This document shows positions 1-64,000 of a stretch of 64,000 nt of DNA, in pieces (positions within the stretch are counted from its first letter, which is position 1; the number at the start of each line of letters is the position of its first letter). Under the pieces are notes generated by a model. That model saw nothing but the letters and a program-made list of their open reading frames with translations. It had not been told where the DNA came from and made no database searches. The position numbers were made by a program, and so were the translations under genes. The stretch is from Escherichia phage T4. The stretch lies in the sequence record OL964735.1. The stretch is one strand, 5' to 3'.

Positions 1-442
1 CATTATCGCTTCCCGTAACGTAGTTAACGTTCTGGCTTCAGTTGATACCGGCATTTCTTATGCTGCACAGGGTCTGGCTACCGGCTTTAACACTGATACT
101 ACCAAGTCAGTATTTGCTGGTGTTCTGGGTGGTAAATACCGCGTATATATCGACCAGTATGCTAAACAGGATTATTTCACTGTAGGTTATAAAGGTCCGA
201 ACGAAATGGATGCTGGTATTTACTATGCTCCATATGTAGCTCTGACTCCGCTGCGTGGTTCCGATCCGAAGAACTTCCAACCGGTAATGGGATTCAAAAC
301 TCGTTACGGTATCGGTATCAACCCATTTGCAGAATCCGCTGCTCAGGCTCCGGCTTCTCGCATCCAGAGCGGTATGCCTTCTATTCTGAATAGCCTTGGT
401 AAAAACGCTTACTTTAGACGTGTATATGTTAAAGGTATCTAA
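1..442 (+). CDS. 23: Major capsid protein gp23, C-terminal fragment (5' end outside window)
   Basis: ORF runs in from the window edge with no stop, ends ...RRVYVKGI at 442; codon usage typical of a highly expressed gene; lies directly upstream of segD-24 as in T4. Confidence 0.8.
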   Translation, partial: IIASRNVVNVLASVDTGISYAAQGLATGFNTDTTKSVFAGVLGGKYRVYIDQYAKQDYFTVGYKGPNEMDAGIYYAPYVALTPLRGSDPKNFQPVMGFKTRYGIGINPFAESAAQAPASRIQSGMPSILNSLGKNAYFRRVYVKGI

Positions 443-468
443 TCTCTAACGATAGAAACACAATTTTA

Positions 469-492
469 GGGAACCTTCGGGTTCCCTTTTTC
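469..492 (+). terminator. Rho-independent terminator after gene 23
   Basis: GC stem gggaacc/ggttccc with ttcg loop followed by T-run, immediately after the gene 23 stop. Confidence 0.6.
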
Positions 493-1166
493 TATTTTAT
501 ACGATAGCAATCAGGCATATCATCCGCATTTATCCAATTGCGAATAGTTTTAGGACTAACTTTAAAATGCTCCGCTGCGTAATCAGGATTATCAAATTTA
601 ACGCCCTTTATACATATTGGAATAAATTTTTTAATACCACCAAGTTTTTCAGAAATAGCTTTACGATGTGAAATCGATATAGGTTTGTTTTTTCGTGGAT
701 GAACATGTGTTTTATAATATTCATTGCGCCCTTTAACTCGCTTCGCAATAGTTTCATCAGATTGCTTAACGCCTGTTTTTGCCTTTGATATTTTTCGTTT
801 AGCTTCCACAGTCATTCCTTCTTTTGTTCGTATTGATAACATATTACGATATGAAGGATCTTGCAAATGAACTATAACTGGATTTCCTCTGCCACCAATA
901 GCAGCATTATAGGTATCAGTTCTCATAACGAATTCCTCATTAACTAGTAAAGCTTCCATTTTATACATCTCCTCAGATGAGGAGAAAGAATAAAGAATTT
1001 CTTTTTTAAAGTTATGAATACCATATTTTTTGATGGATTTTTTGATGTTTACGCCAGAACCCATATAACCATCGTTTTCGTCAAGAGTAGCATGAGCTCC
1101 GATGTAAATTTTTCCATTGATGATATTAGTAATTTGATATATTAAATATTTCATTTTAAACATCAC
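492..1166 (-). CDS. segD: GIY-YIG homing endonuclease (SegD-like), freestanding between 23 and 24
   Basis: 224-aa ORF; N-terminal GIY-YIG module (YLIYQITN...GKIYIGAH...GYMGSG...N); position matches T4 segD. Confidence 0.7.
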   Translation of the reverse strand: MMFKMKYLIYQITNIINGKIYIGAHATLDENDGYMGSGVNIKKSIKKYGIHNFKKEILYSFSSSEEMYKMEALLVNEEFVMRTDTYNAAIGGRGNPVIVHLQDPSYRNMLSIRTKEGMTVEAKRKISKAKTGVKQSDETIAKRVKGRNEYYKTHVHPRKNKPISISHRKAISEKLGGIKKFIPICIKGVKFDNPDYAAEHFKVSPKTIRNWINADDMPDCYRIK

Positions 1167-1218
1167 TCCGTTTGTATATGATTATAATATCATATTACTT
1201 TGGTCTTGTAAATAACTT

Positions 1219-1226
1219 TATAAATA
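1219..1226 (+). promoter_or_regulatory. T4 late promoter (TATAAATA) for gene 24
   Basis: Exact TATAAATA about 28 nt upstream of the gene 24 ATG. Confidence 0.6.
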
Positions 1227-1253
1227 GTATTATATTTCAACAAGGAAAATACA

Positions 1254-2537
1254 ATGGCTAAAATCAACGAACTTCTGCGCGAATCAACCACAACGAATAG
1301 CAACTCAATCGGTCGCCCAAATCTCGTTGCTTTGACTCGCGCTACCACTAAATTAATATATTCTGACATTGTAGCAACGCAAAGAACTAATCAACCTGTT
1401 GCTGCTTTTTATGGTATCAAATACCTTAACCCAGACAACGAATTTACATTTAAAACTGGTGCTACTTACGCTGGCGAAGCTGGATATGTAGACCGAGAAC
1501 AAATCACAGAATTAACAGAAGAGTCTAAATTAACTCTCAATAAAGGCGATTTATTCAAATATAATAATATCGTTTATAAAGTATTAGAAGATACTCCATT
1601 TGCTACTATCGAAGAAAGTGATTTAGAATTAGCTCTTCAGATTGCAATCGTTCTTTTAAAGGTTCGTCTATTTTCTGACGCAGCGTCAACAAGCAAATTT
1701 GAAAGCTCTGATAGTGAAATTGCGGATGCTAGATTCCAGATTAATAAATGGCAAACTGCAGTTAAATCTCGTAAACTTAAAACTGGCATCACAGTTGAAT
1801 TAGCGCAAGATTTAGAAGCAAATGGATTCGATGCTCCTAATTTCTTGGAAGATTTGCTTGCAACTGAAATGGCAGATGAAATCAATAAAGACATTCTGCA
1901 GTCTTTGATTACAGTGTCAAAACGCTATAAAGTTACAGGAATTACTGATAGTGGATTCATCGATTTGAGTTATGCATCTGCTCCTGAAGCTGGTCGTTCA
2001 TTATACCGAATGGTATGTGAAATGGTTTCGCATATCCAAAAAGAATCAACTTATACAGCAACGTTCTGTGTTGCTTCAGCTCGTGCCGCTGCGATTCTTG
2101 CTGCATCAGGCTGGTTAAAACATAAACCAGAAGATGACAAATATCTTTCACAAAATGCCTACGGGTTCTTAGCTAATGGTTTACCGCTTTATTGCGATAC
2201 TAACAGCCCATTAGATTATGTAATCGTTGGCGTAGTAGAAAATATCGGTGAAAAAGAAATTGTTGGATCAATTTTCTATGCTCCGTATACAGAAGGTCTC
2301 GACTTAGATGACCCTGAACATGTAGGTGCATTTAAAGTTGTTGTTGATCCAGAAAGCTTACAACCATCTATCGGTTTATTAGTTAGATATGCTTTATCAG
2401 CAAATCCTTATACTGTAGCAAAAGATGAAAAAGAAGCAAGAATAATTGACGGTGGAGACATGGATAAAATGGCAGGTCGTTCAGATTTGTCTGTTTTATT
2501 AGGTGTTAAGCTACCAAAAATTATCATTGATGAATAA
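1254..2537 (+). CDS. 24: Capsid vertex protein gp24
   Basis: 427-aa ORF (T4 gp24 is 427 aa); follows gene 23 and segD; AAGGA RBS. Confidence 0.9.
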   Translation: MAKINELLRESTTTNSNSIGRPNLVALTRATTKLIYSDIVATQRTNQPVAAFYGIKYLNPDNEFTFKTGATYAGEAGYVDREQITELTEESKLTLNKGDLFKYNNIVYKVLEDTPFATIEESDLELALQIAIVLLKVRLFSDAASTSKFESSDSEIADARFQINKWQTAVKSRKLKTGITVELAQDLEANGFDAPNFLEDLLATEMADEINKDILQSLITVSKRYKVTGITDSGFIDLSYASAPEAGRSLYRMVCEMVSHIQKESTYTATFCVASARAAAILAASGWLKHKPEDDKYLSQNAYGFLANGLPLYCDTNSPLDYVIVGVVENIGEKEIVGSIFYAPYTEGLDLDDPEHVGAFKVVVDPESLQPSIGLLVRYALSANPYTVAKDEKEARIIDGGDMDKMAGRSDLSVLLGVKLPKIIIDE

Positions 2538-2543
2538 AACAAA

Positions 2544-2565
2544 GGGACCTTTCGGTCCCTTTTTA
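2544..2565 (+). terminator. Rho-independent terminator after gene 24
   Basis: Hairpin gggacc-tttc-ggtccc followed by TTTTTATTT. Confidence 0.6.
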
Positions 2566-2566
2566 T

Positions 2567-3571
2567 TTAACTTACCAACTCAATCCAAGCTGGACGAAGT
2601 ACATCTTGTACCATTTTAACTAATTCCTTTTTAATCAAAGAAGGATTATCTGCTTGAGTTAGAGTAATACCTTCACGAGAAGTTTCTTCCAAAATATCTT
2701 GAACAGTTAGCCCCATCACCTTTCCAAAATCCTTTGGACCAATTTCGCCAATTTTAGAAATAACGTTATTTACGCGGTTCAGTGTAACGTAACAAGCTAA
2801 AATTCCCACCAATTTGTTATCAGCTTCTGATAGCTCAACTTTAGCTTTAATAGGCTTATCAGACTTTTTCTTTTCACTAAATTTAGAGTTCTTGCATTTA
2901 ATCGCTACACGATTTCCATTACGAAGCCAAGAAGGATAACAAGGTTTCAATACATATCCTTCAGCAGTAAATACTTCGCCTTTTGCTTCGGCATTCCAAA
3001 CGCATTTATTTGCATCAACTAATCCAGCATGGTCTACTGTAAAATTATAATCTTGGACGACAGAATCTAAATCATTTGGCAATTTAATAAGCTCTTCAAA
3101 TTTACCGCGACCTAAAAGTGGAGCCATTTTAAATTTAAATGTATTACAGAATGATTCCATCATATAATCATCTACATAAGTCACATCACCGCTTTCTGTA
3201 GTAACAATAATGTCAAATACATAAAAATCTTTATCACCATAATCAACATTCTTCTGAATGCCAGGTCCAGCGAATTCGCCAAAGACTTGATAAGATACAA
3301 CCGCTGAGGTTTCCATAATATCTTGTACAGCTTTAATGGAATCAGCATAATTCTTCAAAATAATTTCATACCCAAAGAAATCTTCAGCAGGAAGAATCGG
3401 TCCAGTGCGTTTAGCGCAAGTCACTTTATCACGCTCAATAATCAATGAGAAATTTGTGCCGTGAATCTTTTCACGAGCTACCCACTCCCCACCAGTCAAT
3501 CCCAAGCTATAAAGTTTTTCAATAAATTTAGAGTTGTAATGATTTTCAAGACTGCTATACTTTTTAAACAT
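2567..3571 (-). CDS. rnlB: RNA ligase 2 (Rnl2)
   Basis: 334-aa ORF (T4 Rnl2 is 334 aa); nucleotidyltransferase motif I KIHGTN with the adenylated lysine. Confidence 0.9.
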
Positions 3572-3580
3572 AATTAATCC

Positions 3581-3859
3581 TCAAAATGTAATTTCTAACC
3601 AATCACCATCACGCTGATCACTATTGACTTTAAAGCTGAATCCTTCTTTTCTCAGCCAATCACCAATTTCTTCTGTAATCAATTTATCACGAGCAATACA
3701 ATAATAATTAAAATGTGTTTTACCTTGTTCAGCTGCTTTATTAGCAAGTTCTGAAAAATCTTTAATAAAACACTCTAGCTTAAACTGTTTACTTTTTAAT
3801 GCTTTTTCGCGTAATTGATTAGCAAAAGATTCATTTTCATAAAGATCATACTGTTCCAT
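3581..3859 (-). CDS. 24.2: Hypothetical protein (24.2 position)
   Basis: 92-aa ORF in the same operon orientation; position as in T4. Confidence 0.5.
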   Translation of the reverse strand: MEQYDLYENESFANQLREKALKSKQFKLECFIKDFSELANKAAEQGKTHFNYYCIARDKLITEEIGDWLRKEGFSFKVNSDQRDGDWLEITF

Positions 3860-4061
3860 TTTTCACCTTTTTATTGATATGTCTTTTTCTATAGACAACT
3901 TTTTCTCGAGTTTCAAATTTATTCTTAGCAGTCATAGCTCGAGCCCATAATACAGCCACTTCTTTTGCCTGTAAGTTTAATTCACGAGCAATTTCAATGA
4001 ATGACTTTCCAGACTCATGAAGAGTAAACACCACAACCTCAGTTCTCATAATCAATCTCAT
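3846..4061 (-). CDS. 24.3: Hypothetical protein with HTH-like segment (24.3 position)
   Basis: 71-aa ORF; start overlaps upstream gene; possible helix-turn-helix GKSFIEIARELNLQAKEV. Confidence 0.5.
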   Translation of the reverse strand: MRLIMRTEVVVFTLHESGKSFIEIARELNLQAKEVAVLWARAMTAKNKFETREKVVYRKRHINKKVKNGTV

Positions 4062-4130
4062 GTTATCGAGTTGGTGCCATTATATACATCATTTTCTGAT
4101 TGTGTTTTGTGTGCTTTCAAAATGAAGAAA

Positions 4131-4144
4131 GGGGCCGAAGCCCC
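4131..4144 (-). terminator. Hairpin terminator after hoc
   Basis: ggggc-cgaa-gcccc stem-loop with U-rich tail on the minus strand. Confidence 0.5.
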
Positions 4145-4150
4145 TTATGA

Positions 4151-5281
4151 TTATGGATAGGTATAGATGATACCAGTTTCTAAAGCAGTTTTATGAATGA
4201 TGTATCCATTACGCGATTCTTGGACATCAACTTCTGGATAGTCTTTCATCATCTTCTGGAGAGTGTAACGATGCAGGTAATATTTACTATCTGGGTCGTC
4301 AGTTTTCCAATCTTTACCTTCTTCGGTCATTTTTTGGATTTCATCCATAACCCACCAACCGCACCAGATGTAAGCTGAGCTACGGTGTGGAAGAGGATGA
4401 ACATAAGGTAATTCACCTTCTGGTTCTGGAGCAACTTTAGCCGTGACTGTTACATTACCAGTTTTGGTAACGGTTACAGGGTTATAATCTGCAGCAGTAA
4501 CAGTTGCAGTAACTTCAATAGTTTGACTTCCAACAGATGAGGTATCGACAGTATATACGTTAGTTGACCCTTCTACAGGAGAAGAATCTTTCTTCCATGA
4601 GTAAGTAATTTGTGCTTCTTCTGGAGCACCCGTAACATTAGCCGTAAATGTAGCCGAAGCATCTTGCTGAACATTAATAGAAGGAGGAGTCAATGTAACC
4701 TGTGGATTCATTGTCTTCTTATTAACCGTTAATGATACTTCATTAGAAGTAACGCTTAGTGCATCATAATCTGTCGCGGTTACTTGGGCTACGCATTTAA
4801 TTCTTTTTACTCCACTTGTAGTTGGAGTATAGCTAAATGTAGAGTTAGTTTCTCCACCAACTTGTGAATCATCTACATACCACTGATACGTAGCAGATGC
4901 TCCATCAGGTTGAGAAGCTAAGGCAGCAGTAAATTGAACTGGGGTTCCAATCACTCCAGCCGCAGGACTAGCAGGAGTTACGGCTAAGGTAGTCGTCTGT
5001 GTCTTATTTTTAACTGTGATAGTTGTTGTCGCTTCAGCCGTTTCCGGGCCTCCTTCAGAAAGTGTATTTGTTGCAACTACTTTAATAGTCTTTTGACCGG
5101 CAGGTCCTTTTAGTACATAACTAAAAGTTGCTTCAGCTCCATCTTGTGGAACATTATCTACGCTCCAAGCATATGTAATAGTTCCGCCTCCAGTTTGACC
5201 ACTGGGTGTAGCAGTAAACTGCTTAGTTTCATCAATAACCCCTGTAGGTGTTTTAGGAGTTATATCAACTGTAAAAGTCAT
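4151..5281 (-). CDS. hoc: Highly immunogenic outer capsid protein Hoc (tandem Ig-like domains)
   Basis: 376-aa ORF (T4 Hoc is 376 aa); repeated Thr/Val-rich beta-strand modules; conserved C-terminal capsid-binding region. Confidence 0.85.
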   Translation of the reverse strand: MTFTVDITPKTPTGVIDETKQFTATPSGQTGGGTITYAWSVDNVPQDGAEATFSYVLKGPAGQKTIKVVATNTLSEGGPETAEATTTITVKNKTQTTTLAVTPASPAAGVIGTPVQFTAALASQPDGASATYQWYVDDSQVGGETNSTFSYTPTTSGVKRIKCVAQVTATDYDALSVTSNEVSLTVNKKTMNPQVTLTPPSINVQQDASATFTANVTGAPEEAQITYSWKKDSSPVEGSTNVYTVDTSSVGSQTIEVTATVTAADYNPVTVTKTGNVTVTAKVAPEPEGELPYVHPLPHRSSAYIWCGWWVMDEIQKMTEEGKDWKTDDPDSKYYLHRYTLQKMMKDYPEVDVQESRNGYIIHKTALETGIIYTYP

Positions 5282-5290
5282 AAGTTATCC

Positions 5291-5971
5291 TTATTTTAAT
5301 GTTACGAAAGAAGAGTTGCGTGTTTCACGAATTAAAACTGATCCATCGCGATTAATGTAATAAATTAAGCTAAATAAAGTTTGGTGTGCTGACGCATGTT
5401 CAAAACTAGTTGGGTGAGATTTCCAATCAGGAGTTTCAGCAATCCATTGATAAATCCACCAAGGAACAGTACAGAATCCTGGATTTTTTCCAATCAGTTG
5501 AAGATTCGGACTAAAGTTTTCCGGAAGAGTAAATACAGACGGCTTTTCAGATTCAATAATCTCAGCTACAGCCTGTTCGAATTTTTCTTCAACAAAAGGA
5601 GTATCTTCAATCAAAACATCGGTATTTTCAGGAATTTTATCCGTTTCTACTACTTCAATTTTAATGTCAGATTTAATCGGAGAATCAATCAGAAGTGCTG
5701 CTTCTGGATTGACTTCTTCATCGTCATATTTTAATCCCTCTGCGGCATCAGCAGCATCAATTAAGTCTTTAATAGATAACCCATCAGTCTCTGGCATAGG
5801 TTCACTAGCGAGCTTCTGGAGGGCTTCTTCAATATCAACAACGATATTATCAAAAGATTTATTCTTTTTGACCTTTATACCAAACTGTTCAGCATATTCA
5901 GCTAATTTAGCTTTAGCTTCTTTGTTATCATCAAGAGCCTTCAGCTCTGCAATATAATCTTTATCTATCAT
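5291..5971 (-). CDS. inh: Inh, inhibitor of prohead protease
   Basis: 226-aa acidic ORF between hoc and segE, as in T4. Confidence 0.7.
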   Translation of the reverse strand: MIDKDYIAELKALDDNKEAKAKLAEYAEQFGIKVKKNKSFDNIVVDIEEALQKLASEPMPETDGLSIKDLIDAADAAEGLKYDDEEVNPEAALLIDSPIKSDIKIEVVETDKIPENTDVLIEDTPFVEEKFEQAVAEIIESEKPSVFTLPENFSPNLQLIGKNPGFCTVPWWIYQWIAETPDWKSHPTSFEHASAHQTLFSLIYYINRDGSVLIRETRNSSFVTLK

Positions 5972-6020
5972 AATATTTCCTCAGTATAAATATAGATATA
6001 TTTATTACTCGGAAAATAGT

Positions 6021-6638
6021 ATGTACCACTTTGTATATGAAACAACAAATCTAATAAATGGTAAAAAGTATATAGGAAAGCACTCTACTGATGACTTGAA
6101 TGATGGTTACCTTGGTTCCGGTAAGGCAATTCAGCAGGCTATAAAGAAATATGGTGAAAACAATTTCTCTAGAACAATACTAAAAGAGTTTAAAACTTCC
6201 GAAGAAGCGTACATGTATGAAGAAGAAATTATAACTCCTGAACTAATAAAAAGCAAAAATTATTATAATATGAAACCTGGTGGAATTGGTGGAATTGTTA
6301 TGACTACAGATGTTATAGCAAAGATGAAAGAATCTTCCGCTAAAAGATTTGAAAACTCACCGGGCACGGTATTAGGTAAAACTTGTTATACTAATGGAAC
6401 TAAAAATATTTTTATTAAACCTGGAGAACTTGTTCCAGAAGGATTTGTAAAAGGGATGGTTCATCCTAATAGAAAGTCCAGAAAAGGATGTAAAGTCAAA
6501 CCGACTACCACAGGAACTTTTTGGGTCAATAATGGCGCAATAAATAAATTAATACAACCAGACGGTATTATTCCCGACGGATTTATTAAAGGTCGTCTCA
6601 TGAAAAGAGATTCTAAAGGCAAATTTAGTAAGGCATAA
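6021..6638 (+). CDS. segE: GIY-YIG homing endonuclease SegE
   Basis: 205-aa ORF; GIY-YIG motif YHFVYETTN...KYIGKH...GYLGSG; freestanding between inh and uvsW. Confidence 0.75.
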   Translation: MYHFVYETTNLINGKKYIGKHSTDDLNDGYLGSGKAIQQAIKKYGENNFSRTILKEFKTSEEAYMYEEEIITPELIKSKNYYNMKPGGIGGIVMTTDVIAKMKESSAKRFENSPGTVLGKTCYTNGTKNIFIKPGELVPEGFVKGMVHPNRKSRKGCKVKPTTTGTFWVNNGAINKLIQPDGIIPDGFIKGRLMKRDSKGKFSKA

Positions 6639-6640
6639 TT

Positions 6641-8149
6641 ATGGATATTAAAGTACATTTTCACGACTTCAGTCATGTACGCATCGATTGTGAAGAGAGC
6701 ACGTTCCACGAATTAAGAGATTTCTTTTCGTTTGAGGCCGATGGATATAGATTTAATCCTCGCTTCAGATATGGCAACTGGGATGGACGAATCCGTCTTT
6801 TAGATTATAATCGTCTTCTTCCATTCGGCTTAGTCGGGCAAATTAAAAAATTCTGTGATAATTTTGGCTATAAAGCCTGGATTGACCCACAAATTAACGA
6901 AAAAGAAGAATTATCAAGAAAAGATTTTGATGAATGGCTTTCTAAATTAGAAATCTATTCAGGAAATAAAAGAATTGAACCGCACTGGTATCAAAAAGAT
7001 GCAGTGTTCGAAGGATTAGTTAATCGTCGTAGAATTCTTAATCTTCCAACATCTGCAGGTAAATCTTTAATTCAAGCTTTGCTTGCGCGATATTATTTGG
7101 AAAATTATGAAGGTAAAATTCTTATCATTGTTCCAACAACTGCTCTGACAACTCAGATGGCTGATGACTTCGTCGACTATCGTTTATTCAGCCATGCAAT
7201 GATAAAGAAAATTGGTGGCGGAGCATCAAAAGATGATAAATATAAAAATGATGCACCAGTCGTTGTTGGTACATGGCAAACTGTAGTAAAACAACCGAAA
7301 GAATGGTTCTCACAGTTTGGAATGATGATGAATGATGAATGCCATCTTGCTACAGGAAAAAGTATTTCATCTATCATATCAGGTTTAAATAACTGCATGT
7401 TCAAATTCGGTTTGTCTGGTTCATTACGTGATGGCAAAGCCAATATCATGCAGTATGTTGGAATGTTTGGTGAAATATTTAAACCAGTAACGACTTCTAA
7501 ATTAATGGAAGATGGACAAGTAACTGAGCTAAAAATTAATAGTATTTTTCTTCGCTATCCCGATGAGTTCACTACTAAATTAAAGGGAAAAACTTACCAA
7601 GAAGAAATAAAAATTATTACTGGGCTTAGTAAAAGAAATAAATGGATCGCTAAATTAGCTATTAAGCTTGCGCAAAAAGATGAAAACGCTTTTGTCATGT
7701 TTAAACATGTATCGCATGGTAAAGCTATTTTCGATTTAATTAAAAATGAATACGATAAAGTTTATTACGTATCAGGGGAAGTTGATACCGAAACCCGCAA
7801 TATAATGAAAACCTTAGCTGAAAATGGTAAAGGAATAATTATAGTAGCTAGTTATGGTGTATTTTCTACTGGTATTTCAGTTAAAAATCTGCATCACGTT
7901 GTTTTAGCGCACGGTGTTAAATCAAAAATCATTGTATTACAAACAATCGGTCGTGTATTACGTAAGCATGGTTCTAAGACAATAGCAACAGTCTGGGACC
8001 TCATAGATGACGCAGGCGTCAAGCCAAAATCTGCTAATACGAAAAAGAAATATGTTCATTTGAACTATCTTTTAAAACACGGCATTGATCGTATTCAGCG
8101 CTACGCAGATGAAAAATTTAATTACGTAATGAAAACAGTTAATTTATAA
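6641..8149 (+). CDS. uvsW: UvsW SF2 DNA helicase
   Basis: 502-aa ORF; Walker A NLPTSAGKS; DEAH-like box MNDECH; position as in T4. Confidence 0.9.
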   Translation: MDIKVHFHDFSHVRIDCEESTFHELRDFFSFEADGYRFNPRFRYGNWDGRIRLLDYNRLLPFGLVGQIKKFCDNFGYKAWIDPQINEKEELSRKDFDEWLSKLEIYSGNKRIEPHWYQKDAVFEGLVNRRRILNLPTSAGKSLIQALLARYYLENYEGKILIIVPTTALTTQMADDFVDYRLFSHAMIKKIGGGASKDDKYKNDAPVVVGTWQTVVKQPKEWFSQFGMMMNDECHLATGKSISSIISGLNNCMFKFGLSGSLRDGKANIMQYVGMFGEIFKPVTTSKLMEDGQVTELKINSIFLRYPDEFTTKLKGKTYQEEIKIITGLSKRNKWIAKLAIKLAQKDENAFVMFKHVSHGKAIFDLIKNEYDKVYYVSGEVDTETRNIMKTLAENGKGIIIVASYGVFSTGISVKNLHHVVLAHGVKSKIIVLQTIGRVLRKHGSKTIATVWDLIDDAGVKPKSANTKKKYVHLNYLLKHGIDRIQRYADEKFNYVMKTVNL

Positions 8150-8161
8150 GGGCTTCGGCCC
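8150..8161 (+). terminator. GC hairpin between uvsW and uvsW.1
   Basis: gggc-ttcg-gccc stem-loop immediately after the uvsW stop, overlapping the uvsW.1 RBS. Confidence 0.4.
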
Positions 8162-8162
8162 T

Positions 8163-8405
8163 TTGGAGAAAAAGATGTTACTAGAATTTAAACAATTTCT
8201 TTATGAAGCTTCTATTGATGAATTTATGGGTAAAATTGCCTCTTGTCAAACATTAGAAGGTTTAGAAGAACTTGAAGCTTATTATAAGAAAAGAGTCAAA
8301 GAAACTGAATTAAAAGATACTGATGACATCTCTGTGAGAGATGCTTTGGCAGGAAAAAGAGCTGAATTAGAAGATTCAGACGATGAAGTAGAAGAAAGCT
8401 TTTAA
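8163..8405 (+). CDS. uvsW.1: UvsW.1 small acidic protein
   Basis: 80-aa ORF directly downstream of uvsW in a different frame. Confidence 0.65.
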   Translation: MEKKMLLEFKQFLYEASIDEFMGKIASCQTLEGLEELEAYYKKRVKETELKDTDDISVRDALAGKRAELEDSDDEVEESF

Positions 8406-8460
8406 ATTAAAAAAGGCCCAACCAAAAAGGAAGGGCCAAAACTATAGACTAAAGGTCACA

Positions 8461-8628
8461 CTATAGCAAAAGTTGTGTTTCATTTAATTGTTCTTCCGAA
8501 CTTTCTGAAACTGGTAGTTCTTTAATGTAATTATAGCAAGGCCCAGGATGTACAGGACCTTTGTCTGTTTCAACAACCAATGCAGAATCGATTGGAGTTT
8601 TACAGACAACACAAATCTTATCTGACAT
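8461..8628 (-). CDS. uvsY.-2: Small Cys-containing protein (uvsY.-2 position)
   Basis: 55-codon ORF read by hand (below the 60-aa track threshold); GAGGAG RBS 5 nt upstream of ATG; CxxC...PC motif. Confidence 0.45.
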   Translation of the reverse strand: MSDKICVVCKTPIDSALVVETDKGPVHPGPCYNYIKELPVSESSEEQLNETQLLL

Positions 8629-8654
8629 GATTGTCTCCTCTGAATTATATCTAT

Positions 8655-8879
8655 TTATACAACTCTCATATGCATATCAATGCCCATATCTTTAGAATAA
8701 AAATATTCATCAAGATATCCGGCAAATTTTCCTTTAATATAAAGGACATCTTCACCACACGGGTGGTCGGCCAGGATACGAATATCCTGACGCTTAAGAT
8801 TATGCTTTTTCATTAAGAATTGAATTTCCGTTTCAAATTCTTCTTCATAATTAAAAGCATCATCAATGCTATATCTCAT
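8655..8879 (-). CDS. uvsY.-1: Hypothetical protein (uvsY.-1 position)
   Basis: 74-aa ORF; start codon abuts the uvsY stop. Confidence 0.55.
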   Translation of the reverse strand: MRYSIDDAFNYEEEFETEIQFLMKKHNLKRQDIRILADHPCGEDVLYIKGKFAGYLDEYFYSKDMGIDMHMRVV

Positions 8880-9292
8880 TATTTTCCAGCCTCAAATGCT
8901 CGCATGTCTTGAATATGCTTAATAGCAAATCCACGTGATTTAATAGCATCAAGAGCTCCGCTACAGAAATCTAATAAAATCCCCCAATACTGCAACGAGG
9001 TATCAACCTTTAAAACATCCTTATCCGCTGATAGAACTGTCTTCATTTCTGATTTCTCGTAACGATCCATACTAAATTCATCACCATCTCCTCGTCCCGA
9101 GTAGTAGTCTAATCTAGCTTTAAGAGCAACTTTTTTCTGTGCTTCAATTCTAAGCATTTCCTTTTTAATACTTGAATGCTTATTAAGCCATTTACTATAT
9201 AACATCACATTATTAGCTGCTTCATACTGTAATTTAGTCGAATCTATAAACACATCTTTCTTCAATTCTTCTTGAAGATCTTCTAATCTCAT
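8879..9292 (-). CDS. uvsY: UvsY recombination mediator
   Basis: 137-aa ORF (T4 UvsY is 137 aa); position between uvsW and gene 25. Confidence 0.9.
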   Translation of the reverse strand: MRLEDLQEELKKDVFIDSTKLQYEAANNVMLYSKWLNKHSSIKKEMLRIEAQKKVALKARLDYYSGRGDGDEFSMDRYEKSEMKTVLSADKDVLKVDTSLQYWGILLDFCSGALDAIKSRGFAIKHIQDMRAFEAGK

Positions 9293-9339
9293 ATTGTTCT
9301 CTATTCAATTGTTATTGGTTGTTATTGGATGGACTTAGA

Positions 9340-9370
9340 TTCATTATACCACGTTTTAACGTGAAGCATT
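9340..9370 (-). promoter_or_regulatory. MotA-dependent middle promoter for uvsY
   Basis: Minus strand reads aaTGCTTcA (MotA box), 13 nt, TATAAT; lies in the 3' end of gene 25, upstream of uvsY. Confidence 0.5.
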
Positions 9371-9767
9371 ATACTCTATTACTGGAAGCCAGCTGCAGTT
9401 TTATCTGCTCAATATCATCAGGATTATCGATGACCGAAAAGCGTATTTCTACTATCAGAGTATAATCGTCATAAACGGGTATCACATTAACTGCTAATTT
9501 ATCAATACGTGGCTCATAGTTTCTTACTGCGCTTTCGATATTGCGTTCAACCGTGTCAGCAGTAAGAGGAGTCATATTTTCAAAAAGCTGGTCTGATAAA
9601 TCACATCCAAATTCAGGGTCAAACGGTCTTGAACCTTTTCTTGTTGTAATAATTCCCAAAAGACTGTTTTTAATTGACCTTAATCCAAGCGATCTGGAAA
9701 CGTCTTTGTTCCAATCCATTTTCATTTCCGGGTCAATATCAGAATAAAGCTTATTAATATTTGCCAT
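9369..9767 (-). CDS. 25: Baseplate wedge protein gp25
   Basis: 132-aa ORF (T4 gp25 is 132 aa); adjacent to gene 26. Confidence 0.9.
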   Translation of the reverse strand: MANINKLYSDIDPEMKMDWNKDVSRSLGLRSIKNSLLGIITTRKGSRPFDPEFGCDLSDQLFENMTPLTADTVERNIESAVRNYEPRIDKLAVNVIPVYDDYTLIVEIRFSVIDNPDDIEQIKLQLASSNRV

Positions 9768-10393
9768 TATAGTAACTCAAAGAACTCTTTGAGGCCTCTT
9801 ATTACGTGAGCATGGGTTTTTCCACACTCTGGACACTTAATTGGAACAGCCAAATAAACGGTAGGCTTTAAAAGCATATCTTTTATAGCTACAATATCTG
9901 ACTCTGTGATGATAGAATATAAATCTTCTAGTTCCTTTTCATTTAAGTCTTCAACTGGAATGCTTTCCCCGTTAGCATGAATCGTTTCTATACATGATAC
10001 TATCATGTGGGCTATATTTTTATCATCAAAAATTTTAGGGTATCGGAATTTAATTTTAATGTCACCTAGTGTATACCAGAGGTCTTCTGGTGCATCTATT
10101 TGTGTATGTAATAGATTTATATGGGTTGGTATTTCAGTTCCACAGGTGCACTTCCAGGAGTTTTCGTGATTAACTTCACCGAGAGAATGTGCCCATAAAT
10201 GAATCAACAATAGTTCTGATTCTTGGCGGTTTAAATCTTTTGCATTTGTGCAGTCTTTGATTAGCTTTTTAACAATTACTTCTACGGAACCATTATTTTT
10301 GGCAGTAATAAGTTCTAGATATTCTTTAAGCGTGAATGCGCGACAATTGATTATTTTAGAACCAACTCTCACATCAAATTTGTATTCATACAT
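9767..10393 (-). CDS. 26: Baseplate hub protein gp26
   Basis: 208-aa ORF; divergent from gene 51 across a shared late-promoter region. Confidence 0.85.
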
Positions 10394-10412
10394 ATTTAGC
10401 TCCTTTATTTAT

Positions 10413-10427
10413 CATATTTATAAATAG
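10413..10427. promoter_or_regulatory. Back-to-back late promoters for divergent genes 26 and 51
   Basis: Sequence catatTTATAAATAg contains TATAAATA on the plus strand and an overlapping TATAAATA on the minus strand. Confidence 0.55.
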
Positions 10428-10443
10428 AATAAAAGGAGCATCT

Positions 10444-11193
10444 ATGGCAAACATTATTCGTTGTAAATTACCAGATGGTGTTCATCGTTTTAAACCATTT
10501 ACGGTAGAAGATTATCGAGATTTTTTGTTAGTTCGAAACGATATAGAACATCGGTCACCACAAGAACAAAAAGAAATAATTACTGATTTAATTGATGATT
10601 ATTTTGGAGACTATCCGAAGACTTGGCAACCATTTATATTTTTGCAGGTATTTGTAGGGTCAATAGGTAAAACTAAAGTACCGGTCACATTTATATGTCC
10701 AAAATGTAAAAAAGAAAAGACAGTTCCATTTGAAATATATCAAAAAGAATTAAAGGAACCTGTTTTTGATGTAGCTAATGTTAAAATTAAATTAAAGTTT
10801 CCTTCTGAGTTTTATGAAAATAAAGCAAAGATGATTACTGAAAATATTCATTCTGTTCAAGTAGATGAAATATGGTATGATTGGAAGGAAATTAGCGAGT
10901 CCAGTCAAATAGAACTAGTTGACGCCATCGAGATAGAAACATTAGAAAAAATTCTCGATGCAATGAATCCTATTAATTTAACTCTACACATGTCATGCTG
11001 TAATAAGTACATTAAAAAATACACTGATATAGTAGACGTGTTTAAGCTATTAGTTAACCCAGATGAGATATTTACTTTTTATCAAATTAATCACACACTC
11101 GTAAAAAGTAATTATAGCTTAAATTCAATAATGAAAATGATTCCTGCCGAGCGCGGATTCGTATTAAAACTGATTGAGAAGGATAAACAATAA
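10444..11193 (+). CDS. 51: Baseplate hub assembly catalyst gp51
   Basis: 249-aa ORF (T4 gp51 is 249 aa); gene order. Confidence 0.85.
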
Positions 11194-12368
11194 TGAGTAT
11201 GTTGCAACGCCCCGGATATCCAAATCTCAGCGTTAAATTATTTGATAGCTACGACGCTTGGAGTAATAATAGATTTGTTGAATTAGCTGCTACTATTACC
11301 ACATTAACTATGCGGGATTCTCTTTATGGCCGAAATGAAGGAATGCTGCAGTTTTATGATTCTAAAAACATCCATACAAAAATGGATGGAAATGAAATAA
11401 TTCAGATTTCTGTAGCTAATGCAAATGATATTAATAATGTTAAAACACGAATTTATGGATGTAAGCATTTTTCCGTGTCAGTAGATTCAAAAGGTGATAA
11501 CATCATTGCTATTGAATTGGGAACTATTCATTCTATAGAAAATCTTAAATTTGGTAGACCATTTTTCCCTGATGCAGGTGAATCTATAAAAGAAATGCTT
11601 GGTGTCATTTATCAGGATCGCACATTATTAACTCCAGCAATAAATGCTATAAATGCTTATGTTCCTGATATTCCATGGACTAGCACATTTGAAAACTATT
11701 TGTCATATGTAAGAGAAGTTGCTCTAGCTGTAGGAAGCGACAAATTTGTATTTGTATGGCAAGACATCATGGGCGTTAACATGATGGACTATGATATGAT
11801 GATAAATCAAGAACCATATCCAATGATTGTCGGTGAGCCATCTTTAATAGGTCAATTCATCCAAGAATTAAAATATCCATTAGCATATGATTTCGTTTGG
11901 TTGACTAAATCGAATCCTCACAAACGTGACCCAATGAAAAACGCTACTATCTATGCGCATTCATTTTTAGATTCTTCAATACCAATGATTACTACAGGAA
12001 AGGGTGAAAACTCTATTGTGGTGTCAAGGTCAGGTGCTTATTCTGAAATGACTTATAGGAATGGATATGAAGAAGCTATTCGTCTTCAAACTATGGCACA
12101 ATATGACGGCTATGCTAAATGTTCTACTATCGGTAATTTTAACTTGACTCCTGGTGTTAAAATTATTTTTAATGATAGTAAAAACCAATTTAAAACAGAA
12201 TTTTACGTTGATGAAGTTATCCATGAATTATCCAATAATAATTCAGTAACTCATCTATATATGTTCACTAATGCAACGAAACTGGAAACAATAGACCCAG
12301 TTAAGGTTAAAAATGAATTTAAATCTGATACTACCACTGAAGAAAGTAGTTCTTCCAATAAGCAATAA
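11193..12368 (+). CDS. 27: Baseplate hub protein gp27
   Basis: 391-aa ORF (T4 gp27 is 391 aa); ATG overlaps the gene 51 stop. Confidence 0.9.
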
Positions 12369-12846
12369 AGAAGTTTCTATTCCTAAAATGGGTCTTAAAC
12401 ATTATAACATTTTAAAAGATGTTAAAGGTCCTGATGAAAATTTAAAACTTCTCATTGATTCTATTTGTCCGAATTTATCACCGGCAGAAGTTGATTTCGT
12501 TTCTATTCATTTATTGGAATTTAATGGAAAGATTAAATCTCGTAAAGAAATAGATGGTTATACTTATGACATTAATGATGTTTATGTATGCCAAAGATTG
12601 GAATTTCAATACCAAGGAAATACATTTTATTTTAGACCTCCTGGAAAATTTGAACAATTTTTAACGGTGAGCGATATGTTATCTAAATGCTTACTTAGGG
12701 TCAACGATGAAGTTAAAGAAATTAATTTTCTTGAGATGCCAGCATTCGTTTTAAAATGGGCAAATGATATTTTTACAACTTTAGCAATTCCTGGCCCTAA
12801 TGGTCCAATAACTGGAATTGGCAATATTATTGGATTATTTGAATGA
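12313..12846 (+). CDS. 28: Baseplate hub distal subunit gp28
   Basis: 177-aa ORF; start lies 56 nt inside the 3' end of gene 27. Confidence 0.8.
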
Positions 12847-14615
12847 AAAAGCCACAAGAAATGCAAACGATGCGTAGAAAAGTTATTTCAGATAATAAAC
12901 CAACACAGGAAGCGGCTAAATCCGCTTCTAATACTTTATCTGGGCTTAATGACATATCTACGAAATTGGATGATGCTCAAGCTGCTTCTGAATTAATAGC
13001 TCAAACTGTCGAAGAAAAATCGAATGAAATAATTGGAGCAATTGACAATGTAGAAAGCGCAGTGAGTGATACTACTGCCGGTTCTGAGTTAATTGCTGAA
13101 ACTGTCGAAATTGGCAACAATATTAATAAAGAAATCGGTGAATCGCTCGGAAGCAAATTAGATAAATTAACAAGTTTACTAGAGCAAAAAATCCAGACAG
13201 CTGGAATTCAACAGACTGGAACTAGTTTAGCTACGGTTGAAAGCGCTATTCCTGTTAAAGTCGTTGAGGATGATACTGCTGAATCTGTGGGTCCTTTATT
13301 ACCAGCTCCTGAAGCAGTTAATAATGATCCTGACGCTGATTTTTTCCCTACCCCTCAGCCAGTTGAGCCAAAGCAAGAATCACCAGAAGAAAAACAGAAA
13401 AAAGAAGCATTTAACTTAAAATTATCTCAAGCTTTAGATAAATTAACGAAGACTGTTGATTTTGGATTTAAAAAATCCATTTCAATTACTGATAAAATAT
13501 CAAGCATGCTATTTAAGTACACCGTCAGTGCTGCTATTGAAGCTGCTAAAATGACTGCAATGATATTGGCTGTTGTTGTTGGAATAGACCTTTTGATGAT
13601 TCACTTTAAATACTGGTCAGATAAATTTTCAAAAGCCTGGGATTTGTTTAGTACAGACTTTACCAAATTCTCTAGCGAAACCGGAACTTGGGGTCCTTTA
13701 TTACAGAGCATCTTTGATTCTATTGATAAAATTAAACAACTTTGGGAAGCGGGAGATTGGGGTGGATTGACAGTAGCTATTGTTGAAGGGCTTGGAAAGG
13801 TTCTTTTTAATTTAGGTGAACTTATTCAATTAGGTATGGCTAAATTATCTGCAGCAATTCTTCGAGTCATTCCTGGTATGAAGGATACTGCTGATGAAGT
13901 AGAAGGAAGAGCATTAGAAAATTTCCAAAATTCTACTGGAGCATCTCTCAATAAAGAAGACCAAGAAAAAGTAGCAAATTATCAAGATAAACGAATGAAT
14001 GGAGACCTTGGCCCAATAGCAGAAGGACTAGACAAAATCTCTAACTGGAAAACTCGTGCATCTAACTGGATTCGTGGTGTAGATAATAAAGAAGCGCTGA
14101 CTACCGACGAAGAGCGTGCGGCAGAAGAAGAAAAATTAAAGCAACTTTCACCGGAAGAAAGAAAAAATGCTTTAATGAAGGCTAATGAAGCTCGTGCTGC
14201 GATGATTCGTTTTGAAAAATATGCCGATTCAGCTGATATGAGTAAAGACTCAACGGTTAAATCAGTTGAAGCTGCCTATGAAGACCTTAAAAAACGGATG
14301 GATGACCCGGATTTAAATAATTCACCGGCAGTTAAAAAAGAACTTGCTGCTAGATTTTCTAAAATTGATGCTACTTATCAAGAGCTCAAGAAAAATCAGC
14401 CTAATGCCAAACCTGAAACTTCTGCTAAATCACCAGAAGCGAAACAAGTCCAGGTGATTGAAAAGAACAAAGCACAGCAAGCTCCTGTTCAACAAGCATC
14501 TCCTTCGATCAATAATACTAATAATGTTATTAAGAAAAATACTGTCGTTCATAATATGACACCTGTAACGAGCACGACTGCTCCTGGTGTATTTGATGCG
14601 ACTGGAGTTAATTAA
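12843..14615 (+). CDS. 29: Baseplate hub / tail length determinator gp29
   Basis: 590-aa ORF (T4 gp29 is 590 aa); coiled-coil-rich; gene order. Confidence 0.9.
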   Translation: MKKPQEMQTMRRKVISDNKPTQEAAKSASNTLSGLNDISTKLDDAQAASELIAQTVEEKSNEIIGAIDNVESAVSDTTAGSELIAETVEIGNNINKEIGESLGSKLDKLTSLLEQKIQTAGIQQTGTSLATVESAIPVKVVEDDTAESVGPLLPAPEAVNNDPDADFFPTPQPVEPKQESPEEKQKKEAFNLKLSQALDKLTKTVDFGFKKSISITDKISSMLFKYTVSAAIEAAKMTAMILAVVVGIDLLMIHFKYWSDKFSKAWDLFSTDFTKFSSETGTWGPLLQSIFDSIDKIKQLWEAGDWGGLTVAIVEGLGKVLFNLGELIQLGMAKLSAAILRVIPGMKDTADEVEGRALENFQNSTGASLNKEDQEKVANYQDKRMNGDLGPIAEGLDKISNWKTRASNWIRGVDNKEALTTDEERAAEEEKLKQLSPEERKNALMKANEARAAMIRFEKYADSADMSKDSTVKSVEAAYEDLKKRMDDPDLNNSPAVKKELAARFSKIDATYQELKKNQPNAKPETSAKSPEAKQVQVIEKNKAQQAPVQQASPSINNTNNVIKKNTVVHNMTPVTSTTAPGVFDATGVN

Positions 14616-14623
14616 GGAATAAT

Positions 14624-15718
14624 ATGGCAATTGTTAAAGAAATAACTGCTGATTTAATTAAAAAGTCCGGTGAGAAAATTTCAGCCGGACAGAGTACTAA
14701 ATCAGAAGTAGGAACTAAAACATACACAGCCCAGTTTCCAACTGGGCGTGCTAGTGGTAATGACACTACAGAGGACTTCCAGGTAACAGATCTATATAAG
14801 AATGGATTATTATTTACTGCATACAATATGTCATCTAGGGATTCTGGAAGTCTTAGATCGATGAGATCTAACTACTCTTCTTCATCTTCGAGTATTTTAC
14901 GTACAGCTAGAAACACTATTAGTAGTACAGTATCAAAACTATCAAATGGATTAATATCAAATAATAATTCAGGAACAATAAGTAAATCTCCTATCGCAAA
15001 CATTCTTTTACCGAGATCTAAATCTGATGTTGATACATCATCACATAGATTTAATGATGTTCAAGAAAGCCTTATCAGTAGAGGCGGAGGTACTGCTACT
15101 GGTGTGCTAAGTAATATTGCTTCAACCGCAGTATTTGGGGCACTGGAAAGTATAACACAAGGTATAATGGCTGATAATAATGAACAGATTTATACGACAG
15201 CCAGAAGTATGTATGGTGGTGCTGAAAATAGAACTAAAGTGTTTACATGGGATTTGACTCCACGTTCAACAGAAGATTTAATGGCTATTATTAATATCTA
15301 TCAATATTTTAACTATTTTTCTTATGGTGAAACGGGTAAATCTCAATATGCTGCTGAAATAAAGGGGTATTTAGATGATTGGTATCGTTCTACGTTAATT
15401 GAACCTTTATCTCCGGAAGACGCAGCTAAAAATAAAACACTATTTGAGAAAATGACATCGAGTTTAACTAACGTTCTAGTAGTTTCAAACCCGACAGTTT
15501 GGATGGTGAAAAACTTTGGCGCAACATCTAAGTTTGATGGAAAAACGGAAATATTTGGTCCATGTCAAATACAGAGCATTAGATTTGATAAAACACCTAA
15601 TGGTAACTTTAACGGATTAGCTATTGCTCCAAACCTCCCTAGTACATTTACTCTCGAGATTACTATGAGAGAAATTATCACGTTAAACCGTGCTTCTTTA
15701 TATGCGGGGACTTTTTAA
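14624..15718 (+). CDS. 48: Baseplate tail-tube junction protein gp48
   Basis: 364-aa ORF (T4 gp48 is 364 aa); gene order. Confidence 0.9.
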   Translation: MAIVKEITADLIKKSGEKISAGQSTKSEVGTKTYTAQFPTGRASGNDTTEDFQVTDLYKNGLLFTAYNMSSRDSGSLRSMRSNYSSSSSSILRTARNTISSTVSKLSNGLISNNNSGTISKSPIANILLPRSKSDVDTSSHRFNDVQESLISRGGGTATGVLSNIASTAVFGALESITQGIMADNNEQIYTTARSMYGGAENRTKVFTWDLTPRSTEDLMAIINIYQYFNYFSYGETGKSQYAAEIKGYLDDWYRSTLIEPLSPEDAAKNKTLFEKMTSSLTNVLVVSNPTVWMVKNFGATSKFDGKTEIFGPCQIQSIRFDKTPNGNFNGLAIAPNLPSTFTLEITMREIITLNRASLYAGTF

Positions 15719-16683
15719 TGTATTCTTTAGAGGAATTTAATAATCAAGCAATAAACGCAGATTTCCAACGTAATAATATGTTTAGCTGCGTTTTTGCGAC
15801 AACTCCATCAACTAAAAGCTCTTCGTTGATAAGTTCAATTAGCAACTTTTCTTATAATAACTTGGGCCTAAATTCAGATTGGTTAGGATTAACTCAAGGT
15901 GATATTAATCAGGGAATTACCACGCTAATTACAGCTGGCACACAAAAACTGATAAGAAAATCAGGAGTCAGTAAATATCTTATTGGTGCCATGAGTCAAC
16001 GTACAGTTCAAAGTTTATTAGGCTCATTTACAGTTGGTACATATTTAATTGACTTCTTTAACATGGCATATAACTCATCTGGATTGATGATATACTCTGT
16101 AAAAATGCCAGAGAATAGATTATCCTATGAAACTGACTGGAACTATAATTCTCCTAATATTCGTATAACCGGAAGAGAATTAGACCCTTTGGTTATTTCA
16201 TTTAGAATGGATTCAGAAGCTTGTAACTATCGTGCAATGCAAGACTGGGTTAACTCCGTTCAAGACCCAGTAACTGGACTGCGTGCTTTGCCACAAGATG
16301 TCGAGGCAGATATTCAGGTTAATCTTCATTCTCGCAATGGATTACCTCATACTGCGGTGATGTTCACCGGATGCATTCCAATATCAGTGAGCGCTCCTGA
16401 GTTATCATATGATGGAGATAACCAAATAACTACATTTGATGTTACTTTTGCGTACAGAGTGATGCAGGCTGGAGCAGTTGATAGGCAAGCTGCGCTTGAA
16501 TGGCTTGAATCTGCTGCTATAAATGGTATTCAAAGCGTTCTCGGAAATAGTGGAGGTGTTACTGGACTATCTAATTCGCTTTCACGACTTAGTAGATTAG
16601 GGGGAACTGCAGGAAGCATTTCAAACATTAATACTATGACAGGAATTGTCAATTCGCAGAGTAAAATATTAGGAGCAATATAA
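15718..16683 (+). CDS. 54: Baseplate tail-tube initiator gp54
   Basis: 321-aa ORF; ATG overlaps the gene 48 stop. Confidence 0.9.
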   Translation: MYSLEEFNNQAINADFQRNNMFSCVFATTPSTKSSSLISSISNFSYNNLGLNSDWLGLTQGDINQGITTLITAGTQKLIRKSGVSKYLIGAMSQRTVQSLLGSFTVGTYLIDFFNMAYNSSGLMIYSVKMPENRLSYETDWNYNSPNIRITGRELDPLVISFRMDSEACNYRAMQDWVNSVQDPVTGLRALPQDVEADIQVNLHSRNGLPHTAVMFTGCIPISVSAPELSYDGDNQITTFDVTFAYRVMQAGAVDRQAALEWLESAAINGIQSVLGNSGGVTGLSNSLSRLSRLGGTAGSISNINTMTGIVNSQSKILGAI

Positions 16684-16687
16684 CAAT

Positions 16688-16705
16688 GGGGACCGAAAGG
16701 TCCCC
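16688..16705. terminator. Bidirectional hairpin terminator between convergent genes 54 and alt.-3
   Basis: ggggacc-gaaa-ggtcccc stem-loop flanked by A/T runs on both sides. Confidence 0.6.
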
Positions 16706-16711
16706 ATATTT

Positions 16712-17002
16712 TTATTTACGGAATGAAATGAAAGCAGCAACTGAAGCAACTAAACTGTCTTCAATATAAACTTCAATTTTTACAGGAGCTTCTGACTCAA
16801 ATTTACCTGTTACTACACCCTGAAAAATACTTTCAGTCTGTTCTGGCTTTGAAAAATTTTCAGAAGGAAAAATTCCGAACTTTTTATCTGTTCCAAAAAT
16901 TTTGATAAATTCATCGTAAACCGCTTCGTTAAAAGCATTATCAGCAGGAATAACGCCTTCAACTACAAGTTCTTGACCTAAAAAGCGTAAAGAAGATTTC
17001 AT
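16712..17002 (-). CDS. alt.-3: Hypothetical protein (alt.-3 position)
   Basis: 96-aa ORF downstream of the alt-like fragments. Confidence 0.55.
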   Translation of the reverse strand: MKSSLRFLGQELVVEGVIPADNAFNEAVYDEFIKIFGTDKKFGIFPSENFSKPEQTESIFQGVVTGKFESEAPVKIEVYIEDSLVASVAAFISFRK

Positions 17003-17024
17003 TTTGTGTTCCTCATGTTATGTT

Positions 17025-17065
17025 AGTAAGACTACTATAACACAACACGAGGGACTTGTAAACTA
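17025..17065 (-). promoter_or_regulatory. T4 early-type promoter (GTTTAC -35, TATAGT -10) upstream of alt.-3
   Basis: Minus strand GTTTAC, 17-nt spacer, TATAGT; same about 50-bp cassette recurs upstream of alc at 30155-30208. Confidence 0.5.
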
Positions 17066-17238
17066 CATTTTGAACTTTTTAGTACGCGTAATAGGCATGC
17101 GTCGATTTTATACTGTTTCATTGTTTGAAGAGCAGTATCAAAAACAGCATTAATGACACCAATTGGATTTCCACCCAAGTTTTTAAGCTTAACTAATGAT
17201 AGTTTCTCATTAACACCTATCATTACGATATGCATCAT
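17035..17238 (-). CDS. alt.-2: Alt paralog fragment 2 (homolog of Alt residues about 63-130)
   Basis: 67-aa ORF; MMHIV...QYKIDAC...L motifs align with the Alt N-terminal region in this window. Confidence 0.6.
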   Translation of the reverse strand: MMHIVMIGVNEKLSLVKLKNLGGNPIGVINAVFDTALQTMKQYKIDACLLRVLKSSKCSLQVPRVVL

Positions 17239-17420
17239 TTTATCGCCTGGTTTAACGTTTTATTTGTATCACCGCCAGAGGTGTATGTACAAAATCTAAA
17301 TCCAGGAAGTACACTTTCTTCACCGGCTTGAATAGCAAAAATTTGTGGTATTTTATGCTTAGGATTTAAGTTAACAACCGGCGCCGAAGCGCCGTCAAAT
17401 AATTCTGTAATAAGTTCCAT
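17235..17420 (-). CDS. alt.-1: Alt paralog fragment 1 (homolog of Alt residues 1-60)
   Basis: 61-aa ORF; MELITELFD...KIPQIF...PGFRFCTYTSGGDTN matches the Alt N-terminus; its stop overlaps the start of the next fragment (ATGATG). Confidence 0.6.
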   Translation of the reverse strand: MELITELFDGASAPVVNLNPKHKIPQIFAIQAGEESVLPGFRFCTYTSGGDTNKTLNQAIK

Positions 17421-17423
17421 GAT

Positions 17424-19472
17424 TTATCCTTGAACGAACTTGTAAGGCATGTTTGCAATATCTATGCAAGACGCAATAATTCCAAGAGATGATTCTACTT
17501 TCTGTTTAACATTTGATGAAACAAATGATGCAAAGTCAACTCTATCTTCTATATCACCTGTCATTGTAACCAATTCACCAGTTTCCATTAAATGGTCTCC
17601 GTCATAGATTACCGATTCGGTGAGTTCTTCTGTGGTCATAACTTCAGCTTGAATAAGCTTGTTGTTAGTTTTAACTGTTCCATCATTGTAAGATGCATCG
17701 GTTATTTTATTAACTTTGACCATTAATCCACGTGGCAAAATGACTTCCATTTCATTTGAAGGCGCTAAACTTCCACCGGGTAAAACAACATTGACCTTAT
17801 CAGCCCCAGTAATAACCCATCCAATTCCAACTAAATTATCGCTAGAATTTACAAGTCCTTCATCAGTTTTATCAATAGAAACGCTTAAACGCTTTTCGTC
17901 TGGTAAAACACCTATAGATGAATCAGTCATCCAAGTACCAAAAATATTTGGATATAATGATGTTGACACAAAGTTTCTAAAATAAAAAACTCGATTTTTT
18001 ACCATTGCTTCGTATATTGAAGGTAACATTCGTTGTGAACGATACAAAGTAATACCTTTTGGTAATCGTTCACCATTTTTAAAGGCTGAATCTAAATTAT
18101 CAATAGCTTTTTCTATGTCAGATGCTGTCAAAATACTTGTACGCTCATCTGGATTATATAATCCCAAAAGAGCATTATTTATGTCTACATATCCTGAACC
18201 TACGTATTCACGAATTCCGCGTTTTTGCGCTGGTGTGTATTTAGATGAATCTTTATTTTCGACTATAGGATGTAATGACCATCCAGCGGTAAGAGCATAT
18301 CCACGTAATTCTCTTCGAATAATCTTTGTTTTTATTGCATTCCAAGAATTTTGTACTAACTCATTTGCAGCATCTTGGTTTAAATGCGAATGTTTGTTAA
18401 TATTTCTTTCAAACCAAGCACCCTTATATTTTTCTAAAGTATCATCGACGATAGAAGCAATAGTTTCTAAGGTTTTTATTGAAGTAATAGATTCTTTTCG
18501 TAATCTTTCTAAAGCTTTATTTTTTATTTCTGCGTTAATAATGGATTCTTTATCTTCAGGAATTATAGAAGCTTCTCTGAATGCCATCCCAGCTGTAACA
18601 CTGCTAAGAGCATTCTCTAGTGCAAATCCTGAAGTAGAAATTACCGTTAATTCATTAGAATCAGAAATTAAAGGCGCGTCCGCTGGTTTATTTAATTCGG
18701 CCGCTGAAGCCTCAAATTTTTGAAACATTGGTGTTTCAAATCTAGAAGATTCCAATGACTGACTTTGCGCAATTGCTCTACGGGAAATTTTAACTTTAAC
18801 GATTACAGCTTGGTCAGAACGTTTATCATTTTCTTGCGCAATAGATGCTGCAATTGCCTCATTTTTAGTTACTTGAGCCCCAGTATCTTTATTGATATAA
18901 ACATCACCGACCTTCGATTCAACTTTAGTAAAGAGCTCGGTACTAATTTCCGGAACTCCTGGAATGTCTTCTAGTGATACATTTTTGCGATGTATAAGAA
19001 TATATGCATACTTTTTATCGTAATCCCAGAGTTCCTTAAGAAGGACGTATCTACCACCTGAACGACTACGGATAAGTCTATCAGCAATAACTTGAATTTG
19101 TCGAGCTTGGCCAGCAGTTTTAGACTTAAGAATACGGAGCATACAGGCATCAATTTTATACTGGCGCATTGTTTGCATTGCAACAGTAAAAACTGAATTG
19201 ATATAATTAATTGGGCTTGGACCAAGACCTTTTAATTTAGCAATTGAACCTTTAGCAGTTAATGTAAAAGGAACAATATGCATCATTTTATCGCCCATCT
19301 TTAAATCACGATTAGTATCACCTCCAGATGTATAGGTACATAAACGAAAGCCTGGTTGTTCAATTGCATCATCAACATGAACTGAAAAAATTTGCGGTAT
19401 TTTCTTCTTTGGATATAAGTTTGTAATTGGAAGAGTAGTATCTTCGTCAAATAATTCTGTAATAAGTTCCAT
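17424..19472 (-). CDS. alt: Alt ADP-ribosyltransferase (head-packaged)
   Basis: 683-aa ORF with tandem Met at the start (T4 Alt is 682 aa, so the second Met is taken); position between 54 and gene 30. Confidence 0.85.
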   Translation of the reverse strand: MELITELFDEDTTLPITNLYPKKKIPQIFSVHVDDAIEQPGFRLCTYTSGGDTNRDLKMGDKMMHIVPFTLTAKGSIAKLKGLGPSPINYINSVFTVAMQTMRQYKIDACMLRILKSKTAGQARQIQVIADRLIRSRSGGRYVLLKELWDYDKKYAYILIHRKNVSLEDIPGVPEISTELFTKVESKVGDVYINKDTGAQVTKNEAIAASIAQENDKRSDQAVIVKVKISRRAIAQSQSLESSRFETPMFQKFEASAAELNKPADAPLISDSNELTVISTSGFALENALSSVTAGMAFREASIIPEDKESIINAEIKNKALERLRKESITSIKTLETIASIVDDTLEKYKGAWFERNINKHSHLNQDAANELVQNSWNAIKTKIIRRELRGYALTAGWSLHPIVENKDSSKYTPAQKRGIREYVGSGYVDINNALLGLYNPDERTSILTASDIEKAIDNLDSAFKNGERLPKGITLYRSQRMLPSIYEAMVKNRVFYFRNFVSTSLYPNIFGTWMTDSSIGVLPDEKRLSVSIDKTDEGLVNSSDNLVGIGWVITGADKVNVVLPGGSLAPSNEMEVILPRGLMVKVNKITDASYNDGTVKTNNKLIQAEVMTTEELTESVIYDGDHLMETGELVTMTGDIEDRVDFASFVSSNVKQKVESSLGIIASCIDIANMPYKFVQG

Positions 19473-19500
19473 CATATCCTCTCTAGTGTTTATTCTATTC

Positions 19501-19508
19501 TATTTATA
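19501..19508 (-). promoter_or_regulatory. Late promoter (TATAAATA on minus strand) upstream of alt
   Basis: Plus-strand tatttata is TATAAATA on the minus strand, about 30 nt upstream of the alt ATG. Confidence 0.5.
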
Positions 19509-19514
19509 AAATTA

Positions 19515-19532
19515 AAGGCCCGAAGGCCTTTA
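19515..19532 (-). terminator. Hairpin terminator upstream of the alt promoter
   Basis: aaaggcc-cgaa-ggccttt stem-loop. Confidence 0.5.
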
Positions 19533-19718
19533 ATAATCTATTGGTAAGAGAGTACGATATATTTCAAACTTTGGACCTTTTTCATAAGCATCAAATGTTT
19601 CTGTGAATTTATTATAAGCATATGCATCTATAAATTCAATCATGATTTGTGATACAGAAGTAGAAACATCTCCACCTTCTTTTTGAGCCACGACAATTGT
19701 TTCTAAGTAAGCTTTCAT
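19530..19718 (-). CDS. Hypothetical small protein between gene 30 and alt
   Basis: 62-aa ORF; start overlaps the gene 30 stop. Confidence 0.5.
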   Translation of the reverse strand: MKAYLETIVVAQKEGGDVSTSVSQIMIEFIDAYAYNKFTETFDAYEKGPKFEIYRTLLPIDY

Positions 19719-21178
19719 AGACCAGTTACCTCATGAAAATCACCAAATACATCTTCGAATGTATTAGCTTTAGTTTTATCTTCACGTAAACGAATCGCAA
19801 TCGGAAGAAATAATTTAACGTAATCAGTGCGGCCATCAGATTTTAACCAACCGTTGCATTCGCACTCTAGAATTTTTCCAATATAATAATTTTGGTTTTC
19901 CATAATGCGAGTACGGTCAAGTTCATGCGATTTTACACCGGCTTTATCTTTTAAGCCTGAACCAGCATTTACCTTAATTTTTCCACACTCTGACTCAAGA
20001 ATAAATCCACCCGCTTTAGTAGGGTCTTTACGGTGAGGATAAATTCCTACAATTTTTAAATCAACATCAATTACTTCTTTAAATTTATAAAGATTTTTTG
20101 AACGAGCATTTTCCCATAATCCATCGATATTTTTGAGAATAATACCTTCAAGACCTTGGTCAATATACTTTTTATAAATTACCTTAGCTTCATCTAGGTT
20201 ATTTACTACCTGGTTTTCAATTAAAATTACTTTATCATATCCAGATGTCATTTGTTCTAGTTTAGAAAAACGTACATCATATTTCAAACGAAATGCAGGA
20301 AGACTGTATATTTCTACCAACGGGACATAATCCCAGACCTGAAACTTCATGCATTGTGCTTCTTTTTCAGAAATGGTTCCCTTTAAAGATTTATTGGCGA
20401 TTCCATTAGAAGCAGTACGTGATTCAGCTACTTCGGCGAATTCTTTAGCTTTACTGTTTTCAGGATAAGCATCAAAAAGAAAATCTAGGCCTTCTGGCTC
20501 CTTTTTAACTTGCTCATGGTATACCAATTCGCCATCAATCAACACACCTTCTGGATGAATCTGGCGGGCTTCAGCGGTCATTTTAATTAACTCTTCCTTA
20601 AGAAGATCTAATCCTAGATATTCATTACCAGCTCGTGATAAAAGACGAACATCATCTAATTCATCACCTCTAACTTCAGCAAAACACCGAGCTCCATCAG
20701 CTTTTAACTGAGCAAAGGCTGGAAATTTGATATTCTTATTAATGCCTTTTTCATCATAAGAACTTGCGAGCATTTGAGGTTGTTCAGGAATTAAACCTGG
20801 CCAAACTTTGTTTGCAATAGATACTGAAGCACCACATTCAAGGTCTCGCATCATCACTCGACGCAAAACTTCAACATCATCTTTTTTACCATCGGTGATA
20901 TATCCAGTTAATTCCTCAATTGCTGCATTTCCAGTCAATTTCCGAGTAGCTAATGTGAATTCAATGAAGTCAAGCATATCGGTAAGAGTCAACATTCCAA
21001 AACTCTGGGTAGCAATACCAGGTTTAGGCCATTTCTTGATATAATACTGTAACCCACGAGAATAAGTCAGACGATATACTCGTTTAAGCAATTCATTATC
21101 TTTATTCTTTTCAAGAATTGCTTGCTTCTGTTTAGTTGAACCAATAGATGCTATTTCGTTCAGAATTTTAAGAATCAT
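19715..21178 (-). CDS. 30: ATP-dependent DNA ligase gp30
   Basis: 487-aa ORF (T4 ligase is 487 aa); adenylation motif KADGAR. Confidence 0.95.
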   Translation of the reverse strand: MILKILNEIASIGSTKQKQAILEKNKDNELLKRVYRLTYSRGLQYYIKKWPKPGIATQSFGMLTLTDMLDFIEFTLATRKLTGNAAIEELTGYITDGKKDDVEVLRRVMMRDLECGASVSIANKVWPGLIPEQPQMLASSYDEKGINKNIKFPAFAQLKADGARCFAEVRGDELDDVRLLSRAGNEYLGLDLLKEELIKMTAEARQIHPEGVLIDGELVYHEQVKKEPEGLDFLFDAYPENSKAKEFAEVAESRTASNGIANKSLKGTISEKEAQCMKFQVWDYVPLVEIYSLPAFRLKYDVRFSKLEQMTSGYDKVILIENQVVNNLDEAKVIYKKYIDQGLEGIILKNIDGLWENARSKNLYKFKEVIDVDLKIVGIYPHRKDPTKAGGFILESECGKIKVNAGSGLKDKAGVKSHELDRTRIMENQNYYIGKILECECNGWLKSDGRTDYVKLFLPIAIRLREDKTKANTFEDVFGDFHEVTGL

Positions 21179-21444
21179 TGTTCATCCTTTAGAGTTTGGT
21201 TTACAGCTCTATTATAAATCAATTCATCATTAAGCTCAGTCAAAGACCTGTGGTACGTGGTTCTAACTTTATTTCCTTGCATCCAGTGCTTGATATAAAT
21301 GAAACCTTGCTCTACACATTTTTTAAAAATTCGTTCGTCTTTTTGAGCTCGGAATTCTGGATTGCATCTAAAAAATTGATTTACGTGACCGTAATCACGT
21401 GTAGTATTACCTTCATTTTCATAAATAGTGTGAACAACAAACAT
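21175..21444 (-). CDS. 30.1: Hypothetical protein (30.1 position)
   Basis: 89-aa ORF; overlapping start and stop with neighbours. Confidence 0.55.
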   Translation of the reverse strand: MFVVHTIYENEGNTTRDYGHVNQFFRCNPEFRAQKDERIFKKCVEQGFIYIKHWMQGNKVRTTYHRSLTELNDELIYNRAVNQTLKDEQ

Positions 21445-22280
21445 TAGAATGCTCCTTGGAAAATATTATCACCACAAGTAGGTCTATTATACAAATACTC
21501 TATACCGCCGGGCTTAATATAGTTCCATGTCTGAAACGGATGCGTCTGATATGGATGATATGGATTATAAGGATTAAATCCAGGAGTTCTCCAGGTAGTG
21601 TTCCAAGGAAAAGAATCGTTTTTAATCATCTTTTCAATTACATCTTTTATAGCTTTTTCACTATCAAAACTTTCTTTATTTTCCTTTGGTGAAAAAAGCT
21701 TATTCTCTACATCGTTCCATGTATAAACTCGCTGAGCAGTTTTTGGAATATTGTCACGCTCTCCTCGAGCCATCCAATACACAGGAACACGTAATATTTC
21801 ACTCGCGTGATCGCAGTGGTGAGCGAGATCGTCAATATAACAAATTACGTTATATTTCTCTTTTGCTTTTTTGAACAACTCTTCTTTTGAAGAATCATGA
21901 CTACACATCAGTACTTCTGAGAAAGCACCAGGAAAAAGAGCATTCAAATTAAATTGACGATTTAATAGAGCGTCAATAGAATCACCCAATGCTGTAACAG
22001 CAACAAAATTATAATCTTCTTTTAATTTGTTAATTACACACAGAGCATCTTTATATGGAGACAAGTAACGAATAAAATCCGAACGATTGTATTTTTCAAT
22101 TAACTTGACGCCAAGTTCTTCATCACAGTTAAAGAGTTTACCAGGAGAAATAAATTTCTCATCTTGGATCATTTTTAAAATATGTTCTAACGGAAGATTA
22201 TATTTCTGAGCAAAATAAGGAAGGCCTGATTGCCAGCTTAAACATACTCCATCAATATCAGTTAAAATAGTAGGCTTCAT
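21444..22280 (-). CDS. 30.2: HAD-superfamily-like hydrolase with Pro/Tyr-rich C-terminal tail (30.2 position)
   Basis: 278-aa ORF; N-terminal ILTDIDGV matches HAD motif I (DxDG[TV]); C-terminal NPYNPYHPYQTHPFQ low-complexity tail. Confidence 0.55.
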   Translation of the reverse strand: MKPTILTDIDGVCLSWQSGLPYFAQKYNLPLEHILKMIQDEKFISPGKLFNCDEELGVKLIEKYNRSDFIRYLSPYKDALCVINKLKEDYNFVAVTALGDSIDALLNRQFNLNALFPGAFSEVLMCSHDSSKEELFKKAKEKYNVICYIDDLAHHCDHASEILRVPVYWMARGERDNIPKTAQRVYTWNDVENKLFSPKENKESFDSEKAIKDVIEKMIKNDSFPWNTTWRTPGFNPYNPYHPYQTHPFQTWNYIKPGGIEYLYNRPTCGDNIFQGAF

Positions 22281-22741
22281 AGAGAGTCTCTTAATAGGTT
22301 TAACACATCAATAAATTCAGCTTCGGTTAGTATTGTATCATCTTTTGTTAGACCACTAGCAATGCTGTGCTTCAAAACTTTTCCTTTCGAGGCTTGTAAT
22401 GCATCACGAAAGCCCTTGTTTTGAATCGCTGCTTCAAAATATGCATTTGTGTATAATTCTTTCCACGCCGGGGAGTATCTTGAAAACGGAACTCCAAGCC
22501 AAAAGAGGGTCCCACGGTCCTGAGCTCTAGCATAAGACCTTCCAGCTTGTTGGGCGGCAAGCCCGGATAACCCAAATATACGACGTTGTTGTTCAACATT
22601 TTTCACCTTACACCCTTGGAGGAATCCTTCAAGACCTCCAAATTGAATACCATCCATAACGAAAGGCCATTGGGCGAAATTACTTAATGCACATGATGGC
22701 CACCTAAAATTGCTTCTAATCTCTAACTCAGACATTTTCAA
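22277..22741 (-). CDS. 30.3: NADAR-family (YbiA-like) protein (30.3 position)
   Basis: 154-aa ORF; segment ALSNFAQWPFVMDGIQF...EGFLQGCKV resembles the YbiA/NADAR core DFSNFAAWPIKVDG...EHYFQAQKF (recalled from memory, not searched). Confidence 0.5.
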   Translation of the reverse strand: MKMSELEIRSNFRWPSCALSNFAQWPFVMDGIQFGGLEGFLQGCKVKNVEQQRRIFGLSGLAAQQAGRSYARAQDRGTLFWLGVPFSRYSPAWKELYTNAYFEAAIQNKGFRDALQASKGKVLKHSIASGLTKDDTILTEAEFIDVLNLLRDSL

Positions 22742-22934
22742 TGCTTATAATTTCAACATCAGCCCAATGACCATAGCAAGGAAGACGAAATTCAACTGGC
22801 CAGTTAGGGTCCTTTTCTAATATAATAGACTCAACTTGTGGTTCTTCGTGTTCATCAGTATACGGATTTTTATCTGTTACTTTATATGTGACCTTAATGT
22901 ACTGAATTCCAAAAATCTTATTAATTATATTCAT
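22728..22934 (-). CDS. Hypothetical protein (30.4 position)
   Basis: 68-aa ORF in the operon. Confidence 0.45.
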   Translation of the reverse strand: MNIINKIFGIQYIKVTYKVTDKNPYTDEHEEPQVESIILEKDPNWPVEFRLPCYGHWADVEIISIENV

Positions 22935-23128
22935 ACTAATTCCTTTAATCCGTAGATAGGAGATAATTCATCACCCATACGAAGGTCTTCATTTCCATCT
23001 ACCCAGGAAACAATATAAGCCTCTTTTATTTGAATACCACTCCATTTAAATGGAGGTAGAACCTTAGAAATTAATCCAGGTATACCAACTCCCTTTAATT
23101 CAACAGTTTGACCTAAAAAGAATTTCAT
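22931..23128 (-). CDS. Hypothetical protein (30.5 position)
   Basis: 65-aa ORF in the operon. Confidence 0.45.
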   Translation of the reverse strand: MKFFLGQTVELKGVGIPGLISKVLPPFKWSGIQIKEAYIVSWVDGNEDLRMGDELSPIYGLKELV

Positions 23129-23415
23129 TAGAACCTCATCTGAAAACCGTGCGATTTAACATTACCGCCGCCAATATCAGAAATGTTAATTTCACGCGCA
23201 ATTGAAGGGTCAATGTCAATTTCACGATTGAGTTTAGTGATAGCTAAAGTATCACGCCCATTTACAGTACGGAACTCTAAAGGACAAACCACATCAACGT
23301 AGTTTTTAATCGATTCGCTAGTAAGTTGCAAATGTGCAGGAAGGTCTTTAGGTGCCTTTGAGAAAACCACTTCACAGAAATTTTTGCGGGTATCAAAATA
23401 AGTAGTCATAAACAT
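23128..23415 (-). CDS. Hypothetical protein (30.6 position)
   Basis: 95-aa ORF in the operon. Confidence 0.45.
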   Translation of the reverse strand: MFMTTYFDTRKNFCEVVFSKAPKDLPAHLQLTSESIKNYVDVVCPLEFRTVNGRDTLAITKLNREIDIDPSIAREINISDIGGGNVKSHGFQMRF

Positions 23416-23456
23416 AATATTTTCCTCAGTAAGGGGCTGAAGCCCCTCATTTTATT

Positions 23457-23822
23457 TTAAATATCAAATTCATTAAGAACTACATCAAAGATTGCTTCAA
23501 GATGCTCAGGTTTAGCTCTGTTACTCAGAATATGACGAATCCAAGTTTTAACTAAGAGTTTACGATTAGCACCATTCCAGCAAGGATGAGTCCCTAAATC
23601 GCGTTGGCGGAAATCATCATCCAGAGCGATTTTGAAGTTGGAACCTTTCATCGTGATTGAAACCGTGATACCGTTTTCAAATCGCATATAAACGTAGTTA
23701 GGAGTCATATACTGTTCAATTTCGCATACTGATCCATTTTGATGTTTCCAGAGGCAAATAGTATCAATAGAACCTGCAATACCATTAGAAACATATTTAC
23801 GTTCAAAGTTAATGTAGTTCAT
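23457..23822 (-). CDS. Hypothetical protein (30.7 position)
   Basis: 121-aa ORF preceded by a terminator-like hairpin at 23432-23447. Confidence 0.5.
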   Translation of the reverse strand: MNYINFERKYVSNGIAGSIDTICLWKHQNGSVCEIEQYMTPNYVYMRFENGITVSITMKGSNFKIALDDDFRQRDLGTHPCWNGANRKLLVKTWIRHILSNRAKPEHLEAIFDVVLNEFDI

Positions 23823-23890
23823 TTTTATTCTCCGAGATGTTTAATTGCGGTACAGGTATATAATATCATATCCTGTACCAAAGTAAACAA

Positions 23891-24223
23891 TTATTTTACT
23901 ACTTTCCAATGCTGCATGTCAAGTTTACCAACTTTTTTCATCTTCTCAATTAAGCGTTCTGCACGTTGGCGAGCTGTAACATAATGCCATTCGCCTAATT
24001 CATTTTGTTCAATTTTTCCAACGATTACTGTATTCAATTCATAAATCCAACCAGTAAAGAAATTATGAACTTGAATTGTAAAGGTGAAATCTGTTCCCAT
24101 ACCTTCTGTTGTTTCTACTTCAATAATATCACCTTCAACTGCCATTAAGAACCACATAGTTTCATCATATTTACCATTGAAGCATTTAGTTTTAACTGCA
24201 GCGTTCAGATTAATCGTTTTCAT
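23891..24223 (-). CDS. Hypothetical protein (30.8 position)
   Basis: 110-aa ORF. Confidence 0.5.
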   Translation of the reverse strand: MKTINLNAAVKTKCFNGKYDETMWFLMAVEGDIIEVETTEGMGTDFTFTIQVHNFFTGWIYELNTVIVGKIEQNELGEWHYVTARQRAERLIEKMKKVGKLDMQHWKVVK

Positions 24224-24333
24224 TTTATTCTCCTTTGTTTGTGTAAGATAATACTATCACAAAGGAACTATACTGTAAACAACTTTGTGCAATCTTTGGA
24301 AAATAAAAAAGGACTCCCGAAGGAGTCCTCAAC

Positions 24334-24510
24334 TTATGCTTTCTGCTTACCAAAACGAGAAGCATCATCTCGAAGAACCGCACGTGCTCGGCGCATGATC
24401 TTCTCAACAGTTTGATTGATACGAGAGTTCGACCCACGCTTGTAGCCAGCGCGTTTAGAATCACCAACTTTCTTTTCAACTGCTTTCTTTGCTTTAGCTT
24501 GTTTTGCCAT
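24334..24510 (-). CDS. Small highly basic protein (30.9 position)
   Basis: ORF MAKQAKAKKAVEKK...; start taken at the internal Met following the AT-rich leader; Lys/Arg-rich. Confidence 0.45.
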   Translation of the reverse strand: MAKQAKAKKAVEKKVGDSKRAGYKRGSNSRINQTVEKIMRRARAVLRDDASRFGKQKA

Positions 24511-24754
24511 TATAAATTCTCTTTTAAATGAAAATGCAGGACTTATTGGCATTGCCTGCGCAAGCCCTCAAGGGGAACATAGGTTTTTGGATATTTAACG
24601 ACCAGGATAACCATAAACCCGTCATCATTCACATTCAAGAGGTACACCGTAAAACTGTCGGGGTCTTAAAACTATAATGATTCGCAAATCATTAATCAGA
24701 CAGTTCGACGGCTCCTCGATTTAGCTCACACTAAGGCAGTGAATCTCCAATAAA

Positions 24755-25003
24755 TTACTTCAGTGTTACCACAAAGTGACGAACTGCTTTTCGTGCAGCA
24801 GAAGCCAGAGGCTTAGCATATTTAAGTTCATCTTTTTCCTGAAGCTCAGCAGCTAATGCAGTTTGAGCAGGATTCAGATGTTTGAAATAACGCAGGATTT
24901 CAAGAGCTTCGGCTTCAACATCAATAGATGCGCCATAGTTTTCGTGACCATTATTCCATGCGTTTCGTTGCAGTTCAAGAGCGTGTTGTAATTGTTTAAT
25001 CAT
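24755..25003 (-). CDS. rIII: rIII lysis-inhibition accessory protein
   Basis: 82-aa ORF (T4 rIII is 82 aa); position immediately downstream of gene 31. Confidence 0.8.
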   Translation of the reverse strand: MIKQLQHALELQRNAWNNGHENYGASIDVEAEALEILRYFKHLNPAQTALAAELQEKDELKYAKPLASAARKAVRHFVVTLK

Positions 25004-25150
25004 TTAAAAATTCTCGTTAGAGATTAAAACTCGGTAGTCACGTTCTTCTGAATTTCATCTTCTTTCGACAGATCTCTCAGTTGTAGACTACCACATAGAA
25101 TTGTTCGGTTAACTTATTATTCCGACACCCAATTCATATTATTATTTATA

Positions 25151-25486
25151 TCACTTATAAAGACACGGAATAGCTTTATAGTGACAGGTAACGAATTTTT
25201 GTTTAATTTCTTTTGGCTGCTTAAGACCCAGAGCTACAAAAGGATGCGGAACATTTCGAATTTGACCAACTGGAAGAGAAGTCAAATCACCAACTTCGCA
25301 GAAACCTTCAGGAACATCAGGACCGACAGAGTGAACTACACACAGTTCAGGAACTTCACCTTGAACACGTTTACCGATAATAAGTCCTGATTCTGTAACT
25401 TCTTCATCACCGGCTTGTGCAGGTTCAGAAACTAAAATAACATATTCACCGACAGCACGAATTGGTAGCTGTTGTACTTCAGACAT
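25151..25486 (-). CDS. 31: Co-chaperonin gp31 (GroES functional analog)
   Basis: 111-aa ORF (T4 gp31 is 111 aa); position. Confidence 0.9.
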
Positions 25487-25542
25487 CGTTTTTCCTTTTT
25501 GTTAACAGATGAATTAATAATAACAAATAGTTCTTAAAGCAT

Positions 25543-25851
25543 TTATTTACCAATAAATTGAAGCAAATGCTCAACTTTCATACCATTAACGGAAATCAAT
25601 TTGTCAATAGAAAAACCTCGCCACGCACCAAGCTCAACATCAAATACTGGAATCATGTCAGTAGATTCTTTCCGAGTAGATTCAGTCAATTTGCCAGTTT
25701 GCATGGTTGGCATAAAGTCTGCATCACGAGTACCTTTCATAGTACGAATAGTACCATCAGACTTTTCAAAAACTACGTTTGAAACACCCATGGACAATTT
25801 AGTTTTCAAAATTTCACGAATTGCTACTTTCTGCTCAGTTGTCAGTTTCAT
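25543..25851 (-). CDS. 31.1: Hypothetical protein (31.1 position)
   Basis: 102-aa ORF. Confidence 0.55.
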   Translation of the reverse strand: MKLTTEQKVAIREILKTKLSMGVSNVVFEKSDGTIRTMKGTRDADFMPTMQTGKLTESTRKESTDMIPVFDVELGAWRGFSIDKLISVNGMKVEHLLQFIGK

Positions 25852-26088
25852 TTATTTACCTATTACAGTTTTAATATGAGTTGTTCCACGTTCTTTAAGG
25901 GTGGAAAGTAATTTTTGGCATTTTTCTAAATCAGATTTCCAACTATATGGTCTATCAATACAAACCCAATTTGTCTTATAATACTGTTTCCATTTAGAGA
26001 AAAAATATTTCTTATACTCTACAGCAAATGAGATGTTCTCGTTAGAATAAGAACTAATTGCTGTGAGTTTTACCAAACGAAATTTCAT
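25852..26088 (-). CDS. 31.2: Hypothetical protein (31.2 position)
   Basis: 78-aa ORF; start abuts the cd stop. Confidence 0.55.
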   Translation of the reverse strand: MKFRLVKLTAISSYSNENISFAVEYKKYFFSKWKQYYKTNWVCIDRPYSWKSDLEKCQKLLSTLKERGTTHIKTVIGK

Positions 26089-26669
26089 TATTCACCACAG
26101 AATTCGTTGATATTTTCCCAGTTTAACTTATTCAAGTTTTTCTTAGGAACATTAAACACTTCAATACCTGCATTTCGCAGAATATCATCCCAACCGGGTT
26201 TATTTTTGTCGTATGTTTCACAATAAACCAGCTTTTTAATACCAGATTGAGCTATCGCTTTTGCGCAATCTGGACAAGGAGAAAGTGTTACATACATAGT
26301 AGCACCTTCAATAGAAGAACCATTTCGTGCAGCAAACAAAATTGCATTTAGTTCAGCATGAATTTCATTTTTAGATGACCATTCCGAGTGAGCACTACGA
26401 TGTTCTTTCGCCAAAACAAAACGATCAGTTGAACCAAATGATACGCATTCAGGCTTATGACCTTGAATGATAGCATGTTTAGGCTTATTCAACAACCATC
26501 CTTGCTCAGCAGCATAATCACAACAGTTCACACCCCCTGCGGGTGAACCATTATACCCAGTAGAAATAATACGTCCATTCTTTTCAATTACTGCTCCTAC
26601 CTTCCAGGAGCAACATTTTGATTCCTGCGATACTAAATATGCAATTTGAAGTACTGTACTCGCTTTCAT
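26088..26669 (-). CDS. cd: dCMP deaminase
   Basis: 193-aa ORF (T4 Cd is 193 aa); zinc-binding deaminase motifs HAELNA and PCxxC. Confidence 0.9.
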   Translation of the reverse strand: MKASTVLQIAYLVSQESKCCSWKVGAVIEKNGRIISTGYNGSPAGGVNCCDYAAEQGWLLNKPKHAIIQGHKPECVSFGSTDRFVLAKEHRSAHSEWSSKNEIHAELNAILFAARNGSSIEGATMYVTLSPCPDCAKAIAQSGIKKLVYCETYDKNKPGWDDILRNAGIEVFNVPKKNLNKLNWENINEFCGE

Positions 26670-27004
26670 TTCATAATCACCAGATAAGCAGATTTAGCAG
26701 TTTCAACACGATAAATTTCGTGACGAAGTTTAGTTATACTTTTAATAACAGAACTAATTATATTCTGCCCATCTTTAAAGCGGTTTTTCTTATCAATAAA
26801 AACTGCGCCAGTCATCTTTTTGTGAAGCTCAACTGGATACTTCGTCACAATAATAGCATCATACACAGAAGGATGAATACTATTCACCAGAGTATCATTC
26901 ATTAAAGTTATTCTAATGAACTGTGCTGTTTCAGAATCAAGCGCTCTATGATCGCCAGTATCATTTTCAAGACAATTATCAATTATATCAGTTAAATTCA
27001 TCAT
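26666..27004 (-). CDS. cd.1: Hypothetical protein (cd.1 position)
   Basis: 112-aa ORF. Confidence 0.5.
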   Translation of the reverse strand: MMNLTDIIDNCLENDTGDHRALDSETAQFIRITLMNDTLVNSIHPSVYDAIIVTKYPVELHKKMTGAVFIDKKNRFKDGQNIISSVIKSITKLRHEIYRVETAKSAYLVIMK

Positions 27005-27240
27005 AGTACGCCATACACCCTTTGTGCTTCAACTAATCCATCAAAATCCAGTTTAAGATGCGATATTTGATCGCCATCACCTGGATTCACAATTACTAAT
27101 ACTGAACGAGGAGTTTCGGTAATAACACGAACCGATGTTTCAGGAAATCGTTCAGAAACCTTATTTACTAATTCCTGCGCAAATAGTTTAACTTTTTCTT
27201 GGAATTCTTTAACAGTAATCGGTTTTTCACTTAGCAACAT
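27001..27240 (-). CDS. cd.2: Hypothetical protein (cd.2 position)
   Basis: 79-aa ORF. Confidence 0.5.
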   Translation of the reverse strand: MLLSEKPITVKEFQEKVKLFAQELVNKVSERFPETSVRVITETPRSVLVIVNPGDGDQISHLKLDFDGLVEAQRVYGVL

Positions 27241-27268
27241 TTTGTTTTCCTCATTTGTTTTGGTAGAG

Positions 27269-27478
27269 CTATAATATCACAACTCTACCGTAAAGTAAAC
27301 CATTAAATCGCTTTGAATTCCGCAGTTTGAGATTCAAATCTGGAAGCAAAGTGTTCAATACATGAGTCACTTGAGCATGGATTCGAAGCTCAGCTGCGTT
27401 ATCAAGTTTTTCAAACATATTATTAGCGATAATTTGGCTAAACACTACTTCTACGATTTTAGAGTAAGTCGGAAACAT
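27269..27478 (-). CDS. cd.3: Hypothetical protein (cd.3 position)
   Basis: 69-aa ORF. Confidence 0.5.
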   Translation of the reverse strand: MFPTYSKIVEVVFSQIIANNMFEKLDNAAELRIHAQVTHVLNTLLPDLNLKLRNSKRFNGLLYGRVVIL

Positions 27479-27480
27479 AT

Positions 27481-27673
27481 TTACCTCACATAATTTTCTT
27501 CAAGCCAATCAATAACATCCAACGCATTATCAAAAGTTGAACCATCTACTCTGTCTTCTGTTTCATAATCAAGAACATCTAGGCCTACTCTTCCGTCAAC
27601 AATAGGCCATAGACAAAATAGATATTTCTTTTCTTTTTCAATTTTATCACAAAGACGATAAATCTTTTCTAGG

Positions 27674-27681
<8 letters not shown>
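27481..27681 (-). CDS. cd.4: Hypothetical protein (cd.4 position)
   Basis: 66-aa ORF. Confidence 0.5.
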
Positions 27682-29000
<1,319 letters not shown>

Positions 29001-29004
<4 letters not shown>

Positions 29005-29300
29005 TTACATTTATCCTCTTTTAGCTCTTGACGATAATAACATATCATAGTTTTCTGGTCATGTACATATCGTTTTACATCATTAAGCCAAATACGAAAT
29101 TCCTGAGAATCTTCAAATGGCATACCGACCCAGGCTTTACCATCAATAACTTTAACTTGCCAAGATAGTTTAGCTTCATCATATGACTTTATTTGCACAG
29201 GCCAATTAGGATGAACTGTTTCTTTCTTTACTTCTAGAGGCTTTGTCGAACAACCAACTAGAAGACCAATAGATAATATTACTGCTGATAGTTTAATCAT
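29001..29300 (-). CDS. pseT.2: Outer-membrane spanin (o-spanin lipoprotein)
   Basis: 99-aa ORF; signal peptide with lipobox LVGC|S; paired with the upstream i-spanin-like ORF. Confidence 0.7.
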
Positions 29301-29650
29301 TTAGAAAGGTCCTGGATGTCTTCTGCGAACTTGTTGAAGGAGTTGTTGATTTGTTTTTCAACCAATCCTGGCTTATGAGCCACCACATCCGCCTTCTTTG
29401 CATCTTTGCGCAGTTTTTCATTTTCACGCTCAATAGCAGCAATTGCCTCACGATTTTTATTATTCATCGCATCAATATAATTATACTGAATTCGCAAATT
29501 ATTTAATGCTAAGGCGTTTTCATTGGCCGTTTTTGTAATTTCAGTAACTGATGTTTCTAATCTTTCTACCTTATGTTTTAAAATAATAGATGTTCCGCCA
29601 AATGCTATTACAAGTAATAGCAATCCAGCTGTAAAATTACTTACATGCAT
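29297..29650 (-). CDS. pseT.3: Inner-membrane spanin (i-spanin)
   Basis: 117-aa ORF; N-terminal TM helix (GLLLLVIAFGGTSIIL) followed by a coiled-coil-like region; overlaps the o-spanin start. Confidence 0.7.
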   Translation of the reverse strand: MHVSNFTAGLLLLVIAFGGTSIILKHKVERLETSVTEITKTANENALALNNLRIQYNYIDAMNNKNREAIAAIERENEKLRKDAKKADVVAHKPGLVEKQINNSFNKFAEDIQDLSK

Positions 29651-30144
29651 AAAGTTTTAATAACCTCTACAATATCGTCTTGAGAAAGACCGTTAATTAA
29701 AATATGATGTTCAGCTGGAGATTTAGAAATTTTAAAGCATGCCTCAACATCTTCTGCCATATCCGATGCACTACGATTTGGATTACTAATACCAAGGCGA
29801 TGTTTTCCCGTCAAAGGATTAACGATGATATAGCATTTGCAGCTATTGATATGAACATTGGGTTGAGTCTGATTAATGAACACTTCACAATCATACTTAG
29901 CAAGTTGATTTTCTAAAAAGACTTTCATCTCTTCAACCGCATCAGGAAGCATATCACGGGCTTGCTCAAGACGACGATTTCGATATTCTTTAATGGTCGT
30001 TTTCCGCTTGACTTGCTTAGCTAAATCTTTCTTAAGATCAGTGATATATCCAACTCGACGATTTCCTTTGAATACAGAAATCCCATCTGTAGTATCACCG
30101 TATGCTTCAACGACCATTTCAGTAGTAATAAGTTGTAAATCCAT
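29641..30144 (-). CDS. alc: Alc, inhibitor of host transcription
   Basis: 168-aa ORF with tandem Met start (T4 Alc is 167 aa); preceded by an early promoter. Confidence 0.8.
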   Translation of the reverse strand: MDLQLITTEMVVEAYGDTTDGISVFKGNRRVGYITDLKKDLAKQVKRKTTIKEYRNRRLEQARDMLPDAVEEMKVFLENQLAKYDCEVFINQTQPNVHINSCKCYIIVNPLTGKHRLGISNPNRSASDMAEDVEACFKISKSPAEHHILINGLSQDDIVEVIKTLCM

Positions 30145-30164
30145 CATAAAGTCCTCATGTTATG

Positions 30165-30208
30165 TCAGTAAGACTACTATAACACAACACGAGGGACTTG
30201 TAAACAAC
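30165..30208 (-). promoter_or_regulatory. T4 early-type promoter upstream of alc
   Basis: GTTTAC -35 and TATAGT -10 on the minus strand; nearly identical to the cassette at 17025-17065. Confidence 0.5.
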
Positions 30209-31796
<1,588 letters not shown>

Positions 31797-31804
31797 AATA
31801 AAAT

Positions 31805-31818
31805 GGGCCTTGCGGCCC
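31805..31818 (-). terminator. Hairpin between nrdB and denA
   Basis: gggcc-ttgc-ggccc stem-loop. Confidence 0.4.
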
Positions 31819-31823
31819 ACTCC

Positions 31824-32326
31824 TTAAAAGTATTTTTTAAAACTCATCATAACTTTATCATCAACATCATTATCAATCTGTGCAACAAGGTAAGATGACA
31901 GTTCTACTTCTTGCGGCGCGGATTGAACATTATCAGAATTAAGATATTCACGAATCCAAGGATATGGATGTTTAACCGGAGCATCGGTAATTGGGCATGG
32001 AAGACCGCACTGTTTCATACGAGATACAGTTAAGTAATCAATAAAGCTCCACATGCTATTTGTATTTAATCCAGGAACATCACCATCTTTAAATAAATGA
32101 ACTGCCCAGTCTTTTTCCTGGCGGTTAACTTCCATGAAAATATCAACTGCTTCTTGTTCACACTCTTGGGCAATTTTAACCCATTCATCACCATCAGTAC
32201 CGGATTGAAGTTGACGAATAATATATTGGGTGCCTTTAAGGTGAAGCTGTTCATCACGTGCAATGAACTTCATAATCTTGGCATTACCTTCCATGATTTC
32301 CATGTTCTTATGGAAGTTAAAGGTAC
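31824..32326 (-). CDS. nrdB: Ribonucleotide reductase small subunit NrdB, exon 2
   Basis: C-terminal R2 sequence (MEGNAKIMKFIARDEQLH iron-ligand region); joined to exon 1 after removal of a 598-nt intron; total 388 aa. Confidence 0.85.
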
Positions 32327-32924
32327 CGTATGTTCGATTGAGCTCGCTAATTCTCAACCCGTTCTCTTATGAACTGCTGCATGTTACCATGCAGTCCAGA
32401 CTATATCACAATCCCGGAGGGATTCTCCCCATTTCGAGTCGCTTGACCCTACGTCCGAAGACTAGTCGTTGAACCTTGTTTTGCAATTGTCGCCGTGCCA
32501 TCGTTTATATGTTGATGGTGATAAATCTTTCTTATCACAATATGGACAATTCAATTGAATTCTATTTGGATTTAATTTACATCTGTCATTATGTTTTAGA
32601 TAAAATCCAGGACCTTTACCAATGTGACCACAGAAATCACATGTGATTTCTTTTTGTGCAGGATGGGTCCCGTTCTTAACCATTTCTAATGTTTTTGCTG
32701 ATGTTCTTTTCTTATGTTCTTCCATCAGAATCTTTAGGTATAGGTCCGTTAGCATCTATCCAAATTTTTCTATAGTTCAATTGTGCATCCTCTTAAAAGT
32801 ATAATCATATTTATATTATACTAATTAAAGGTGCAAGCAAAACCTTGGCTGCTAGTTTTCCATAAAGGACTTTCCAGCAATTAAAGGAGTTTTCGATAAA
32901 CGTTACCGTTTAAAGGCGCATTTT
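32327..32924 (-). mobile_element. Group I self-splicing intron in nrdB (598 nt)
   Basis: Interrupts a conserved R2 motif (exon 1 ends ...YVSFA, exon 2 resumes ...TFNFHKNMEIMEGNAK); 5' exon ends in U and intron ends in G; length equals the T4 nrdB intron. Confidence 0.8.
32462..32755 (-). pseudogene. I-TevIII: Truncated intron-encoded homing endonuclease (I-TevIII remnant)
   Basis: 97-aa ORF inside the nrdB intron with Cys/His zinc-finger-like motifs; far shorter than an intact endonuclease (about 270 aa). Confidence 0.65.
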
Positions 32925-33588
32925 ACGCAAAAGATACATAAAAACGAATAGCTTCTAAGGCATTAATAACGTGCAAACAGAGGTAAAGAGATTTCATCAG
33001 ATCTCGTTTAGCTCTTTGCTCAACGTCTTTATCAGCTAGAATTAGACCTTGGTCTTTATAATATTCAACCATGTCTTTAGCATTTTCCCATTCACGGGTT
33101 TTAACCAAGACATCATCGTAATATCGCCCAATGGACTCAGCACGTTTCATAATAGCTTCATCTAATACAATCTCATCAAACACCTTCGATGGATCAGTAT
33201 AAAGATTTCGCATGATATGAGTATATGAACGACTGTGAATAGTTTCACTAAAAGTCCATGTAGCAACCCATGTATCAAGGCTTGGGTCTGAAATTAATGA
33301 CATAAGTACAGCAGATGGCGCACGACCCTGAATGCTATCCAAAAGTGATTGATACTTCAGGTTGTTAGTAAAAATATTTTGCTGATACTGAGGAAGCTTA
33401 TTAAATTGCGCAGCATCCATCATTAAGTTTACTTCTTCAGGACGCCAAAAAAAACTGATCTGCCGCTCAATGAGTTCTTCAAATACTCGATGTCGTTGAA
33501 TATCATATCGAGCTAAACCTAATCCAGAACCAAAGAACATCGGTTCATTCAAAACATCAACTGGATTTGTATTAAAAACTGTACTCAT
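32925..33588 (-). CDS. nrdB: Ribonucleotide reductase small subunit NrdB, exon 1
   Basis: N-terminal R2 sequence up to ...EAIRFYVSFA; the in-frame stop after exon 1 lies in the intron. Confidence 0.85.
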
Positions 33589-34283
33589 TTAGAATCCTTA
33601 AATTTACATTTATCATAATGCCATCTTAAAGCATTGCCTTTATTAACTTTCTTACCACAGTGCGGGCAAGGTGGATACTCTGCTCCTTGTTTAGTTCTCA
33701 AAGAAATCAAATCACGGGTTTCTTTAGTATGAGGAACATCTCTTGTCGGAGAAATTGTACCATACATCGGATTAAGCACGCCGACTTTAGCAGCAGCTAT
33801 ATTCTTTTTAGCTTCTTCAGTTTTAGGCTTTCTCATCTTTTTCTTAGTTTCTTCGCTTTTAGCCCTTCCTTTGGTTGCCGCCGATATTTTGTGTTTGGTT
33901 TCTTCTGTTAAACGCAGACCTGTTTTCGCTTTTGACATTTTCAGTCTCGTTTCTTCAGAAATGACCGTACCTTTGCGAAATTGCGAATTTAACTTCTTTG
34001 CATGGGCATATATTTTAGAATGAACTTTATAATGACGTTTCTTAGTTCCTTTCATATTGCACATCATGAAAAATGCGAATATAACAGATTTTACCGGATA
34101 AATCTTTGATAAAATAGCATGCGCTATAAAATGCTCTCTAGCTGTTAATTCAACTAAATTTTCTTTATCATCAGAACCTCCCATGCATCTAGGGATTATA
34201 TGATGTGTCTCTTTATATTCGGATAAAGGTTCCCGAGCCTGAGCTCGGGAAATTAGGTCGTTATAGATTTTTTGATAATTCAT
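33585..34283 (-). CDS. mobE: HNH homing endonuclease MobE, freestanding between nrdA and nrdB
   Basis: 232-aa ORF; HNH motif HHIIPRCMGGSDDKENL...H; repeated AKTG/ATKG/AKVG modules and a C-terminal zinc-finger CPHCGK...C. Confidence 0.8.
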   Translation of the reverse strand: MNYQKIYNDLISRAQAREPLSEYKETHHIIPRCMGGSDDKENLVELTAREHFIAHAILSKIYPVKSVIFAFFMMCNMKGTKKRHYKVHSKIYAHAKKLNSQFRKGTVISEETRLKMSKAKTGLRLTEETKHKISAATKGRAKSEETKKKMRKPKTEEAKKNIAAAKVGVLNPMYGTISPTRDVPHTKETRDLISLRTKQGAEYPPCPHCGKKVNKGNALRWHYDKCKFKDSK

Positions 34284-36547
34284 TACAATTTACACGCTGC
34301 ACAATCATCGGCTTTAGGAGTTTCTATTTCATAATCATCAGTACCAGAACCATCACGGGTATTATGATAATAGAAATTTTTAATGCCATAATACCATCCG
34401 TATAGCATGTCATCAATCATTATTGACATTGGAACCTTTCCTTTTGGAAAAATCTGCGGGTCATAATATGTATTCGCTGAAGCTGATTGACATACCCATT
34501 TCAGCATAATAGCTACCTGCGTAAGATAAGGTTTATTACCTTTCTTAGCTAATTTCCATGTATAATCATAGAGGTCTATGTTATGCTCAATATTGGGCAC
34601 GACTTGATTAAAGGAACCCTCTTTTGATTCTTTAACACTTACCGGTCCACGTGGAGGCTCGATGCCGTTTGTACTGTTAGAAACTTGGGAAGATGACTCA
34701 CATGGCATAAGTGCTGATAATGTGCTATTACGGATGCCAAATAGCTTAAGGTCTTCCCGCAGCGCCGACCAGTCACAAACGTATTTTGGAGCTGCGATTT
34801 GGTCAATCTTTTTATTGTACCAGTCGATAGGTAATTCGCCTCGAGACCAACGAGTGTCTGAATAATATTCGCAAGGTCCTTTTTCTTTGGCGAGCTTAAT
34901 GGATGCTTTAATGAGTCCATACTGTAATCTCTCAAATAGTTCATGTGTTAAATCGTTAGCATCTTCATAAGAAGCAAAGTTACTTGCCAGCCAAGCTGCA
35001 TAGTTGGTAACACCTACACCGAGGTTACGACGCTTTTTAGCTTTTTCTGCTTCAGGAACCGGATATCCTTGGTAATCCAACAGATTATCAAGAGCACGAA
35101 CTTGAACTTCTGCCAATTCATTAATTTTATCTTGGTCTTGCCAGTCAAAATTATCTAATACGAATGCAGAGAGAGTACACAATCCAATTTCAGCATCAGG
35201 GCTATTCACATCATTTGTTGGAATAGCAATTTCACAGCACAAGTTACTCTGACGAATAGGTGCCTTTTCACGAATAAACGGAGTATAGTTATTCGTATTA
35301 TCAATGAACTGCACATAAATCCTTGCTGTTCCTGAACGTTCAGTCATGAGCAATTCAAATAGTTCACGGGCTTTAATACGCTTTTTACGAATATTAGGGT
35401 CTTTTTCTGCTGCTTCGTATAATTCACGGAAACGGTCTTGGTCTTTAAAATAAGAATAATAAAGCTCGCCACCCATTTCATGCGGACTGAACAAAGTAAT
35501 GTAATCGTTTTTTCCAAAACGTTCCATCATCAAATCATTCAGTTGAACACCATAATCCATATGACGAATGCGGTTTTCTTCTACGCCTTTGTTATTTTTC
35601 AAAACGAGAAGATTTTCAACTTCCAAATGCCAAATAGGATAATAAGCAGTAGCAGCGCCGCCACGAATTCCACCCTGTGAACATGATTTAACTGCAGTCT
35701 GAAAATGTTTCCAAAAAGGAATAACACCAGTATGGCGTACTTCACCCATGCCAATCTTAGAACCTTCGGCACGAATCATACCAACGTTAATACCAATTCC
35801 AGCGCGTTTAGAGATATATTCAACAATTGAAGCAGAAGCCTTATTGATAGACTTCAATGAATCTCCTGCCTCAATAACAACACATGAACTAAACTGTCGA
35901 GTCGGAGTACGACAACCAGCCATAATAGGAGTTGGCAATGAAATCTGTCGAGTAGATACTGCTTCATAAAAACGGATAACATGTTTTAATCTATCAACAG
36001 GTTCATCTTGATGCAGTGCCATTCCAATAGTCATAAATGCAAACTGTGGAGTTTCATAAATTTGACCAGTGGTTTTATCTTTAACTAGATATTTTTCTTT
36101 TAATTGCATTGCCCCGGAATAAGTAAATTCCATATCCCGTTCGTGCTTAATTTTTGATTCTAAAAATGTAATTTCTTCTGCTGAATATTTTGACAATAAT
36201 TCAGGGTCGTATTTACCTGCATTTACACAATAAGAAATATGGTCAATAAATGAACGTGGTTCATACTGCCCATAAACATGCTTACGAAGAGCAAACATTA
36301 AACAGCGTGCAGCTACATATTGATAATCAGGTTCTTCAACCGAAATAGAATTCGCAGCAGCCTTAATGACAATAGTCTGAATATCATCAGTTGTCATTCC
36401 ATCACGGAGATAAGATTTAATATTTTCATATAATTCATAAGGATCTACTGATGTTCCTTCAGCTGCCCAAGATAAAACTTTAATAATTTTTTGTGGGTCA
36501 AAGCTCTGAGAAACACCACTACTTTTGATAACATTAATTAATTGCAT
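34283..36547 (-). CDS. nrdA: Ribonucleotide reductase large subunit NrdA
   Basis: 754-aa ORF (T4 NrdA is 754 aa); ATP-cone N-terminus; catalytic NLCCEI and C-terminal CxxC pair. Confidence 0.95.
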   Translation of the reverse strand: MQLINVIKSSGVSQSFDPQKIIKVLSWAAEGTSVDPYELYENIKSYLRDGMTTDDIQTIVIKAAANSISVEEPDYQYVAARCLMFALRKHVYGQYEPRSFIDHISYCVNAGKYDPELLSKYSAEEITFLESKIKHERDMEFTYSGAMQLKEKYLVKDKTTGQIYETPQFAFMTIGMALHQDEPVDRLKHVIRFYEAVSTRQISLPTPIMAGCRTPTRQFSSCVVIEAGDSLKSINKASASIVEYISKRAGIGINVGMIRAEGSKIGMGEVRHTGVIPFWKHFQTAVKSCSQGGIRGGAATAYYPIWHLEVENLLVLKNNKGVEENRIRHMDYGVQLNDLMMERFGKNDYITLFSPHEMGGELYYSYFKDQDRFRELYEAAEKDPNIRKKRIKARELFELLMTERSGTARIYVQFIDNTNNYTPFIREKAPIRQSNLCCEIAIPTNDVNSPDAEIGLCTLSAFVLDNFDWQDQDKINELAEVQVRALDNLLDYQGYPVPEAEKAKKRRNLGVGVTNYAAWLASNFASYEDANDLTHELFERLQYGLIKASIKLAKEKGPCEYYSDTRWSRGELPIDWYNKKIDQIAAPKYVCDWSALREDLKLFGIRNSTLSALMPCESSSQVSNSTNGIEPPRGPVSVKESKEGSFNQVVPNIEHNIDLYDYTWKLAKKGNKPYLTQVAIMLKWVCQSASANTYYDPQIFPKGKVPMSIMIDDMLYGWYYGIKNFYYHNTRDGSGTDDYEIETPKADDCAACKL

Positions 36548-36864
36548 AAGTCCTCAACTTGAAAATCGTCTTTAAACAATCGGTTAACTATATGAGCTAT
36601 TATATCACCATGACACGGCTTTGGTTTACATGTGCATCCTAGCCTCATTCCACGTAAAGGCTCTAAATGTGCTTTAGTTATTTCTCCGGATTTAATTCGA
36701 CGTATAAAATCTTTTTTGAATAATTCAATGGCAGCCTCCCGGCTGCCAGCATCTTTACCGACGTAATTTCCCCAAAATGTACCGCGGTGAATATTAACAT
36801 CAAAGTCGGATTTATATTTATTCACTACCCGGCATAGACGGCCCACGCTGGAATAATTCGTCAT
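36538..36864 (-). CDS. nrdA.1: Hypothetical protein (nrdA.1 position)
   Basis: 108-aa ORF. Confidence 0.5.
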
Positions 36865-37093
36865 ATTGTTTTTCCGTTAAAACAGTAATATCGTAGTAAC
36901 AGTCAGAAGAAGTTTTAACTGTGGAAATTTTATTATCAAAATACTCACGAGTCATTTTATGAGTATAGTATTTTTTACCATAAATGGTAATAGGCTGTTC
37001 TGGTCCTGGAACTTCTAACTCGCTTGGGTTAGGAAGTGTAAAAAGAACTACACCAGAAGTATCTTTAAATCGTAAAATCATATATCCTCGCAA
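36818..37093 (-). CDS. nrdA.2: Hypothetical protein (nrdA.2 position)
   Basis: 91-aa ORF. Confidence 0.5.
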
Positions 37094-37101
37094 TAATAAA
37101 A

Positions 37102-37413
37102 TTACACCGCCATCTTTCCTTTAATAGGAGGGTGTGATACATAGTTGTTAAGAACGAAATCTTTAGGCCTAAGTTTAAGAACATATTTTAATTGTTCTTT
37201 AGTAGAAAGATATCGGAATTTATAAGGTAGACCACTTATTACCAGCTCACAAAGCTCTTTAGGTTCACGCCTCAAAATTTCTTTACATTGTTCTACGTGA
37301 TTCATATAGATATGAGTATTACCACCAGAAAATATCAAATCCCCTGGAATAAGATTACACATCTTAGCTACAATATGAACTAACGTAGCATATGACGCAA
37401 TATTAAACGGTAG
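37102..37413 (-). CDS. td: Thymidylate synthase, exon 2
   Basis: C-terminal TS sequence ([16 protein letters not shown]...); follows the 3' splice site ...AUG|CUACCG. Confidence 0.9.
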
Positions 37414-38429
37414 CATTATGTTCAGATAAGGTCGTTAATCTTACCCCGGAATTATATCCAGCTGCATGTCACCATGCAGAGCAGACTATATCTCCAACTT
37501 GTTAAAGCAAGTTGTCTATCGTTTCGAGTCACTTGACCCTACTCCCCAAAGGGATAGTCGTTAGGCATTTATGTAGAACCAATTCCATTTATCAGATTTT
37601 ACACGATAAGTAACTAATCCAGACGAAATTTTAAAATGTCTAGCTGCATCTGCTGCACAATCAAAAATAACCCCATCACATGAAATCTTTTTAATATTAC
37701 TAGGCTTTTTACCTTTCATCTTTTCTGATATTTTAGATTTAGTTATGTCTGAATGCTTATGATTAAAGAATGAATTATTTTCACCTGAACGATTTCTGCA
37801 TTTACTACAAGTATAAGCAGAAGTTTGTATGCGAACACCGCACTTACAAAACTTATGGGTTTCTGGATTCCAACGCCCGTTTTTACTTCCGGGTTTACTG
37901 TAAAGAGCTTTCCGACCATCAGGTCCAAGTTTAAGCATCTTAGCTTTAACAGTTTCAGAACGTTTCTTAATAATTTCTTCTTTTAATGGATGCGTAGAAC
38001 ATGTATCACCAAACGTTGCATCAGCAATATTGTATCCATTAATTTTAGAATTAAGCTCTTTAATCCAAAAATTTTCTCGTTCAATAATCAAATCTTTCTC
38101 ATATGGAATTTCTTCCAAAATAGAACATTCAAACACATTACCATGTTTGTTAAAAGACCTCTGAAGTTTTATAGAAGAATGGCATCCTTTTTCTAAATCT
38201 TTAAAATGCCTCTTCCATCTCTTTTCAAAATCTTTAGCACTTCCTACATATACTTTATTGTTTAAAGTATTTTTAATCTGATAAATTCCGCTTTTCATAA
38301 ATACCTCTTTAAATATAGAAGTATTTATTAAAGGGCAGTCCTACAATTTAGCACGGGATTGTCTACTAGAGAGGTTCCCCGTTTAGATAGATTACAAGTA
38401 TAAGTCACCTTATACTCAGGCCTCAATTA
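37414..38429 (-). mobile_element. Group I self-splicing intron in td (1016 nt) carrying I-TevI
   Basis: 5' splice context ...TTGGGT|TAATTGAGGCCTGAGTATAAGGTG and 3' end ...ATG|CTACCG match the T4 td intron; length 1016 nt. Confidence 0.9.
37561..38298 (-). CDS. I-TevI: Intron-encoded GIY-YIG homing endonuclease I-TevI
   Basis: 245-aa ORF inside the td intron; GIY-YIG module GIYQIKNTLNNKVYVGSA; C-terminal zinc finger and DNA-binding domain. Confidence 0.9.
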   Translation of the reverse strand: MKSGIYQIKNTLNNKVYVGSAKDFEKRWKRHFKDLEKGCHSSIKLQRSFNKHGNVFECSILEEIPYEKDLIIERENFWIKELNSKINGYNIADATFGDTCSTHPLKEEIIKKRSETVKAKMLKLGPDGRKALYSKPGSKNGRWNPETHKFCKCGVRIQTSAYTCSKCRNRSGENNSFFNHKHSDITKSKISEKMKGKKPSNIKKISCDGVIFDCAADAARHFKISSGLVTYRVKSDKWNWFYINA

Positions 38430-39571
<1,142 letters not shown>

Positions 39572-39627
39572 TTAATTGAAAACGAATGCTTACTTGGATA
39601 ATTTCAATGACATACATAATATTTTCC

Positions 39628-39870
39628 TCAAACAGACTTTTTCACAATTTTCCAATCAGCTTTAAACTGCTCGACGTCAGAATGGTAAATCCAAAATCCT
39701 GCGCTTTCTCCGTCTTCATAAAGAGGACATCCATCGCATTCATCTTCCCATCCCATATCACGTAAAAGATGTTCAGCTTTTTCAACAAGTTCAGAATCTT
39801 TACCGATGATATTAAAATACCATTTACCTCTAACTTCTGAATCTTTGATGCTCTGGCGTTGTAATCTCAT
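39628..39870 (-). CDS. frd.1: Hypothetical protein (frd.1 position)
   Basis: 80-aa ORF. Confidence 0.5.
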   Translation of the reverse strand: MRLQRQSIKDSEVRGKWYFNIIGKDSELVEKAEHLLRDMGWEDECDGCPLYEDGESAGFWIYHSDVEQFKADWKIVKKSV

Positions 39871-39964
39871 TTTATTCTCCTTAGCAAGCTTTAATCAAAA
39901 GATATAAACAGACCAACATAACTGCTGCCATAATATAAGGTGCGAACATTTTCTTTTCTCCATT

Positions 39965-40012
39965 AGTTTTGATAGGGTAATAGTATCACACTACTACCCT
40001 GATGTAAACTAC
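39965..40012 (-). promoter_or_regulatory. T4 early-type promoter
   Basis: GTTTAC -35 and TATTAC/TATCAC-type -10 within the gatagggtaatagtatcac cassette; similar cassette at 60535-60580. Confidence 0.45.
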
Positions 40013-40410
40013 TTTTTGAAAGTTTTTCGCAAAAGTTCAATGATTTCATCTACATTGTTTTCGTCAACAATGCAGTGAATTTTTGTTACGCCAGAAACCT
40101 TGTCTTTGACTTCATCTTCTTCAGAAGTCGGTTCTTTATATTCGCGGAAACAATAAAACTCTTCTTCACTAAGTTCAAAATAATCATCACCCATACCATC
40201 ATCATTATAGATTTCACCATTAGCACAAATGATTTCGGTTACATAATCAAAGCCATCTAAACTTGATATTGATTTAACTTCAAACCAACCGCCATTTTCT
40301 TGAATGATGCCGACCATACTAGCATTTGATGAACTAATATCAATGAAAGATTTAATACGATGTGGATTTAACTCGTATTTTTTGCCGATTTCCATTTTGA
40401 TTTTCCTCAT
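40009..40410 (-). CDS. frd.2: Hypothetical protein (frd.2 position)
   Basis: 133-aa ORF. Confidence 0.5.
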   Translation of the reverse strand: MRKIKMEIGKKYELNPHRIKSFIDISSSNASMVGIIQENGGWFEVKSISSLDGFDYVTEIICANGEIYNDDGMGDDYFELSEEEFYCFREYKEPTSEEDEVKDKVSGVTKIHCIVDENNVDEIIELLRKTFKK

Positions 40411-40440
40411 TTTAATAGGGGCTTGATAGCCCCTTGATAA

Positions 40441-40668
40441 TTATTGTTCAATCAGTCCCATGTAAAATTCTGCGTCTTCAGAATCCATGCCATCACAATA
40501 TTCATTAGCCATAAAGCGGGTGAGGTCTTCAAGAGGACCTTCAATAACGATTTGAATACTCCAAAACTTAGAATCTTGCACGCTTGTGATACTAAGTTCA
40601 GGATAACGATTACGAATAATCTCTTCAATATATTCAAAATCAACGATGTCAATATCAACTTTAGCCAT
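40441..40668 (-). CDS. frd.3: Hypothetical acidic protein (frd.3 position)
   Basis: 75-aa ORF. Confidence 0.5.
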
Positions 40669-40702
40669 ATTATTTTCCTCTTTAATTATTAGCAGTATTG
40701 CC

Positions 40703-40745
40703 GATAGTTGTATAGTACCATAAAGCTTTATGCTTGTAAACCGTT
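40703..40745 (-). promoter_or_regulatory. T4 early-type promoter upstream of frd.3
   Basis: Minus strand: A/T-rich UP region, GTTTAC, spacer, TACTATAC -10; cassette about 75 bp, nearly identical to 57403-57470. Confidence 0.5.
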
Positions 40746-40772
40746 TTGTGAAAAAATTTTTAAAATAAAAAA

Positions 40773-40791
40773 GGGGACCTCTAGGGTCCCC
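40773..40791 (-). terminator. Rho-independent terminator after gene 32
   Basis: ggggacc-tcta-gggtcccc hairpin followed by a U-run on the minus strand. Confidence 0.6.
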
Positions 40792-40813
40792 AATTAATTA
40801 GTAATATAATCTA

Positions 40814-41719
40814 TTAAAGGTCATTCAAAAGGTCATCCAGGTCCGTGTCATCAGCACTAGATGAACTACCAGAGCTTGAGCTCATAAAATCATCTTCAGT
40901 TTTTGTATTGAAGTCATCAACATTGAATGCATCCAAATCATCAGCAACTTTATCAGCTTTCTTAGCAGCAGTTGCAGCAGCACCGCCCATCACAGCAGTT
41001 CCCATAACTTGACCGAATTTAGTATTAAGTTCTTCAAACGATTTGAATTTATCTTTAGAAGTCATTTCAGAAAGGTCAACCATTTGTTCGAACAGTTCTT
41101 TCTGGAAAGATTCATCGTCAATGTTTGGAATCGCAGATTGATTCAGGAATTTAGATTCATCGTAGTTACTAAATCCAGAAACTTGTTTAACTTTCAGTAC
41201 AAAGTTAGCACCTTCCCACGGACAAGTTACATCAACTGGAGTTTCACCCATTTCAACATCAACCGCAATCATTGCATTGATTTTATCCCAGATTTTCTTA
41301 CCGAAACGGTATTTAAATACTTTACCTTCGTTTTCTGGAGCAGCTGGGTCTTTTACTACAAGAATGTTAGCCCAGTAAGAAGTTTTACGTTTAACAAGAC
41401 TGTACTCTTTATTGTCAGTGTTGTATAGATCATTTTTACTGATGTATTGACATACTGGGCAAGAATCGTAATCACCATGGGTAGATGAACATGTTTCAAT
41501 ATACCATTTACCATTTTTCTTGAAACCGTGATTTACAAGAATTGCGAATGGTGCTTGTTCATCATTTTTAGACGGAAGAAAACGAATTACTGCTTGACCG
41601 TTACCCGCATTATCGAGTTTCAGTTTCCACTCGCCTTTATCTTCAGAAGAAAAACCTTTATTGCCATTCAGTTTAGCCATTTGTGCAGCGAGTTCAGCAG
41701 TAGATTTACGTTTAAACAT
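40814..41719 (-). CDS. 32: Single-stranded DNA-binding protein gp32
   Basis: 301-aa ORF (T4 gp32 is 301 aa); zinc site C-x-H...CPVC; acidic Ser/Asp-rich C-terminus. Confidence 0.95.
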
Positions 41720-41795
41720 TTTTATTTCCTTTTTAATTTAATTTAATTAACAGTTGGTGCTATGACACTTTACCTCATAGCTGGCATAATTCGCA
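41720..41795 (-). promoter_or_regulatory. Gene 32 mRNA leader / translational operator
   Basis: Unstructured A/U-rich leader (aattaaattaaattaaaaaggaaataaaaATG) preceded by a GC-containing foldable segment, as in the gp32 autoregulatory site. Confidence 0.5.
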
Positions 41796-42407
41796 ATACT
41801 CTGGGTCTTCGAGAGGTATCCAACCTGAGTTGAAATACTTTACCATCGATTTAGCAGTTGTATCAGTTATATTTATATTACCTTTAACTCTTCGCCATCC
41901 AGGAGTTTTACCGTACAGATTAGAGGATAATAATAACACATAATTCTCGTAAGCAATATGAGATAATTTCCAAGACTCTATATTAGCTCGTGATGTTTTC
42001 CAAGGTCTAAAATCGTCACGGTTCATATAATTAGCCAATCTCATATGCTCTCTAACTTCCGGGTCTTTGGCTGGATGAGTTTCACCACTCACACCAAATC
42101 CACCACCAGCATATACCAGATTAAAATAGTCTGGATTATCTCTGGCATTTACTTCAAGTTGGTATTTTCGTTCTGCTTCAATAACATCCAAGTCATCATC
42201 AATTTGAATTATTTTAACGCTCGGTTTTTGAAGCATTAGCGCATTCAAAAATCTTTTTTGTTTACATGAGCTCCAGTATTCCTTTCCGGAAGAGTCATAT
42301 ATTATTCCGTTCTCAAATGAGCAATTTAATTTACTACCGATATAGTAGTATGGCGGAGTCTTATTTTTGACACGGTCTTCAAATGTAAACCAATATACTA
42401 TATTCAT
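41775..42407 (-). CDS. segG: Freestanding GIY-YIG-like endonuclease SegG
   Basis: 210-aa ORF between genes 32 and 59; N-terminal NIVYWFTFEDRVKNKTPPYYYIGSK resembles a GIY-YIG module. Confidence 0.65.
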   Translation of the reverse strand: MNIVYWFTFEDRVKNKTPPYYYIGSKLNCSFENGIIYDSSGKEYWSSCKQKRFLNALMLQKPSVKIIQIDDDLDVIEAERKYQLEVNARDNPDYFNLVYAGGGFGVSGETHPAKDPEVREHMRLANYMNRDDFRPWKTSRANIESWKLSHIAYENYVLLLSSNLYGKTPGWRRVKGNINITDTTAKSMVKYFNSGWIPLEDPEYCELCQL

Positions 42408-42408
42408 A

Positions 42409-43062
42409 TCAATACTTGCAAGATTTCACAGTTTCAATGAAAACATTTTTAGCTTTCTGTGAATCAATATTTAAAATTTTTCTATAAGCCTTTAACTTTA
42501 TAGAATAATTATTCCAGACTAAATTATCAGTCTGTTCATCATGTTTATCAATTATATTTAAAAACGAATCAAGCAAGATAAACGTCTCAAACGAAATTAT
42601 GTTCGATTGCAGAAGTTTAAAAATATAACTTGATTGAACTTTTGGATTATACTCAAAAATTTCTTTAAAAGCAGAAACTTCAACTTTTTTACTAAAATAA
42701 TAAATGTTGCGAATATCTTCTTCAAACTTAAATTTAATTTGCTTTAAGCGTCCGATATATTCACGATAAAACACAAGTGCATCAGCGTCAGAGATGTCAC
42801 CAATCCAAGCATCTTGGTTAGCAACCAAATTGCTTATAAAGATTAAAGCAAGTTCCTTTAATTTATATTTTTCTGATAACTTCTGGAAAAAATACTTATC
42901 CCTTCGCTTTTGATAAGCGGCATCAGACACCCGCATGCACCAATTATACTTAATTACATCATACTTTCCATTCATATGTTGTTTTATCATTAAGTATAAT
43001 TTATAAACTGATTTACCATCAATGTATCTTTCACCACCAGCAGGCATGCGGAGTTTAATCAT
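42409..43062 (-). CDS. 59: Helicase loader gp59
   Basis: 217-aa ORF (T4 gp59 is 217 aa); position. Confidence 0.9.
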   Translation of the reverse strand: MIKLRMPAGGERYIDGKSVYKLYLMIKQHMNGKYDVIKYNWCMRVSDAAYQKRRDKYFFQKLSEKYKLKELALIFISNLVANQDAWIGDISDADALVFYREYIGRLKQIKFKFEEDIRNIYYFSKKVEVSAFKEIFEYNPKVQSSYIFKLLQSNIISFETFILLDSFLNIIDKHDEQTDNLVWNNYSIKLKAYRKILNIDSQKAKNVFIETVKSCKY

Positions 43063-43397
43063 AGTAGAAAATCTAATGTATTAGTTTTTTCACAACGAAC
43101 AACAGAAGGACGTAAAAGATTTTCGTCAATAGCTTCTGACTGAATTTTTTCAATTATACCCGAAGGAATAAATTTAGCAAATTGAGTTTCAGGAATAGAA
43201 TTTTCTTCTAAGAATGCTGTTGTAGCTTCAAGATAACTCATTCCAAACTCTTCTACCATTTTTTCAATAATAAATCCATTTTCTTGGCGGTCAAGAAGCT
43301 TTGCTATTTCATCCTTTTCTTTCTTAATTGAAAGTTCTTTTTCTGAAAGACCGGTCTCATCGACCGGACGAATATCATTTAGAGAAAACTGTGTCAT
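43059..43397 (-). CDS. 33: Late transcription co-activator gp33
   Basis: ORF is 115 aa from the first Met; start set at MTQFSLN to give 112 aa; position. Confidence 0.8.
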   Translation of the reverse strand: MTQFSLNDIRPVDETGLSEKELSIKKEKDEIAKLLDRQENGFIIEKMVEEFGMSYLEATTAFLEENSIPETQFAKFIPSGIIEKIQSEAIDENLLRPSVVRCEKTNTLDFLL

Positions 43398-43644
43398 AAA
43401 GTTCAACTACCTCTTCAGTTTCAGCTTCAAACACATCACGGTTATCTTTATGATACAAAGCTAATAGACGATTAAACATCTTACCATCAACGCCAAGTTC
43501 ATCTTTAGCACGAATTCGAATATCTTTAATCAGTTCATTATAACCGGAAATTTTCAGTTTATGATCAGATGCTTCTTTAATAAATTTAGCCAAGTCTTCG
43601 CCATGGATAGCTTCATCAAATTCAACCATTTCTTTTTTAGCCAT
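43375..43644 (-). CDS. dsbA: DsbA double-stranded DNA-binding protein
   Basis: 89-aa ORF (T4 DsbA is 89 aa); 3' end overlaps the gene 33 start. Confidence 0.8.
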   Translation of the reverse strand: MAKKEMVEFDEAIHGEDLAKFIKEASDHKLKISGYNELIKDIRIRAKDELGVDGKMFNRLLALYHKDNRDVFEAETEEVVELYDTVFSK

Positions 43645-43652
43645 TATTCACC

Positions 43653-44570
43653 TCAAAATTCATTAATGCTATTAGTTAATTTAGAAAGACCCGCTTTTAC
43701 AAAATATGAATAAATTTTGCCACGCGGTGGTAATTTATATGAATTATAGTAATTCACAATGTTTGAAGCAATATTATCAGGAATATAATCAAAATCAATT
43801 AGAACTAAATTTTCTTTATAACGATTATATTCAGATTCAGTGAGAAGCACCTTAGCTTGCTCACGGTCATTAGCAATAGCTTCAACGATTGAAGTTTTCA
43901 TTGAAGGAGTTCGTTCACCTTCAACTCTGGTAAACCAAAAGTCAGATCGTACTTTAACTGAAGCAACGTTATCCTTTTTGTCGCCTTTAAGGATTTTAGT
44001 CATACAGTCAATTTCAGCAGAACCGCTTTTAATTTTAACCCATTTCTTATGCATCGGAGACCATTGCTTAACATTTGGATATTTGTGAAGCTGAGTAAAG
44101 TCACCATCTGACGAAATGATTAAAATCTTATGTCCTTCTAAAGAGAACTTTTTAACAAGAACAGCAATGTGGTCATCTGCTTCATACTTATCAATATCCA
44201 TAACAATGTATGGCATATAAGCTTTCAATTCATCTATAACTTTATGGCTGGATTCAAAATAACCTTCCCAGTCCCAAGTAGATTCTTCTCGTGCTTTTCC
44301 ACGGTTTTTCTTATAATAATAAGCGAAATCACGACGCCAATATCCAGATTTCGCGTTATCAATACACAGTACAATTTTAGTGTATCCAAGCGTTTTTGCT
44401 TTTTTGACATTAAACTTAATTGAGTTCAATATCAAATGACGAACCATTGATAAATTAATTTTTTCTTTATCTGGGAAGTTTACCAAAGCAGTTGAAAGCG
44501 CAATTTGACTAAAGTCAATTAAGCAGATTCCTTCTTTGTAATCTTCATCCAACATCATTTCTAAATCCAT
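43653..44570 (-). CDS. rnh: RNase H (5'-3' exonuclease / flap endonuclease)
   Basis: ORF is 310 aa from the first Met; start set at MDLEMML to give 305 aa. Confidence 0.9.
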   Translation of the reverse strand: MDLEMMLDEDYKEGICLIDFSQIALSTALVNFPDKEKINLSMVRHLILNSIKFNVKKAKTLGYTKIVLCIDNAKSGYWRRDFAYYYKKNRGKAREESTWDWEGYFESSHKVIDELKAYMPYIVMDIDKYEADDHIAVLVKKFSLEGHKILIISSDGDFTQLHKYPNVKQWSPMHKKWVKIKSGSAEIDCMTKILKGDKKDNVASVKVRSDFWFTRVEGERTPSMKTSIVEAIANDREQAKVLLTESEYNRYKENLVLIDFDYIPDNIASNIVNYYNSYKLPPRGKIYSYFVKAGLSKLTNSINEF

Positions 44571-44632
44571 ATGAACCTCGTTCAATTAGTGAGATTTCTA
44601 TTATATACCATCCAAATCTTAAAGTAAACAAG

Positions 44633-44640
44633 TATAAATA
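44633..44640 (+). promoter_or_regulatory. Late promoter (TATAAATA) for gene 34
   Basis: Exact TATAAATA 35 nt upstream of the gene 34 ATG. Confidence 0.6.
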
Positions 44641-44674
44641 CTTATTATTGAAAACACAATAGGAGCCCGGGAGA

Positions 44675-47600
44675 ATGGCCGAGATTAAAAGAAAGTTCAG
44701 AGCAGAAGATGGTCTGGACGCAGGTGGTGATAAAATAATCAACGTAGCTTTAGCTGATCGTACCGTAGGAACTGACGGTGTTAACGTTGATTACTTAATT
44801 CAAGAAAACACAGTTCAACAGTATGATCCAACTCGTGGATATTTAAAAGATTTTGTAATCATTTATGATAACCGCTTTTGGGCTGCTATAAATGATATTC
44901 CAAAACCAGCAGGAGCTTTTAATAGCGGACGCTGGAGAGCATTACGTACCGATGCTAACTGGATTACGGTTTCATCTGGTTCATATCAATTAAAATCTGG
45001 TGAAGCAATTTCGGTTAACACCGCAGCTGGAAATGACATCACGTTTACTTTACCATCTTCTCCAATTGATGGTGATACTATCGTTCTCCAAGATATTGGA
45101 GGAAAACCTGGAGTTAACCAAGTTTTAATTGTAGCTCCAGTACAAAGTATTGTAAACTTTAGAGGTGAACAGGTACGTTCAGTACTAATGACTCATCCAA
45201 AGTCACAGCTAGTTTTAATTTTTAGTAATCGTCTGTGGCAAATGTATGTTGCTGATTATAGTAGAGAAGCTATAGTTGTAACACCAGCGAATACTTATCA
45301 AGCGCAATCCAACGATTTTATCGTACGTAGATTTACTTCTGCTGCACCAATTAATGTCAAACTTCCAAGATTTGCTAATCATGGCGATATTATTAATTTC
45401 GTCGATTTAGATAAACTAAATCCGCTTTATCATACAATTGTTACTACATACGATGAAACGACTTCAGTACAAGAAGTTGGAACTCATTCCATTGAAGGCC
45501 GTACATCGATTGACGGTTTCTTGATGTTTGATGATAATGAGAAATTATGGAGACTGTTTGACGGGGATAGTAAAGCGCGTTTACGTATCATAACGACTAA
45601 TTCAAACATTCGTCCAAATGAAGAAGTTATGGTATTTGGTGCGAATAACGGAACAACTCAAACAATTGAGCTTAAGCTTCCAACTAATATTTCTGTTGGT
45701 GATACTGTTAAAATTTCCATGAATTACATGAGAAAAGGACAAACAGTTAAAATCAAAGCTGCTGATGAAGATAAAATTGCTTCTTCAGTTCAATTGCTGC
45801 AATTCCCAAAACGCTCAGAATATCCACCTGAAGCTGAATGGGTTACAGTTCAAGAATTAGTTTTTAACGGTGAAACTAATTATGTTCCAGTTTTGGAGCT
45901 TGCTTACATAGAAGATTCTGATGGAAAATATTGGGTTGTACAGCAAAACGTTCCAACTGTAGAAAGAGTAGATTCTTTAAATGATTCTACTAGAGCAAGA
46001 TTAGGCGTAATTGCTTTAGCTACACAAGCTCAAGCTAATGTCGATTTAGAAAATTCTCCACAAAAAGAATTAGCAATTACTCCAGAAACGTTAGCTAATC
46101 GTACTGCTACAGAAACTCGCAGAGGTATTGCAAGAATAGCAACTACTGCTCAAGTGAATCAGAACACCACATTCTCTTTTGCTGATGATATTATCATCAC
46201 TCCTAAAAAGCTGAATGAAAGAACTGCTACAGAAACTCGTAGAGGTGTCGCAGAAATTGCTACGCAGCAAGAAACTAATGCAGGAACCGATGATACTACA
46301 ATCATCACTCCTAAAAAGCTTCAAGCTCGTCAAGGTTCTGAATCATTATCTGGTATTGTAACCTTTGTATCTACTGCAGGTGCTACTCCAGCTTCTAGCC
46401 GTGAATTAAATGGTACGAATGTTTATAATAAAAACACTGATAATTTAGTTGTTTCACCTAAAGCTTTGGATCAGTATAAAGCTACTCCAACACAGCAAGG
46501 TGCAGTAATTTTAGCAGTTGAAAGTGAAGTAATTGCTGGACAAAGTCAGCAAGGATGGGCAAATGCTGTTGTAACGCCAGAAACGTTACATAAAAAGACA
46601 TCAACTGATGGAAGAATTGGTTTAATTGAAATTGCTACGCAAAGTGAAGTTAATACAGGAACTGATTATACTCGTGCAGTCACTCCTAAAACTTTAAATG
46701 ACCGTAGAGCAACTGAAAGTTTAAGTGGTATAGCTGAAATTGCTACACAAGTTGAATTCGACGCAGGCGTCGACGATACTCGTATCTCTACACCATTAAA
46801 AATTAAAACCAGATTTAATAGTACTGATCGTACTTCTGTTGTTGCTCTATCTGGATTAGTTGAATCAGGAACTCTCTGGGACCATTATACACTTAATATT
46901 CTTGAAGCAAATGAGACACAACGTGGTACACTTCGTGTAGCTACGCAGGTCGAAGCTGCTGCGGGAACATTAGATAATGTTTTAATAACTCCTAAAAAGC
47001 TTTTAGGTACTAAATCTACTGAAGCGCAAGAGGGTGTTATTAAAGTTGCAACTCAGTCTGAAACTGTGACTGGAACGTCAGCAAATACTGCTGTATCTCC
47101 AAAAAATTTAAAATGGATTGCGCAGAGTGAACCTACTTGGGCAGCTACTACTGCAATAAGAGGTTTTGTTAAAACTTCATCTGGTTCAATTACATTCGTT
47201 GGTAATGATACAGTCGGTTCTACCCAAGATTTAGAACTGTATGAGAAAAATAGCTATGCGGTATCACCATATGAATTAAACCGTGTATTAGCAAATTATT
47301 TGCCACTAAAAGCAAAAGCTGCTGATACAAATTTATTGGATGGTCTAGATTCATCTCAGTTCATTCGTAGGGATATTGCACAGACGGTTAATGGTTCACT
47401 AACCTTAACCCAACAAACGAATCTGAGTGCCCCTCTTGTATCATCTAGTACTGGTGAATTTGGTGGTTCATTGGCCGCTAATAGAACATTTACCATCCGT
47501 AATACAGGAGCCCCGACTAGTATCGTTTTCGAAAAAGGTCCTGCATCCGGGGCAAATCCTGCACAGTCAATGAGTATTCGTGTATGGGGTAACCAATTTG

Positions 47601-48544
47601 GCGGCGGTAGTGATACGACCCGTTCGACAGTGTTTGAAGTTGGCGATGACACATCTCATCACTTTTATTCTCAACGTAATAAAGACGGTAATATAGCGTT
47701 TAACATTAATGGTACTGTAATGCCAATAAACATTAATGCTTCCGGTTTGATGAATGTGAATGGCACTGCAACATTCGGTCGTTCAGTTACAGCCAATGGT
47801 GAATTCATCAGCAAGTCTGCAAATGCTTTTAGAGCAATAAACGGTGATTACGGATTCTTTATTCGTAATGATGCCTCTAATACCTATTTTTTGCTCACTG
47901 CAGCCGGTGATCAGACTGGTGGTTTTAATGGATTACGCCCATTATTAATTAATAATCAATCCGGTCAGATTACAATTGGTGAAGGCTTAATCATTGCCAA
48001 AGGTGTTACTATAAATTCAGGCGGTTTAACTGTTAACTCGAGAATTCGTTCTCAGGGTACTAAAACATCTGATTTATATACCCGTGCGCCAACATCTGAT
48101 ACTGTAGGATTCTGGTCAATCGATATTAATGATTCAGCCACTTATAACCAGTTCCCGGGTTATTTTAAAATGGTTGAAAAAACTAATGAAGTGACTGGGC
48201 TTCCATACTTAGAACGTGGCGAAGAAGTTAAATCTCCTGGTACACTGACTCAGTTTGGTAACACACTTGATTCGCTTTACCAAGATTGGATTACTTATCC
48301 AACGACGCCAGAAGCGCGTACCACTCGCTGGACACGTACATGGCAGAAAACCAAAAACTCTTGGTCAAGTTTTGTTCAGGTATTTGACGGAGGTAACCCT
48401 CCTCAACCATCTGATATCGGTGCTTTACCATCTGATAATGCTACAATGGGGAATCTTACTATTCGTGATTTCTTGCGAATTGGTAATGTTCGCATTGTTC
48501 CTGACCCAGTGAATAAAACGGTTAAATTTGAATGGGTTGAATAA
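44675..48544 (+). CDS. 34: Long tail fibre proximal subunit gp34
   Basis: 1289-aa ORF (T4 gp34 is 1289 aa); internal repeats of the T(A/S)TE(T/S)RRG(I/V)A.IAT...TPKKL type. Confidence 0.95.
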   Translation: MAEIKRKFRAEDGLDAGGDKIINVALADRTVGTDGVNVDYLIQENTVQQYDPTRGYLKDFVIIYDNRFWAAINDIPKPAGAFNSGRWRALRTDANWITVSSGSYQLKSGEAISVNTAAGNDITFTLPSSPIDGDTIVLQDIGGKPGVNQVLIVAPVQSIVNFRGEQVRSVLMTHPKSQLVLIFSNRLWQMYVADYSREAIVVTPANTYQAQSNDFIVRRFTSAAPINVKLPRFANHGDIINFVDLDKLNPLYHTIVTTYDETTSVQEVGTHSIEGRTSIDGFLMFDDNEKLWRLFDGDSKARLRIITTNSNIRPNEEVMVFGANNGTTQTIELKLPTNISVGDTVKISMNYMRKGQTVKIKAADEDKIASSVQLLQFPKRSEYPPEAEWVTVQELVFNGETNYVPVLELAYIEDSDGKYWVVQQNVPTVERVDSLNDSTRARLGVIALATQAQANVDLENSPQKELAITPETLANRTATETRRGIARIATTAQVNQNTTFSFADDIIITPKKLNERTATETRRGVAEIATQQETNAGTDDTTIITPKKLQARQGSESLSGIVTFVSTAGATPASSRELNGTNVYNKNTDNLVVSPKALDQYKATPTQQGAVILAVESEVIAGQSQQGWANAVVTPETLHKKTSTDGRIGLIEIATQSEVNTGTDYTRAVTPKTLNDRRATESLSGIAEIATQVEFDAGVDDTRISTPLKIKTRFNSTDRTSVVALSGLVESGTLWDHYTLNILEANETQRGTLRVATQVEAAAGTLDNVLITPKKLLGTKSTEAQEGVIKVATQSETVTGTSANTAVSPKNLKWIAQSEPTWAATTAIRGFVKTSSGSITFVGNDTVGSTQDLELYEKNSYAVSPYELNRVLANYLPLKAKAADTNLLDGLDSSQFIRRDIAQTVNGSLTLTQQTNLSAPLVSSSTGEFGGSLAANRTFTIRNTGAPTSIVFEKGPASGANPAQSMSIRVWGNQFGGGSDTTRSTVFEVGDDTSHHFYSQRNKDGNIAFNINGTVMPININASGLMNVNGTATFGRSVTANGEFISKSANAFRAINGDYGFFIRNDASNTYFLLTAAGDQTGGFNGLRPLLINNQSGQITIGEGLIIAKGVTINSGGLTVNSRIRSQGTKTSDLYTRAPTSDTVGFWSIDINDSATYNQFPGYFKMVEKTNEVTGLPYLERGEEVKSPGTLTQFGNTLDSLYQDWITYPTTPEARTTRWTRTWQKTKNSWSSFVQVFDGGNPPQPSDIGALPSDNATMGNLTIRDFLRIGNVRIVPDPVNKTVKFEWVE

Positions 48545-48552
48545 GAGGTATT

Positions 48553-49671
48553 ATGGAAAAATTTATGGCAGAGTTTGGACAAGGATATGTCCAAACGCCA
48601 TTTTTATCGGAAAGTAATTCAGTAAGATATAAAATAAGTATAGCGGGTTCTTGCCCGCTTTCTACAGCAGGACCATCATATGTTAAATTTCAGGATAATC
48701 CTGTAGGAAGTCAAACATTTAGCGCAGGCCTTCATTTAAGAGTTTTTGACCCTTCCACCGGAGCATTAGTTGATAGTAAGTCATATGCTTTTTCGACTTC
48801 AAATGATACTACATCAGCTGCTTTTGTTAGTTTCATGAATTCTTTGACGAATAATCGAATTGTTGCTATATTAACTAGTGGAAAGGTTAATTTTCCTCCT
48901 GAAGTAGTATCTTGGTTAAGAACCGCCGGAACGTCTGCCTTTCCATCTGATTCTATATTGTCAAGATTTGACGTATCATATGCTGCTTTTTATACTTCTT
49001 CTAAAAGAGCTATCGCATTAGAGCATGTTAAACTGAGTAATAGAAAAAGCACAGATGATTATCAAACTATTTTAGATGTTGTATTTGACAGTTTAGAAGA
49101 TGTAGGAGCTACCGGGTTTCCAAGAAGAACGTATGAAAGTGTTGAGCAATTCATGTCGGCAGTTGGTGGAACTAATAACGAAATTGCGAGATTGCCAACT
49201 TCAGCTGCTATAAGTAAATTATCTGATTATAATTTAATTCCTGGAGATGTTCTTTATCTTAAAGCTCAGTTATATGCTGATGCTGATTTACTTGCTCTTG
49301 GAACTACAAATATATCTATCCGTTTTTATAATGCATCTAACGGATATATTTCTTCAACACAAGCTGAATTTACTGGGCAAGCTGGGTCATGGGAATTAAA
49401 GGAAGATTATGTAGTTGTTCCAGAAAACGCAGTAGGATTTACGATATACGCACAGAGAACTGCACAAGCTGGCCAAGGTGGCATGAGAAATTTAAGCTTT
49501 TCTGAAGTATCAAGAAATGGCGGCATTTCGAAACCTGCTGAATTTGGCGTCAATGGTATTCGTGTTAATTATATCTGCGAATCCGCTTCACCTCCGGATA
49601 TAATGGTACTTCCTACGCAAGCATCGTCTAAAACTGGTAAAGTGTTTGGGCAAGAATTTAGAGAAGTTTAA
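48553..49671 (+). CDS. 35: Long tail fibre hinge connector gp35
   Basis: 372-aa ORF (T4 gp35 is 372 aa). Confidence 0.9.
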   Translation: MEKFMAEFGQGYVQTPFLSESNSVRYKISIAGSCPLSTAGPSYVKFQDNPVGSQTFSAGLHLRVFDPSTGALVDSKSYAFSTSNDTTSAAFVSFMNSLTNNRIVAILTSGKVNFPPEVVSWLRTAGTSAFPSDSILSRFDVSYAAFYTSSKRAIALEHVKLSNRKSTDDYQTILDVVFDSLEDVGATGFPRRTYESVEQFMSAVGGTNNEIARLPTSAAISKLSDYNLIPGDVLYLKAQLYADADLLALGTTNISIRFYNASNGYISSTQAEFTGQAGSWELKEDYVVVPENAVGFTIYAQRTAQAGQGGMRNLSFSEVSRNGGISKPAEFGVNGIRVNYICESASPPDIMVLPTQASSKTGKVFGQEFREV

Positions 49672-49676
49672 ATTGA

Positions 49677-49700
49677 GGGAGCCTTCGGGTTCCCTTTTTC
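49677..49700 (+). terminator. Hairpin terminator after gene 35
   Basis: gggagcc-ttcg-ggttccc followed by TTTTTC. Confidence 0.55.
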
Positions 49701-49702
49701 TT

Positions 49703-49710
49703 TATAAATA
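49703..49710 (+). promoter_or_regulatory. Late promoter (TATAAATA) for gene 36
   Basis: Exact TATAAATA 24 nt upstream of the gene 36 ATG. Confidence 0.6.
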
Positions 49711-49733
49711 CTATTAAAATAAAGGGGCATACA

Positions 49734-50399
49734 ATGGCTGATTTAAAAGTAGGTTCAACAACTGGAGGCTCTGTCATTTGGCATCAAGGAAATTTTCCAT
49801 TGAATCCAGCCGGTGACGATGTACTCTATAAATCATTTAAAATATATTCAGAATATAACAAACCACAAGCTGCTGATAACGATTTCGTTTCTAAAGCTAA
49901 TGGTGGTACTTATGCATCAAAGGTAACATTTAACGCTGGCATTCAAGTCCCATATGCTCCAAACATCATGAGCCCATGCGGGATTTATGGGGGTAACGGT
50001 GATGGTGCTACTTTTGATAAAGCAAATATCGATATTGTTTCATGGTATGGCGTAGGATTTAAATCGTCATTTGGTTCAACAGGCCGAACTGTTGTAATTA
50101 ATACACGCAATGGTGATATTAACACAAAAGGTGTTGTGTCGGCAGCTGGTCAAGTAAGAAGTGGTGCGGCTGCTCCTATAGCAGCGAATGACCTTACTAG
50201 AAAGGACTATGTTGATGGAGCAATAAATACTGTTACTGCAAATGCAAACTCTAGGGTGCTACGGTCTGGTGACACCATGACAGGTAATTTAACAGCGCCA
50301 AACTTTTTCTCGCAGAATCCTGCATCTCAACCCTCACACGTTCCACGATTTGACCAAATCGTAATTAAGGATTCTGTTCAAGATTTCGGCTATTATTAA
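49734..50399 (+). CDS. 36: Long tail fibre distal connector gp36
   Basis: 221-aa ORF (T4 gp36 is 221 aa). Confidence 0.9.
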
Positions 50400-50407
50400 G
50401 AGGACTT

Positions 50408-53400
50408 ATGGCTACTTTAAAACAAATACAATTTAAAAGAAGCAAAATCGCAGGAACACGTCCTGCTGCTTCAGTATTAGCCGAAGGTGAATTGGCTATA
50501 AACTTAAAAGATAGAACAATTTTTACTAAAGATGATTCAGGAAATATCATCGATCTAGGTTTTGCTAAAGGCGGGCAAGTTGATGGCAACGTTACTATTA
50601 ACGGACTTTTGAGATTAAATGGCGATTATGTACAAACAGGTGGAATGACTGTAAACGGACCCATTGGTTCTACTGATGGCGTCACTGCAAAAATTTTCAG
50701 ATCTACACAGGGTTCATTTTATGCAAGAGCAACAAACGATACTTCAAATGCCCATTTATGGTTTGAAAATGCCGATGGCACTGAACGTGGCGTTATATAT
50801 GCTCGCCCTCAAACTACAACTGACGGTGAAATACGCCTTAGGGTTAGACAAGGAACAGGAAGCACTGCCAACAGTGAATTCTATTTCCGCTCTATAAATG
50901 GAGGCGAATTTCAGGCTAACCGTATTTTAGCATCAGATTCGTTAGTAACAAAACGCATTGCGGTTGATACCGTTATTCATGATGCCAAAGCATTTGGACA
51001 ATATGATTCTCACTCTTTGGTTAATTATGTTTATCCTGGAACCGGTGAAACAAATGGTGTAAACTATCTTCGTAAAGTTCGCGCTAAGTCCGGTGGTACA
51101 ATTTATCATGAAATTGTTACTGCACAAACAGGCCTGGCTGATGAAGTTTCTTGGTGGTCTGGTGATACACCAGTATTTAAACTATACGGTATTCGTGACG
51201 ATGGCAGAATGATTATCCGTAATAGCCTTGCATTAGGTACATTCACTACAAATTTCCCGTCTAGTGATTATGGCAACGTCGGTGTAATGGGCGATAAGTA
51301 TCTTGTTCTCGGCGACACTGTAACTGGCTTGTCATACAAAAAAACTGGTGTATTTGATCTAGTTGGCGGTGGATATTCTGTTGCTTCTATTACTCCTGAC
51401 AGTTTCCGTAGTACTCGTAAAGGTATATTTGGTCGTTCTGAGGACCAAGGCGCAACTTGGATAATGCCTGGTACAAATGCTGCTCTCTTGTCTGTTCAAA
51501 CACAAGCTGATAATAACAATGCTGGAGACGGACAAACCCATATCGGGTACAATGCTGGCGGTAAAATGAACCACTATTTCCGTGGTACAGGTCAGATGAA
51601 TATCAATACCCAACAAGGTATGGAAATTAACCCGGGTATTTTGAAATTGGTAACTGGCTCTAATAATGTACAATTTTACGCTGACGGAACTATTTCTTCC
51701 ATTCAACCTATTAAATTAGATAACGAGATATTTTTAACTAAATCTAATAATACTGCGGGTCTTAAATTTGGAGCTCCTAGCCAAGTTGATGGCACAAGGA
51801 CTATCCAATGGAACGGTGGTACTCGCGAAGGACAGAATAAAAACTATGTGATTATTAAAGCATGGGGTAACTCATTTAATGCCACTGGTGATAGATCTCG
51901 CGAAACGGTTTTCCAAGTATCAGATAGTCAAGGATATTATTTTTATGCTCATCGTAAAGCTCCAACCGGCGACGAAACTATTGGACGTATTGAAGCTCAA
52001 TTTGCTGGGGATGTTTATGCTAAAGGTATTATTGCCAACGGAAATTTTAGAGTTGTTGGATCAAGCGCTTTAGCCGGCAATGTTACTATGTCTAACGGTT
52101 TGTTTGTCCAAGGTGGTTCTTCTATTACTGGACAAGTTAAAATTGGCGGAACAGCAAACGCACTGAGAATTTGGAACGCTGAATATGGTGCTATTTTCCG
52201 TCGTTCGGAAAGTAACTTTTATATTATTCCAACCAATCAAAATGAAGGAGAAAGTGGAGACATTCACAGCTCTTTGAGACCTGTGAGAATAGGATTAAAC
52301 GATGGCATGGTTGGGTTAGGAAGAGATTCTTTTATAGTAGATCAAAATAATGCTTTAACTACGATAAACAGTAACTCTCGCATTAATGCCAACTTTAGAA
52401 TGCAATTGGGGCAGTCGGCATACATTGATGCAGAATGTACTGATGCTGTTCGCCCGGCGGGTGCAGGTTCATTTGCTTCCCAGAATAATGAAGACGTCCG
52501 TGCGCCGTTCTATATGAATATTGATAGAACTGATGCTAGTGCATATGTTCCTATTTTGAAACAACGTTATGTTCAAGGCAATGGCTGCTATTCATTAGGG
52601 ACTTTAATTAATAATGGTAATTTCCGAGTTCATTACCATGGCGGCGGAGATAACGGTTCTACAGGTCCACAGACTGCTGATTTTGGATGGGAATTTATTA
52701 AAAACGGTGATTTTATTTCACCTCGCGATTTAATAGCAGGCAAAGTCAGATTTGATAGAACTGGTAATATCACTGGTGGTTCTGGTAATTTTGCTAACTT
52801 AAACAGTACAATTGAATCACTTAAAACTGATATCATGTCGAGTTACCCAATTGGTGCTCCGATTCCTTGGCCGAGTGATTCAGTTCCTGCTGGATTTGCT
52901 TTGATGGAAGGTCAGACCTTTGATAAGTCCGCATATCCAAAGTTAGCTGTTGCATATCCTAGCGGTGTTATTCCAGATATGCGCGGGCAAACTATCAAGG
53001 GTAAACCAAGTGGTCGTGCTGTTTTGAGCGCTGAGGCAGATGGTGTTAAGGCTCATAGCCATAGTGCATCGGCTTCAAGTACTGACTTAGGTACTAAAAC
53101 CACATCAAGCTTTGACTATGGTACGAAGGGAACTAACAGTACGGGTGGACACACTCACTCTGGTAGTGGTTCTACTAGCACAAATGGTGAGCACAGCCAC
53201 TACATCGAGGCATGGAATGGTACTGGTGTAGGTGGTAATAAGATGTCATCATATGCCATATCATACAGGGCGGGTGGGAGTAACACTAATGCAGCAGGGA
53301 ACCACAGTCACACTTTCTCTTTTGGGACTAGCAGTGCTGGCGACCATTCCCACTCTGTAGGTATTGGTGCTCATACCCACACGGTAGCAATTGGATCACA

Positions 53401-53488
53401 TGGTCATACTATCACTGTAAATAGTACAGGTAATACAGAAAACACGGTTAAAAACATTGCTTTTAACTATATCGTTCGTTTAGCATAA
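50408..53488 (+). CDS. 37: Long tail fibre distal subunit / receptor-binding adhesin gp37
   Basis: 1026-aa ORF (T4 gp37 is 1026 aa); C-terminal His-box repeats (GGHTHSG, GEHSHY, GNHSHT, GDHSHS, GAHTHT, GSHGHT). Confidence 0.95.
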
Positions 53489-53492
53489 GGAG

Positions 53493-53508
53493 AGGGGCTT
53501 CGGCCCCT
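53493..53508 (+). terminator. Hairpin between genes 37 and 38
   Basis: aggggc-ttcg-gcccct stem-loop; may attenuate rather than fully terminate. Confidence 0.45.
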
Positions 53509-53515
53509 TCTAAAT

Positions 53516-54067
53516 ATGAAAATATATCATTATTATTTTGACACTAAAGAATTTTACAAAGAAGAAAATTACAAACCGGTTAAAGGCCTCGGTCTTCCTG
53601 CTCATTCAACAATTAAAAAACCTTTAGAACCTAAAGAAGGATACGCGGTTGTATTTGATGAACGTACTCAGGATTGGATTTATGAAGAAGACCATCGCGG
53701 AAAACGCGCATGGACTTTTAATAAAGAAGAAATTTTTATAAGTGACATTGGAAGCCCGGTTGGTATAACTTTCGATGAGCCCGGCGAATTTGATATATGG
53801 ACTGATGACGGTTGGAAAGAAGACGAAACATATAAGCGAGTTTTAATTCGTAATAGAAAAATTGAAGAATTATATAAAGAGTTCCAAGTTTTAAATAATA
53901 TGATTGAAGCTTCTGTCGCCAATAAAAAGGAAAAATTCTATTATAAAAACCTTAAGCGGTTCTTTGCTCTTTTAGAAAAGCATGAGCATTTAGGTGGTGA
54001 ATTCCCTTCATGGCCTGAAAAAGAACAGAAGCCTTGGTATAAGCGTTTATTCAAGCATTACGTATAA
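53516..54067 (+). CDS. 38: Tail fibre assembly chaperone gp38
   Basis: 183-aa ORF (T4 gp38 is 183 aa); immediately downstream of gene 37. Confidence 0.9.
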   Translation: MKIYHYYFDTKEFYKEENYKPVKGLGLPAHSTIKKPLEPKEGYAVVFDERTQDWIYEEDHRGKRAWTFNKEEIFISDIGSPVGITFDEPGEFDIWTDDGWKEDETYKRVLIRNRKIEELYKEFQVLNNMIEASVANKKEKFYYKNLKRFFALLEKHEHLGGEFPSWPEKEQKPWYKRLFKHYV

Positions 54068-54087
54068 ATATCTTAAAAGGAGGGTCT

Positions 54088-54744
54088 ATGGCAGCACCTA
54101 GAATATCATTTTCACCCTCTGATATTCTATTTGGTGTTCTAGATCGCTTGTTCAAAGATAACGCTACCGGGAAGGTTCTTGCTTCCCGGGTAGCTGTCGT
54201 AATTCTTTTGTTTATAATGGCGATTGTTTGGTATAGGGGAGATAGTTTCTTTGAGTACTATAAGCAATCAAAGTATGAAACATACAGTGAAAATATTGAA
54301 AAGGAAAGAACTGCACGCTTTGAATCTGTCGCCCTGGAACAACTCCAGATAGTTCATATATCATCTGAGGCAGACTTTAGTGCGGTGTATTCTTTCCGCC
54401 CTAAAAACTTAAACTATTTTGTTGATATTATAGCATACGAAGGAAAATTACCTTCAACAATAAGTGAAAAATCACTTGGAGGATATCCTGTTGATAAAAC
54501 TATGGATGAATATACAGTTCATTTAAATGGACGTCATTATTATTCCAACTCAAAATTTGCTTTTTTACCAACTAAAAAGCCTACTCCCGAAATAAACTAC
54601 ATGTACAGTTGTCCATATTTTAATTTGGATAATATCTATGCTGGAACGATAACCATGTACTGGTATAGAAATGATCATATAAGTAATGACCGCCTTGAAT
54701 CAATATGTGCTCAGGCGGCCAGAATATTAGGAAGGGCTAAATAA
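54088..54744 (+). CDS. t: Holin T
   Basis: 218-aa ORF (T4 holin is 218 aa); single N-terminal TM helix (VAVVILLFIMAIVWY) and large periplasmic domain. Confidence 0.9.
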   Translation: MAAPRISFSPSDILFGVLDRLFKDNATGKVLASRVAVVILLFIMAIVWYRGDSFFEYYKQSKYETYSENIEKERTARFESVALEQLQIVHISSEADFSAVYSFRPKNLNYFVDIIAYEGKLPSTISEKSLGGYPVDKTMDEYTVHLNGRHYYSNSKFAFLPTKKPTPEINYMYSCPYFNLDNIYAGTITMYWYRNDHISNDRLESICAQAARILGRAK

Positions 54745-55017
54745 TTATTTGTTCGTATACATCTCTAGATATCGATATACACCCTCAAAACCCTCGTTGA
54801 ATTCGTCGATGAGGGTTTTCTTATCTTCTTGAGTTAATTCAGAAACAATTTTACGGAATGAATTTTGATTTAACTTTCTACCTTCATGCGTTACTCCAAT
54901 CTCATTTAGAAATGCAATAAAATTAGCACGATTCTCAACAATATCTTCTCTGGAAAATTTAATCAAAATAGATGCAACAGTAATAATTTCACGAACTGTA
55001 TCAATGTTTTTATTCAT
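54745..55017 (-). CDS. asiA: Anti-sigma-70 factor AsiA
   Basis: 90-aa ORF beginning MNKNIDTVREIITVASILIKFSREDIVENRANFIAF... (T4 AsiA is 90 aa). Confidence 0.9.
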   Translation of the reverse strand: MNKNIDTVREIITVASILIKFSREDIVENRANFIAFLNEIGVTHEGRKLNQNSFRKIVSELTQEDKKTLIDEFNEGFEGVYRYLEMYTNK

Positions 55018-55029
55018 TAACTATACCAC

Positions 55030-55080
55030 TCAATTAGTTGACTTTGTTATAATATCATCAGACGCTTGATTTGTAAACTG
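55030..55080 (-). promoter_or_regulatory. Early promoter for asiA
   Basis: Minus strand GTTTAC, 18-nt spacer, TATTAT, about 30 nt upstream of the asiA ATG. Confidence 0.5.
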
Positions 55081-55178
55081 GTCTGTGTAATTTTCTTCAA
55101 AAATTTTTTCTACGAATTCCTTGAACGATTCACGTTCCTGAGCTACATTATGCTCGATTACCTTTTCAAGATTATGAC

Positions 55179-55457
55179 TCATTCGAAATAATCTTCAATT
55201 TCATAATCATGGACATAAATCATTATAGTTTTTAATACATCATCAATATTTTTTCCTGGAGCTGGAATTACGTAAAAATACCCTGCTTTTGAGAGGTCTT
55301 TATAAGTTCCAATCAAGAAATCATTATTCTCAAGATGTAACTCTTCAACTAATTCATTGACAATTGAATGGTATAGGTTTGGCAGAAACTTATATAGCTT
55401 TTCTAGAATATCAATTTTGAATGTATATTGAACCACGGACTGAGAATCAATAATCAT
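55179..55457 (-). CDS. arn: Arn, inhibitor of McrBC restriction
   Basis: 92-aa acidic ORF (T4 Arn is 92 aa); position next to asiA. Confidence 0.8.
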   Translation of the reverse strand: MIIDSQSVVQYTFKIDILEKLYKFLPNLYHSIVNELVEELHLENNDFLIGTYKDLSKAGYFYVIPAPGKNIDDVLKTIMIYVHDYEIEDYFE

Positions 55458-55540
55458 AGACCTTCCCCTTATGTTTCTGTTTGCGATTAGATTCTTTAAA
55501 CGCTTTCTTCTTATCCTTATGAACAGAAGCTTTATTAAAA

Positions 55541-55759
55541 TTATGCTTTGCGACTAAATTGTTCATAGTGCTGAATTACCTCTCTTAAACATTTGCATGT
55601 GAATGAAAACTTTTTAGCTACACCACATTCAAATATATGTTCTCTTAAATCGCGTGTATCGGTATATCCCATCTCAACAATAAAATGCCGTATTAGATTT
55701 TTATCTTTATCGTTTAGAGAATTAAAATAATCAGATTTTGAATTAATTTCCCTGGCCAA
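55541..55759 (-). CDS. Hypothetical protein (arn-motA interval)
   Basis: 72-aa ORF with Cys/His-containing C-terminal half. Confidence 0.45.
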   Translation of the reverse strand: MAREINSKSDYFNSLNDKDKNLIRHFIVEMGYTDTRDLREHIFECGVAKKFSFTCKCLREVIQHYEQFSRKA

Positions 55760-55938
55760 ATTGAATCACCTTCAGTTGACGTTTTAACTCTTTTATCATC
55801 TCTTCGTTCATCGCAATATAAAGATCGCGTAGAGCAGGTTTTAGCATTCCATTTACTGGAGAACTAAATGGACATACATAATCTTTTCCTACTGGATTTG
55901 ATTCATAATTCCATCAATTTGAAACTTTTTAATATTCA

Positions 55939-56397
55939 TTAGTAAAGGTCCTCAGAGTAAAGTTCTTTTTCACTACCACGTTCAATACTTACTTGTCCAG
56001 CGTAAGTTGCAATAATCATTGCTTCTTCACGTGTCCAATAATTACTATATTGGTCAATAAACCCTTGGTCATCATCACAAACTTGCTGAGTAACTAATTG
56101 AGGTTTAACTACATCTAAAACTTCTGCCATATCTTTAGAATAATGACGAGCACCTGGAATAATAAGAGTTCGTCCATCTTTTAATTTAAAACGGTTGGCT
56201 GCGCAAACAATTCGTCGTTGATACTTTTGGTTTTCATCCCAGTACGCAGTCTGCCAACAGATTTCAGGAACTTCTTTCAGAATATCTTCTTCTGTGCATT
56301 TATAACCATGCGCTTTAAATTTTTCAACAAGACTTTCTGGAGTTTCACGAGATAAAGGAACATTCAGCATTTTTAAACGATTGATAAATGGGTTCAT
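55939..56397 (-). CDS. Hypothetical protein (arn-motA interval)
   Basis: 152-aa ORF. Confidence 0.5.
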
Positions 56398-56723
56398 TTA
56401 AACCATCCTTTAATACGCTGCCACAAAGTTTTCTGTTGAGCTTTGTTGACGCCAATTGAGCGAATAACCGGTTGAGATTCCTGGAATTCTTTATAATCAG
56501 CAAGGTAAATTTCGTAAGCTGCATCCGTAAATGAACTTATCGCTGCCATAAAATTATTGCGAATACCTACTGGAGCATCTTTACTTTCACGAATAATCAT
56601 GTATTTACCAGTCTTAATCTTTACGATAGTTCCAAGATAAGCTCCATGGTACCAAATATCCCAACCCTCTTGAGTAGGTTCTGCGCAACGACGAAGTTCA
56701 TTGACAATTTCTAACTTGTTCAT
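56394..56723 (-). CDS. Hypothetical protein (arn-motA interval)
   Basis: 109-aa ORF; start overlaps the upstream stop. Confidence 0.5.
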
Positions 56724-56733
56724 TATTTATTCC

Positions 56734-57369
56734 TCACAGTTCAGATGCTACAGTGATTACAGCTTCAATGTTTTCTGCCGAGCGTTTAATGTCAAGATAC
56801 ACATTACCGTTTTTAGCGATTTTACATGACATTCCGATGTCAGTAAATTTCTGAATATGATGTTCCATCATTTTGTATCCAAAAATTCGCATATTTCCAT
56901 TGTTATTAATTTCAAAATTACGAATTCCGTTAGTGCGTTTTTCTAAAATAGCAAGATAATTACTACGATAAATTTCAACCTTTTTAAGAACAAATCCATT
57001 TTTATCTAAAAGTTTTAACATGAGGTCTTTATCTTCTTCCATATCGGAAGTAATCTCGCGAGCTTTACGAGTTGCTCGTTTTTTCAGCAGTTCCGGAGCA
57101 TTTTCCTGTGCATATAAAGTTGCTGCATTTGAAATAATATCCTGAGCTTCACCAGTAATGATTAATCCATCACCAGATTTCTCCACCAGGCCTTTTTTAA
57201 TCAATACCCCAATATTACTATTAACTACTGCGTTACCTAAATCTGGATGCACCTCACGAACTTCTGCAGCTGTAATGAAATCTTTCTTAGCAATGGTAAT
57301 TAAAATCGTAGCAGTTTTTTCATTCAGAACATCGTTAGAAGCTTTGATGATGTAAGTTACTTTAGACAT
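56734..57369 (-). CDS. motA: Middle-transcription activator MotA
   Basis: 211-aa ORF (T4 MotA is 211 aa); preceded by an early promoter. Confidence 0.9.
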   Translation of the reverse strand: MSKVTYIIKASNDVLNEKTATILITIAKKDFITAAEVREVHPDLGNAVVNSNIGVLIKKGLVEKSGDGLIITGEAQDIISNAATLYAQENAPELLKKRATRKAREITSDMEEDKDLMLKLLDKNGFVLKKVEIYRSNYLAILEKRTNGIRNFEINNNGNMRIFGYKMMEHHIQKFTDIGMSCKIAKNGNVYLDIKRSAENIEAVITVASEL

Positions 57370-57402
57370 TTTCTAATCTCCGTAATTCTGTATCAGTAGT
57401 TG

Positions 57403-57445
57403 ATAGTTGTATAGTACCACAGTATGCTTTGGTTGTAAACCGTTT
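57403..57445 (-). promoter_or_regulatory. Early promoter for motA
   Basis: Minus strand: UP-like A/T tract, GTTTAC, spacer, TACTATAC; cassette nearly identical to 40703-40770. Confidence 0.55.
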
Positions 57446-57471
57446 TGTGAAAAAATTTTTAAAATAAAAAA

Positions 57472-57491
57472 GGGAGAGCCTCGGCTCTCCC
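57472..57491 (-). terminator. Rho-independent terminator upstream of the motA promoter
   Basis: gggagagcc-tc-ggctctccc hairpin followed by a U-run on the minus strand. Confidence 0.6.
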
Positions 57492-57496
57492 TAAAA

Positions 57497-57646
57497 TTAC
57501 TGCATGACTGTGATAACTGTCATGATAACACGTTGAATTCCGAACGCAAGAAGACCTCCTGCTACGGCTGGAACAACGCCTAAACCCGCCAGTAAAATGC
57601 TACCAGATACTAATGCAGCGCTTGTAATACCAATGAATGGACTCAT
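57497..57646 (-). CDS. Small hydrophobic membrane peptide (motA.1 position)
   Basis: 49-codon ORF read by hand; ATG overlaps the gene 52 stop (ATGA); entirely hydrophobic (MSPFIGITSAALVSGSILLAGLGVVPAVAGGLLAFGIQRV...). Confidence 0.45.
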   Translation of the reverse strand: MSPFIGITSAALVSGSILLAGLGVVPAVAGGLLAFGIQRVIMTVITVMQ

Positions 57647-58971
57647 TTGATTTCCTCTAAATCTTTGGTGTATTCAGTAACTACATCAGTAGTTTTCCAA
57701 TATTCGTTTTCTTCTTTTTTAGCTTTAGCTTCTTCAGCAAGTTTCTTTGCTTCATCGGAAGTCATATGAAAAATATTCATTCCAACTAGTTTATCAACAT
57801 AAGAAGAATACATATCGATTTTCGAAAGTTCTTCGGTCAGTTCTTTACGAGTTTTACCCTGTACAACAATTTCACCTGAAATTACTTTCTTAATGAAATG
57901 TGCTTTGGCAAAGGCTAAACGAAAAGCTGACTCAGTTTCTTTAATTTTGTTATCAATTCGTTTTTGGACATAAGTTTTACGAACTTCAACAAAGTCTTTA
58001 ATTAAATCAACTACGTTATCGTAAACTTGCAGCTTTCCTTTCTCATTAATAACCGTAATATTCTGGGAACGACGCTCAATCAGTCCGAAGTCTTTCATAA
58101 TTTTTGCATGGCGTTCTTCTTCGTTATCGCTCAAAGAATATTCTTTGCGGAATTTAACTTTGAAGCCAAAACCATGCTCACCACAAGCATCATCCCATGT
58201 AATGAAGCCTTTATCTTCAAGTGGGTCTAAGATTTTACTCACATAAGTTTCACGATCATACTTATACGGAATCTCAGTGATATGCATTTGAGTTCGTGAA
58301 GTAAACTTATATGTTCCACGAATTTCATATTGCCCATCAATTTCAACGACTTCACCACGAAATTCTGGGAATTCTACTTTCGGTTTAGTTACTTTCTTTC
58401 CTTGAAGAGCTTGCAGTACAGCTTTCTTGACAGAAGAAACACTATGAGGAAGAATGTAAGTTGCATAACCAGTTGCAATACCGGAAACGCCATTAAGAAG
58501 AACAGTAGGAATAATAGGCAAATAGAAAGCAGGCGGAATGTGTTCTTTATCTTGATGTACCGGAGCATATTCAGTATCTTTATATACGTTATAGAAATTT
58601 TTACTTACACGAGCAAAAATATAACGACTTGCCGCTGCCTTTTGGACAGTACGAGAACCAAAGTTTCCTTGACCATCTAACAGAGGAAAGTTATTATTCC
58701 AAGTATTAGCCATCAAAGCACCTGCGTCTTGTGCAGAGTTTTCACCATGATGATATCCAAGGTCCGCTACACCACCTGCAATAGAAGCGAGTTTGTGAAA
58801 CTTATCTTTATTTCCTCGTGCCAAATCAAGAGCTCGAGCAATAACAAATCGTTGAACTGGCTTAAATCCATCAATCATATTTGGGATAGCACGATTTTCA
58901 ACCGTGTACATAGCATAAGCCAATGCTTCATTATCAATGATACTTTTTAAATCGCGATTATTCAGTTGCAT
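57643..58971 (-). CDS. 52: DNA topoisomerase II medium subunit gp52 (GyrA-like)
   Basis: 442-aa ORF (T4 gp52 is 442 aa); GyrA-like N-terminal region with candidate active-site Tyr (AASRYIF). Confidence 0.95.
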   Translation of the reverse strand: MQLNNRDLKSIIDNEALAYAMYTVENRAIPNMIDGFKPVQRFVIARALDLARGNKDKFHKLASIAGGVADLGYHHGENSAQDAGALMANTWNNNFPLLDGQGNFGSRTVQKAAASRYIFARVSKNFYNVYKDTEYAPVHQDKEHIPPAFYLPIIPTVLLNGVSGIATGYATYILPHSVSSVKKAVLQALQGKKVTKPKVEFPEFRGEVVEIDGQYEIRGTYKFTSRTQMHITEIPYKYDRETYVSKILDPLEDKGFITWDDACGEHGFGFKVKFRKEYSLSDNEEERHAKIMKDFGLIERRSQNITVINEKGKLQVYDNVVDLIKDFVEVRKTYVQKRIDNKIKETESAFRLAFAKAHFIKKVISGEIVVQGKTRKELTEELSKIDMYSSYVDKLVGMNIFHMTSDEAKKLAEEAKAKKEENEYWKTTDVVTEYTKDLEEIK

Positions 58972-59008
58972 AAATTTACCATACTAGTGAATGTAGTGCC
59001 ATAATAAC

Positions 59009-59116
59009 ATCAGAAATGAAAAGCACGACTTGAATTAATCCGAACATTACTCCGTAATATAGTGCTACCAATAAAGCAGCAAGGGCTAATGAATAGCCCA
59101 AGATTTTCTTAATCAT
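59009..59116 (-). CDS. Small hydrophobic peptide (52.1 position)
   Basis: 35-codon ORF read by hand; start overlaps the ac stop; coordinates +/-1. Confidence 0.3.
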
Positions 59117-59264
59117 TAGATAACAACACAAATGTTAAATATGCACACATACCCTGGGCTAAAGCTTGTGAAAACACACTGCTAGCATCGATACAGATAG
59201 TTAAAACACATGCTACTATCCAACAAATAAATGAAATAACTCCTAATAATTTTGCAATATTCAT
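59109..59264 (-). CDS. ac: Ac (acridine sensitivity) small membrane protein
   Basis: 51-codon ORF read by hand (MNIAKLLGVISFICWIVACVLTICIDASS...); GAGGAAAAT RBS; T4 Ac is 51 aa; coordinates +/-1. Confidence 0.5.
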   Translation of the reverse strand: MNIAKLLGVISFICWIVACVLTICIDASSVFSQALAQGMCAYLTFVLLSND

Positions 59265-59271
59265 ATTTTCC

Positions 59272-59352
59272 TCACTGGCGTCCGAAGACGCCTTTAGTTT
59301 TAAGATTGTTACGATAGAACTGCATCACGTGTTCGTTATGGAAATTACTCAT
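59272..59352 (-). CDS. stp: Stp peptide (suppressor of pseT/rnlA requirement; activator of host PrrC anticodon nuclease)
   Basis: 26-codon [29 protein letters not shown]; ATG overlaps the ndd stop (TAATG). Confidence 0.65.
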
Positions 59353-59807
59353 TAATATGCCTGTAAAACAAATTTAAAGTTATCAGCCAACATACGGTTC
59401 ATTTCTTCGAGTGTTTGATACTCAGAATGATGATTACGAGTAAACGCCAAAGCTAGCTGACCTTTTCCAAATCCCGTCGTTAGAGGTTTCATCTTAGAAG
59501 CAGGCAGATAAAACACTGTGTATGGAACATTGTTATTTGCAATAGTACGCGCAAGTTGAGACCGGCGTTGACGAATATGACTTAAAACCGCACTGAATCC
59601 TTGCTTAGAACGCTGATTACCTACATAAAATCGTGCAGATACGCATGGATTACTAAATGGACCACCGAGTTTACTCACTAAAAAGTAAAATCCAGGTTTA
59701 GATAAAATATCTTTATGCGGAGTTCCTAAAAACCATTCACCACCCTTGATTGTACCAATAACAGTAGCGCCTGCATCATTCAGATCAGTAACAGTCATAT
59801 ATTTCAT
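59352..59807 (-). CDS. ndd: Ndd nucleoid disruption protein
   Basis: ORF is 167 aa from an upstream GTG; start set at MKYMTVTDL to give 151 aa (T4 Ndd). Confidence 0.8.
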
Positions 59808-59867
59808 ATTAATTTCCTCTAAATTATTTTCTACTCCAAGGCCGCATGAATACACACGGCCATTAAA

Positions 59868-60083
59868 TTACTCGTCGCAGTCGACGCTCAATTCCCAAAA
59901 CTCTTCTACAGTATAAGTTTCAGTATCATTTTCAATACAGAAACGTTCATTACTATTATTTGCTAAAGTAGCATTAACTGTCATTTTTTCGCTAGTGCTC
60001 TTAAGAGGTGAAATACGAATTAACTGATCACCGTTATCTAAACAAAAAATTTCACCAACTTTTACATCTTTAAAACTTTTCAT
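59868..60083 (-). CDS. Hypothetical protein (ndd.1 position)
   Basis: 71-aa ORF. Confidence 0.45.
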   Translation of the reverse strand: MKSFKDVKVGEIFCLDNGDQLIRISPLKSTSEKMTVNATLANNSNERFCIENDTETYTVEEFWELSVDCDE

Positions 60084-60198
60084 AATTCACCTCAAGGAGT
60101 ATAAAATCCAAATGCAGTTGTTGACCATCCCATCCAATATGGAAAATTTACACCAATGTAAAACATAAGAATATAAAACCAACCGCTCAGCAAATTCA

Positions 60199-60417
60199 TC
60201 ATTTTACACCATTCCAAATTGTTTCAACCACGGATTTTAAACCATTTTGATGAATATCCATTCCTACTACCGCCATCAAATAAATTCCAACTACAACTGA
60301 ACCTAAGGCAAAAATCAGCATGAAAATGAATAAAGCCGGAAAAATATTATCGAAAAACCATTCAATAAATGTAAAAGCACTGCGTTTACGCTTCATATTT
60401 TCCTCACATAAATCCAA
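60199..60417 (-). CDS. Small membrane protein (ndd.x)
   Basis: 72-aa ORF with two predicted TM helices. Confidence 0.45.
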   Translation of the reverse strand: MDLCEENMKRKRSAFTFIEWFFDNIFPALFIFMLIFALGSVVVGIYLMAVVGMDIHQNGLKSVVETIWNGVK

Positions 60418-60652
60418 AGTAAACGTTTAATACATCAATCATTAAAACGATTGGGAATATACTCAAAACTATTAGTATTATAACTACATTCCATATAGCT
60501 TTAATAATCTTTTTCATTTTCTGTTCCTCCATAGTTGATAGGGTAATAGTACCACGGAAGAACAGTCTTGTAAACAACTTTTTTAAAAATATTCGTAATA
60601 AATGTGAATACCAACTACTACCGCTGAAACCTGTGCAACCCACCACGCACAA
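60404..60652 (-). CDS. Small membrane protein (ndd.x)
   Basis: 82-aa ORF with a C-terminal TM helix (VVIILIVLSIFPIVLMI). Confidence 0.4.
   Translation of the reverse strand: MCVVGCTGFSGSSWYSHLLRIFLKKLFTRLFFRGTITLSTMEEQKMKKIIKAIWNVVIILIVLSIFPIVLMIDVLNVYFGFM
60535..60580 (-). promoter_or_regulatory. T4 early-type promoter
   Basis: gatagggtaatagtaccac -10 region and GTTTAC -35 on the minus strand. Confidence 0.45.
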
Positions 60653-60807
60653 GCAATAAGTACAGAATTCAAAATTTTCATAATAACCTCATTACAAAAG
60701 TAAATGTTAAACAAATTACTGGAATACTAATTAACCAAACAAAACACCACCATAATGAACTCATAGTTCAATCTCAGCGATTTTCATTTTATTCTCCAAA
60801 TCCGTAT

Positions 60808-60855
60808 CAGTTGATAGTTGTATAGTACCACGGTCCTTGTGGTATGTAAACTGTT
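60808..60855 (-). promoter_or_regulatory. T4 early-type promoter downstream of denB
   Basis: GTTTAC and TACTATAC elements on the minus strand (gatagttgtatagtaccac cassette). Confidence 0.45.
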
Positions 60856-60867
60856 TTGTGAAATTTT

Positions 60868-61425
60868 TTAAATGGAAAGATACCATCCGTTGTAGTTGCT
60901 TTTTCTTACAACTTTACGAAGGTCTTCTCTGTCACCGATGAACTTCGGAGTGTACTGGATGACACCTGGATGAATTTCTTTAGTGTTGAATATAATTATA
61001 CAGTCAGCGACTTGATGATTTAGAATGGGCCCTAGATTTATTCCAGAACCATATGGATACTCTCCGCTGCATCCCGTTGTTACCGAAATCCAACGTGAGT
61101 CAGTTTGATGTGTCTTAACTTCTACACGAAGCCCGCAGTATTTTGGATGAGCCAATACATCCCATGCATATGTGTACGGATCATCGACATCCTCTTGGCC
61201 TTTATTGACATATCCACTCAACCAATCTGCCACAAAAAACTCTGCGTACACAGCGATACGGCATCTTTCGATAACTTCTGCCTTATCTTGATTTGGGTTT
61301 TGTTTTAAAGAGTATCTTGCAGTATCAGCAATTTTGACCTTCATTTCACAGGTCAAGTCACTGTTCGATAGGGTAAATGTCGGAATCTGAAATAGTCTCT
61401 GTAACCCAGGATTCGTTTTCTGCAT
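60868..61425 (-). CDS. denB: Endonuclease IV
   Basis: 185-aa ORF (T4 DenB is 185 aa); position between the ndd cluster and rII. Confidence 0.7.
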   Translation of the reverse strand: MQKTNPGLQRLFQIPTFTLSNSDLTCEMKVKIADTARYSLKQNPNQDKAEVIERCRIAVYAEFFVADWLSGYVNKGQEDVDDPYTYAWDVLAHPKYCGLRVEVKTHQTDSRWISVTTGCSGEYPYGSGINLGPILNHQVADCIIIFNTKEIHPGVIQYTPKFIGDREDLRKVVRKSNYNGWYLSI

Positions 61426-61490
61426 TTAAACTTTCCTTTATGTCGGAATCACCGATATTCATATAAATCATAATTTCTCTTAAAACAAAA

Positions 61491-61502
61491 GGGCCGAAGC
61501 CC
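61491..61502 (-). terminator. Hairpin between the 64-aa ORF and denB
   Basis: gggc-cgaa-gccc stem-loop followed by a T-run. Confidence 0.45.
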
Positions 61503-61508
61503 TTTATT

Positions 61509-61703
61509 TTACTTGAATTGTGCAATTCTTTTCTCTAGACATTCAGCATAAGATTTCATTGAGATGAACTGCGAAAGTAGCAGTTCTTGCTCAACTGCGC
61601 TAACTGTTAGAAACTTTGCGCTTTCTAAAAATTTGCTCAGTGCATTAATTTTGAGCATTAATTGATCGTATTCTTCTTTTACTCGTGCTTGATAACCTAA
61701 CAT
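61509..61703 (-). CDS. Hypothetical small protein immediately downstream of rII
   Basis: 64-aa ORF with strong RBS (TAAGGAAAATT-ATG); predicted helical. Confidence 0.5.
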   Translation of the reverse strand: MLGYQARVKEEYDQLMLKINALSKFLESAKFLTVSAVEQELLLSQFISMKSYAECLEKRIAQFK

Positions 61704-61717
61704 AATTTTCCTTAGTT

Positions 61718-61733
61718 AAGGGCCGAAGCCCTT
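61718..61733 (-). terminator. Hairpin overlapping the rII ORF stop codon
   Basis: aagggc-cgaa-gccctt stem-loop containing the stop codon. Confidence 0.4.
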
Positions 61734-63990
61734 ATTTAAATTGTTCAGTAACGTCTTCAACTACTTCATATTGGCAGGTACGCATTTTAGCATCGTTGTA
61801 ATCAATCGGAATTGATACTACATCGCGAGGATGAACTTTAACTTTTACAACTCGGCTGGTTGAACTACCAAAGTGACGAATATAAGATTTAGAACACACA
61901 TGCAAACCACGAGAACAAGTTTGTGTATCATCGTCATTCACACGAGTACGTGGCATTTTAACTACTTTACCCGGACTGTTATCAAAGGTGTTTGAGTGAC
62001 AGTCAAAGTAATTGCTGCGAACTACTTTCCAAGCATAGAAGTAACCATCTTCTGTAATTTCAATATCGTTTGCTACCAAGAAATCAAAGAGTCGAGATAC
62101 CGCTTTTTGGCTTGGGTTTTCCAACAGATTTTCCAAGAACGGAAAATAAAATTCAAAGTTTTCGCCTTTTTCCATCGAGTCAAGAATACGATCAACCAAA
62201 CCAGACCGCAATTCAATATTTTGATAGAACAAGCTTCCACCTTCAATTCGAACATCGCCGGAAATATATTTTTCAACAGCACGACGAACATTAATTTTTT
62301 GTGCCGCTTCTTCCAACTTATCCGCTACAAGCAGATTAAGAATTTCCTGGAAGTTTGAATGAGTATTAGGAGTTGCGTTATAAGTTACGCCATCAACAGT
62401 AATTGAAATGAATTTTTTAGATGCATTCCAAATAATGTCAGATTTAGCAACTGGAGCAATAACTGCATCGCTATTAACTTTAACTGTAATATCACCGCTA
62501 ATAGTAACTTTAGGACGAGGAGCTTTACTTTTAACTACCTTTGGAATATAACTTTTTACTAAAGCTTCAATTTCTGACAAATAATGAATGTTAACTTCAT
62601 CACTTTCAAACATCGCCATAATATCAGGAAGCAAATCAATCTGCGATTCTACTTCTGGATTAATAAACAGAAGACGTTCGTTATGATGAATATTCAAAGT
62701 GTTATTAAATTCACTATCATCTAACGCACGTGCTAATCCACGGACAATATTAACACGATTTTTAATATTATCAATAACGATATTAATTTTTGTTGTATTA
62801 ATACCAAACAGACGATAACTTGATGCAACGGCTGAAGTTTCATGACTTTGCTTAATGCGCTTCAGTCGAGGGTCAAGATTTACTTCATACACAACTCCCG
62901 CGTTGCATAACTTACTGTCAGGTTCAAACATGCTCTGCATCTTTTTATATGACAGATTTTTAGTCGTGAATTTGACTGAATTACTAATCATATAATCTCG
63001 AGCAGAATACCCCATCTTCATCAATTCACGATATGTGTGACGAGGAGATGTAGATTCTTTAAATCGTTTTACATCTTCATTAAATGCTTTCTCACTGAGT
63101 TCTTTAACTCGTTCAATAATATTTTTACGAGTGCGATCATCCAGTGAAAGAGCCTCGCGAGATGGAGCAATATCAAGTGAACCCATTGGAAACTTAATGT
63201 AATTCACTTCATTGCGAATGCTTAGCCAGTTACGGTCTCTAATAACACCATCGATAGGATAAACAATACCACCGTAGATAGCATATAATCCACCACGATC
63301 AGGCCAGTATCTTTCTGGATTTACACCGTAATAGTCATCAAAATCCGGAAAATAATCAATTTCGCGGTCAAGACCATTAATGATAGCCAAATCTTTGAAC
63401 GGTCGCATGATATAAGAAACTTCATAAGCAAAGTTTCTAAAGTCTTTTTCTTCAACTGGAACTACGATTTCAATACCAGTTTTATCATCTGGACCCATTT
63501 CTTTTACGAATGTAGGTTTAATCTGTGGACCATCACCATCCATGTAAGCTACATAACCACGAATTTCACCTTTATGATACGAAGTAATACTAAACGTATC
63601 AGTATAACTAAACGGAGATTTAGAACCTAAACCAAATCCGCCAATAAAGTCATTAGATTCAGCTTTAGATGAACTGAAGTATGAATTATACAACCCAGGA
63701 GAATTATCATCACCTTGAATATCAAAATCACTCATACCCGGACCAAAATCTCGACAAACAAATCGTGGGTCTAAACGTCCAGGAACTTGTATGATAAATT
63801 TTTCAGGATTTCCATTAAGTGCATGAGCATCAATCATGTTAGTAATCAATTCACGGACTACTGCGCGAATCTTGTTTGTATACAAATCAGATGACAGAAT
63901 TTTAAATACTTTAGGAGATGCTGTGATGCTAAATGCTTTTGATTTAGAACCATTACCAAGAATTGTTTCTTTTTCAGTGGTGATAATCAT
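61732..63990 (-). CDS. rIIA: rII protein: rIIA-like N-terminal GHKL ATPase region in a single 752-aa ORF; probable rIIA-rIIB in-frame fusion
   Basis: 752-aa ORF with GAGGAAATT RBS; GHKL motifs N-box [10 protein letters not shown]1 DFGPG, G2 GGFGLGSKS; lies where T4 has rIIB then rIIA upstream of denB; no separate rIIB-sized ORF. Confidence 0.6.
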
Positions 63991-64000
63991 AATTTCCTCA

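What the first reader, a model, noticed from the sequence alone, without database searches (positions are those of the whole stretch)
17016..17068. Second repeated early-promoter cassette shared by alt.-3 and alc upstream regions
tcatgttatgt(t/c)agtaagactactataacacaacacgagggacttgtaaac occurs at 17016-17063 and again at 30155-30205, with one mismatch over about 50 bp. On the minus strand it gives GTTTAC, a 17-nt spacer and TATAGT, in both cases about 30-40 nt upstream of a start codon. The two copies are 13 kb apart in direct orientation.
Basis: seen in the sequence. Interest (0 to 1): 0.35.

Follow-up and report, generated by a model that had tools for sequence, protein, structure and literature searches.

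The report
Early promoter inside ribosome-site-hiding hairpin
The repeat is real: phage T4 carries two near-identical 54-57-base control cassettes, before genes alc and alt.-3, each an early promoter inside an RNA hairpin predicted to hide the gene's ribosome-binding site on longer transcripts, a new twist on a known T4 control device.

Summary
The window is phage T4 (100% identical to T4T). The repeat exists: 17010-17066 and 30152-30208 match at 55 of 57 bases, in direct orientation, 13,142 bp apart. One copy lies just upstream of alt.-3, the other just upstream of alc. About 500 Tequatrovirus genomes carry the same pair.

On the minus strand each copy reads TTTACA-17 nt-TG-TATAGT, then a 22-25-nt leader, GAGGA and ATG. 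RNA arriving from upstream folds a hairpin of -23 to -24 kcal/mol that buries the SD. RNA started at the nested promoter lacks the 5' arm.

At alc this layout recurs in 10 of 14 other representatives (13 genera) with different sequences, which indicates compensatory change. In five other genera the alt.-3 promoter lacks it, so the alt.-3 copy is probably a Tequatrovirus-specific copy of the alc cassette.

Across 32 non-redundant predicted T4 early promoters, spacers pair with their own leaders far better than with other leaders (z = -9.4).

Published omics data class alc and alt.-3 as early RNA and early protein.

Closest known: the e/soc/49/I-TevI hairpins and PeSL cassettes. Verdict: new variant of a known kind, moderate interest.

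The parts
17010..17066 (-). Cassette copy 1 (alt.-3): from the -35 element to the Shine-Dalgarno sequence; 55/57 identical to copy 2
   Evidence: D5
17057..17062 (-). -35 hexamer TTTACA (GTTTAC = 17063-17058) of the alt.-3 early promoter
17034..17039 (-). -10 hexamer TATAGT with a TG extension. The stop codon TAG of the remnant ORF alt.-2 (17035-17037) lies inside it.
17027..17027 (-). Predicted transcription start (7th base after the -10 element), at the loop/3'-arm boundary of the hairpin. Inferred, not mapped.
   Evidence: sequence geometry
17033..17055 (-). 5' arm of the hairpin (promoter spacer plus -10 element); it acts as the anti-SD
17008..17028 (-). 3' arm of the hairpin: leader plus Shine-Dalgarno GAGGA (17014-17010)
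16712..17002 (-). alt.-3 (96 aa, DUF5498, function unknown), the gene served by copy 1
   Evidence: early RNA and early protein
17035..17420 (-). alt.-2 and alt.-1: remnants of a second alt paralog, through which read-through RNA reaches copy 1
   Evidence: intact paralog in the other Tequatroviruses examined
19501..19508 (-). Late-promoter motif TATAAATA just upstream of alt (ATG at 19475); likely source of late read-through RNA into alt.-3
   Evidence: alt is classed as late
16686..16707 (.). Bidirectional terminator-like hairpin between alt.-3 and the convergent gene 54
30152..30208 (-). Cassette copy 2 (alc); it fills the rnlA-alc intergenic space (rnlA stop codon at 30209-30211)
30199..30204 (-). 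-35 hexamer TTTACA of the alc early promoter
30176..30181 (-). -10 hexamer TATAGT with a TG extension
30169..30169 (-). Predicted transcription start of the alc early RNA (inferred)
   Evidence: sequence geometry
30175..30199 (-). 5' arm of the alc hairpin (spacer plus -10 element)
30149..30170 (-). 3' arm of the alc hairpin, including Shine-Dalgarno GAGGA (30156-30152)
29641..30147 (-). alc (inhibitor of host transcription, Pfam ALC). The annotated ATG is at 30144; a second in-frame ATG is at 30147.
30209..31333 (-). rnlA (gene 63), the upstream gene whose transcripts run into copy 2 with no terminator in between

Best explanation
Each copy is a complete control cassette for a T4 immediate-early gene. 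It holds a strong sigma-70 early promoter (TTTACA, 17 nt, TG, TATAGT), a 22-25-nt leader and a GAGGA Shine-Dalgarno (SD) sequence. The promoter spacer and -10 region are complementary to the leader and SD.

Any RNA that enters from upstream carries both arms. For copy 1 that means alt transcripts read through alt.-1 and alt.-2. For copy 2 it means rnlA transcripts. Such RNA folds a hairpin with an outer stem of about 15-18 bp plus a 4-5-bp inner stem, and this buries the SD.

RNA started at the nested promoter begins at the loop/3'-arm boundary. It has only the 3' arm, so its SD is free. The cassette would therefore tie translation of alc and alt.-3 to the firing of their own early promoter. 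This is the mirror image in time of the late-only gates at T4 genes e, soc, 49 and I-TevI.

Shown here:
- the repeat;
- the promoter motifs;
- the fold and its statistics;
- compensatory conservation of the fold at alc across genera;
- the absence of predicted terminators upstream;
- the published early class of both genes.

Inferred:
- the transcription start points;
- real read-through;
- the effect on translation;
- the alc-to-alt.-3 direction of copying in the Tequatrovirus ancestor.
For: Repeat and genes. Promoter motifs.

Fold:
- In 86-nt read-through segments the energy is -23.3 kcal/mol (alt.-3) and -26.9 kcal/mol (alc), with z = -4.6 and -3.05 against dinucleotide shuffles. The 38-nt RNAs that start at the promoter fold at only about -2 kcal/mol.
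- The mean probability that the SD is unpaired is 0.001 in read-through RNA, against 0.51 (alc) and 0.88 (alt.-3) in own-promoter RNA.

Conservation at alc:
- Of 14 other representatives (13 genera), 10 fold a hairpin whose 5' arm starts right after the -35 element and whose 3' arm covers the SD, with different sequences.
- Spacer against own leader gives -15.8 kcal/mol, against -9.1 for non-cognate pairs; 0 of 20,000 permutations reach the observed value.
- Spacer positions 13, 15-17, 20 and 21 carry 3-4 canonical pair types.

Within Tequatrovirus:
- Variants in the 5' arm are C>U opposite G, or G>A opposite U, and so keep the pairing.
- The sense strand folds 5-10 kcal/mol better than the antisense strand because of G-U pairs.

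Context:
- No terminator-like site is predicted on the minus strand between alt and copy 1 or between rnlA and copy 2.
- A late-promoter motif sits before alt.
- alc and alt.-3 are early RNA and early protein, alt is late, rnlA is early RNA and late protein, and alt.-1/alt.-2 RNA is middle with no protein detected.

Direction of copying: the alt.-3 promoters of 5 other genera have a spacer-only hairpin and no SD pairing.

Generality: for 32 non-redundant predicted T4 early promoters, spacer against own leader gives z = -9.4, and three negative controls are flat.
Against: - Nothing here maps a transcription start or measures translation.
- The fold is a thermodynamic prediction. Ribosomes translating rnlA or alt.-2 up to the cassette could open the hairpin: the alt.-2 stop codon lies inside the 5' arm, and the rnlA stop abuts the -35 element.
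- Four or five of the sampled alc loci do not bury the SD. In Tegunavirus, Kanagawavirus PEi20 and Zedzedvirus the hairpin stops short of it. Mosigvirus has a spacer-only hairpin. Gaprivervirus has a leader-only hairpin.
- The authors of the PeSL concept interpret such promoter-overlapping stem-loops as terminators or attenuators.
- The direction of copying rests on architecture only; sequence identity does not discriminate.
Confidence: 0.6

Rival explanations
1. PeSL-type insulator. The stem-loop mainly terminates or attenuates transcription coming from the upstream gene, so that alc and alt.-3 are transcribed only from their own promoter. The burying of the SD is a side effect.
For: Arbiol et al. 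2010 describe promoter-overlapping stem-loops in RB49/phi1. One stem-loop, cloned without its promoter, reduced lacZ expression about as much as the rrnB T1 terminator. One GenBank record (SA20RB) annotates the alt.-3 copy as a rho-independent terminator by software prediction. In the alc copy the stem is followed by UUUAUGAU.
Against: The alt.-3 copy is followed by ACACAAAAUG, and the alc cassettes of most other genera by A-rich sequence, so there is no U-tract. The terminator scan lists neither copy. In 10 of 14 other representatives the 3' arm covers the SD, which a terminator has no need to do.
Confidence: 0.18
2. 3'-end protection or processing element. The hairpin stabilises the upstream rnlA and alt messages against 3'-5' exonucleases after cleavage, or shields the SD region from nucleases. 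It has no role in gating translation.
For: Stable hairpins at the ends of cistrons are common stabilisers (established knowledge). The T4 review notes that RNA secondary structure protects sites from RegB cleavage.
Against: This does not explain why the 5' arm is always written into the promoter spacer, or why the predicted start falls exactly at the loop/3'-arm boundary. The T4 SD here is GAGGA, not the RegB motif GGAG.
Confidence: 0.1
3. Recombination linker. The two direct copies matter chiefly as homology patches for modular shuffling, deletion or duplication of the 13-kb block.
For: According to the PeSL paper, T4 recombination needs less than 50 bp of homology, and PeSL pairs form mini-circles in RB49/phi1. 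The alt.-3 neighbourhood varies between phages: only 90 of 527 records cover at least 80% of the 2-kb query.
Against: Of 508 records with the cassette, nearly all hold exactly two copies (1,006 places in all). The interval contains genes 30 and 31, which I know to be essential. The one extra copy found, in phage G28, lies inside a perfect 351-bp tandem duplication whose ends are not at the cassette. The haplotype TTCCTTATG is seen only at alt.-3, which argues against frequent homogenisation.
Confidence: 0.07
4. A plain duplicated promoter. The inverted repeat is incidental or acts on DNA (spacer shape, cruciform), not on RNA.
For: Early promoters of T4 share a long consensus, so some similarity between them is expected (D1, 59).
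Against: The identity runs through the non-consensus spacer and the leader. The arms covary across genera. In Tequatrovirus the fold relies on G-U pairs and is 5-10 kcal/mol weaker on the opposite strand, which a cruciform would not tolerate. The controls with the upstream 18 nt, the coding sequence and the reverse-complemented spacer are flat.
Confidence: 0.05

Closest known systems
Inhibitory hairpins with a nested promoter at T4 genes e (lysozyme), soc, 49 and I-TevI (reviewed in PMC3014915)
   Same: The SD and/or AUG is buried in a helix on long transcripts. A promoter lies in or at the 5' arm, so the RNA it starts lacks that arm and is translated. The device is conserved among relatives.
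   Different: There the nested promoter is a late one (TATAAATA) and the gate confines translation to late times. Here it is a sigma-70 early promoter whose -35 to -10 spacer itself is the anti-SD, so the gate would confine translation to the early-promoter window. The review does not list alc or alt.-3 among its examples. No experiment exists for this case.
PeSL (promoter-early stem-loop) cassettes of T4-type phages (Arbiol et al. 2010, PMC2839356; Comeau et al. 2014, PMC4122927)
   Same: [quoted passage not shown] It is repeated in the genome. The promoter consensus given for the PST/T4 pair is TTTACW-N17-TAYWAT.
   Different: PeSL stems are described as terminators or attenuators (often GGGG...CCCC) and as recombination linkers around variable ORFans. 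The word 'translation' does not occur in the 2010 paper. Here the stem is AU/GU-rich, has no general U-tract, pairs with the SD, and at alc sits at a fixed, syntenic junction in many genera.
Other T4 early promoters in the same genome
   Same: They share GTTTAC, an 18-nt spacer, TG and TAnnnT. Many also have a spacer complementary to their own leader. Examples that cover the SD lie upstream of motB.2, denV, regB and nrdC.8, and at window 60575.
   Different: Apart from this pair they share only 60-75% identity (D1). About half of the strong cases pair the spacer with the +1 region, not the SD (for example dmd, motB, ipI, ipII).

Membership tests
T4 early (sigma-70) promoter | -35 GTTTAC/TTTACA, a 17-nt spacer, an extended -10 TG, and a -10 TAnnnT | tested here: met
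   TTTACA-17-TATAGT with TG at both copies, 10 of 12 consensus matches. One search places them among 39 similar sites.
T4 early (sigma-70) promoter | [quoted passage not shown] | tested here: inconclusive
   The 25 nt upstream are 68% A+T at both copies. This is lower than the 76-88% seen at many other predicted early promoters, and the region is coding sequence (rnlA, alt.-2).
T4 early (sigma-70) promoter | Active immediately after infection without phage proteins, with a mapped 5' end | not testable with these tools
Indirect support: alc and alt.-3 are early RNA and early protein in the PMC9697503 supplement.
SD-sequestering hairpin with nested promoter (e/soc/49/I-TevI type) | The Shine-Dalgarno sequence and/or start codon is paired in a stable helix on the long transcript | tested here: met
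   all 4 SD bases are paired, P(unpaired) is 0.001, and dG is -23 to -27 kcal/mol with z -3 to -5.
SD-sequestering hairpin with nested promoter (e/soc/49/I-TevI type) | The promoter lies within the 5' arm, so its transcript lacks that arm | tested here: met
   The -10 element is at hairpin positions 25-30 and the predicted +1 is at position 37, the first bases of the 3' arm. The start point is inferred from spacing, not mapped.
SD-sequestering hairpin with nested promoter (e/soc/49/I-TevI type) | Upstream-initiated transcripts really extend across the site | tested here: inconclusive
   No terminator-like site is predicted on the minus strand between alt or rnlA and the cassettes. A late-promoter motif lies before alt. 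No RNA data could be laid on the sequence.
SD-sequestering hairpin with nested promoter (e/soc/49/I-TevI type) | Translation differs between long and short transcripts (experiment) | not testable with these tools
   This needs reporter fusions, toeprinting or ribosome profiling.
PeSL cassette | An intergenic unit with stop codon, early promoter, stem-loop, SD and ATG, repeated in the genome | tested here: met
   Copy 2 runs exactly from the rnlA stop codon to the alc ATG.
PeSL cassette | The stem-loop works as a transcription terminator or attenuator | tested here: inconclusive
   There is no U-tract after the alt.-3 copy or after most alc homologues. Neither copy is listed by the terminator scan. 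No functional test was possible.
PeSL cassette | Flanks variable ORFans in hyperplastic regions and mediates their shuffling | tested here: not met
   rnlA-alc and alt-alt.-3 are syntenic across many genera. About 500 genomes keep exactly two copies.
Any curated RNA family (Rfam 15) | A match to a covariance model | tested here: not met
   no hit at either copy at E up to 1.

The most novel reading that the evidence does not exclude
The anti-leader spacer may be a general design rule of early promoters in T4-type phages. The 17-18 nt between the -35 and -10 elements would be selected to pair with the promoter's own leader, often with the SD itself. Genes embedded in long transcription units would then be translated, or otherwise handled, only on RNA born at their own early promoter. 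On this reading the PeSL stem-loops are at least partly translational gates, not only terminators, and the alc/alt.-3 cassette is the clearest portable example. My data show that the complementarity is general in T4 (z = -9.4, with flat controls). About 7 of 39 predicted promoters strongly bury the SD. The function itself is untested.
Probability: 0.35. Interest if true: 0.6.

Novelty: new variant of a known kind. Interest (0 to 1): 0.42.

Why it matters
If the gate works, it explains how T4 limits synthesis of the host-shutoff protein Alc, and of the unknown protein Alt.-3, to the first minutes of infection, even though their coding sequences keep being transcribed as the tails of the rnlA and alt messages. 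It adds an early-only counterpart to the classic late-only gates of T4. It gives a functional reading, in terms of translation, to promoter-overlapping stem-loops that the PeSL papers treated as terminators and recombination sites. It also has two practical uses. The spacer of a sigma-70 promoter can carry an anti-SD, which is a compact part for synthetic biology. And phage annotation pipelines should not label such hairpins as terminators by default.

Tried and rejected
No whole genome is held for the window, so I fetched T4T 1-80000 instead.
- Literature: Miller et al. 2003 (PMC150520), which lists the T4 early promoters, is not held. Searches for names such as Pe136 or 'alc promoter' found nothing relevant. 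A broad search for an early-promoter SD gate found only the 2010 review.
- RNAalifold on a plain MAFFT alignment of 14 alc cassettes gave no consensus structure. The arms are not in the same columns in different genera. I used cognate versus non-cognate duplex energies and a pair table by spacer position instead.
- Sequence identity does not tell which locus donated the cassette: 0.72 to foreign alc cassettes against 0.71 to foreign alt.-3 cassettes. The direction rests on architecture only.
- Concerted evolution: in 9 Tequatrovirus genomes with both copies captured, two G/A polymorphisms near the -10 element occur at both loci, and G28 has the same double variant in all its copies. By my hand count the within-genome association is not significant (Fisher p about 0.2-0.3). 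Recurrent gene conversion is therefore neither shown nor excluded.
- IMG/VR holds only a handful of T4-genus contigs, so relatives came mostly from the phage collection.
- A third copy in phage G28 looked like a sign of mobility. It is part of a perfect 351-bp tandem duplication that also includes the rnlA 3' end and the alc 5' end.

Full report
**Identity of the window**

A 2-kb query around each copy matches phage T4 records at 100% (T4T HM137666, RB55, RB59 and several T4 isolates). In the reference annotation AF158101 the first copy lies between alt.-2 and alt.-3. The second lies between rnlA (gene 63) and alc. All of these genes are on the minus strand.

**The observation**

(family D5) reports 17010-17066 and 30152-30208 as a direct repeat. 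It is 55/57 identical and the copies are 13,142 bp apart. Searches show the bases.

- Read on the minus strand, copy 1 is GTTTACAAGTCCCTCGTGTTGTGTTATAGTAGTCTTACTAACATAACATGAGGA, followed by ACACAAAATG (the alt.-3 start at 17002).
- Copy 2 differs by one base inside this stretch (ACTGAC for ACTAAC) and is followed by CTTTATGATG (alc starts at 30147 and 30144).
- The similarity ends at the -35 element on one side and at the SD (Shine-Dalgarno sequence) on the other.
- scores both as TTTACA-17-TATAGT with a TG extension.

folds the minus-strand RNA across each copy. The spacer and -10 region (CCCUCGUGUUGUGUUAUAGUAG) pair with the leader and SD (CUNACAUAACAUGAGG).

- The fold energy is -23.3 kcal/mol (alt.-3) and -26.9 kcal/mol (alc) for 86-nt segments. 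Against dinucleotide shuffles, z is -4.6 and -3.05.
- The 38-nt RNAs that begin where the promoter should start fold at only about -2 kcal/mol.
- By position, the -10 hexamer occupies hairpin positions 25-30 and the four-base loop positions 32-35.
- The usual +1, seven bases after the -10 element, is position 37. That is the first base or two of the 3' arm (window 17027 and 30169).
- Partition-function values give a mean probability that the SD is unpaired of 0.001 in read-through RNA. In own-promoter RNA the value is 0.51 (alc) and 0.88 (alt.-3).

**Is the pair specific to T4?**

No. A 68-nt query finds 508 phage records and 1,006 places. In practice that means two copies in every Tequatrovirus.

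In T2, G28, phiC600P9, SA20RB, Sf21 and KIT03 a second full-length alt paralog lies between alt and the cassette. In T4 it has decayed to alt.-1 and alt.-2. This largely explains why the spacing is 13 kb in T4 and 14.4-15.9 kb in the other genomes examined.

**Is the hairpin selected?**

I fetched the rnlA-alc junction from 14 further representatives in 13 genera: Gelderlandvirus (plus one related IMG/VR contig), Karamvirus, Jiaodavirus, Roskildevirus, Mosigvirus, Bragavirus, Dhakavirus, Tegunavirus, Kanagawavirus (two phages), Zedzedvirus, Tulanevirus and Gaprivervirus.

- Synteny is kept. The gap is 57-76 nt, and longer in Zedzedvirus, where an extra small ORF lies between rnlA and alc. A GTTTACA or GTGTACA box is always present.
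- In 10 of the 14, the minimum-energy fold has a 5' arm starting one to three bases after the -35 element and a 3' arm covering the SD. Energies are -17.6 to -21.7 kcal/mol and z is -3.4 to -4.9 (mononucleotide shuffles). The arm sequences differ, for example AUCUCCGUUUAGUU/AACUAAACGGAGAU and AACCUCUCAUUUUU/GAAAAUGAGAGGUU.
- A test that needs no alignment compares the duplex energy of each 18-nt spacer with its own leader (-15.8 kcal/mol) and with the leaders of the other loci (-9.1 kcal/mol). None of 20,000 permutations reaches the observed value.
- Spacer positions 13, 15-17, 20 and 21 carry three or four different canonical pair types.

There are exceptions:

- In Tegunavirus, PEi20 and Zedzedvirus a strong hairpin stops a few bases before the SD.
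- In Mosigvirus the hairpin lies within the spacer only.
- Tulanevirus folds weakly.
- Gaprivervirus has a leader-only hairpin in front of an extra alc-like fragment ORF.

Within Tequatrovirus I compared 11 genomes; both copies were captured in 9 of them.

- The variants in the outer stem are C>U opposite G or G>A opposite U. One C>A can be absorbed by shifting the neighbouring bulged C (my inference).
- The sense strand folds 5-10 kcal/mol better than the antisense strand. This points to RNA, not a DNA cruciform.
- In the other genera the helices are pure Watson-Crick and give no information about strand.

**Origin of the second copy**

alt.-3 (Pfam DUF5498, function unknown) follows alt in other genera too. 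There it also has its own promoter, with the alt stop codon overlapping the first base of GTTTAC.

Those five promoters (Karamvirus, Gaprivervirus, Mosigvirus, Kanagawavirus, Marfavirus) have only a small hairpin inside the spacer, of the type CACAAGGAnGTG. They do not pair with the SD; z is +0.3 to -1.6.

By parsimony, the alc-type cassette replaced the original alt.-3 promoter in the ancestor of Tequatrovirus. Identity values alone do not decide this.

I saw no convincing sign of ongoing homogenisation. The haplotype TTCCTTATG occurs only at alt.-3. Two G/A polymorphisms near the -10 element occur at both loci but are not significantly associated within genomes.

**Context that gives the gate something to do**

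- No terminator-like site is predicted on the minus strand between alt and copy 1, or between rnlA and copy 2.
- A late-promoter motif TATAAATA sits 26 nt before the alt ATG.
- The time-resolved omics study PMC9697503 names alt as a late gene. Its supplement classes alc and alt.-3 as early RNA and early protein, alt.-1/alt.-2 as middle RNA with no protein detected, and rnlA as early RNA and late protein.

These facts fit a device that keeps alc and alt.-3 from being translated on the tails of later messages. They do not prove it.

**Generality**

On T4T 1-80000 plus the window, I predicted 39 early promoters with a nearby SD and ATG.

- Spacer against own leader gives -11.5 kcal/mol, against -7.0 for non-cognate pairs; 0 of 20,000 permutations reach the observed value.
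- After removing paralogous promoters (32 left), z is -9.4.
- Three controls are flat, with z between -0.7 and +0.7: the 18 nt upstream of the -35 element, the coding sequence after the ATG, and the reverse-complemented spacer.
- The strong cases fall into two groups. In one the spacer pairs with the SD: alc, alt.-3, and the promoters before motB.2, denV, regB, nrdC.8 and at window 60575. In the other the spacer pairs with the +1 region: dmd, motB, ipI, ipII, mobD.2, e.7, and window 23888 and 27300.

**Comparison with what is known**

- The 2010 review of T4 post-transcriptional control lists e, soc, 49 and I-TevI as genes whose SD or AUG is hidden on long RNAs and freed on RNAs from a nested promoter. 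It adds I-TevII, I-TevIII, mobE and segB. Where the review describes the nested promoter (gene e, I-TevI) it is a late one. alc is not mentioned.
- The PeSL papers describe early promoters joined to stem-loops that may lie between or across the -35 and -10 boxes. [quoted passage not shown] They interpret the stems as terminators or attenuators and the units as recombination linkers. The word 'translation' does not occur in the 2010 paper.
- Rfam has no model for the element.

I therefore file the element as working like the e/soc/49/I-TevI gates and as looking like a PeSL. It has a new twist: an early promoter whose spacer is the anti-SD, fixed at a syntenic site.

**Independence from earlier notes**

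I reached this reading before opening the scan's notes. Those notes show that agents working on sister genomes reached the same reading. They are not independent evidence.

**Limits**

No transcription start, read-through or translation effect was measured here. My confidence that this is a real, repeated early-promoter cassette with a selected hairpin is high, about 0.9. My confidence in the translational gate as the main function is about 0.6.

Noticed in passing
window 40703-40800 and 57402-57499: Another repeated regulatory cassette, 79% identical over 98 nt. Each copy holds a G+C-rich terminator-like stem-loop (GGGGACCC...GGGTCCCC and GGGAGAGCC...GGCTCTCCC), an A/T-rich tract and an early promoter.
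   Followed up: no
L031 (T4T) about 20598 and L032 (T4T 57977), minus strand: The early promoters upstream of dmd and of mobD.2a are paralogous cassettes whose spacer/+1 hairpins differ by compensatory changes (GCTGACAAGACTA/TAGTCTTGTCGGT against GTTGACAAGATTA/TAATCTTGTCAAC). They form a second promoter-hairpin pair.
   Followed up: partly
L038 (phage G28, MG867727) 32375-33076: A perfect 351-bp tandem duplication holds the rnlA 3' end, the cassette and the first ~290 nt of alc. It gives a third cassette copy and a truncated alc ORF.
   Followed up: yes
L008 (IMG/VR, Gaprivervirus) 1501-1750: An alc-like N-terminal fragment ORF (~75 aa) lies between the promoter and the real alc (ATG at 1748). 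It is an older, diverged partial duplication of the same kind as in G28. The SD-hiding hairpin there lies wholly in the leader.
   Followed up: partly
window 17035-17420; L038-L043: The other Tequatroviruses examined carry two full-length alt paralogs in tandem. T4 keeps only frameshifted remnants of the second (alt.-1 and alt.-2). D11 (17393-17423 against 19445-19475, 97%) is the duplicated alt 5' end.
   Followed up: partly
L031 2458, L032 960, window 60851; L033-L037: A small spacer-only hairpin of the type CACAAGGA(T/A)GTG recurs in several T4 early promoters and in the alt.-3 promoters of five other genera. Its function is unknown.
   Followed up: no
window 24295-24378 (-): A weak Rfam hit to the Rhizobiales sRNA Atu_C8 (31.4 bits, E = 0.005, below the gathering score of 50), next to the minus-strand terminator-like hairpins at 24309-24372 and about 130 nt from the rIII-30.9 spacer (24511-24754) that another finding describes as a structured RNA array. 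It is probably a chance match to a hairpin.
   Followed up: no
L041 (SA20RB, OL960581) 16500-16549: The deposited annotation labels the alt.-3 cassette hairpin as a rho-independent terminator (software prediction), although no U-tract follows it.
   Followed up: no

Follow-up and report, generated by a model that had tools for sequence, protein, structure and literature searches.

alt.-1 and alt.-2 of bacteriophage T4: very probably the remains of a second, tandem Alt-type ADP-ribosyltransferase gene

Results

Organization of the alt locus

The window analyzed here is a 64,000-nucleotide stretch of Escherichia phage T4 DNA (OL964735.1). The segment of interest, positions 17035-17420, lies on the minus strand, where the genes are read in the order gene 30 (DNA ligase, 19715-21178), alt.1 (19530-19718), alt, two short open reading frames (ORFs) and alt.-3. 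Genes 54 and 48 lie beyond alt.-3 on the plus strand and are convergent with it. The features discussed below, with the evidence for each, are as follows.

17424-19475, minus strand: alt, the head-packaged functional ADP-ribosyltransferase (ORF; named alt in T4T; Pfam PF03496)
17235-17420, minus strand: alt.-1, 61 aa (ORF, BLASTP, T4T annotation, RB14 alignment)
17258-17261, minus strand: frameshift site, a run of four A (A4) which is A5 in intact copies (RB14 alignment)
17035-17238, minus strand: alt.-2, 67 aa (ORF, BLASTP, T4T annotation, RB14 alignment)
17074-17082, minus strand: deletion junction with a single copy of CTAAAAAGT (9-nt overlap of two BLAST segments and junction alignments)
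17034-17062, minus strand: early-type promoter of alt.-3 (consensus scan; promoter annotation in phage Lutter)
16712-17002, minus strand: alt.-3, 96 aa, DUF5498 (ORF; Pfam PF17602, E = 1e-64; early protein detected)
16686-16707, no strand assigned: bidirectional hairpin terminator between alt.-3 and gene 54 (9-bp stem with 6 GC pairs, both strands)

Around the two short ORFs, a 3.15-kb stretch matches Enterobacteria phage T4T (HM137666) at 100% identity and hundreds of Tequatrovirus genomes at 93-98%. The two ORFs correspond to T4 alt.-1 (17235-17420) and alt.-2 (17035-17238) (UniProt P39495 and P39494; T4Tp203 and T4Tp202), from which they differ neither in sequence nor in position. An earlier note, made from the sequence alone, had placed both upstream of alt; in the direction of transcription they sit downstream (3') of it. 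Alt itself carries the PF03496 ADPrib_exo_Tox domain at residues 375-615 (Pfam, E = 6e-36).

Two annotation details concern this region. The start of alt is a tandem ATGATG (19470-19475, minus strand), which gives 683 aa from the first ATG; GenBank uses the second, at 19472 (682 aa), and the published 'ITE-6' cleavage numbering agrees with the second. Over the 451 positions 16990-17440, the T4 composite reference (AF158101.6 / NC_000866.4) and the window disagree at about 2 (99.6% identity), probably through old sequencing errors or differences between stocks; T4T, RB55, RB59 and several resequenced T4 stocks match the window here at 100%.

Likeness of the two ORFs to the N-terminus of Alt

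When compared by BLASTP with the adjacent 683-aa Alt ORF, alt.-1 aligned with Alt residues 2-63 (36/62 identical, 58%, E = 2e-22) and alt.-2 with residues 64-118 (34/55 identical, 62%, E = 2e-21). The two alignments are contiguous and follow the same order as in Alt. In DNA, the segment is 68.9% identical to the 5' end of alt over 331 nt (E = 1e-29), and a DNA comparison revealed no further copy of it in the window. The ordered match to the Alt N-terminus proposed in the earlier note is therefore sound, with protein and DNA scores far beyond chance, and so is its remark that a stop overlaps a tandem ATG: the TGA of alt.-1 (17237-17235) falls on the ATGATG which starts alt.-2 at 17238. The reach of the likeness had been overstated, as it ends at Alt residue 118 and not at 130.

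T4 Alt (P12726), an NAD+:arginine ADP-ribosyltransferase, is thus a paralog of the segment, which matches its residues 2-118 at about 60% identity, the MELITE propeptide included. While Alt is full length, catalytic, detected as a protein and packaged in the head, the segment is devoid of a catalytic domain. No Pfam match was obtained for the 61-aa ORF, the 67-aa ORF or their fused 128-aa form. A search of PDB sequences with Alt found no solved relative, so that a role for the N-terminal 115 residues is not assignable from structure.

An intact second gene in related phages

The earlier note had suggested looking for an intact second alt copy in related phages, and RB14 and W143 provide one. 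Both carry, between alt and alt.-3, an intact gene of 2,058 bp (685 aa) with the product name 'Alt-like RNA polymerase ADP-ribosyltransferase'. These genes (RB14 alt.-2, YP_002854530; W143 QWV60542) are orthologs of the T4 segment, sharing its position between alt and alt.-3. From end to end, the intact paralog shares 41% of its residues with T4 Alt (E = 6e-158), and its PF03496 domain (residues 416-620) lies wholly inside the part which is absent from T4. What T4 retains of these 685 residues is approximately codons 1-115, frameshifted, together with the last six codons and the stop. In DNA, the T4 segment matches the opening 348 nt of the RB14 gene and 80 nt upstream of it at 96.5% identity, and the final 20 nt of that gene together with the region downstream at 96.8%.

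These values bear directly on the origin of the segment, which had been described as a tandem partial gene duplication. A recent duplication restricted to the 5' part of the alt gene of T4 itself, followed by a frameshift, would account for a likeness limited to the Alt N-terminus in a segment that adjoins alt. It would not account for an identity of 68.9% to T4 alt as against 96.5% to the second gene of RB14 and W143, nor for the last 20 nt of the intact gene still present to the right of the junction, nor for the 9-bp repeat flanking the missing 1,699 bp, which occurs twice in intact copies. We regard this origin as refuted by the identity gap and the retained 3' end of the paralog, and assign it practically no credence. 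The duplicate was, instead, an old full-length paralog, intact in RB14 and W143, which underwent a later internal deletion of 1,699 bp in the T4 lineage.

A 2026 genome paper describes two Alt-like paralogs with 43% identity in Tequatrovirus phages and does no more than speculate on a divergence of function; we found no functional study of the second paralog in the literature.

Two lesions: a deletion and a frameshift

Relative to RB14, T4 is missing a stretch of 1,699 bp which in RB14 is bounded by a direct repeat of 9 bp, CTAAAAAGT. T4 has a single copy of the repeat (17082-17074) where RB14 has two, 1,699 bp apart (L002 3260-3268 and 4959-4967), and the two BLAST segments which align T4 to RB14 overlap by 9 nt on the T4 query. 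The missing part extends from about codon 116 of the paralog to six codons before its stop and includes the entire catalytic domain. Judged from sequence, this is the pattern which a deletion between short direct repeats leaves behind. The converse scenario, in which the short form is ancestral and a 1.7-kb insertion came later, is contradicted by the homology of the long form to Alt over its whole length.

In the second lesion, one A has dropped out of an A5 run, and the RB14 alignment shows A4 at this site in T4 (17261-17258). Restoring this A in silico yields a single ORF of 128 aa, in keeping with the earlier suggestion that one duplicated segment had been split by a frameshift. The loss shifts the frame such that a TGA falls exactly on the internal Met-Met of the paralog. 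Accordingly, alt.-1 joins codons 1-53 of the lost paralog to eight codons which are read out of frame. Both the native ribosome-binding site (AAGGA, 6 nt upstream of the ATG) and the propeptide motif MELITE/L are retained in this ORF, whose residues 1-9 are identical to those of Alt. Residues 1-55 of alt.-2 correspond, in the original frame, to paralog residues from about 61 to 115, while its last 12 residues, SKCSLQVPRVVL, bear no relation to Alt. This tail is read out of frame across the junction and on through the former stop codon and the promoter of alt.-3; since 1,699 is not divisible by three, the frame runs on past that stop.

A change of one base in a homopolymer is a typical sequencing error, and three relatives with the same deletion (SYGD1, SG1 and FL12) do show A5. 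One might thus suppose that the frameshift is an error or a peculiarity of laboratory strains, and that the true T4 gene is a single ORF of 128 aa. The A4 run is, however, found in 18 of the 21 deletion carriers described below, all but the window independently sequenced and two of them metagenome-derived contigs. Moreover, a 451-nt probe matched 12 independent T4, T4T, RB55 and RB59 records at 100%. With A4 recurring in 17 other independently sequenced genomes an artefact can be ruled out, and the chance that the frameshift is spurious is negligible. A programmed frameshift leading to a 128-aa product was also rejected: the +1 shift would take place at AAU-AAA-ACG, which has no recognized slippery or stimulatory element, and half of the carriers have a stop at codon 6.

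Distribution and states of decay

Two probes were used to estimate how common the deletion is. At a coverage of at least 80%, a 141-nt probe across the T4 junction matched 90 phage records, and a probe across the RB14 left breakpoint matched 396 undeleted records, a count which refers to the left breakpoint only. The T4-type deletion is hence present in about one fifth of sequenced relatives, and about four fifths are without it.

We compared 21 carriers in detail, namely the window, 18 GenBank phages and two IMG/VR contigs, the latter being those recovered by scanning IMG/VR with a 31-mer of the junction. The junction is the same in 21/21. The subsequent history of the segment is far less uniform. 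SYGD1 has the deletion alone, and its unsplit 128-aa frame is annotated as a single 387-nt ORF. Ten of the 21 carriers have a stop in place of Glu6 (GAA to TAA at codon 6); in SG1 and FL12 this stop occurs without the frameshift, and T4 is among the carriers which lack it. Further 1-bp losses are seen in the A-run at the junction (F25) and in a T-run (IME537), and the start codon of LH2 has changed from ATG to GTG. Frameshift and codon-6 stop are found in each of their four possible combinations among the carriers (for example, SG1 and FL12 versus T4 and ACG-C40) on an identical junction, which implies either recombination within a few hundred bases or recurrent slippage in the homopolymer.

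As a result of these independent further lesions, no reading frame is conserved across the 21 carriers, and this is the behaviour expected of a pseudogene. The Alt-homologous part of alt.-2 is intact in 20/21, with IME537 breaking the frame and F25 altering only the tail. This retention says little because the sequence divergence is only about 2%. We counted 36 variant alleles in the 21 carriers, of which 25 are synonymous and 11 non-synonymous, too few for a decision of the dN/dS kind. In this small sample, frequent alleles are mostly synonymous, and about half of the rare ones are non-synonymous; the frequent, mostly synonymous alleles probably predate the deletion.

Two of the records with T4-type sequence at this locus (96-98% identity) are named 'Staphylococcus phage SAJK-IND' (MG010123) and 'Pseudomonas phage vB_PSGBLB0006' (PV654520). 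Contamination or a wrong host label is the probable cause.

Transcription, promoter and protein evidence

There is no terminator-like site between alt and the remnant; the first strong hairpin on the same strand is that at 16686-16707, past alt.-3, and it is the likely 3' end of transcripts which pass through the remnant. The hairpin has a perfect 9-bp stem (ATGGGGACC...GGTCCCCAT) and scores as a terminator on both strands. The alt.-3 promoter comprises TTTACA, a 17-nt spacer and a TG-extended TATAGT, with 10 of 12 consensus matches in addition to the TG, and an identical 30-nt sequence bears the annotation 'promoter' in phage Lutter. It is situated inside the tail of alt.-2, 11 nt 3' of the junction, and was spared by the deletion. 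In intact copies, the -35 element of this promoter starts one base past the TAG which ends the second alt gene. The deletion endpoint therefore just spares alt.-3 expression, which in turn limits where such a deletion may end. Mutations which extend the C-terminus of Alt.-3 have been reported to allow T4 to escape from the mRNA-ADP-ribosylating defence CmdTAC (Nature 2024, PMC11618068).

In the time-resolved data of Wolfram-Schauerte et al. 2022 (PMC9697503, Table S2), the RNAs of alt, alt.-1 and alt.-2 are classed as 'middle', and both the RNA and the protein of alt.-3 as early. Alt, Alt.1 (62 aa) and Alt.-3 (96 aa) were quantified as proteins in that study, in which the protein class of Alt.-1 and Alt.-2 is NA and the row for Alt.-1 is zero in 24/24 intensity columns. 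We predicted four tryptic peptides of 7-30 residues for each remnant ORF, among them MELITELFDGASAPVVNLNPK (cleaved form LFDGASAPVVNLNPK), IPQIFAIQAGEESVLPGFR, FCTYTSGGDTNK, NLGGNPIGVINAVFDTALQTMK and IDACLLR. With four peptides per ORF and a single shotgun proteome, the non-detection carries some weight but is no proof.

The possibility that the two ORFs have been kept as functional small proteins deserves consideration here. Alt.-1 might be directed to the prohead or be a competitor of Alt in packaging, and Alt.-2 might be produced by translational coupling at the ATGA. Alt is processed at ITE-6 by the prohead protease gp21 (PMC5694885), and in T4 such N-terminal propeptides direct proteins to the capsid (PMC5694885, PMC9026906). 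Alt.-1 has its native ribosome-binding site and the same first nine residues as Alt (MELITE/LFD), transcripts of alt.-1 and alt.-2 are present, and the alt.-1 stop overlaps the alt.-2 start. Given a good Shine-Dalgarno sequence and co-transcription with alt, some translation of Alt.-1 is plausible. The comparison of carriers is difficult to reconcile with a function, however. The stop found in 10/21 is positioned exactly at codon 6 and destroys the propeptide feature, other carriers have lost the start codon or gained extra frameshifts, and one keeps the fused 128-aa form, such that no single product is conserved. In addition, neither protein was detected even though neighbours of smaller or similar size were. 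We therefore consider retention for function quite unlikely. Equally doubtful is the more specific proposal for T4 itself, that Alt.-1 is translated late from the alt transcript, enters proheads and is cleaved by gp21, serving as a packaged or injected peptide or as a competitor which tunes Alt loading. The earlier note had seen in the segment a possible source of small Alt-related peptides; the codon-6 stop in so many carriers, and a proteome in which Alt.1 and Alt.-3 were detected and neither remnant product was, speak against this. The stump is carried in the alt transcript with no evident stable product, and most likely yields no functional protein.

Discussion

The homology to Alt, the conserved position, the two lesions and the states of decay in relatives combine to make it very probable that positions 17035-17420 are a pseudogene left by a second Alt-type ADP-ribosyltransferase gene, full length and in tandem with alt, which was largely deleted and then frameshifted. 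The term 'decaying paralog', offered earlier as one possibility, describes it well, as the ortholog is intact in RB14 and W143, both lesions can be located and relatives display several stages of decay.

The interpretation is not new. The T4T GenBank entry remarks of both ORFs that 'alt.-1 and alt.-2 together reflect a deletion and further frame shift in the second copy of gene alt'. Among the paralogous duplications of alt listed by Nolan et al. (2006) are T4 alt.-1 and alt.-2. What the present analysis contributes is the precise breakpoints, the 9-bp repeat and the A-run concerned, the location of the promoter with respect to the junction, and the census of decay states. Nolan et al. (2006) also reported full-length and partial alt duplicates in other lineages of more distant T4-like phages (RB49ORF183c, 44RRORF188c and 44RRORF187c), which represent the same kind of tandem alt paralogy as in T4.

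The following course of events would account for these observations. An old tandem duplication of the full-length alt gene produced two paralogs, whose proteins are now about 41% identical, and the second persists intact in many Tequatrovirus phages, RB14 among them, under the name alt.-2 or 'Alt-like'. In the T4 lineage, slippage or illegitimate recombination between the CTAAAAAGT repeats would have removed 1,699 bp, halting 11 nt short of the early promoter which drives alt.-3. We infer that the deletion preceded the frameshift, the subsequent loss of an A from the A5 run splitting the surviving stump of 128 codons into alt.-1 and alt.-2. That the new stop came to lie on the Met-Met of the paralog, creating the ATGATG overlap, would be a matter of chance. 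The stump is still transcribed, at the 3' end of the RNA which begins with alt, and is probably subject to neutral drift.

In itself, the remnant is an ordinary, textbook case of gene loss in a phage, with a deletion at short repeats followed by slippage in a homopolymer, and matters little. Its relevance lies in the use of T4 as a laboratory model, since T4 lacks a fourth ADP-ribosyltransferase which is encoded by about four fifths of its sequenced relatives. Conclusions on the ADP-ribosylation repertoire of T-even phages which are drawn from T4 alone are thus incomplete.

A separate observation concerns the first alt copy in another carrier, phage G2540-3 (MK327944). There, the gene upstream of the remnant is annotated with a length of 327 nt (121284-121610) and not of about 2.05 kb, and may be either broken or mis-called.

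Follow-up and report, generated by a model that had tools for sequence, protein, structure and literature searches.

The window analysed here, 64,000 nucleotides of Escherichia phage T4 (OL964735.1), contains alt (17424..19475, minus strand), one of the T4 genes for ADP-ribosyltransferases, and, about 2.8 kb upstream of it on the same strand, a small open reading frame (ORF) whose motifs recall those of E. coli YbiA. An earlier reading of the sequence alone had taken this ORF for a NADAR-like protein of the YbiA family and, given the presence of Alt, which is indeed found in the window, had suggested that the protein either edits ADP-ribosylation made by the phage or counters ADP-ribosylating toxins of the host. 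Which, if any, of these descriptions is right? The function turns out to be already known for exactly this gene, gene 30.3, through a NADAR assignment, an in vitro study of 2024, and, in 2025, both genetic and mechanistic work and a transposon screen. Database labels trail behind: the RefSeq entry reads 'hypothetical protein', the Pfam entry 'GP30.3', and the PHROGs entry 'unknown function'. Because public annotation lags in this way, a reader with only the sequence can rediscover the function. We are highly confident that 30.3 is adfN, a compact stand-alone NADAR enzyme that reverses the guanine ADP-ribosylation of phage DNA by DarT1. Our own analysis covers which gene this is, how its product folds, how well the residues are conserved, the restriction to phages seen in the loci sampled, and the frameshift in RB69; that the protein is an active enzyme, that it is specific for guanine, and that the gene is necessary and sufficient against DarTG1 are results of published experiments.

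Positions 21400-23500 of the window are 100% identical to 127430-129530 of the T4 reference NC_000866.4, and several other T4 records match likewise. (The offset between window and T4 coordinates, 106,030, puts the end of the 64-kb window about 1.1 kb beyond the 168,903-bp NC_000866; since the window overruns the reference, the source record is probably a T4 assembly that is permuted differently or that wraps around an arbitrary genome start.) The ORF at 22277..22741 (minus strand), which is 154 aa long when read from a TTG, is T4 gene 30.3 and contains ALSNFAQWPFVMDGIQF and EGFLQGCKV, as had been noted earlier; the YbiA motifs that had been given for comparison were also accurate, E. coli K-12 YbiA reading DFSNFAAWPIKVDGKTWPTSEHYFQAQKF. 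The start of the ORF, in contrast, needs correction. The annotated 30.3 coding sequence (22277..22735, minus strand) runs from an ATG at 22735 to a TGA stop and specifies 152 aa. Homologs have their N-terminus at or after the Met equivalent to this ATG; the extra MK of the 154-aa version thus reflects mechanical ORF calling only, and the in-frame TTG-AAA just 5' of the ATG (22736..22741, minus strand) probably lies outside the translated protein. Within T4 the gene is tightly packed between its neighbours 30.4 and 30.2: the end of 30.4 and the ATG of 30.3 overlap by 8 nt, and the TGA of 30.3 overlaps the ATG of 30.2 (21444..22280, minus strand, 278 aa) in the ATGA at 22277-22280.

Searches that start from the T4 protein alone give little hint of a NADAR. 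A Pfam scan with the single gp30.3 sequence yields no NADAR match at E<=1; it yields a match to PF08010 (Phage_30_3) over the entire model, 1-138 of 138, with 237 bits against a gathering threshold of 36 bits (E=4.8e-71). NCBIfam gives no match, PHROGs returns PHROG 652 only, and phmmer against the sequences of the PDB finds only a chance-level match (E=0.69). In a pairwise BLASTP comparison, gp30.3 and YbiA share 33% identity over 57 residues (E=8e-6), a likeness that is above chance, yet modest. Because the relationship escapes methods that use a single sequence, it takes family profiles, hhalign, and comparison of folds to see it. Of 166 homologs that were collected, the 106 full-length ones were placed in an alignment (A1) with a mean column identity of 45%. 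All 106 match PF08010, and 41 of them also match the Pfam NADAR family PF08719 individually, the best with E=4.8e-7. Searched with the A1 profile, the PDB sequences give YbiA (2b3w) as the top match (E=0.013), and hhalign aligns A1 with YbiA at a probability of 94.4%. The NADAR profile match that had been foreseen is therefore found for 41 of the 106 family members and not for T4 gp30.3 by itself (E<=1), so that a literal rule by which the lack of a significant NADAR profile hit disproves the assignment wrongly rejects a true NADAR. At the level of sequence, gp30.3 is a predicted NADAR by virtue of profiles and transitive matches, not of its single sequence.

An AlphaFold2 model of gp30.3 built from A1 (mean pLDDT 93.5, pTM 0.89) has the YbiA-like alpha+beta architecture that characterizes the NADAR superfamily, a helical core with two small flanking beta-sheets; its first strand starts at residue 3, and a helix spans residues 138-151. 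The best three Foldseek matches in the PDB are YbiA (2b3w), PnNADAR of Phytophthora (8bau), and GlNADAR, a DarG1-type protein of Geobacter (8bat), all with a probability of at least 0.99. Below these three solved NADARs, the only significant structural matches of the model, there is a steep fall, and the remaining matches are noise; the NADAR-like fold that had been proposed is thereby borne out. (A macrodomain or an ARH-type hydrolase was considered and rejected, as no such fold appears among the structural matches of the model.) Taken together, these comparisons establish gp30.3 as a member of the NADAR superfamily (DUF1768) within a separate phage clade, PF08010.

The conserved positions of the family coincide with the NADAR active site. 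The invariant columns among the 106 homologs include S18, N19, E36, G37, F38, Q40, H123, and T134, and K43 is conserved in at least 90% of them, so that the catalytic residues are preserved, as the sequence-only reading required. In both the BLASTP and the hhalign alignments, E36 and K43 lie opposite YbiA E48 and K55 and form the E-x6-K of the core helix that is typical of NADARs; the equivalents are E43/K50 in PnNADAR and E88/K95 in the NADAR of E. coli C7 (PMC11543638). The catalytic Glu36 is encoded by the GAA at 22628..22630 and Lys43, the phosphate-coordinating catalytic residue, by the AAG at 22607..22609 (both minus strand); besides conservation and the YbiA alignment, the published substitutions E36A and K43A mark these two codons. 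The last strand holds a third catalytic position, which is occupied by Glu in proteins of the YbiA family and by Asp in those of the BC4488/DarG1 family (D171 in C7), and a His at this position is the signature given in the literature for phage NADARs of the gp30.3 type. The hhalign alignment stops at K122 opposite YbiA V124; its ungapped extension by one residue sets His123 (CAC, 22367..22369, minus strand), the clade-defining residue of the last strand, opposite YbiA E125. We infer that His123 contributes to catalysis or to specificity.

The subfamily assignment follows from the same position. All 106 homologs have His123 where the YbiA family sensu stricto has its last-strand Glu (E125 in both YbiA and PnNADAR), and it is because of this replacement that the literature classes the phage gp30.3 proteins apart. 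Neither is the Asp of the BC4488/DarG1 family (C7 D171) present; in addition, the T4 neighbours are 30.2 and 30.4 rather than a DarT1 gene, and the N-terminal extension of that family is absent, as the literature on AdfN also states, the alignment of the 152-aa gp30.3 with 8bat (219 residues) spanning only 130 residues. Since gp30.3 lacks the defining residue of both named subfamilies, it belongs to the NADAR superfamily and not to the strict YbiA family, and a published phylogeny places its clade closest to DarG1-type NADARs. Of the earlier label 'YbiA-family', then, the superfamily survives and the narrower family does not.

What the enzyme does has been worked out by others. Bioinformatic work by the Aravind group had assigned gp30.3 to the NADAR superfamily, and the earlier bioinformatic literature also pointed out the early expression of phage NADARs together with ADP-ribosyltransferases (ARTs). 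In 2024, gp30.3 was found to hydrolyse guanine-ADPr in vitro and not thymidine-ADPr (PMC11125620). (The methods of that paper describe the T4 'gp30.3' construct as residues 1-208, compared with the 152 aa of the T4 coding sequence; the construct may have carried extra sequence or may have come from another phage.) Gene 30.3 was then renamed adfN, for anti-DarT factor NADAR (Johannesman, Awasthi, Carlson, LeRoux, Nat Commun 2025, PMC11825919), after resistance to DarTG1 had been mapped to it through recombinants of RB69 with T2 and with T4. In the same study, deletion of adfN from T4 or T2 abolished plaquing on DarTG1 hosts, ectopic AdfN-T4 rescued RB69 on DarTG1, and purified AdfN stripped ADP-ribose from DarT1-modified DNA, the signal remaining with the inactive E36A control. 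In vivo, E36A and K43A each left a partial rescue of RB69, weakened but not abolished; truncation of the C-terminus weakened rescue, and the truncated T4 variant had lower activity. Bacterial two-hybrid assays revealed no association of AdfN with DarT1, whereas AdfA(R164H) did bind DarT1, and the thymine-specific DarTG2 was unaffected by AdfN (all PMC11825919). Finally, transposon sequencing in a 2025 preprint indicates that K-12 supports growth without 30.3, whereas insertions in the gene drop out entirely when the host carries DarTG1 (10.1101/2025.11.20.689424). These data uphold the second of the two earlier suggestions, a counter to host ADP-ribosylating toxins: AdfN removes the ADP-ribose that DarT1 has added, and T4 and T2 need the gene on DarTG1 hosts.

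The mechanism that emerges is as follows. In a DarTG1 host, DarT1 ADP-ribosylates guanines of the infecting phage DNA and thereby blocks its replication. AdfN then hydrolyses the N-glycosidic bond that joins ADP-ribose to the guanine amino group, so that the DNA can again be replicated. The predicted active site comprises Glu36 and Lys43 of the core helix and the clade-specific His123 of the last strand, and full activity requires the C-terminal helix. Acting catalytically and without binding the toxin, AdfN thus mimics the DarG1 antitoxin as an orphan protein that the phage brings along. It has been described as the first antitoxin homolog of a lytic phage to serve as an enzymatic counter-defence, and it makes DNA ADP-ribosylation a contested ground between bacteria and phages.

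A natural allele agrees with the published role of the C-terminus. The helix at residues 138-152 (22280..22324, minus strand; residues 138-151 in the AlphaFold2 model) is absent from the product of RB69, in which one extra T after nt 410 of 30.3 leads to a TGA and a product of 137 aa; the sequence that codes for the helix can still be read there, out of frame (RB69 allele at 10268..10681 of the retrieved RB69 locus, L009). We verified this frameshift in the sequence, and the allele correlates with the sensitivity of RB69 to DarTG1. In several public T-even-like phages, too (homologs P0007, P0016, P0017, and P0092), 30.3 is truncated or fused, with alleles of 86-109 aa, and in some of these the remnant is joined to Pfam domains that are not PF08010. 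Loss or breakage of the gene seems to be fairly frequent, a pattern that would be expected of a conditionally useful anti-defence gene.

By tblastn, the 30.3 family is present in 1510 of 50,697 phage records, with hosts that range from Escherichia to Vibrio, Sinorhizobium, and Ralstonia. In eight related loci, from phages or metagenomes, no gene annotated as DarT or ART directly adjoins the 30.3 homolog (annotated genes only were considered). In Vibrio phage K567, Sinorhizobium phage phiN3, and Ralstonia phage RSP15 the homologs sit in unrelated neighbourhoods and the adjacency to alt is not kept, while Acinetobacter phage Konradin has an Alt-like gene near its homolog. Two of these NADARs lie outside the Straboviridae, in RSP15, which is classified in the Ackermannviridae (5995..6513 of its locus, L008), and in the Emdodecavirus phiN3 (6007..6462 of its locus, L007); both are found among tRNA genes and genes of the RNA-repair type (RNA ligase, tRNA nucleotidyltransferase) and not by DNA ligase, a kind of neighbourhood that the literature notes for some NADARs. 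Two homologs of the clade that were looked up come from contigs that reach 424 kb. The contigs of 308 kb and 298 kb that carry homologs contain many small unannotated ORFs together with T4 Rnl1, Thg1, and NUDIX genes, which is phage-like content, and these metagenomic contigs of about 300 kb look like jumbo phages; no evidence of a bacterial reservoir of the gp30.3 clade was seen in the homolog contigs that were looked up.

Other accounts of gp30.3 have to be set against a role in countering DarT1. The proteins that Alt, ModA, and ModB modify receive ADP-ribose on arginine side chains, and gp30.3 might reverse this T4-encoded ADP-ribosylation, for example to tune the modification of RNA polymerase or of other host proteins; 30.3 and alt do share an early/middle block of leftward genes, some 2.8 kb apart, and the Alt-like gene of Konradin would fit. 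However, in the published assays consulted, the NADARs tested, gp30.3 among them, are active on guanine-ADPr but not on thymidine-ADPr, K-12 infection does not require 30.3 and the sole phenotype reported for the gene depends on DarTG1, and the adjacency to alt is lost in K567, phiN3, and RSP15. A role in editing what Alt, ModA, or ModB have modified is therefore very improbable, and was rejected on account of this guanine selectivity, the lack of a DarTG1-independent phenotype, and the variable synteny; the first of the two earlier suggestions, the editing of phage-made ADP-ribosylation, found no support apart from proximity to alt. Even less credence can be given to the idea that gp30.3 is a housekeeping N-glycosidase of the YbiA type, which would not repair DNA but clear reactive intermediates of the riboflavin pathway or soluble ADP-ribose derivatives. 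YbiA is both the best match at the sequence level and one of the top structural matches, and one paper makes the case that ADPr derivatives of low molecular weight may be the preferred substrates of phage NADARs (PMC9503650), but the YbiA-family Glu is replaced by the invariant His123, the published phylogeny sets the clade closest to DarG1-type NADARs, and direct removal of ADP-ribose from DNA and a DarTG1-specific phenotype have already been demonstrated.

The partial rescue that E36A and K43A retain might also mean that gp30.3, like AdfA, blocks DarT1 stoichiometrically by binding it, catalysis being incidental. Yet AdfN and DarT1 do not interact in the two-hybrid system in which AdfA(R164H) is positive, and purified AdfN clears ADPr from DNA while the E36A protein does not; with two-hybrid and enzymology data in agreement, a stoichiometric binder was rejected as extremely unlikely. 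Of a different kind is the proposal, compatible with the anti-DarTG1 role, that AdfN has further native substrates, such as guanine-ADPr made by other toxins or ADP-ribosylated RNA. According to the AdfN literature, the enzyme acts upon the adduct rather than upon the toxin; moreover, the family is spread over 1510 of the 50,697 phage records and a wide range of hosts, the clade-specific His and the poor activity outside T-even infection hint at an altered specificity, and the possibility is raised by the AdfN authors themselves. Against it, the demonstrated substrates are guanine-ADPr and DarT1 products only and the reading is speculative; we regard such substrates as possible, if doubtful. 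The reversal of DarT1-made guanine ADP-ribosylation by catalysis remains the preferred account.

That account must still accommodate the dependence of AdfN-T4 on context. In uninfected E. coli the toxicity of DarT1 persists in the presence of AdfN-T4 (PMC11125620), and the rescue of T5 and Bas25 by AdfN-T4 is weak. Given this inactivity in uninfected cells and weakness in T5 and Bas25, to say that the enzyme acts on DarT1-modified DNA in any context is an insufficient description. The authors of the AdfN work postulate a T-even factor behind full activity, and AdfN-T4 does seem to need a putative factor or context of this kind. The invariant His in place of Glu or Asp, together with the failure outside T-even infection, could stem from a changed substrate or from a dependence on a partner: AdfN-T4 might require a T-even protein or act on replication-associated DNA structures, and it might also serve further native substrates, such as the products of other guanine ADP-ribosylating toxins or ADP-ribosylated RNA. 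It is rather unlikely, in our estimate, that AdfN-T4 is more than a DarG1 mimic in any of these ways.

By position only, the translationally coupled gene 30.2 is a candidate partner of AdfN. It lies next to or near the 30.3 homolog in five T4-like (Straboviridae-type) phages, namely T4, RB69, WG01, Acinetobacter phage Konradin, and Klebsiella phage KPN-12i, with tblastn values of about 1e-56 in the Acinetobacter and Klebsiella T4-like phages. It was not found near the homologs of Vibrio K567, Sinorhizobium phiN3, or Ralstonia RSP15, and among the phage loci compared no partner is universally linked to 30.3; because it is unlinked in the distant phages, 30.2 is at best a clade-specific candidate. 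Its product (PHROG 420, unknown function) has no Pfam or NCBIfam match, and its N-terminus, MKPTILTDIDGV, resembles motif I of HAD phosphatases, which is a candidate reading. Coupled to 30.3 by the ATGA overlap, 30.2 yet has its own middle promoter, PM30.2, annotated within the 3' part of 30.3 (22332..22357, minus strand; GenBank X53848 553-578). A putative second gene, 30.3', is nested in 30.3 in the +1 frame (22372..22599, minus strand; 75 aa, PHROG 14037); the T4 annotation includes it and gives it a separate RBS. Its frame is open in T4, WG01, and CLB_P2 and is interrupted by a stop in RB69, and its residues vary freely at sites where 30.3 shows only synonymous change. Judged from these sequences, 30.3' resembles a side effect of the 30.3 reading frame more than it does a gene under constraint.

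Among known systems, the closest is AdfN-T4 itself (PMC11825919), which is the same gene: the published E36/K43 numbering fits the ATG at 22735, and the only departure is the start of the 154-aa ORF at a TTG two codons upstream. DarG1, the BC4488-family antitoxin (Schuller et al., Mol Cell 2023, PMC11543638; 8bat), differs in several respects. Unlike DarG1, gp30.3 is an orphan with no adjacent DarT1, lacks the N-terminal extension (152 vs 219 aa, with 130 residues aligned), has His123 where DarG1 has a catalytic Asp, and is unable to substitute for DarG1 in uninfected cells. YbiA of E. coli (2b3w), the protein on which the NADAR/DUF1768 family was founded, carries Glu125 at the position of His123 in gp30.3, is encoded in the ybiA/dinG/ybiB locus under LexA control, and bears the annotation of an N-glycosidase that acts on riboflavin intermediates; the two proteins are alike in that neither rescues uninfected cells from DarT1 toxicity. 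AdfN-Bas32 and AdfN-Bas60, from T5-like phages and the Vequintavirinae, resemble AdfN-T4 as guanine-specific phage NADARs that reverse DarTG1 defence, but they belong to other NADAR clades and were acquired independently. They also function without phage infection, relieving DarT1 toxicity in uninfected cells and protecting T5 and Bas25, whereas AdfN-T4 is fully active only in T-even infection.

Follow-up and report, generated by a model that had tools for sequence, protein, structure and literature searches.

Composite elements that join a terminator to an early promoter have been described as promoter-early stem-loops (PeSLs), in which a stem-loop terminator is followed by an A/T-rich tract, an early promoter and an SD/ATG (Arbiol et al. 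2010, PMC2839356; Comeau et al. 2014, PMC4122927). According to these accounts PeSLs occur at scattered sites, with conservation that extends over about 100 bp, and cluster where small ORFs distinguish close relatives (PMC2839356; PMC4122927). The consensus given for PST/T4 PeSLs is TTTACW-N17-TAYWAT, with the stem-loop just upstream, the SD/ATG at the 3' end and an adjoining indel, and exchange of ndd.4/ndd.5 is used there as an illustration (PMC4122927). For RB49/phi1, experiments are reported that show promoter and terminator activity of PeSLs, recombination between neighbouring PeSLs to yield small circles, and crossover points at varying places inside the cassettes (PMC2839356). The promoter part of these elements can be compared with the T4 early promoters, an 'uber' UP/-35/TGn/-10 class with extra conserved positions (Hinton 2010, PMC2988021). 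These promoters outcompete those of the host and are stimulated when Alt modifies the alpha subunit of the polymerase; MotA is among the early products (PMC2988021).

Here we analyze a pair of similar sequences that lie upstream of frd.3 (copy A) and motA (copy B) in a 64,000-nucleotide stretch of Escherichia phage T4 DNA, hereafter the window. Our reading, to which we assign a probability of roughly 90%, is that each copy is a composite T4 regulatory cassette on the minus strand and belongs to a dispersed family whose members exchange sequence.

Two copies of a mosaic repeat

Both flanks of the repeat are 99.9-100% identical to Escherichia phage T4, and alignment to AF158101 places window position 40300 at T4 146,434 and window position 57000 at T4 163,233. 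The minus strand of the window is the T4 early-transcription strand, on which the gene order is 32, frd.3, frd.2 around copy A and 52, motA.1, motA around copy B; these gene positions bear out an earlier sequence-only reading that had named frd.3 and motA as the downstream genes. The copies are 16.7 kb apart and are separated by genes 32, 59 and 33, the tail-fibre genes 34-38, t and asiA, with the homing-endonuclease gene segG adjoining gene 32.

The same reading had paired 40703-40775 with 57403-57475. The repeat is real, with its second member displaced by one base to 57402-57474, and the gap-free alignment of the two segments is identical at 64 of 73 positions (88%, where a value below 80% over this span had been named as counting against it). 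Identity is distributed in blocks. The -10 and start region at 40703-40720 is identical at 18 of 18 positions, and 40734-40775, which spans the -35, the UP tract, the terminator T-tract and the first stem Gs, is identical to 57433-57474 at 42 of 42, while 40721-40733, within the spacer between -35 and -10, matches at 4 of 13. When the hairpins are added (98 nt), identity is 79%, as the stems, GGGGACCCTAGAGGTCCCC and GGGAGAGCCGAGGCTCTCCC, are unlike in sequence and unequal by 1 base in length. The 42-mer is the longest exact direct repeat of the 64-kb window, compared with 15-19 nt in 20 dinucleotide shuffles, and the frd.3/motA repeat is thus far above chance expectation.

Anatomy of the cassettes

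All features of copy A are on the minus strand. The gene 32 stop codon (40814-40816) lies 22 nt before a terminator stem-loop, GGGGACCCTAGAGGTCCCC (40773-40791), which was found by a terminator scan, folds at -14.3 kcal/mol and is annotated 'terminator' in orthologues. Its T-tract, TTTTTTATTTT (40762-40772; seen in the sequence and in the scan), leads directly into the A/T-rich UP-like tract TTTAAAAATTTTTTCACAAAAC (40743-40764, about -59 to -38), so that the T-run (-67 to -57) and the distal edge of the UP region overlap by about 3 nt. The stretch between the T-tract and GTTTACA reads AAAAATTTTTTCACAAAACG, and the UP region presumably matches the E. coli UP consensus at about 14 of its 17 specified positions. 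The promoter scan places the -35 hexamer TTTACA at 40735-40740 (T4 form GTTTAC, 40741-40736) and the -10 hexamer TACTAT at 40712-40717, separated by the 17-nt spacer AGCATAAAGCTTTATGG (40718-40734), whose 3' end is the TGG of an extended -10. This spacer allele equals that of the nrdC.10 cassette and is unlike the spacer of the motA copy. Directly 3' of TACTAT is ACAACTATC, where spacing predicts a start A at about 40705, and the leader with its Shine-Dalgarno sequence, AAAGAGGAAAA, runs from there to the frd.3 ATG at 40668-40666 (leader and start codon together 40666-40705).

Copy B, likewise on the minus strand, follows the motA.1 stop codon (57497-57499) by 4 nt and begins with the terminator stem-loop AGGGAGAGCCGAGGCTCTCCCT (57471-57492), again found by the scan, with a fold of -19 kcal/mol (z = -4.1) and an orthologue annotated 'terminator'. 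The 42-nt block identical to 40734-40775 occupies 57433-57474 and carries the first stem Gs, the T-tract, the UP tract and GTTTACAA. Within the promoter, the scan places the -35 hexamer TTTACA at 57434-57439 and the -10 hexamer TACTAT at 57411-57416, and the 17-nt spacer between them, ACCAAAGCATACTGTGG (57417-57433), is the motA-type allele and also ends in TGG. The start is predicted at an A at about 57404, from which the leader ACAACTATCAACTACTGATACAGAATTACGGAGATTAGAAA extends to the motA ATG (57369-57367; together 57367-57404).

Promoter and terminator signals

A minus-strand reading in the order hairpin, UP tract, GTTTAC and TACTAT had been proposed from the letters of the window, and it holds in consensus scans, in RNA folds and in the GenBank annotation of related cassettes. 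At both loci the promoter scans return TTTACA-17-TACTAT (40740-40712 and 57439-57411), the spacing of T4 early promoters, with TGG before TACTAT, the A/T-rich TTTTAAAAATTTTTTCACAAAAC 5' of the -35 and, upstream, hairpins of 7 and 9 pairs with the T-run tails TTTTTTATTT and TTTTTATTTT in copies A and B, respectively. Both cassettes lie on the early strand before frd.3 and motA. In GenBank record U76612 the nrdC.10 paralogue, which has the same core, is annotated with a terminator, a -35, a -10 and 'early promoter 54.4'; the frd.3 orthologue of SA21RB is annotated with a rho-independent terminator and a T4-type early promoter, and further records of relatives annotate the cassette hairpins as terminators. 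Taken by themselves the hexamers are weak evidence, as TACTAT agrees with TATAAT at only 4 of 6 positions and the score of 9 out of 12 that the simple scan gives the whole site is equalled by many chance sites in such A/T-rich DNA. What carries the case is therefore the family, together with the strand bias and the published work.

For initiation and termination at the frd.3 and motA sites themselves, as for the mechanism of recombination, we draw on the literature and on inference from the arrangement of the signals. A Rho-independent terminator would end the upstream unit (gene 32, or 52-motA.1), and directly after it would stand a very strong sigma-70 early promoter, with a UP tract that begins in the T-run, a -35 of GTTTACA, a 17-nt spacer ending in TGG and a -10 of TACTAT. 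Host RNA polymerase would use these promoters immediately after infection, and a new immediate-early transcript would begin some 35 nt upstream of the frd.3 or motA start codon. The frd.3 RNA is reported to rank with the most abundant T4 RNAs that carry an NAD cap (+1A), and the 5' ends of T4 NAD-RNAs are described as starting with A and coinciding with dRNA-seq TSSs (bioRxiv 10.1101/2024.04.04.588121); an abundant NAD-capped frd.3 RNA fits the predicted +1 A at 40705. No paper devoted to genome-wide 5'-end mapping of T4 emerged from a literature search.

The hairpin of copy A has a further point of comparison. We take GGGGACCCTAGAGGTCCCC with its T-run to be the Rho-independent terminator of T4 gene 32, a signal that Prentki and Krisch reportedly used in the omega interposon in 1984; a literature search on the gene 32 terminator and the interposon returned no match. 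The likeness lies in the hairpin and T-run placed immediately 3' of the gene 32 stop, and the difference is that the T-run here continues into the UP tract of the next promoter. One A/T stretch may thus serve two signals, the terminator T-run and the UP tract.

A dispersed cassette family in T4

The core motif GTTTAC-N17-19-TAnnnT has 13 sites on the minus strand of the window and none on the plus strand, compared with a mean of 1.2-1.5 per strand and a maximum of 5 in shuffled sequence. In the whole T4 genome it has 43 sites, 40 of them on the minus strand. A tight sub-family of about 8 close copies shares TTTTTTCACAAAAC(N)GTTTACA ... TGGTACTATACAACTATC, and its members lie upstream of imm.1 (27.1 kb in the T4 genome), nrdC.8 (53.9), nrdC.10 (55.4), rI.-1 (58.8), e.8 (70.7), frd.3 (146.9), motA (163.7) and ndd.6 (167.1). 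Among 703 pairs of T4 early-promoter-like sequences, frd.3/motA ranks second in similarity, at 78% over 90 nt against a median of 41%; first is frd.3/nrdC.10, which has a 58-nt exact block that includes the spacer, with nrdC.10 lying outside the window. Nearly all exact repeats of at least 30 nt in T4 are within cassettes of the early-promoter family.

The shorter variants that the sequence-only reading had listed at about 60.8, 60.55 and 39.98 kb proved to be genuine family members, upstream of ndd.6, ndd.4 and frd.1. All are on the minus strand, as is a further member upstream of 30.8. The ndd.6 member (60822-60851) has the UP/-35 and -10/leader sequences of copies A and B together with a spacer of its own, the ndd.4 member (60546-60575) has a TACTATTACCCTATCAA-type -10/leader, the frd.1 member (39980-40009) has a -10 enclosed by the inverted repeat AGGGTA...TACCCT, and the 30.8 member (24251-24303) has a hairpin and T-tract (GGACTCCTTCGGGAGTCC TTTTTTATTTT) ahead of it. 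The published ndd.4/ndd.5 exchange maps to the cassette copies at 60.5-60.8 kb.

Several other features of the family were observed. The leader of the ndd.6 cassette (window about 60805-60815) reads CAACTGATACGG as against CAACTACTGATACGG in AF158101, the window having the 3-nt-shorter form found at nrdC.10 and in relatives. The pair 17010-17066 and 30152-30208, upstream of alt.-3 and alc, is 96% identical over 57 nt; spacer, -10 and leader are common to both sites and the UP tract is not, the converse of the frd.3/motA mosaic. At 9 of the 13 core sites of the window an inverted repeat of 5-8 nt encloses the -10, its first arm falling within the spacer and its second directly 3' of the -10. 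These sites include 23860-23888, 24251-24280, 27271-27300 and 39980-40009, and the arms vary in sequence by site, as in GGTACAGG...CCTGTACC and AGGGTA...TACCCT. They match the sub-classes of RB49/phi1 PeSLs in which a stem-loop is described as overlapping the -10; no such repeat is present in the frd.3 and motA copies. One core-motif site, 45128-45157, lies antisense within gene 34, is without UP tract or TGn, and could be either a fortuitous match or a weak promoter in antisense orientation.

The size of the family bears on whether one recent segmental duplication, or a single transposition of, for example, a small mobile element, made both copies. An exact identity of 42 nt between places 16.7 kb apart speaks for such an event, and homing-endonuclease genes are common nearby, segG beside gene 32 being one. 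Against this, the similarity ends at the hairpin and at the leader, the flanking genes are unrelated, and no transposase gene was noted beside the cassettes. T4 also has about 8 close copies, which stand at conserved intergenic positions across many Tequatrovirus genomes, each of which has 4-6 cassette places detectable by BLAST, and a single recent copying leaves unexplained why an essentially unrelated spacer should lie between two identical blocks. We therefore regard a single duplication or transposition as very improbable.

The same numbers speak to pure convergence, in which each promoter would have been driven independently to the optimum of the host polymerase, with neither common descent nor exchange. 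In favor of convergence, the identical blocks are functional elements (UP, -35, TGn/-10 and T-tract) while the spacer and hairpin stems differ, and the T4 early-promoter class has an extended consensus beyond the hexamers (PMC2988021). Most pairs of T4 early promoters are, however, only about 41% identical over the same 90 nt, and selection alone therefore does not force the shared sequence. The spacers of relatives, described below, weigh further against convergence.

Spacer exchange and small-ORF insertion in relatives

At the orthologous frd.3 locus of related phages there is almost no variation in the hairpin, UP tract, -35, -10 and leader. The spacer, by contrast, exists in four alleles, all of which match the spacer of some other locus exactly or almost exactly. 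T4 and SA21RB have the nrdC.10-type allele, T2, RB32, RB27 and YUEEL01 the e.8-type, G50 an ndd.6-like spacer and R5505 the motA-type. The frd.3 cassette of R5505 is identical to the motA cassette of T4 from the T-tract to ACAACTATC, and in OE5505 the cassette after motA.1 has the nrdC.10-type spacer. Hairpins and leaders, too, are newly combined in relatives, and the ends of the exchanged segments vary, comprising the spacer only, the spacer with the leader, or the hairpin with the promoter.

Small ORFs are inserted at the borders of the cassettes. In L031, a metagenomic relative, the motA-locus cassette is separated from motA by a 75-aa ORF, after which comes a second early promoter, and a 22-nt leader segment is repeated on both sides. 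The motA-locus cassette of OE5505 leads into the same inserted ORF. In L039, about 720 nt with three small ORFs are inserted after the nrdC.10 cassette, with early-promoter-like sequences before the third ORF and before nrdC.10. At both places, the motA cassette of L031 and the nrdC.10 cassette of L039, the inserted ORFs are flanked by repeated cassette sequence.

Convergent selection alone cannot account for these mosaics. The 17-nt spacers are not read base by base by the polymerase, yet they are identical between non-orthologous loci, and identical spacers combine differently in different phages, with leaders that are also mosaic. Convergence is for these reasons an improbable account of the repeat, if the least improbable of the three alternatives that we weigh.

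The third is that the cassettes are sites of a dedicated, integron-like site-specific recombination system that moves small ORFs. The small ORFs of L031 and L039 do lie exactly at cassette borders with repeated cassette sequence on both sides, and in the account given in PMC4122927 the PeSL authors leave such a system open. No integrase-like gene is associated with the cassettes, though, and the crossover points reported for RB49/phi1 vary within them (PMC2839356). The differing ends of the exchanged segments fit general homologous recombination, which is very active in T4, and a dedicated system strikes us as the least probable alternative of all. The three together are left with only a small share of the probability, since all of them conflict with the mosaic pattern, with the many conserved family positions or with the variable exchange end-points.

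We thus favor a dispersed family of cassettes that exchange sequence, in which the likeness of the two copies would have two causes: (a) strong selection on the promoter blocks and (b) membership of one dispersed family, numbering about 8 close copies in T4, whose members trade sequence through homologous recombination or gene conversion. For such exchange, the conserved blocks that flank the spacer would provide the homology.

The sequence-only reading had proposed that repeats of this length are substrates for homologous recombination between distant loci, and had suggested a search of related genomes for deletions or inversions bounded by the cassettes. Relatives do show short-patch exchange of spacers and ORF insertions at cassette borders; deletions or inversions between the frd.3 and motA copies were not found, nor was a chimeric junction among 50,697 phage records. 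Specifically, a synthetic chimeric query joining the gene 32 terminator to the motA leader was covered by no record in that collection, and the reverse chimera was covered to at least 80% by only four (92% coverage, 84-88% identity), all at the ordinary motA locus, as confirmed for one of the four, Phaginator. A 16.7-kb deletion between the copies is expected to be lethal through loss of essential genes, and T4 packages its DNA by the headful, so that a 16.7-kb duplication would not fit. Absence of the frd.3/motA crossover junction is therefore to be expected. The comparisons support the recombination idea in kind, with patch conversion and the shuffling of small cassettes as its apparent visible outcomes.

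A narrower proposal, which we put forward tentatively and hold to be somewhat more doubtful than not, is that the 17-nt spacer is a separate swappable module, moved between dispersed cassettes by short-patch gene conversion. The spacer is bordered by blocks of perfect homology of 42 nt and 18-28 nt. With the same reserve, we suggest that its moves might include transfers between frd.3 and motA and between frd.3 and nrdC.10, in either direction, across loci 17-91 kb apart. In principle, spacers could also have passed from phage to phage at one and the same locus, instead of moving among the loci of a single genome; the comparative data show that exchange occurred, not where. If the proposal is right, each locus samples a small set of spacer alleles, which may tune promoter strength or timing. 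The PeSL papers, in their accessible portions, describe exchange of ORFs between cassettes and not of promoter spacers (PMC2839356; PMC4122927), and spacer exchange between the flagged loci in natural isolates is an only mildly new point. Public genomes give clear evidence of it, and the swaps offer a natural allelic series for testing the effect of the spacer on very strong promoters.

Other features of the window

Relative to T4 records, the window is missing exactly 100 bp of cd.3 at 27338/27339 (T4 about 133,371-133,470) and exactly 100 bp of arn.2 at 55892 (T4 about 162,026-162,125). Neither junction has microhomology, and the arn.2 deletion is common to no other phage record in the collection; both deletions look engineered or artificial rather than natural. 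At about 62514-62515 a deletion of about 870 bp fuses rIIB to rIIA, and the same junction is unbroken in two shortened T4 records, OL964745.1 and MZ375356.1, so that the DNA of the window derives from a laboratory deletion variant of T4. A seeming engineered insertion flanked by XhoI sites at 3911-3937 was rejected, as it reflects only a gap in the old reference AF158101: the window has these roughly 28 nt, as do most T4 and T4-like records, and only AF158101 is without them (24.2/24.3 region). Several families of in-frame direct repeats lie inside the tail-fibre gene 34 at 46076-47001. On the plus strand, a hairpin with T-run (AGGGAACCTTCGGGTTCCCTTTTTCT) occurs at 462-493, after gene 23, and at 49670-49701, after gene 35. 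The two are 91% identical and are probably late-gene terminators of one shared type.

Comparison with PeSLs and T4 early promoters

The frd.3/motA repeat is two copies of an already described T4 cassette of terminator and early promoter, the PeSL, and the suggestion that the copies represent a shared regulatory module accords with both the PeSL concept and the published T4 early-promoter class. The discovery value of the pair is accordingly small, since its signals are textbook T4 signals and the role of such cassettes as recombination-prone elements was published in 2010 and 2014. The pair is of use in showing that a terminator-promoter module and its repeats can be recognised from the letters alone.

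Both copies have the PeSL layout of stop codon, hairpin, promoter and ATG (stop 40814-40816 and ATG 40668-40666 in copy A; 57497-57499 and 57369-57367 in copy B), and this composite fills the intergenic space in each case. The PST/T4 consensus TTTACW-N17-TAYWAT is matched, and the dispersed family is conserved over about 100 bp, with about 8 close copies in T4. Indels at the level of whole ORFs adjoin the cassettes, and close relatives differ by the insertions in L031, OE5505 and L039 and by replacement of the frd.3 spacer. The differences are not essential ones. The frd.3 and motA copies border conserved genes (32 and motA) rather than lying deep in a hyperplastic region, and the pair shows spacer patch exchange only and no excision; the PeSL mini-circles were, by the account given for them, demonstrated in RB49/phi1 and not in T4.

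With the T4 early promoters at large, the two cassettes share the GTTTAC -35, the TGn and TA-rich -10, the UP element and the extra conserved positions, as well as their place on the counter-clockwise strand before immediate-early genes, motA being a known early gene. They differ from that class in forming part of a tight sub-family (TTTTTTCACAAAACNGTTTACA ... TGGTACTATACAACTATC), in which the frd.3 and motA copies are 78% identical against a median of 41%.

Follow-up and report, generated by a model that had tools for sequence, protein, structure and literature searches.

The question raised by this locus is whether a reading frame of only 26 codons, located in a 64,000-nucleotide stretch of Escherichia phage T4 DNA (record OL964735.1; this whole stretch is referred to as the window), is a gene at all and, if so, whether its product belongs together with two tRNA-repair genes of the same window in a conflict with a host anticodon nuclease. 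A first-pass annotation had placed the frame at 59272–59352 and had described a one-nucleotide overlap with the stop codon of ndd. The same peptide and coordinates were returned by the open reading frame (ORF) listing, on the minus strand (Table 1), and the overlap is directly visible in the sequence as TAATG, with the ndd stop codon TAA at 59354–59352 and the stp ATG at 59352–59350. The frame is part of an early minus-strand gene run, ndd-stp-ac-52.1-52, and the gene order ndd-stp-ac is common to the T4 records and to the phages T2, VR7, and TOPO13. The TAATG arrangement recurs in T2 and TOPO13, and in P818 the gene shares an ATGA-type overlap with its upstream neighbor. According to the ORF listing, the open frame of ndd reaches beyond the annotated start of this gene, to a GTG at 59855. 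Judging from the TAATG overlap and from a weak AGG within the last ndd codons, which may function as a Shine-Dalgarno-like element, the translation of ndd and stp is probably coupled; most likely, a ribosome finishing ndd at its stop codon would restart at the overlapping stp ATG.

Table 1 Coordinates of the features discussed in the text, given for the window or, in the last three rows, for the loci of other phages.
Feature	Location	Strand	Basis or correspondence
stp CDS, 26 codons plus TGA stop codon, encoding the Stp peptide	59272–59352	minus	ATG ORF; equals stp of AF158101.6 (165505–165585), AAD42660.1
TAATG, ndd stop codon and stp start codon with one shared base (59352)	59350–59354	minus	read from the sequence
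Weak AGG, putatively Shine-Dalgarno-like, within the last ndd codons and 7 nt upstream of the stp ATG	59360–59362	minus	sequence ...ACAGGCATATTAATG
Tetraloop hairpin GGCGUC-UUCG-GACGCC, stp codons 21–26 (GGC GTC TTC GGA CGC CAG)	59277–59292	minus	inverted repeat
ndd CDS, nucleoid disruption protein; upstream gene of stp, same transcription unit	59352–59807	minus	T4 annotation 165585–166040
ac CDS, acridine resistance, small membrane protein; downstream neighbor of stp	59109–59264	minus	ORF; T4 annotation 165342–165497
pseT CDS, polynucleotide 5'-kinase/3'-phosphatase (Pnkp), tRNA end-healing, 301 aa	27871–28776	minus	identical to T4 AAD42642.1
rnlA CDS, RNA ligase 1 (Rnl1), tRNA end-sealing, 374 aa from ATG	30209–31333	minus	identical to T4 AAD42514.1
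rtp4 of phage Rtp, HAD_PNKP-only protein	locus L005, 1444–1983		
U136B_012 of phage U136B, HAD_PNKP-only protein	locus L007, 3043–3606		
HAD_PNKP-only protein of phage P818	locus L012, 4339–4956		

By megablast, positions 58900–60100 of the window show 100% identity to roughly a dozen records of Escherichia phage T4. Where these records use T4 gene names, the ORF is labeled stp, “activator of host PrrC lysyl-tRNA endonuclease”, and in AF158101.6 it is located between ndd and ac. The peptide matched the Pfam family PF08133 (Nuclease_act, Anticodon nuclease activator family) with 75.3 bits (E = 2e-21; gathering score used as cut-off, 25 bits), its residues 1–26 aligning to profile positions 1–26 and thus to the full length of the profile, and it also matched PHROG 6763 (E = 4.4e-21). 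Set against Stp of the T4 reference (AAD42660.1; PF08133, PHROG 6763), the gene shows no difference: it encodes the same 26 residues, lies likewise between ndd and ac, and overlaps the ndd stop codon by one base in the same way. It is the same gene, and the engineered changes of the T4 genome represented by the window (see below) lie elsewhere. A tblastn search with Stp retrieved 817 phage records, 422 of them with at least 99% identity. The ORF is named in just six of 60 records sampled across the spread of these matches; stp is left unannotated by most T4-like phage records. No PDB chain matches Stp by sequence, and a literature search for a recent structure of Stp, EcoprrI, or PrrC retrieved none.

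A length of 26 codons is by itself no evidence for a gene, because 31 ORFs of at least 20 amino acids overlap the 2.5 kb between positions 58000 and 60500. With short ORFs this plentiful around stp, the frame might be a chance ORF, and the conserved feature might be the nucleic acid, consisting of a hairpin and the ribosome-binding region of ac, with no peptide being made. A stable UUCG tetraloop hairpin is indeed formed by the 3' end of the frame (Table 1; −12.3 kcal/mol, z = −2.5); it is positioned directly 5' of the stp stop codon and of the ribosome-binding site of ac, GAGG, and its stem is retained in VR7 with the loop UUUG. The pattern of substitutions, however, contradicts an explanation based on RNA only. 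In an alignment of nine homologues from four phage lineages the substitutions are overwhelmingly synonymous, and they are so in the stp frame only: pN/pS, counted on codons 2–18, was 0.14 in this frame but 1.2 and 2.5 when the same DNA was read in its two other frames. T4 and K1ind2 differ in these codons by nine synonymous and zero non-synonymous changes. Furthermore, the peptide is retained in four unrelated phage lineages whose neighboring genes differ, and within the alignment it is kept in T2, K1ind2, Rtp, P818, and U136B, from which the hairpin is absent. The match of the frame to PF08133 and the sufficiency of plasmid-expressed Stp for activation of the nuclease (PMC3014915) are further arguments against a chance ORF. 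An explanation by a chance ORF or an RNA-only element, whose probability we consider to be vanishingly small, is thus ruled out by the codon pattern and by the occurrence of the family in lineages that lack the hairpin.

The match to PF08133, the spread of the tblastn matches over 817 records, and the frame-specific pN/pS indicate that stp is a real gene, and the purifying selection acting on this frame in particular identifies it as a genuine gene and not a chance ORF. The hairpin at its end may make the mRNA more stable or determine how accessible the ac start is. T4, T2, TOPO13, and K1ind2 have the same residues 1–18 of Stp, and the other phages deviate from them only slightly; the core of the family is MS(N/S)xHNEH(V/I)MQxYRxx(L/I)K, and the last ~8 residues are variable. 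This concentration of conservation in residues 1–18 agrees with the published mutation map, in which loss-of-function mutations fall on residues 4–14 and deletion of the eight C-terminal codons reduces both activities of Stp only moderately (PMC3014915).

The function of this gene has been described in detail in reviews of the T4 system (PMC3014915, PMC1484252, PMC12409349, PMC12707154). On E. coli strains with the optional prr locus (hsdM-hsdS-prrC-hsdR), T4 pnk or rli mutants are subject to restriction, and stp was defined by suppressors of this restriction. The anticodon nuclease specific for tRNA-Lys is latent, and Stp is both necessary and sufficient for its activation, which further requires GTP hydrolysis, dTTP, and DNA with unmodified sites. 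The cut made by PrrC lies 5' of the wobble base; the resulting ends are converted by Pnkp and resealed by Rnl1. According to the same reviews, stp, pseT, and rnlA are delayed-early T4 genes, and Stp alleviates restriction by EcoprrI and EcoR124I but not by type Ia enzymes, which means that its action involves the restriction complex and is not limited to PrrC.

As the literature has established for the identical T4 peptide, Stp, chiefly through its N-terminal 18 residues, binds and inhibits type Ic endonucleases such as EcoprrI and EcoR124I. In prr+ E. coli, PrrC is kept silent as a latent anticodon nuclease by EcoprrI, and it is unmasked by the combination of Stp-inhibited EcoprrI, GTP hydrolysis, and dTTP. 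The unmasked PrrC then cleaves tRNA-Lys 5' of the wobble base, and T4 counters the cleavage with two enzymes, Pnkp (encoded by pseT) converting the ends and Rnl1 (encoded by rnlA) resealing the tRNA. We are nearly certain that the frame is the T4 gene stp and that it works through EcoprrI and PrrC, with repair by PseT and RnlA, as formulated in the Kaufmann/Snyder model. This explanation is supported by the identity with T4 and the T4 annotation, by the assignment to PF08133 and PHROG 6763, by frame-specific selection, by the intact repair proteins, and by the reviewed mechanism, and the sequence holds nothing that argues against it.

The earlier statement that Stp triggers the host PrrC is borne out by the T4 annotation and by the experiments reviewed in PMC3014915 and PMC1484252, with its target refined. 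A better statement is that Stp is first of all an inhibitor of type Ic restriction, with EcoprrI as its direct target, and that the triggering of PrrC is the counter-move of the host. The observation as such is correct but textbook knowledge: the ORF is the stp gene of T4, and the interpretation is the Kaufmann/Snyder model, which has long been published. The first-pass annotation of stp was accurate to the base. Stp, PrrC, Pnkp, and Rnl1 together are one of the founding examples of a layered conflict in which restriction is met by anti-restriction, and a backup tRNA nuclease by tRNA repair. Genetic and biochemical work has elucidated this system since the 1970s. In the 1970s–1990s, the genes are said to have been defined by testing phages mutated in stp, pseT, or rnlA on prr+ hosts, including stp suppressors of pseT and rnlA mutants, by activation with Stp in vitro, and by assays of tRNA-Lys cleavage and repair.

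Both repair proteins encoded in the window are complete. PseT comprises the Pfam domains AAA_33 (residues 5–148) and HAD_PNKP (residues 159–301) and contains all catalytic residues that were looked up: K15 and S16 in the P-loop GSGKS, D35, R38, and R126, as well as D165, D167, and T169 of the phosphatase motif DxDxT (D165-V-D167-G-T169), R176, R213, D254, and D278. RnlA comprises RNA_lig_T4_1 (residues 52–246) and T4_Rnl1_C (residues 253–374), and its catalytic residues K99 (the motif I lysine of KEDG, here within TKEDG), E159, E227, K240, and K242 are likewise present. The two residue lists are those which we take to have been established by published mutational work on T4 Pnkp and Rnl1. PDB entry 1ltq matches PseT over residues 1–301 and PDB entry 2c5u matches RnlA over residues 1–374; in comparison with this healing-and-sealing pair of T4, the proteins of the window are identical and show no difference. 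Damaged or variant repair genes are ruled out, as PseT and RnlA equal the T4 reference letter for letter. The surrounding region (27000–32000), which carries pseT, alc, rnlA, and denA, is T4 sequence with 100% identity except for one 100-bp scar.

These results agree with the first-pass annotation in that stp, pseT, and rnlA are all present and apparently intact, each being an open frame with the sequence known from T4. That the products of pseT and rnlA repair the cleaved tRNA is likewise in accordance with the annotation of rnlA in T4 records, which refers to tRNA repair in prr hosts jointly with PseT, and with the reviews (PMC3014915, PMC1484252). The description of stp as being “next to” the repair genes holds only insofar as all of them are contained in the window: stp is 28–31 kb away from pseT and rnlA, and the genes are hence not linked. 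A further ligase gene, rnlB (T4 RNA ligase 2, 334 aa), is also open in the window (2567–3571, minus strand); it is outside the PrrC repair pathway as the literature describes that pathway.

Compared with every wild-type T4 record, the window is missing exactly 100 bases in cd.3 (between 27339 and 27340) and exactly 100 bases in arn.2 (at about 55892). There is no microhomology at the junctions of these two deletions, and both genes are frameshifted. The CiPGr genome-reduction study used a “cassette-100” CRISPR design in which each targeted T4 gene loses 100 bp (PMC9825161). The exact 100-base scars in cd.3 and arn.2 fit such cassette-100 knockouts, which indicates that the window originates from an engineered T4 isolate. 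In addition, 869 bases are missing at the rIIB/rIIA junction (between 62514 and 62515), so that rIIB is fused to rIIA; the T4 records OL964745.1 and MZ375356.1 contain the same junction uninterrupted. The genes stp, pseT, and rnlA are untouched by the cd.3, arn.2, and rII deletions. In the gene 24.3 region (3911–3937), a break in the BLAST alignment points to about 27–33 extra bases compared with AF158101.6.

Homologues of Stp were also detected beyond the T4-like phages, in Rtp, U136B, and P818 (Drexlerviridae), K1ind2 (Kagunavirus), and STGO-35-1 (Caminolopintovirus), where they are encoded by ORFs of 25–30 codons whose neighbors are different from those in T4. The Stp-like peptides of siphophages (Rtp rtp6, TLS/U136B, Stevie, P818, K1ind2, and STGO-35-1) share the N-terminal core of T4 Stp, and the start or stop codons of their genes overlap neighboring genes as in T4, whereas the C-terminal third of the peptides diverges. 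For T1-like phages, such peptides have already been noted in genome papers (PMC4319613). The homologue in K1ind2 is an unannotated ORF of 25 codons (NC_041898.1, 40077–40154; locus L006, 2501–2578). It shows 92% protein identity to T4 Stp, with the synonymous sites being saturated.

Profile searches of five small siphophages with Stp homologues yielded no match to Rnl1 (PF09511) or Rnl2 (PF09414) and, for the P-loop kinase PF13671, nothing above the threshold, with a sub-threshold score of 15.8 bits in K1ind2 only; the T4-like phage VR7, which served as the positive control, was matched by all three profiles. The proteins of Rtp, U136B, and P818 that are annotated as “polynucleotide kinase” match the HAD_PNKP phosphatase domain only. 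They consist of 179–205 aa without a P-loop kinase and are encoded 0.5–1.8 kb from stp (Table 1). Based on these domain assignments, the label “polynucleotide kinase” near the stp genes of T1-like phages is doubtful, as is the repair role that genome papers have inferred from it. The absence of a kinase domain and of a ligase from Stp-bearing siphophages is a small addition and not a discovery. Two side observations are of modest practical use: the label overstates what the T1-like protein contains, and stp itself is missed by most T4-like annotations.

The presence of Stp-family peptides in small siphophages lacking both an RNA ligase and a polynucleotide kinase domain supports the view of Stp as an anti-restriction peptide in the first place. 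It also raises the possibility that phages keep Stp purely as an anti-type-Ic peptide, that the triggering of PrrC is an incidental liability, and that the link to pseT and rnlA is specific to T4-like phages, whose repair genes would mainly serve other purposes, and does not reflect a general three-part module. We consider the chances of this explanation to be about even. It is favored by the homologues in Rtp, U136B, P818, K1ind2, and STGO-35-1, by the genomes of these phages, which are devoid of Rnl1, Rnl2, and an above-threshold P-loop kinase, by the annotated “polynucleotide kinase” that turned out to be a phosphatase domain alone, by the 28–31 kb between T4 stp and the repair genes, and by the inhibition of EcoR124I, an enzyme without a PrrC partner (PMC3014915). 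However, a purely anti-restriction role refines the Kaufmann/Snyder model more than it competes with it. Moreover, T4 DNA is glucosyl-hydroxymethylated, so that it is not evident what T4 itself would gain from an anti-type-I peptide. The genetic interaction of stp, pseT, and rnlA on prr+ hosts has, in addition, been established experimentally in T4 (PMC3014915, PMC1484252).

More tentatively, the Stp family could be a mobile anti-type-Ic peptide of small siphophages (Drexlerviridae, Kagunavirus, and Caminolopintovirus) that lack tRNA repair, and its pairing with healing and sealing enzymes could be confined to T4-type phages. We regard this as possible but rather improbable. If true, Stp-bearing siphophages, which carry the peptide without a kinase or ligase, should either be fully excluded by PrrC or escape it by an undescribed route.

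The interplay of Stp and PrrC, for which the Kaufmann/Snyder model remains the preferred explanation in T4, shares its logic with T7 Ocr and PARIS and with anti-restriction proteins and Ronin, since in each case an inhibitor of restriction-modification is sensed and an abortive-infection effector is unleashed. The PARIS effector is likewise a tRNA-Lys nuclease (PMC12409349). The proteins and mechanisms of Ocr/PARIS and Ronin are, however, unrelated to those of Stp: T7 Ocr is a DNA mimic, whereas Stp is a 26-mer. Finally, a weak Stp-like match (58% identity over residues 1–19, E about 0.3) was observed in Salmonella phage seszw (MZ375306, MZ375313, MZ375318, and others), a phage that reportedly was also used in the CiPGr study.

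Follow-up and report, generated by a model that had tools for sequence, protein, structure and literature searches.

An in-frame rIIA-rIIB deletion fusion between short direct repeats in a laboratory phage T4 genome, probably the classical r1589 allele

The rII genes and their classical fusion

In wild-type T4 the rII locus comprises two genes, coding for proteins of 725 aa (rIIA) and 312 aa (rIIB) and separated by an 11-nt spacer that contains the ribosome-binding site of rIIB, as found by translating the wild-type locus. In classical T4 genetics, a fusion of the two genes lacks A function and keeps B function, and a frameshift or a nonsense mutation placed in the A part of such a fusion abolishes B function. 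It is to this property that r1589 owed its use in the experiments on the triplet code and on nonsense suppression. The allele was reportedly used by Crick et al. in 1961 (Crick, Barnett, Brenner and Watts-Tobin) and by Benzer and Champe in 1962, and its endpoints are said to be given by Pribnow et al. in 1981 (J Mol Biol 149:337) and by Shinedling et al. in 1987 (J Mol Biol 195:471).

More recently, Maffei et al. 2021 (PLoS Biol, PMC8594841, S5 Fig) described a culture-collection T4 in which the ORFs of rIIA and rIIB are fused. According to the legend of that figure, the position and size of the fusion are 'indistinguishable' from the r1589 sketch of Benzer and Champe, and the variant formed no plaques on a rexAB-expressing host. 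The fusion described here affects a well-known gene pair, the locus that phage genetics has studied best, and as a laboratory mutation it is of a classical and biologically ordinary type; on the evidence of that legend, one closely resembling it had already been flagged. The protein itself is also already deposited: the exact 752-aa sequence is found at NCBI as UJD20213.1 ('rIIA lysis inhibitor [Escherichia phage T4]'), encoded on a 167,548-bp contig.

A single reading frame across the rII locus

The window, i.e. the whole stretch of 64,000 nucleotides that was analysed (sequence record OL964735.1), corresponds to T4 coordinates 106069..2199 and is approximately 99.99% identical, over 64 kb, to the wild-type assembly OZ035787. 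Seven differences separate the two, namely the rII deletion, two 100-bp deletions, one 3-bp indel and three SNPs. As judged from its sequence, the DNA is that of phage T4 itself, of a laboratory lineage, and not of a relative. A previous sequence-only reading of the window had stated that every other gene matches T4, which is not quite true of cd.3 and arn.2, each with an exact 100-bp deletion; the 64-aa ORF that it had noticed between the rII ORF and denB is T4 denB.1, the normal gene between rIIB and denB. The features of the rII region are the following, all on the minus strand.

60868..61425, minus strand: denB, endonuclease IV, 185 aa, intact; it anchors the T4 gene order
61509..61703, minus strand: denB.1, 64 aa (Pfam PF21825, E=4e-19), of equal size in AF158101 and unchanged
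61717..61734, minus strand: UUCG-loop hairpin TAAGGGCTTCGGCCCTTA, overlapping the stop codon; native 3' end of rIIB
61732..63990, minus strand: fused rIIA-rIIB ORF, 752 codons plus stop, predicted product of 85.6 kDa
61732..62508, minus strand: rIIB-derived part, rIIB codons 55-312 plus stop, fusion residues 495-752
62508..62517, minus strand: deletion junction within a 10-bp repeat, CGTCCTAAAG in rIIA and CGCCCTAAAG in rIIB
62509..63990, minus strand: rIIA-derived part, codons 1-494, DNA 100% identical to wild-type T4
63562..63864, minus strand: GHKL/Bergerat ATPase-like region of rIIA, residues 43-143 (HATPase_c_3)
63616-63642, minus strand: motif GGFGLGSKS, residues 117-125, single occurrence
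63736-63750, minus strand: motif DFGPG, residues 81-85, single occurrence
63826-63852, minus strand: motif ELITNMIDA, residues 47-55, single occurrence
63996..63999, minus strand: rIIA Shine-Dalgarno sequence GAGG, 6 nt 5' of the ATG at 63990

The ORF listing of the 64-kb window contains the 752-codon frame as an uninterrupted one with an ATG start. When this stretch (35.5% GC) was shuffled 500 times, the longest stop-free run had a mean of 73 codons and a maximum of at most 131, so that a run of 752 codons is not due to chance. The start region reads TGAGGAAATT-ATG, with TGAGGAAATT at window 63991-64000.

By blastn against OZ035787, the 5' part of rIIA is matched by window 64000..62508 at 100% identity, and window 62517..61400 corresponds to the 3' part of rIIB followed by denB.1 and is one base apart from it, this base being the T/C that separates the two copies of the repeat. 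The two alignments overlap by 10 bases and flank a single gap of 869 bp. The deleted stretch consists of rIIA codons 495-725 (231 codons) and the rIIA stop codon, the 11-nt spacer between the two genes, the rIIB ATG and rIIB codons 1-54; in T4 AF158101 coordinates it is 168748-168903 plus 1-713, or an equivalent within the 7-bp repeat. At the protein level, fusion residues 1-494 are those of wild-type rIIA and the 258-aa tail is rIIB 55-312, with zero other substitutions.

These results bear out the sequence-only reading, which had proposed an in-frame rIIA-rIIB deletion fusion on the basis of an ORF with its own ribosome-binding site and ATG, GHKL/Bergerat motifs in its N-terminus and the lengths of the two T4 proteins. 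The ORF and its start signals are present, all three motifs were found once each, and the lengths that it gave are correct. The proposal had placed rIIA in the N-terminal two-thirds (residues 1-494 are identical to it, and the PHROG RIIA profile agrees), followed by an rIIB tail of about 260 aa that lacks about the first 50 residues of rIIB (258 aa, with 54 missing), with the junction at residues 450-520 (494/495) and a single DNA gap of 0.8-0.9 kb (one gap, with flanks otherwise identical).

PHROG profiles split the protein at the same place as the direct comparison, which confirms the chimera independently. Fusion residues 1-503 match positions 1-498 of the 725 positions of the RIIA profile phrog_612 (E=9e-193), whereas wild-type rIIA covers positions 1-724, and a full-length collinear RIIA match fails for the fusion; residues 498-752 match the RIIB profile phrog_609 (E=1.5e-157), i.e. 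the conserved rIIB core is kept. A match to Pfam PF26926 (Phage_T4_rIIB) is also on record for the fusion product. The 'RIIB' profile phrog_609 spans 1055 positions and matches the rIIA N-terminus too. Within the rIIA part, residues 43-143 are hit by Pfam HATPase_c_3 at 22.2 bits (E=1.6e-4), slightly less than the 25-bit cut-off, and wild-type rIIA scores the same as the fusion. At the other side of the junction, residues 7-50 of wild-type rIIB give near-threshold helix-turn-helix matches (HTH_7, 23.6 bits vs a cut-off of 23.8; HTH_28, HTH_29 and Sigma70_r4 also match); in the same family comparison no helix-turn-helix match was found in the fusion, and wild-type rIIB alone has them.

The junction is found inside a 9/10 direct repeat with an exact 7-bp microhomology, CCTAAAG, at window 62508-62514. 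The wild-type endpoints read ...GCTCCT-CGTCCTAAAG-CTGCT... in rIIA and ...GCTAAA-CGCCCTAAAG-TTACT... in rIIB; in the window the sequence is ...GCTCCT-CGTCCTAAAG-TTACT... (junction-spanning sequence, 5'-AAAGCTCCTCGTCCTAAAGTTACTATTAGC-3'), which locates the crossover inside CCTAAAG. By codons, the junction is ...GCT CCT CGT CCT AAA / GTT ACT ATT..., between residues 494 and 495. The repeat codes for Arg-Pro-Lys in both genes and in the same phase (fusion residues 492-494), so that the deletion is in frame. rIIA and rIIB share about 220 pairs of direct repeats that are 7 bp or longer, and 135 of these pairs are in frame. Thus, a microhomology-mediated in-frame fusion is not unique in principle, and the microhomology informs on the mechanism and not on which allele is present.

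With respect to the mechanism, the 869 bp may have been lost through slipped mispairing or illegitimate recombination between the CGTCCTAAAG and CGCCCTAAAG repeats; a short-direct-repeat pattern has been described for spontaneous T4 rII deletions. The ribosome-binding site of rIIB, its ATG and its helix-turn-helix-like N-terminus (codons 1-54) all lie inside the deletion, any promoter in the last 695 bp of rIIA is also lost, and the rIIA Shine-Dalgarno sequence and ATG are the only translation start signals left for the rIIB moiety. The latter would now be made only through translation of the rIIA part, and one 85.6-kDa protein expressed from the rIIA start would take the place of the 82.8- and 35.5-kDa proteins. 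The predicted protein would keep the GHKL-like N-terminal region of rIIA along with the conserved rIIB core, and would be devoid of the C-terminal 231 residues of rIIA and of the helix-turn-helix-like N-terminus of rIIB. Going by classical genetics, the phage would be rIIA-defective with residual rIIB function, and the predicted phenotype is that of r-type rapid-lysis plaques and exclusion by lambda RexAB.

Occurrence and provenance of the allele

Window 61400-64000 was compared by megablast with 50,697 phage records. The matches of wild-type T4 and its relatives are split in two and span about 3,470 bp of their genomes, and those of two 'Mutant Escherichia phage T4' records are unbroken. A 300-bp probe spanning the junction is contiguous in two of the 498 matching records, T4_7t1 (OL964745, 159,752 bp) and T4_583L (MZ375356, 151,790 bp), and the two-gene rII layout is kept in the other 496. 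The junction of T4_7t1 and T4_583L is identical to that of the window (100% over the probe), and both records end at T4 coordinate 2199, as the window does. Their engineered deletions differ from those of the window, and their fused ORFs, annotated as fragments for this reason, are broken by 2-bp deletions (e.g. at window 62816-62817), whereas the ORF is intact in the window. The absence of the 2-bp deletions from the window indicates that it shows the ancestral, intact fusion, and an rII deletion common to three differently edited clones must be older than their divergence.

T4_583L appears by name in Yuan et al. 2022 (NAR), a CRISPR genome-reduction (CiPGr) study in which the designed edits were exact 100-bp or whole-gene deletions; the cassette type called 'cassette-100', one of two, takes exactly 100 bp out of a gene by means of 50-bp homology arms, and the methods describe T4 only as 'model strain'. 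Two scars in the window fit this 'cassette-100' design.

Window 27338/27339 (T4 133370-133469): engineered-type 100-bp deletion in cd.3, exact, without microhomology
Window 55892/55893 (T4 162026-162125): engineered-type 100-bp deletion in arn.2, exact, without microhomology

Neither of these deletions was found in any record of the phage collection searched: arn.2 is wild-type in T4_7t1 and T4_583L, and cd.3 is wild-type in T4_7t1. Furthermore, the accession UJD20213.1 belongs to the same batch as the T4_7t1 proteins UJD20476-UJD20485. By taking into account the 100-bp scars, the shared record end and the accession batch, the window is very probably a sibling CiPGr clone. We argue that the rII deletion is older than the CiPGr experiment and was inherited from the 'wild-type' T4 stock of the study.

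A few other changes were observed in the window. The holin gene t has a private missense change, I69N (window 54293), absent from all of 495 records, siblings included, and a silent change at window 54114 is likewise in none of the 495. An Ala-to-Pro change is found in hoc (window 5047), and one AGT unit of an AGTAGT repeat is lost between denB and ndd.6. Gene 24.3 contains a 33-bp XhoI fragment that is absent from AF158101 and present in all modern T4 sequences; the corresponding XhoI-flanked 'insertion' (window 3911-3943) was considered as a possible engineered element and rejected, since all modern T4 records have the 33 bp.

The exact 752-aa protein is also encoded on 14 Logan contigs, the carriers including ERR1717092, SRR22215996, SRR11284005, SRR23190647 and ERR9613154. 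Five of the Logan contigs were retrieved, and over 2.9-3.2 kb their DNA and that of the window are 100% identical. An identical allele in five ERR/SRR assemblies appears to circulate beyond this record set, and it looks like that of a circulating laboratory stock. Judging by their differing accession series, the carrier runs may come from unrelated submitters.

Origin of the deletion and its relation to r1589

The reading as a whole, i.e. a T4 genome with an 869-bp in-frame deletion between short direct repeats, probably the classical r1589 fusion, is put forward with high confidence. On the narrower point of the identity of the allele, we consider it probable that it is the classical Benzer r1589 fusion. 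The locus shows a single deletion spanning the cistron divide, an ORF that stays in frame between the ATG of rIIA and the stop codon of rIIB, and a T4 background, as expected for an allele of the r1589 type. The likeness to r1589, already pointed out in the sequence-only reading, is plausible. A full-text literature search did not retrieve base-level r1589 endpoints, the sole relevant source being the figure legend of Maffei et al. (PMC8594841). When an annotated r1589 feature was sought in small T4 rII GenBank records, D16359 was found to have CDS features only, and a literature search on DSM 4505, a widely used T4 deposit that figures in many papers, gave nothing tying the allele to it.

The rival that survives best is a spontaneous in-frame rIIA-rIIB deletion of a laboratory stock that would be a different allele from r1589, with equal mechanism and consequences. 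Similar fusions could be yielded by the 135 in-frame repeat pairs, and the missing r1589 endpoints leave room for it. However, what is lost, approximately one third of A at its end and one sixth of B at its beginning, agrees with the classical picture of r1589, in which the end of A and the dispensable beginning of B are missing. A fusion of A and B in frame is also what workers in the 1960s deliberately kept and distributed, and the fusion of Maffei et al. (PMC8594841) is, in the words of its legend, not to be told from the r1589 sketch by position or size. With these considerations, a different allele is judged unlikely, albeit to be reckoned with.

Much less probable is a de novo origin during CRISPR-Cas9 genome reduction, by which the phage would have escaped Cas9 via mini-homologies at an rII cut, with subsequent spread through the lineages of that laboratory. 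The only GenBank genomes with the junction do stem from that study, the junction contains a 7-bp microhomology, and escape of T4 from Cas9 by minihomology recombination is described in PMC8262927. However, the edits designed in the study remove exactly 100 bp or a whole gene, unlike a deletion of 869 bp with its ends inside two genes, clones with different engineered deletions have this junction in common, the identical allele is found in Logan assemblies from several ERR and SRR series, and an rII fusion was independently found in a culture-collection T4 (figure legend in PMC8594841). We thus regard this origin as very improbable.

A natural T4-like phage with a single-gene rII locus, the alternative that had been allowed for in the sequence-only reading, has a negligible probability. 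The ORF itself would agree with it, and the 1055-position profile phrog_609, by matching the rIIA N-terminus as well, hints that long fused rII proteins may occur. Such a naturally different organization is, however, refuted by the T4 flanks and by the 496 of 498 related records with two genes; the 64 kb are also nearly identical to the wild-type assembly, what is missing is precisely the wild-type stretch that two repeats enclose, and the window has engineered 100-bp deletions besides. Finally, a collapse of the repeats in assembly, or another sequencing artefact, could be thought of for a junction within a short repeat, but in an assembly built from reads a repeat of 7-10 bp cannot make 869 bp of unique sequence disappear, and the same junction, assembled independently in at least seven datasets (the window, the two GenBank clones and five of the 14 Logan contigs), excludes it for practical purposes.

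The practical value of the finding is that of a strain-identity warning for an allele that is unannotated in several public 'T4' datasets. It is the unremarked starting genotype of the genome-reduction study, so that work done with that stock was done on an rII mutant. On balance, and by a modest degree, we favour the view that the 'wild type' T4 of CiPGr and of the other carrier projects is r1589 or a descendant of it, rII-defective and RexAB-sensitive. If so, some published phenotypes of 'wild-type T4' would really be those of an rII mutant, in particular those concerning lysis timing, lysis inhibition, prophage and abortive-infection sensitivity and gene-essentiality maps. A modern genome record also preserves a fusion that is probably the one behind the triplet code work, and the N-terminal segment of rIIB that is dispensable in classical genetics coincides with the helix-turn-helix-like motif.

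In comparison with wild-type T4 rIIA and rIIB, all retained residues, the upstream start signals and the downstream hairpin of the fusion are identical, whereas the fusion lacks rIIA 495-725 and rIIB 1-54 along with the translation signals between the two genes, all of which the wild type has. The variant of Maffei et al. 2021 (PMC8594841) carries, as far as its legend describes it, an rIIA-rIIB deletion that likewise leaves a single ORF, is RexAB-sensitive and was attributed to r1589; its sequence is absent from the phage collection searched, and we infer that its junction is identical. The comparison with r1589, made at the level of the sketch and not of single bases, revealed no difference from the fusion, and the proportions fit the classical sketch, as judged by Maffei et al. 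in the legend (PMC8594841) for their variant. As in the fusion described here, r1589 has one in-frame deletion that runs from the last part of rIIA across the cistron divide into the beginning of rIIB, with the rIIB part continuing rIIA.

The rII region of the sibling clones and of the window

The two sibling clones with the same rII junction, T4_7t1 (OL964745) and T4_583L (MZ375356), both obtained by the CRISPR genome-reduction method CiPGr, carry several 2-bp deletions within the fused rII reading frame when aligned to window 61732-63990. One of them, at window 62816-62817, is common to both clones, while the sites found only in T4_583L include 63552-63553, 63021-63032, 62041-62042 and 61967-61968 (window coordinates). 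The rII annotation of these clones is fragmentary because the 2-bp deletions interrupt the reading frame. Similar 2-bp deletions were also observed in the clones' genes adjoining the fused frame.

The segment of rIIB that the rII deletion removes from the window was taken from L003, a sequence with wild-type rIIB.

L003 3200-3361: wild-type rIIB residues 1-54, deleted from the window

In classical work the beginning of the B cistron has been regarded as 'dispensable'. The segment gave consistent near-threshold matches to helix-turn-helix profiles (HTH_7, 23.6 bits with a cut-off of 23.8; HTH_28; HTH_29; Sigma70_r4) and, thus, the 'dispensable' start coincides with a helix-turn-helix-like module. 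The PHROG profile phrog_609 ('RIIB lysis inhibitor'), of 1055 positions, is matched by window 61732-63990 and by both wild-type proteins, rIIA at positions 19-310 (E=1e-60) and rIIB at positions 751-1049. To judge from a profile of this length being matched by both, fused or merged proteins of full length, rIIA+rIIB-like, seem to be among the members of the family; these may be fusions that occur naturally or may be artefacts of annotation.

denB.1 and its flanking hairpins

Next to the fused frame lie a small gene and two hairpins:

61509-61703, minus strand: denB.1, 64 aa, matching Pfam PF21825 (E=4e-19)
61717-61734: hairpin 3' of the fused rII frame, UUCG tetraloop
61488-61505: hairpin 3' of denB.1, UUCG tetraloop

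The family matched by DenB.1, PF21825, is crAss001_48-related and is named 'Sequestin' in the contig annotation; DenB.1 is a conserved small protein common to T4 and crAss-like phages. The two hairpins are nearly identical (GGGCTTCGGCCC, with the same tetraloop), and a T-run on the coding strand follows the one after denB.1 only, not the one after the fused frame.

Small indels and point changes

60809-60811: loss of AGT, intergenic between denB and ndd.6
3911-3943: 33-bp segment bounded by XhoI sites, gene 24.3
54088-54744, plus strand: holin gene t, with SNPs at 54114 and 54293
5047, minus strand: hoc SNP, C-to-G

At the first site an AGTAGT tandem is short by one AGT unit with respect to AF158101, OZ035787 and T4_7t1. 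The one Logan contig extending this far (L010, SRR22215996), which carries the same fusion allele, has the state of the window and, therefore, the loss may mark the rII-fusion stock, or the site may simply be a slippage hotspot. The gene 24.3 segment was rejected as a feature peculiar to this phage, since every modern T4 genome record has it; missing from the reference AF158101, it is a small XhoI fragment overlooked in the original reference sequence.

The two substitutions in gene t are private to the window, one silent (codon 9) and one missense (I69N), the latter directly past the holin's transmembrane segment; at both sites each of the 495 records that match, sibling clones among them, has the wild-type base. 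They could alter the timing of lysis or its inhibition; alternatively, they could be Cas9-escape mutations. The hoc change, relative to wild-type T4 OZ035787, replaces Ala with Pro in Hoc (LSEGG[A>P]ETAEA).

The 100-bp deletions in cd.3 and arn.2

27338/27339 junction: cd.3 deletion of exactly 100 bp (AF158101 133370-133469 missing)
55892/55893 junction: arn.2 deletion of exactly 100 bp (AF158101 162026-162125 missing)

The cd.3 deletion shifts the frame, its ends lack microhomology, and it was found in no record of the phage collection. That in arn.2 is of the same character and likewise unique to the window, T4_7t1 and T4_583L being wild type at the site. The cd.3 deletion fits CiPGr's 'cassette-100' design for genome reduction, in which exactly 100 bp of a gene are deleted (Yuan et al. 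2022).
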